From positions 1 to 6,812 of IMG/VR virus record IMGVR_UViG_3300011982_000006: DNA of 6,812 bases; one strand, written 5' to 3'. Every line of letters begins with the position of its first letter. The stretch's first letter is position 1. Source of the DNA: a virus. Positions 1 through 6,812 of the stretch are shown here, in pieces. The notes below the pieces were generated by a model. That model searched no databases. It was given only the letters and a program-made list of their open reading frames with translations, and was not told the origin of the DNA. The translations under genes and the position numbers were made by a program.

Positions 1-99
1 CAAAGCAAATGCAGCACGAACGGAAGAAACATCAATAGTTGAATAACTTCCTTCGAACTTAGCAGTAACAGTAGCAGACCGATTACCAGAATCGACACC
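1..99. repeat. Terminal direct repeat, copy 1 of 2 (identical to 6714..6812); overlap of a circular genome assembly, unit length 6713 bp
   Basis: Compared base by base: 1..99 (caaagcaaatgcagcacgaacgg...ccagaatcgacacc) recurs exactly at 6714..6812. The repeat lies inside the capsid ORF and preserves its reading frame. Confidence 0.95.
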
Positions 100-876
100 G
101 AAAGAATTACCATCACGACTATTAGAAAGAGCAAGAGCACTTGAAATCCCATCTGGCATAGAAACCAAAGGAGTAGGGCGAAGATTAGTCAAATAATCAA
201 GAGGAAGATTTCGATAACGAAGCTGAAGCATCTTCTTAAAATCAGAAATTTTCAAAGAACCTTCAAGAGTATCGTCAAAATTAAACGTATCGACATCATA
301 AGGTTCATAAGTAGTATTCCGATAATAATCAGAATAAATTTTCTGATAGGCAGCAGCACGGAAAGGCGTAACAGAACCAGAAAACACATTGAACTCATAA
401 CCCTTCTTTTTAGAAGCCTTGACAGGATAGCCATAACCTAGAAGATCAAGCAAACGTATCGCATTGTCTTGGTTTTTAAAGCCCATAAAATCCTCTGTAG
501 TATCTTTCAATATATCTTTGAAAAGATCTAAACGCTTAACAGAAGGAATGGCAGAAGGAGCTTTTTTATAAGTATAAAGATTTGTGCGATAGTCATTGGT
601 ACCTGCAATAAATTGGTCAAAGGGATGCCAAAGCTGAGAATAAGGCACAAAAAAGAACTCATAAACGCCACGAAGTGACATGAATGCAGCGGAATTCATG
701 GGTAAAGTACGCATGAAATCTTTAGCATCAATTTCAACATGATCATGCGGAATGAGATCAATAGACATGACAGGCAATAAGGCACCAACAGGAGCGGTAA
801 ACATGTGCCTTTGAGACAAGTCGAAAGCATTCCGAGGTCGATTGGCTCGACTAGGCCGAATTTCAAGTTTTTTCAT
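1..876 (-). CDS. VP1: Major capsid protein (Microviridae VP1 / phiX F family), N-terminal 292 codons; continues across the circular junction into 6713..5937
   Basis: I checked every - strand codon from the ATG at 876..874 down to base 1 and found no stop. The ORF is missing from the track only because it runs off the left edge. Translation begins MKKLEIRPSRANRPRNAFDLSQRHMFTAPVGALLPVMSIDLIPHDHVEIDAKDFMRTLPMNSAAFMSLRGVYEFFFVPYSQLWHPFDQFIAG. I recognise this from memory as the conserved N-terminal region of Microviridae major capsid proteins; no search was run. Confidence 0.93.
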   Translation of the reverse strand, partial: MKKLEIRPSRANRPRNAFDLSQRHMFTAPVGALLPVMSIDLIPHDHVEIDAKDFMRTLPMNSAAFMSLRGVYEFFFVPYSQLWHPFDQFIAGTNDYRTNLYTYKKAPSAIPSVKRLDLFKDILKDTTEDFMGFKNQDNAIRLLDLLGYGYPVKASKKKGYEFNVFSGSVTPFRAAAYQKIYSDYYRNTTYEPYDVDTFNFDDTLEGSLKISDFKKMLQLRYRNLPLDYLTNLRPTPLVSMPDGISSALALSNSRDGNSFGVDSGNRSATVTAKFEGSYSTIDVSSVRAAFAL

Positions 877-878
877 AA

Positions 879-965
879 TTAAGCACTGAATAAATAAATT
901 ATTAAACTAGTGAATGCAAGCATAAGAGCCAACACGCACAAAACAAACAAATCATCACTTTTCAT
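879..965 (-). CDS. Candidate 28-aa single-pass membrane peptide (MKSDDLFVLCVLALMLAFTSLIIYLFSA)
   Basis: Hand translation. The ATG at 965..963 lies 1 nt after the Rep stop (969..967). Its stop TAA (881..879) lies 2 nt before the VP1 ATG (876). A charged N-terminus (MKSDD) is followed by 23 hydrophobic residues. The ORF exactly fills the Rep-VP1 gap. It is the 3' end of track ORF 879..1142. Confidence 0.4.
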   Translation of the reverse strand: MKSDDLFVLCVLALMLAFTSLIIYLFSA

Positions 966-966
966 A

Positions 967-2682
967 TTAATCAATTTTTCTAGAACCAAACACAATAGTA
1001 TTATTAAGCTTCTTACTCTTATTACGCTTATCAAGACGTTGTTTTTGTTGCTTAGAATAAGTATCGAAATAATCAGAGCAAAACAAACTATTTTCAAGCA
1101 CCTTATCATAATCAAGCCTACCATAAGTATAGAAGTCACCAAACCAAGCTACCTCATCAAAGAAAGATCGTACATAAGGATCAGACATATCAACCTTATA
1201 ATCACTTTCATGAAGATACAAAGGCATGTGTTCCGACATGAAAGGATAGGCACCAATCATAGCCTTTTGGAAATCAGTCTTTTCAACTATATCATTAAAC
1301 AACTTATAGAATTGTATTAATTGGTCAGACTTTCGTAAGACATCATACCTATCCAACATTGAGACATAGGCGTATATGGGATGTGAATAACGATAGTACT
1401 TGTTAAAGTCAAGCAATTTAGTAATGCGCCAAGCATGACGAGAACAATACCAATTTTGGTCGGTATCCATTTCCATAGAATGGTACTCATCAGAATGATA
1501 GTAAGCAAGCCAATTGCGGTATTTCATATTCGGAAACTTTCGCAGGTAATCCGTCTCCGATATTTCATAATCATTTAGATTTTGCCAAGAATTAGAGAAG
1601 TAAACAATACTCAATTCTAGATCTTGTTTCCAATCGTCGTAGTATCGGCCATAGAACGAATACAATTGTAATTTTGCATCAAAAGCCATGTCACTATAGC
1701 CTTTACACTTGCGGAAGATGGAATTGCACAAATCTGTGTTAAGTGGAACATCGTAGTGTTCAAATTGTCCCAATCGCTCGTTAAAGATTTCTTTACCAAC
1801 TCGGTAAGTTCCTCGATGGACATTTTCGAGTATTTGATCTCGTTCAGCTTTGAAACAACCGATAACTGGGCTTTTAGACTGAAGGTGGAACGGACGCGAA
1901 GACTTATATCCCAGAACTTGAGGTAAATCAAGATTGCCACTAACATATTCCGCAACATAGTAGGCTGTGTTGGCATCACATACTTTGATATAGTCTTGGG
2001 TAAGTGATATATTCGCAAATGGCCGAAAACGAAAACTATTGCGCTGTCCTGCAATTCTCTCGTGGTAACCCCACGATTGAACGACAATAGACGTAATTTC
2101 TCGGAGGATAACCGAGCTATCGAAGAATAGGATGCCGTGATAATGCGGACGATACGTTTGGGGGCCGTACTCGGAAGCAATGTAATAACGGATTGATTTT
2201 TCATTTCTTTCTATATTTAATTTGTTAATTCTAGCGCGAACACGCTTAAGGAAGTTTTGAATGTCTTTTTTACAGCATACAGCATAGGTATTTGACTTAT
2301 CCTCATTCTGAACAGGAGGCAAAAAGGTTTCAAAGTCAATGTTCCATTTACCTTTTACGTCATCGTAATAGTTCAGAGGACATGAATTGTACATTTGCTC
2401 AACGCGACCAATAGGACGAAGTTGGGGGCAATCATTATCATCTTGGAACAATTCCCAGCGAGGGACACTCTCATTATCATAGGTCAACGTGAACATAACG
2501 GAATACTTATGTTTAAGAATTTCCTCACGGACACGGCTAGATTGTTTGGAAGCAGCAGCATTGACACATGCTACACATTTACCGCAAGGAACAAACATAT
2601 CTTCACCAGTCCACTTATTACGAGTGAGAATAGGGGACATACATCCACCAAATATTTTAAGCTTATCAGCATCCATTAGCAC
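967..2682 (-). CDS. VP4: Replication initiator protein, HUH endonuclease superfamily (Microviridae VP4 / phiX A analogue)
   Basis: Track ORF of 571 aa. Rolling-circle Rep motifs: motif I FTLTY (aa 64-68); motif II HUH, RPHYHGILF (His180/His182, nt 2125..2145); motif III with two tyrosines three residues apart, AYYVAEYVSGN (Tyr242/Tyr246, nt 1945..1959), as in YVAKYVNK of phiX174 A. The N-terminal Cys cluster GGCMSPIL...VPCGKCVACV is typical of microvirus VP4. The codon at 2682 is GTG. The first ATG is at 2676, and another ATG is at 2640. Starts at 2682 or 2676 keep the conserved Cys before MSPI. Confidence 0.92.
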   Translation of the reverse strand: MLMDADKLKIFGGCMSPILTRNKWTGEDMFVPCGKCVACVNAAASKQSSRVREEILKHKYSVMFTLTYDNESVPRWELFQDDNDCPQLRPIGRVEQMYNSCPLNYYDDVKGKWNIDFETFLPPVQNEDKSNTYAVCCKKDIQNFLKRVRARINKLNIERNEKSIRYYIASEYGPQTYRPHYHGILFFDSSVILREITSIVVQSWGYHERIAGQRNSFRFRPFANISLTQDYIKVCDANTAYYVAEYVSGNLDLPQVLGYKSSRPFHLQSKSPVIGCFKAERDQILENVHRGTYRVGKEIFNERLGQFEHYDVPLNTDLCNSIFRKCKGYSDMAFDAKLQLYSFYGRYYDDWKQDLELSIVYFSNSWQNLNDYEISETDYLRKFPNMKYRNWLAYYHSDEYHSMEMDTDQNWYCSRHAWRITKLLDFNKYYRYSHPIYAYVSMLDRYDVLRKSDQLIQFYKLFNDIVEKTDFQKAMIGAYPFMSEHMPLYLHESDYKVDMSDPYVRSFFDEVAWFGDFYTYGRLDYDKVLENSLFCSDYFDTYSKQQKQRLDKRNKSKKLNNTIVFGSRKID

Positions 2683-2974
2683 GAACGAATTTCAAGATAC
2701 GAAGTTTAAAAATAATATCATCATACTCATCAACAACTTTAATAACGCCAAACACAACCAAAGCACGGACACAAGCCTCAATCTTGTCAAATATATCACA
2801 ATTTTCAAAAGAATACATAAGGCAGATATAAGAAGGCGTATCATACACACTTATATATTCGAAGTCTGCTTTAAGCAAATCCTCTAAGTATTCGCGGAAC
2901 AATAGATAATTGAATTTAGCCATATTATTATGATTATTATTGTAGAATGATGCAAAGATAAACAATTCAAACAT
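2666..2974 (-). CDS. Hypothetical protein, 102 aa (or 85 aa from the ATG at 2923), immediately upstream of and overlapping the Rep start
   Basis: Track ORF on the same strand as all the other genes. Its stop TGA (2668..2666) overlaps the Rep start by 11-17 nt (ATGGATGCTGA), an arrangement suggesting translational coupling. A TAtcTTTG box at 2960..2953 lies inside the 5' extension and favours the ATG at 2923 (MAKFNYLLFREYLEDLL...). I recognise no family. Confidence 0.6.
   Translation of the reverse strand: MFELFIFASFYNNNHNNMAKFNYLLFREYLEDLLKADFEYISVYDTPSYICLMYSFENCDIFDKIEACVRALVVFGVIKVVDEYDDIIFKLRILKFVRANGC
2953..2960 (-). promoter_or_regulatory. Candidate Bacteroidetes-type -7 promoter box TAnnTTTG (tatctttg)
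   Basis: Exact match to the published Bacteroides -7 consensus TAnnTTTG, 29 nt upstream of the ATG at 2923. No well-spaced -33 TTTG was seen. The - strand here is T/G-rich, so chance matches are likely. Confidence 0.2.
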
Positions 2975-3045
2975 AATGCCAATTATGTAAATGAAATTTA
3001 TCTAAATTATTTAACACACATTATCAATCCCACCCACCTTTTTAA

Positions 3046-3053
3046 CAAAAATA
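3046..3053 (-). promoter_or_regulatory. Candidate -7 promoter box TAnnTTTG (tatttttg) upstream of the 102-aa ORF / Rep gene pair
   Basis: Exact TAnnTTTG on the - strand within the T/G-rich tract between the structured module and the 102-aa ORF. This is a motif match only. Confidence 0.2.
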
Positions 3054-3148
3054 CAAAATAACCCAAAAACAACAATAAGTAAAACATAACAATAAAACAA
3101 TAACAATAAGAAACACAAGACATTATTAATAAATACTCTGTGTTGAGG

Positions 3149-3157
3149 GCTCTTTAT
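3149..3157. repeat. Left arm of the 9-bp inverted repeat closing the structured module (gctctttat)
   Basis: It is the reverse complement of 3631..3639 and sits exactly at the switch from A/C-rich to GC-rich sequence. It extends to about 13 of 14 matches if one 1-nt indel is allowed (gctctttat-tatt versus gctctttatctatt). Confidence 0.6.
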
Positions 3158-3159
3158 TA

Positions 3160-3177
3160 TTACGCGCACGCGCGTAA
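3160..3177. repeat. Stem-loop: 7-bp stem ttacgcg/cgcgtaa, loop cacg
   Basis: Pairs 3160-3177 through 3166-3171 were verified base by base. The stem is GC-rich and is followed by a related cgcacgcgcacgc tract (3182..3194). Confidence 0.7.
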
Positions 3178-3217
3178 AGGTCGCACGCGCACGCTAATAA
3201 TATAGTATGCCACTACT

Positions 3218-3246
3218 GAAAAACTGCAATGTGTTGTCAGTTTTTC
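3218..3246. repeat. Stem-loop: 9-bp stem gaaaaactg/cagtttttc, 11-nt loop
   Basis: Perfect complementarity between 3218..3226 and 3238..3246, verified base by base. The A/T run is part of the stem, so this is not a canonical intrinsic terminator. Confidence 0.65.
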
Positions 3247-3266
3247 CAATAGTAAACAAGGAGATG

Positions 3267-3304
3267 GCAGAAGGCGGGGGCTTCTGCAAAGATATGCCTT
3301 GCAG
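3267..3304. repeat. Two overlapping, mutually exclusive stem-loops (3267..3287 and 3284..3304) sharing ctgc at 3284..3287
   Basis: Stem A is gcagaag (3267..3273) paired with cttctgc (3281..3287), 7 bp, loop gcggggg. Stem B is ctgcaaag (3284..3291) paired with ccttgcag (3297..3304), 8 positions with one A-C mismatch on the + strand that becomes a G-T/G-U wobble on the - strand. Confidence 0.6.
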
Positions 3305-3316
3305 CTTTCGTTACTA

Positions 3317-3335
3317 ATTGCTCGAGGATGCTCGC
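3317..3335. repeat. Direct repeat copy 1 (attgctcgaggatgctcgc); exact 10-mer core ggatgctcgc at 3326..3335
   Basis: It aligns to 3598..3618 with 17 matches, 2 mismatches and a 2-nt indel. The 10-nt core is identical. Confidence 0.5.
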
Positions 3336-3524
3336 TATTCATAATGTTTAAGGGGCGCATCCGTTTCACTCCTGCTAGTGCGCGCGCTAGCTCGTTCGCT
3401 CGTGCCTCGCTCGCTCGACACCGCTTTGCCTGCACTTCATTCGTACGCTCGTACCTCGCGCACTCATTACGCTTAGGCATCTGCGCACGGACTTCGCTAC
3501 GCTCCGTAATAAGAGGTCCTAGTC

Positions 3525-3550
3525 GGTATGGGGGCAAAGCCCCCTATACC
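3525..3550. repeat. Stem-loop: ggtatggggg / ccccc(t)atacc, 10 bp with one bulged T, loop caaag
   Basis: Pairs 3530-3544 through 3534-3540 and 3525-3550 through 3529-3546 were verified. T3545 is bulged. A second C5 run at 3549..3553 could pair with the G5 run instead. Confidence 0.7.
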
Positions 3551-3573
3551 CCCTTTGTGCTCACAACATTACG

Positions 3574-3593
3574 CATTGGGGCCCTACCCAATG
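3574..3593. repeat. Stem-loop: 7-bp stem cattggg/cccaatg, loop gcccta
   Basis: Perfect complementarity between 3574..3580 and 3587..3593, verified base by base. Confidence 0.7.
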
Positions 3594-3597
3594 CTTC

Positions 3598-3618
3598 ATT
3601 GTTCGCTTGGATGCTCGC
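3598..3618. repeat. Direct repeat copy 2 (attgttcgcttggatgctcgc); exact 10-mer core at 3609..3618
   Basis: See copy 1. Together the two copies bracket the most GC-rich roughly 260-nt core of the module. Confidence 0.5.
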
Positions 3619-3630
3619 AACAAACAATAG

Positions 3631-3639
3631 ATAAAGAGC
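3631..3639. repeat. Right arm of the 9-bp inverted repeat closing the structured module (ataaagagc)
   Basis: It is the reverse complement of 3149..3157 and sits at the opposite compositional boundary. Confidence 0.6.
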
Positions 3640-3680
3640 GAATAAGGAGAACTCATAAACAAATCAGAAAATTACAACAA

Positions 3681-3696
3681 CAAAAATACAAACATA
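3681..3696 (-). promoter_or_regulatory. Two adjacent candidate -7 promoter boxes TAnnTTTG (tatgtttg 3696..3689, tatttttg 3688..3681) pointing into the structured module
   Basis: Both are exact matches to the Bacteroides -7 consensus on the coding strand, about 40-55 nt upstream of the module boundary at 3639. A TTTG at 3709..3706 lies 17 nt upstream of the second box, whereas the published spacing is about 19-21 nt. This is a motif match only, in T/G-rich sequence. Confidence 0.25.
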
Positions 3697-3799
3697 CAGA
3701 TACAGCAAAAATGTAGAACGTTCCACAAACGAAGACCAACAAATAACGCCACGTATCACTACGCAGCGTTAAAATAGACTAAAATCAAACAAATTTGAA

Positions 3800-3988
3800 A
3801 TGAAAAAATTATATTTGCATCACAATCAAAATATTAACAATATGGAATATAACGAAATTTACTACAAAGAGAAAGCGAAATTGTTCAAGACAATACGCAT
3901 TATACTCATCTGTATAGCATTATCACCTATAGCATTAGGAATTATAATGTTTGGAATGATGTTTTTGCAAACACTTTTACAAAACTAA
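3800..3988 (+). CDS. Candidate 62-aa membrane protein encoded antisense to all the other genes
   Basis: Track ORF with an ATG start. A polar N-terminal half (MKKLYLHHNQNINNMEYNEIYYKEKAKLFKT) is followed by one clear transmembrane-length hydrophobic segment (IRIILICIALSPIALGIIMFGMMFLQTLL). The local composition departs from the A/C-rich tract upstream. Its stop TAA (3986..3988) overlaps the VP2 stop (3985..3987) convergently. It lies on the opposite strand, and I saw no promoter motif. Confidence 0.3.
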   Translation: MKKLYLHHNQNINNMEYNEIYYKEKAKLFKTIRIILICIALSPIALGIIMFGMMFLQTLLQN

Positions 3989-5340
3989 CGCCTTTGAAGA
4001 TAAGCATCTAAAGCTTCTGCAATAGCATCATCTGAATAATGTTTCAATTTTTCAACAAATTCAGCATCAGAATTGTATTCAAAACCTAATGTTTTAGCAA
4101 TTCGGCTCCAAATATAATCACCTTTTTGTAACAAGAATTGTTGCAGATTTTGAGGACGTTGCCTCTGCATAATAGCAGCTAAACGATCAACGCCACCAAA
4201 ATAATACTCAAACTCAGACAACTTAGTTTTCTGTGCTTCTGTTAATGTTTGTTGACCAAGCAACTCAGCATAACGTTGTTGTGTCTGAACATTCTGATTA
4301 TTCAACCTTGTTGCAGACTTATTTAAGTCGAATTGACTACCAAGCACACGAGTTTCAGCATTTATCTTTTCATACTCGGCACGAAGATTTACTAATTGCT
4401 GCTGCAATATCTGCAATTGTTCGGGCATAAGGTTTTCAAGATTATATTTCTTGGTAAGATACTCAATATTGAGATTTTTCTCCATAACCTTGCCGTTAAT
4501 AATATCTTGTGTAAGCTTATCGATAGTCTTAAATAACTGAACATTCTCACCACGCGCACGTTGTTCGGCTAAAGTAACAGGACGGCCAGAACTCTCGTCA
4601 ACCATGGGTACACCATTAGTATCGTAGGCTTGTAATTGCGACATAGCATTTTGAATTTCAGTTGCAAAAGCCGTAGCAGCGTCAACACGAGCAGCCTGTT
4701 TACTTTGTTCAAGACGGTTAAGCGTTTCTTGCGCTTGTGCGCCAGCCTTAGCACCTGTTGCAGCATTCGTAATTTGGTCAGCTGCTTTCTGATTACCAAA
4801 ATCATAATCGGCCTTTTCATAAGCAAGACCTTGAGCCATGTAATTACCGACCTGACTTAACGCATCAGCAGGACCTTCCAAAAGATTCTCACTAGTATTA
4901 TTAGCAGGCGCAGTTACCGAATTACCAAGATTGGTACTACTTGCTATATTAGCACTACTTGCAGCTGCTTGACCATTGTAAAGATAGGGGTTATAACCTG
5001 CAGCTTCTAAACGTTCACGAACGGCAGCCTCATTAGACCATGCACGATTTTCAGCATTAACCTTATCTTGATAAGCCATTTGTTGAGCATTAACCTTGTC
5101 TTGTTGCTCGACTTGCTTTTGCCACATTTCACGCTGAAAAGCTTGGTCACGCTTCTGTTTGGAAGAGCCTCCAAATAACTTCATTGCACCACCTACAATA
5201 GCAGCACCAGCACCAATAAGGGCGGGAATTATACTTAATTGAGTTGGATAAGTAGCTATCCACTCGGACAAATCATAAGGATACATAATAAACAGAATTA
5301 AGGCCCACCTGCAAACGACAGGCAGGCCAGTTAAAAGCAT
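3985..5340 (-). CDS. VP2: VP2-like minor capsid / DNA pilot protein (phiX H analogue), 451 aa
   Basis: Track ORF. It has a Gly/Ala-rich hydrophobic N-terminal segment (IIPALIGAGAAIVGGAMKLFGG), then FQREMWQKQ...RERLEAAGYNPYLY, which resembles the conserved (A)AG(L/Y)NP motif of microvirus VP2 proteins as I recall it. A long Q/A/N/E-rich helical, coiled-coil-like region follows. Its size and its position after the capsid block fit VP2. An alternative start is the ATG at 5286 (MYPYDLSEW...). Confidence 0.85.
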   Translation of the reverse strand: MLLTGLPVVCRWALILFIMYPYDLSEWIATYPTQLSIIPALIGAGAAIVGGAMKLFGGSSKQKRDQAFQREMWQKQVEQQDKVNAQQMAYQDKVNAENRAWSNEAAVRERLEAAGYNPYLYNGQAAASSANIASSTNLGNSVTAPANNTSENLLEGPADALSQVGNYMAQGLAYEKADYDFGNQKAADQITNAATGAKAGAQAQETLNRLEQSKQAARVDAATAFATEIQNAMSQLQAYDTNGVPMVDESSGRPVTLAEQRARGENVQLFKTIDKLTQDIINGKVMEKNLNIEYLTKKYNLENLMPEQLQILQQQLVNLRAEYEKINAETRVLGSQFDLNKSATRLNNQNVQTQQRYAELLGQQTLTEAQKTKLSEFEYYFGGVDRLAAIMQRQRPQNLQQFLLQKGDYIWSRIAKTLGFEYNSDAEFVEKLKHYSDDAIAEALDAYLQRR

Positions 5341-5352
5341 CTAGAACTAACA

Positions 5353-5463
5353 CTAAGCGTTATCTTGCTTCTTGTCCTTATCCTTAGAAAGGCTTTCTAC
5401 AAGCGACTTCAGAAAAGGGAGAGCAATTTCCAACACCTTCAAAATTTTAATGAACCATTTCAT
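5353..5463 (-). CDS. Candidate 36-aa protein (MKWFIKILKVLEIALPFLKSLVESLSKDKDKKQDNA)
   Basis: Hand translation of the 163-nt gap between the 137-aa gene and VP2. The ATG is at 5463..5461 and the stop TAG is at 5355..5353, 12 nt before the VP2 ATG. An amphipathic, hydrophobic N-terminal helix is followed by a Lys/Asp-rich tail. It is too short to appear in the ORF track. Confidence 0.3.
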   Translation of the reverse strand: MKWFIKILKVLEIALPFLKSLVESLSKDKDKKQDNA

Positions 5464-5503
5464 ACTTAATACGAATTTAATTAAACAATATATTGAACTA
5501 ACA

Positions 5504-5917
5504 CTATTCGGCTGGACTAACATCAGAAGAATTATCTACAGGTTGGGCAGCGTTAACGCCATCGATGAATTCGCCGATTTTCATACCTACAAAGTCCATA
5601 TCGGTCAAAGTAGAATGATACCTAGAAGGCATGATAGCAGCGAGATCTTCGTCAGACACATCATTTCTACCTGTAGAAGGAATTTTCTGCATATAAGCTA
5701 AAATACGTTCTTTTTCAAGAACAGAAACAGAACCACTCAACAACTTAGTAACAGGGTTTTCAATATTACCCGTCACTGCATCGACAGGGGCAATTACATC
5801 GATTATTTCCTTAATTTCGGAATTTAATTCGGGAAGAGAAGGGCGACCAGCACTCTTTTTAAGATCGGCAATATCCGCATCACACATATAACCGAACATT
5901 ACTTTAAACTTGTCCAT
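5504..5917 (-). CDS. Hypothetical acidic protein, 137 aa; possible internal scaffolding protein (VP3-like), judged by position, size and charge only
   Basis: Track ORF with an ATG start 19 nt after the VP1 stop, on the same strand. It is rich in Asp/Glu (DADIADL, SDEDLAAIMPSRY, DNSSDVSPAE). Microvirus scaffolding proteins are small and acidic, but I recognise no diagnostic motif. Confidence 0.65.
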   Translation of the reverse strand: MDKFKVMFGYMCDADIADLKKSAGRPSLPELNSEIKEIIDVIAPVDAVTGNIENPVTKLLSGSVSVLEKERILAYMQKIPSTGRNDVSDEDLAAIMPSRYHSTLTDMDFVGMKIGEFIDGVNAAQPVDNSSDVSPAE

Positions 5918-5936
5918 AACATTTTATTTATTACAT

Positions 5937-6812
5937 TCAAACACGAGGAAGACCATCAACAGACATATCACTTATTTTTGTAATGCCGAAATAACAGCCA
6001 CCAAACAATTGGTCAGTTACCTGTTTACCATTATAATTAACAGCAAAAACACTATCAACAACACGAGGCGATATCTTCAATTCATTAAGAGAAAAAGAAC
6101 CAGAGTAAAAACCATCTAAAGGTGCACGCATACGAGCAATAGTCCAAAAAGACAAAGCACCATCATAGCCAAATTGTCCGTGGTTAAGATCAATAGCAGT
6201 TTTGTATTCAGAGTAACGCAACTGCCAACCAAAAGGCCTATCACCACGAGCGTTAACCTCATCAATTCCATTACCAGAAGGATCACGCTGATGATCGATG
6301 ACATTATAATTCATCAAGGGCTGCATACCTAAGTCTTCAAACTCAGGAATAAAGAAGTCACCACGAGTAACCTTATGTACGAAAGGATCGACACGACTAG
6401 CATCATACTGCATCGCAGGAACAGCCGAATAAATACACATCAACACACCATGTTCTTTAGCGTCGAACGAAACACGGCCTTTACCTACACCAATAGACTT
6501 ACCGACAACTCTACCAAGATAACCAGCATCTGAAGAACCTTCATCGGTCGTACCACCTGTCTGTGTAACATCACCTGTCTCGAAATTACTATCGAAGCCA
6601 CCAAGATAATACACCTGCCCATCACGACCTTCAGAGGTTTTAACACCGAAGTGAGCCTCCATTTGCTCGGCATAGGTTTTACCTGCTCGCATAGTAACAG
6701 AAAGAAGTTTATCCAAAGCAAATGCAGCACGAACGGAAGAAACATCAATAGTTGAATAACTTCCTTCGAACTTAGCAGTAACAGTAGCAGACCGATTACC
6801 AGAATCGACACC
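5937..6812 (-). CDS. VP1: Major capsid protein, C-terminal part (6714..6812 duplicates 1..99); full protein on the circle is 1653 nt = 550 aa plus stop
   Basis: This is track ORF 5937..6716. Its first M is really an internal TTG (Leu), and the frame stays open to 6812. 876 nt plus 777 nt join in frame. It contains capsid-typical stretches GYLGRVVGKSIGVGKG and RPFGWQLRYSEYKT. The stop TGA is at 5939..5937. Confidence 0.93.
   Translation of the reverse strand, partial: GVDSGNRSATVTAKFEGSYSTIDVSSVRAAFALDKLLSVTMRAGKTYAEQMEAHFGVKTSEGRDGQVYYLGGFDSNFETGDVTQTGGTTDEGSSDAGYLGRVVGKSIGVGKGRVSFDAKEHGVLMCIYSAVPAMQYDASRVDPFVHKVTRGDFFIPEFEDLGMQPLMNYNVIDHQRDPSGNGIDEVNARGDRPFGWQLRYSEYKTAIDLNHGQFGYDGALSFWTIARMRAPLDGFYSGSFSLNELKISPRVVDSVFAVNYNGKQVTDQLFGGCYFGITKISDMSVDGLPRV
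6714..6812. repeat. Terminal direct repeat, copy 2 of 2 (identical to 1..99)
   Basis: Same 99-nt string as 1..99. Offset 6713 gives the circular genome length. Confidence 0.95.

Follow-up and report, generated by a model that had tools for sequence, protein, structure and literature searches.

The complementary-strand origins of Bullavirinae phages (G4, St-1, alpha3 and phiK) are non-coding, hairpin-rich stretches of about 140 nt on the packaged strand of a microvirus. We know of no account of how the second strand is started in ssDNA phages outside the phiX174/G4 group, nor of how a conjugatively transferred strand is converted to duplex in Bacteroidota. At the primase start site, the Bullavirinae origins carry mini-hairpins of the GCGNNAGC type (GCGAAAGC in G4 and GCGTTAGC in St-1 and alpha3), and ssiA of RSF1010 also has such a mini-hairpin (PMC13037366). 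The GCGNNAGC and GCGNAGC forms are extraordinarily stable as DNA, far less stable as RNA, and are poorly bound by SSB (PMC13037366). The single-strand origins (sso) of rolling-circle (RCR) plasmids (ssoA, ssoU, ssoT, ssoW as well as ssoL) and sso1 of ICEBs1 are orientation-specific, folded ssDNA, usually upstream of the double-strand origin (dso); they combine a short conserved sequence with variable structure, are exchanged as cassettes between replicons and are linked to host range, features that the element described here is proposed to share, and they serve conjugative elements too (PMC4595007; PMC5703833). Frpo/ssi promoters, which it would likewise resemble, are found close to oriT on the transferred strand; they work only when their ssDNA is folded and are able to prime the complementary strand (PMC11541004).

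The window, by which we mean the whole 6,812-nt stretch analysed, holds a circular microvirus genome of 6713 bp with a terminal direct repeat of 99 nt, and all of its genes lie on the minus strand.

967..2682, minus strand: Rep gene
3149..3639, minus strand: GC-rich non-coding block, a probable composite replication-control region on the gene/virion strand, recognised by G+C profile, fold z-scores and conservation
3985..5340, minus strand: pilot protein gene
spanning the ends of the stretch, minus strand: major capsid gene

We read the 5' part of this block as a portable single-strand initiation signal, that is, an sso/ssi-like complementary-strand origin just 5' of the putative Rep nick site, and put the probability of this reading at roughly 0.55. 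The element is longer, at about 240-400 nt, than the Bullavirinae origins, and it lies directly 5' of a putative Rep nick site, whereas those origins lie between capsid genes. Unlike them, it has a core common to plasmids and integrative elements, and its hosts are Bacteroidales. Both are nevertheless non-coding, hairpin-rich and on the packaged strand, and the proposal for each is that it keeps clear of SSB and attracts a priming enzyme of the host (PMC13037366). The homologous element of locus L002 has exactly the GCGTTAGC of St-1 and alpha3. Blastn of the block against 50,697 phage records, a check for homologues, matched gut and oral metagenomic microviruses only, with no Bullavirinae and no homology to G4, St-1 or alpha3.

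In 200-nt windows, the G+C content is 0.47-0.565 at 3201..3600, against 0.22-0.32 at 2901..3200 and 0.275-0.34 at 3601..4000. No conserved ORF spans the gap holding the block. Its 125-aa (minus strand) and 111-aa (plus strand) ORFs match no PHROG family, and both are disrupted by 1-nt indels in close relatives, leaving no sign of coding conservation. The minus (gene/virion) strand folds better than shuffled controls (z = -5.2 as RNA and -3.87 as DNA; 0 of 100 shuffles as good), and the corresponding values for the plus strand are -2.3 and -2.0. The first-pass annotation of this DNA had described a discrete GC-rich, hairpin-dense, non-coding block and had taken it for a folded nucleic-acid element, not a gene. 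The G+C profile, the folding and the lack of a conserved ORF bear out the former; the latter is supported by the strand-specific folding, the frame-breaking indels, compensatory changes and a mini-hairpin that covaries among 69 distinct homologues. Most of its stem-loops reappear in predicted folds, and relatives keep several of them (3574..3593; 3525..3550, the core hairpin; 3267..3287; 3218..3246). Its view of the block as one module has to be replaced, as the block is a composite of a core, a variable domain and a phiX174-like (+) origin motif.

Block and flanks recur together in independent assemblies (OR149004, L005, L094, L130, L142 and L114), which excludes a chimeric assembly. The block is 87% identical to OR149004, and the 1.75-kb aligned region around and including it is 76.6% identical. 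As the first reading had supposed, the block matches no known RNA family: a search of the window with the 4227 covariance models of Rfam gave nothing at E <= 1, and the element in 10 host loci had no Rfam match either. A tRNA-like look of GGGGGTATAG...ACC was rejected after ARAGORN, run on the window, found nothing at the element. RNAalifold on seven close relatives yielded few compensatory pairs, owing to their 86% identity, and its partner for the first G-run of the core differs from that in single-sequence folds; with the two disagreeing here, we claim no full secondary structure.

The 5' two-thirds of the block contains the following parts.

3573..3594, minus strand: hairpin P0, 5' of the core, GCATTGGG-TAGGGC-CCCAATGC, predicted in every fold
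3515..3553, minus strand: conserved 39-nt core, GGGGG-TATA-[GGGGGC-loop-GCCCCC]-ATA-[xCG-N2-3-AGx']-ACC
3553-3549, minus strand: G-run of the core
3548-3545, minus strand: TATA of the core
3544-3530, minus strand: core hairpin P2, GGGGGC-TTT-GCCCCC
3529-3527, minus strand: ATA of the core
3526-3518, minus strand: core mini-hairpin P3, CCGACTAGG
3517-3515, minus strand: ACC of the core
3345..3514, minus strand: variable GC-rich multi-hairpin domain, its 3' end formed by a C-run and TTAAACA (3355-3345)

The core was located in 17 viral, 17 genome and more than 120 metagenome contigs, and it shows almost no change across more than 30 diverged microviruses, some 90 non-viral contigs and seven plasmids from cultured Prevotella. 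When a 2.4-kb query was used, the core alone still matched the five most distant among the matching microvirus records. The element is better conserved than its flanks, and it keeps its position across microviruses that have no detectable nucleotide similarity in coding genes. A full-text search with the core sequence returned one irrelevant paper, and we found no paper or annotation for the module; the proposed portable single-strand initiation module would be previously undescribed. About 40 aquatic contigs that fit the search pattern have no P3 and were left out as a different family.

The outer pair x:x' of P3 is Watson-Crick in 68 of 69 distinct cores (36 G:C, 26 A:T and 6 C:G), no core has G:T, and 0 of 10000 permutations did as well, although kinship among the sequences inflates this covariation. 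P3 has the GCGNNAGC or GCGNAGC form family-wide; that of the window (CCGACTAGG) is a variant with a 5-nt loop. Across 30 family domains, mini-hairpin motifs number 55 on the element strand and 5 on the other strand, against a mean of 18 and a maximum of 30 in shuffles, counts that kinship likewise inflates. The window alone has a strict count of 1 against 2.1 expected, no more than chance would give. The core's two arms are separated by a spacer of 2 to 12 nt, and the loop sequence varies. In P0 (3574..3593), relatives show two compensatory pairs (CG to UA and AU to UA).

The variable domain, 117-241 nt with the same ends in 30 homologues, may be closed through the core. Its terminal C-run and TTAAACA could pair with the first G-run of the core, and many single-sequence folds close the domain by this G-run:C-run pairing; the first G-run and the distal C-run are both invariant, so that the pairing leaves no readable covariation, and it is impossible in L028-type elements, which have no 3' domain. 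The domain has a GNA-loop mini-hairpin, GCGTAGC, in the window, and the window's GTGAAAC mini-hairpin is replaced by GCGTAGC or GCGGAGC in relatives.

Around the block lie the following signals for transcription.

3744..3771, minus strand: terminator-like hairpin followed by a T-rich tail, lying between the end of the pilot-protein gene and the block
3681..3696, minus strand: two TAnnTTTG boxes (Bacteroidota -7 type) that point into the block
3046..3053, minus strand: promoter-type box TATTTTTG, lying downstream of the block and preceding the 102-aa ORF and Rep

The block might encode a structured non-coding RNA gene or domain of a new class, made from the gene strand and serving a shared purpose such as host manipulation or anti-defence. 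In AT-rich genomes, structured RNAs typically stand out as GC-rich islands. The minus strand folds strongly as RNA (see above), the 3' side has a hairpin and a T-run (3246..3218), and covariation does not separate an RNA from ssDNA of the same strand. The window copy could be transcribed, given its two TAnnTTTG boxes 136-144 nt upstream of the core. These boxes, to which the first-pass annotation had drawn attention, are present but are confined to the nearest relatives (L094 and L004) and missing from L001 and L005. Upstream of the core, at a distance of 10-134 nt, half of the 32 microviral loci (16) carry a terminator-like hairpin, and only 4 of the 32 have a TAnnTTTG box between hairpin and core; most microviral loci have a box of this type 200-430 nt 3' of the core. 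Among ten mobile-element loci inspected, nine show no such box in the 660 nt that precede the core on the element strand. Transcription of the element across the family is therefore unlikely. Moreover, the GCGNAGC and GCGNNAGC loops are far more stable as DNA (PMC13037366), no G:U occurs at the covarying pair in 69 cores, Rfam is silent, and ssDNA readily explains a strict orientation relative to relaxase genes. We thus regard the RNA reading, one of four roles suggested at the outset, as unlikely overall: it is conceivable for the clade of the window, which has upstream boxes, and is disfavoured family-wide.

The carriers of the core argue for single-stranded DNA, as all of them go through an ssDNA stage. 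In the annotated microvirus records inspected, the core lies on the gene/virion strand. Blastn of the window's block against PLSDB gave no match, because the mobile-element versions differ in the loop and in P3; a plasmid-type locus as query matched the seven Prevotella plasmids. Of 56 non-redundant non-viral loci, 55 carry the core upstream of a relaxase gene and on the strand opposite to it, no more than about 650 nt from where that gene begins. The estimated gene start is upstream of the core in 48 and about 200 nt downstream in 7, which we attribute to an over-extended N-terminus in the query. The relaxase loci fall into three groups (four locus types), namely MobV, MobA/VirD2 and a Bacteroidales family with PF03432-bearing homologues. 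Pfam and PDB sequence searches did not identify the proteins of L028, L038 and L079; a large-database search identified that of L079. Some core-bearing plasmids have Rep_3 initiators, a family that replicates by the theta mode, so transfer would be their sole ssDNA stage. The plasmid core is located in the mob-rep intergenic region, the expected place of oriT. By the general leading-region logic of conjugative plasmids, the core strand is predicted to be the T-strand transferred by conjugation (PMC11541004).

The same strand logic would fit a Frpo-like ssDNA promoter, from which host RNA polymerase expresses early genes off the incoming strand, priming being a by-product; Frpo/ssi elements in conjugative plasmid leading regions both transcribe and prime (PMC11541004). 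We consider this quite improbable. The core hairpin has no duplex mimic of TTGACA/TATAAT or of the Bacteroidota TTTG/TAnnTTTG, and its duplex TATAGGGGGC/GCCCCCATA holds no promoter hexamers (-35/-10 or -33/-7). In addition, all microvirus genes are sense on the packaged strand, so this strand cannot template them solely over a short element. The core thus differs from Frpo/ssi in lacking a promoter-mimicking duplex, and the element also differs in occurring in phages. A further possibility, again an unlikely one, is that the core is a universal Bacteroidales ssDNA 'entry signal' read by one host machine, or a new class of large structured mobile-element RNA. As an entry signal, it might be exploited alike by phages, plasmids and integrative elements, the incoming strand being shielded from host defences, and its fold might be an intramolecular G*G:C triplex of the two invariant G-runs and the C-run.

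Prophages offer a view of the element in the chromosome. Prevotella microvirus prophages exist, and one that bears the element is integrated beside rplU-rpmA in four assemblies. These prophages, the conservation of host-recognised sites across unrelated plasmids, and the plasmid core's place where oriT is expected could speak for a host-protein site in double-stranded DNA, such as a Xer/dif-like recombination or multimer-resolution site doubling as attP, or a site for an oriT accessory factor. However, the element is intact in the prophage, and the match to the free phage extends some 200 nt beyond the core, so the crossover was not in the core; an att site was sought in L030, L041, L138 and L139, which include no empty site to fix the junction. 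The arm spacer of 2 to 12 nt also disagrees with a Xer site, which has a fixed 6-8-bp central region and two arms of about 11 bp. Given these two results, the Xer-type attP proposed earlier finds no support in the structured block. The covariation of a 2-bp mini-hairpin and the 55-to-5 strand asymmetry point instead to single-strand folding, and a single sequence cannot act as the specific nicking target for a phage Rep and for three relaxase groups alike. A double-stranded site is accordingly very unlikely.

That the core has moved between unrelated replicons is clear. Together with the sharp changes in composition at the edges of the block and the 9-bp terminal inverted repeat of the window, this could suggest a selfish, non-autonomous insertion (a MITE or an IS200/IS605-type PATE) with no function for the phage, as the first-pass annotation had also considered. 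The window does have this inverted repeat, which had been thought to bound the block, but the 3' arm falls within a 7-nt insertion that is specific to the window and missing from the closest relatives, and we dropped the repeat as a boundary feature. Each genome has one copy of the element, its position is retained across very diverged microviruses, where it is more conserved than the flanks, and it keeps a strict placement with respect to relaxase genes. Among the relatives, none with an empty site was seen; what looks like a truncation in L004 is a contig end. Such an insertion is highly improbable.

The 3' third of the block contains a motif similar to the viral-strand origin of phiX174.

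3231..3262, minus strand: phiX174 viral-strand origin-like motif, CTCCTTG/TTTACTATTGGAAAAACTGACAAC (slash, putative nick), of the form CTTG/..AT-rich..CTGAC
3218..3246, minus strand: hairpin AAAAACTGaCA...TGcAGTTTTT, overlapping the 3' half of the motif

We verified the phiX174 origin as CAACTTG/ATATTAATAACACTATAGACCAC. The two have in common a C-rich run, CTTG, an AT-rich spacer and a GAC-containing 3' half, all on the viral strand, and L018 shares CTTGATAT exactly. By analogy, Rep would nick after G3257 (CTTG/T at 3260-3256). The identity is in short stretches only, the 3' half of the window motif is overlapped by the hairpin, and the motif is intergenic, whereas the phiX174 origin lies inside the Rep gene. 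The family consensus is C-rich-CTTG-(A/T)(C/T)..TAT..AAAACTGACA. A profile built from 10 loci found the motif in 18 loci at E <= 0.01, all microviral or microvirus-sized except the 13-kb contig L115, and in no relaxase-bearing locus at that threshold; its place is on the strand of the core, 161-408 nt to the 3' side. The motif thus tracks with the microviral Rep rather than with the core. The stem at 3218..3246 is replaced by GTGAC...GTCAC in L006 and L008 and by CTGAC...GTCAG in L001. So short a likeness (CTTG, AT-rich spacer, GAC) could alternatively reflect a promoter or a protein-binding site. For the CTTGACA present in some of the motifs, we rejected a sigma-70-type promoter, since no -10 is correctly spaced from it and promoters of the hosts are of the TAnnTTTG type. 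The candidate nick-site sequence contains CTCCTTGTTTAC.

On the single-strand origin reading, the block would be a replication-control region that works on the packaged strand in the form of folded single-stranded DNA. Its 5' two-thirds would consist of P0, the core and the variable GC-rich hairpin domain, and its 3' third of the phiX174-like nick site for phage Rep with the adjacent hairpin. When the ssDNA genome enters a Prevotella-type host, the stable hairpins would remain SSB-free and recruit a host priming enzyme, most likely a DnaG-type primase as at the phage G4 origin, with RNA polymerase as the alternative; from the primer, host polymerase would build the double-stranded replicative form. 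In the mobilizable plasmids and integrative elements of Prevotella, the core may do the same job in the recipient cell. A single-strand origin directly 5' of the double-strand origin would be exposed last in rolling-circle synthesis, and sso upstream of dso is the rule in RCR plasmids (PMC4595007). A complementary-strand origin or primase-loading site on packaged ssDNA was among the roles first suggested, and the mini-hairpins, strand specificity and covariation favour it; we infer the priming function from these observations.

Despite the likeness to sso, the element does not belong to the ssoA type. With up to 3 mismatches, the ssoA RSB (TTTATGCCGAGAAAA-like) has one chance-level match, in the capsid gene, and none in the block. 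The CS-6 hexamer TAGCGW (TAGCGT/A) is not in the window core, which has TACCGA; it is found in cores with a G:C P3 pair, and it is not conserved among cores because its position covaries. The host phylum of the sso systems also differs from that of the present element.

The core, 39 nt long and more conserved than neighbouring genes, is a candidate open to sequence searches, and it connects gut and oral microviruses with Prevotella plasmids and integrative elements. If its role is confirmed, it would show which strand is transferred, and with it the oriT side, in many elements now classed as non-mobilizable by existing tools. It would also be a host-range marker for uncultured microviruses and a functional part for Prevotella/Bacteroides vectors, the priming mechanism would become open to direct test, and phages and conjugative elements would be seen to swap replication cassettes.

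The block has several smaller features.

3609..3618, minus strand: iteron-like direct repeat GCGAGCATCC, copy 1
3326..3335, minus strand: iteron-like direct repeat GCGAGCATCC, copy 2
3268..3286, minus strand: hairpin CAGAAG-CCCCCGC-CTTCTG, its loop C-rich, immediately 5' of the origin-like motif
3158..3200, strand not given: pair of alternating purine-pyrimidine GC tracts, GCGTGCGCGTGCG ... ACGCGCGTGCGCGT

The repeat ggatgctcgc, noted earlier at 3326 and 3609, is real, and it occurs four times in L001 and L005, as three tandem copies and one distal copy. Compared by eye (L030, L044, L014, L018, L022 and L025), the counterparts of the 3268..3286 hairpin have different stems and similar loops (CCCCCGC, CCTCCGA and CCCTCCGTG). 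The GC tract pair is identical in the aligned L001, L005, L094 and L142 except for one loop base. Similar tract pairs adjoin the element in L007, and shorter ones, under the threshold of the tract search, can be seen by eye in L011 and L042.

We propose, at a probability of roughly 0.55, that the GC-rich, hairpin-dense block at 3149..3639 is the phage's replication-control region, in which a portable single-strand initiation module would be followed by the Rep nick site. The 6713-bp genome in the window is circular (1-99 are repeated at 6714-6812), and all of its genes except one small opposite-strand ORF candidate lie on the - strand. Judged by gene content it is a microvirus, since it encodes the following proteins, and, from what is established for the family, we take its packaged, mRNA-sense strand to be the - strand.

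967..2682, - strand: Rep (PHROG profile)
across the window ends, - strand: major capsid protein (PHROG profile)
3985..5340, - strand: DNA pilot protein, a 451-aa ORF (counterpart of the annotated pilot protein in relatives)

The first-pass annotation had described the block as an abrupt compositional switch, non-coding and densely folded, and these features were borne out. The G+C fraction is 0.47-0.565 at 3201..3600, compared with 0.22-0.32 at 2901..3200 and 0.275-0.34 at 3601..4000 (200-nt windows). A protein-coding reading is unsupported: neither the 125-aa (-) nor the 111-aa (+) ORF inside the block has a PHROG family, and single-base indels interrupt both in alignment with the closest relatives. 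Folding of the - strand gave z = -5.2 with RNA and -3.87 with DNA parameters, none of 100 dinucleotide shuffles being as good (+ strand, -2.3 and -2.0), and most of the hairpins listed earlier were seen again in the predicted folds. The 9-bp inverted repeat said to bound the block exists, yet a 7-nt insertion unique to the window contains its 3' arm, and we dropped the repeat as a feature. The block is not chimeric, because several independent assemblies have it with the same flanks.

A blastn search of the block against 50,697 phage records returned OR149004, from human saliva, as its one close relative (87% identity over 518 nt, versus 76.6% for the surrounding 1.75-kb aligned stretch, block included). 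The search also hit twelve distant microviruses, sampled from rodents, pigs and humans, in which only about 45 nt match the block, and with a 2.4-kb query this stretch is the sole part still aligning to the five most distant matching records. Where inspected records carry annotated flanking genes, it lies on the gene strand in the gap between the pilot-protein gene and a small ORF or Rep. Pattern scans with GGGGTATAGGGGG-N3-14-CCCCCATA matched 17 viral contigs, 17 bacterial genome contigs (mostly Prevotella or Prevotellaceae, up to 379 kb) and at least 120 metagenome contigs. About 40 aquatic contigs with the pattern and without the rest of the core were left out of the family; L046, L051, L059, L063 and some 35 further metagenome loci hold a separate aquatic element (CACCCCCAGAGGGAAGGGGGGTTATACGGGAGGGGGTATAGGGGGGACCCCCCATAtaagggg...), strongly conserved, that matches the pattern without having the mini-hairpin. 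The family's element is also present on seven complete plasmids from cultured Prevotella species, unannotated or under 'hypothetical protein' (PLSDB NZ_AP018051.1, NZ_CP072391.1, NZ_CP072337.1, NZ_CP072353.1, NZ_CP118017.1, NZ_CP118018.1 and NZ_CP072376.1). Rfam gave no match at the element in the window or in 10 host loci, and a full-text literature search with the core sequence did not find it. The contig of L004, a close relative, stops (6249..6279) right inside the core hairpin, without the remainder of the block; the GC-rich hairpins probably interrupted the assembly there, and interruptions of this kind would make short-read viromes undercount the element.

On the gene strand the core (3553..3515) reads GGGGG-TATA-[GGGGGC-loop-GCCCCC]-ATA-[x-CG-N2-3-AG-x']-ACC. 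The loop of its hairpin P2 varies in sequence and in length (2 to 12 nt), and in two core copies both P2 arms are longer in step. In the mini-hairpin, P3, the x:x' pair is G:C in 36 of 69 distinct cores, A:T in 26 and C:G in 6, with one exception and no G:T. These 68 Watson-Crick pairs were reached by none of 10000 permutations (mean 30), a count that is not a probability, as the core sequences are related. Because three pair types occupy one position of an otherwise invariant motif, the x:x' changes show clear covariation and a single strand that folds. This evidence of single-strand folding, the variable arm spacing and the intact element in a prophage beside rplU-rpmA in four assemblies all speak against a duplex recombination or accessory site such as Xer/dif, which we consider very unlikely.

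The GC-rich hairpin set 3' of the core spans 117-241 nt in 30 homologues, and its 3' end is marked by a C-run and then TAAA(C)A (3355..3345 in the window). Pairing of the first G-run with this terminal C-run closes the domain in many single-sequence folds. As both runs are invariant, this pairing lies beyond covariation testing, and RNAalifold on seven close relatives chose a different C-run as partner; the structure we claim from these models is therefore limited to P0 (the hairpin 5' of the core, 3573..3594), P2, P3 and local hairpins, and does not extend to a full fold. Within the clade, compensatory changes occur at two pairs of P0, in one internal hairpin and in the mini-hairpin GTGAAAC/GCGTAGC/GCGGAGC.

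Several repeats accompany the block. The direct repeat GCGAGCATCC flanks the structured domain in two copies (3609..3618 and 3326..3335), and the relatives L001 and L005 have three tandem copies and one distal; L002 has another repeat, CCCTTyATCCTrTATCA, at the same flanking positions, an iteron-like arrangement. A pair of alternating purine-pyrimidine GC tracts, GCGTGCGCGTGCG ... ACGCGCGTGCGCGT at 3158..3200, is kept in the window, L001, L005, L094 and L142, with a similar pair about 85-100 nt 5' of the core in L007 and shorter pairs, below threshold and seen by eye, by the element in L011 and L042. The tracts may be prone to form Z-DNA, serve as a site for a protein or fold into a hairpin rich in G:T pairs. 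Two microviruses carry tandem duplications inside the element, a 96-nt unit twice in L022 and a 98-nt unit with the origin-like motif twice in L025, and the region is therefore plastic.

P3 has the form GCGNNAGC, and the variable domain contains recurrent GCGNAGC motifs (GCGAAGC, GCGTAGC, GCGGAGC) and variants such as GTGAAAC. According to a 2026 review by the discoverers of these mini-hairpins, both forms are extraordinarily stable as DNA, far less stable as RNA and poorly bound by SSB; it places them where primase starts on the complementary-strand origins of the microviruses G4 (GCGAAAGC) and St-1/alpha3 (GCGTTAGC), and also in RSF1010 ssiA and N4 promoters (PMC13037366). The 30 family domains hold 55 such motifs on the element strand versus 5 on the other (shuffle control: mean 18, maximum 30); the window alone has a strict count of 1 and no enrichment. 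The element has no sequence homology to the G4 origin by blastn against the 50,697 phage records.

Transcription signals point the same way as the mini-hairpins and argue for DNA rather than RNA. In half of the non-redundant microviral loci (16 of 32), the core is preceded by a terminator-like hairpin whose T-run end lies 10-134 nt upstream; a Bacteroidota-type TAnnTTTG box lies between terminator region and core in only 4 of the 32, and in most it sits 200-430 nt downstream of the core, ahead of the next genes. In nine of ten mobile-element loci inspected, the 660 nt upstream of the core lack such a box on the element strand, and seven of these show an opposite-strand box 76-203 nt from it, consistent with a promoter of divergent mob genes. 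The window's clade is among the four, with two promoter-type boxes upstream of the core, and a structured RNA, which we regard as unlikely overall, is least improbable there. A single-stranded-DNA promoter would obey the same strand logic as a replication module; with a core that lacks any promoter mimic, it seems quite unlikely.

Further 3' in the block lie two features on the gene strand.

3286..3268, - strand: hairpin with a C-rich loop, just 5' of the origin-like motif
3262..3231, - strand: phiX174-like origin motif CTCCTTG/TTTACTATTGGAAAAACTGACAAC, 3' of the C-rich-loop hairpin

A profile built from ten loci (E <= 0.01) found this motif in 18 loci, on the same strand as the core and 161-408 nt 3' of it. 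Of these, 14 carry a detectable microviral Rep or capsid gene; a microvirus record and contigs of microvirus size account for three more, and the last is L115, a contig of 13 kb. At the same cut-off the motif was found in none of the relaxase-bearing loci. The phiX174 origin in NC_001422 reads CCCCCAACTTG/ATATTAATAACACTATAGACCAC, with the annotated origin at A4306. The family consensus keeps its order (C-rich run, CTTG, AT-rich spacer, GAC-containing 3' half) and locus L018 shares CTTGATAT with it, from which we infer a candidate Rep nick site. With the motif as nick site, the structured module would therefore lie directly 5' of the double-strand origin. In rolling-circle plasmids the single-strand origin is usually just 5' of the double-strand origin, a placement that keeps it double-stranded until leading-strand synthesis is nearly complete (PMC4595007, ICEBs1 paper).

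Among bacterial and metagenomic contigs with the core, its gene neighbours include a MobV relaxase (NCBIfam, above cutoff), a MobA/VirD2 relaxase adjoining a Rep_3 initiator, DnaG-like and P4-type primases, a DnaC/IstB-like loader, tyrosine integrases and a family of 450-600-aa proteins with an HxDEGH...NYHAH motif, whose 50%-identical homologues carry Pfam PF03432 (one is named 'mobilization protein' by NCBI). Of 56 non-redundant loci in which a relaxase homologue was present, 55 have the relaxase gene on the strand opposite to the core, an arrangement that holds across three relaxase groups (four locus types). The gene's estimated start is within about 650 nt of the core, upstream in 48 loci and about 200 nt downstream in 7, which we attribute to an over-extended N-terminus of the query. 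It is also seen in the complete plasmid pPME0001, where mbpA and a relaxase are followed by the element, on the opposite strand, and next by rep. In conjugation the transferred strand runs 5'->3' away from the relaxase side of oriT, and leading regions are so defined (PMC11541004); on that rule, with the relaxase opposite, the core would lie on the transferred strand. The core cannot be one specific nick sequence common to three relaxase groups and phage Rep. What its carriers have in common is that they arrive in a cell single-stranded and depend on the host for priming. In integrase/DnaC-type and MobV-type elements the structured domain is upstream of the core, whereas in microviruses it is downstream; at L028 (~2440..2770), and likewise in L035, L121 and L032, about seven GC-rich hairpins, their loops of GGTCAC or AGTCAC type, form an array over the 330 nt that precede the core.

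MOB-suite types all seven Prevotella plasmids as 'non-mobilizable', pPME0001 with its mbpA and relaxase nonetheless included, which suggests that current plasmid typing misses these relaxase families. A microvirus prophage with the element occupies ~1210..7900 of L030 (Prevotella sp. SGI.027), and also L041, L138 and L139, lying in these four assemblies between rplU-rpmA and a 565-aa gene. In L030, homology to the free phage PV067920 ends right after the origin-like motif (...AAAACTGACAGCACA), and 133 nt beyond that point, at the host gene stop codon, AAAACTGACAC recurs in inverted orientation; with no empty site, the att site cannot be fixed.

Of the four roles originally put forward, the complementary-strand origin is thus the one we favour, the Xer site and the RNA having lost ground, and a selfish insertion is unsupported and highly improbable. 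The initiation module would be a new sso/ssi-type element of Bacteroidales replicons. A primase-type mechanism is favoured for second-strand priming because the mini-hairpins are like those of the G4 group and because, in some carriers, the element adjoins a primase or helicase-loader gene of the carrier itself; in principle, priming by RNA polymerase is just as possible. Membership of the ssoA class is ruled out, as the RSB is absent and CS-6 is not conserved. The CS-6 consensus TAGCGW occurs at 3191..3196, 3332..3337 and 3494..3499 (-), three of the genome's four copies thus being in the block on the gene strand, with a genome-wide count not above chance.

Single-strand origins as such are familiar elements, of types that phages and plasmids are known to share. 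New here are the element family itself, which has no annotation and was found neither in Rfam nor in the literature searched, its host group, a core that is nearly identical across viruses, plasmids and integrative elements, its strict placement beside relaxase genes, and a candidate (+) origin for a large group of uncultured microviruses. Second-strand priming in non-model microviruses and Bacteroidota conjugative elements is now directly testable.

The small opposite-strand ORF (3800..3988, +, probably from ATG 3842) is hydrophobic and single-pass, convergent with the pilot-protein gene, and has a TATATTTG promoter-type box at 3811..3818. An antisense gene would be unusual in a microvirus. 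Similar ORFs for small membrane proteins, likewise on the opposite strand, are found at this position in L001, L004 and L005, and L044 has one at the equivalent place after its pilot gene.
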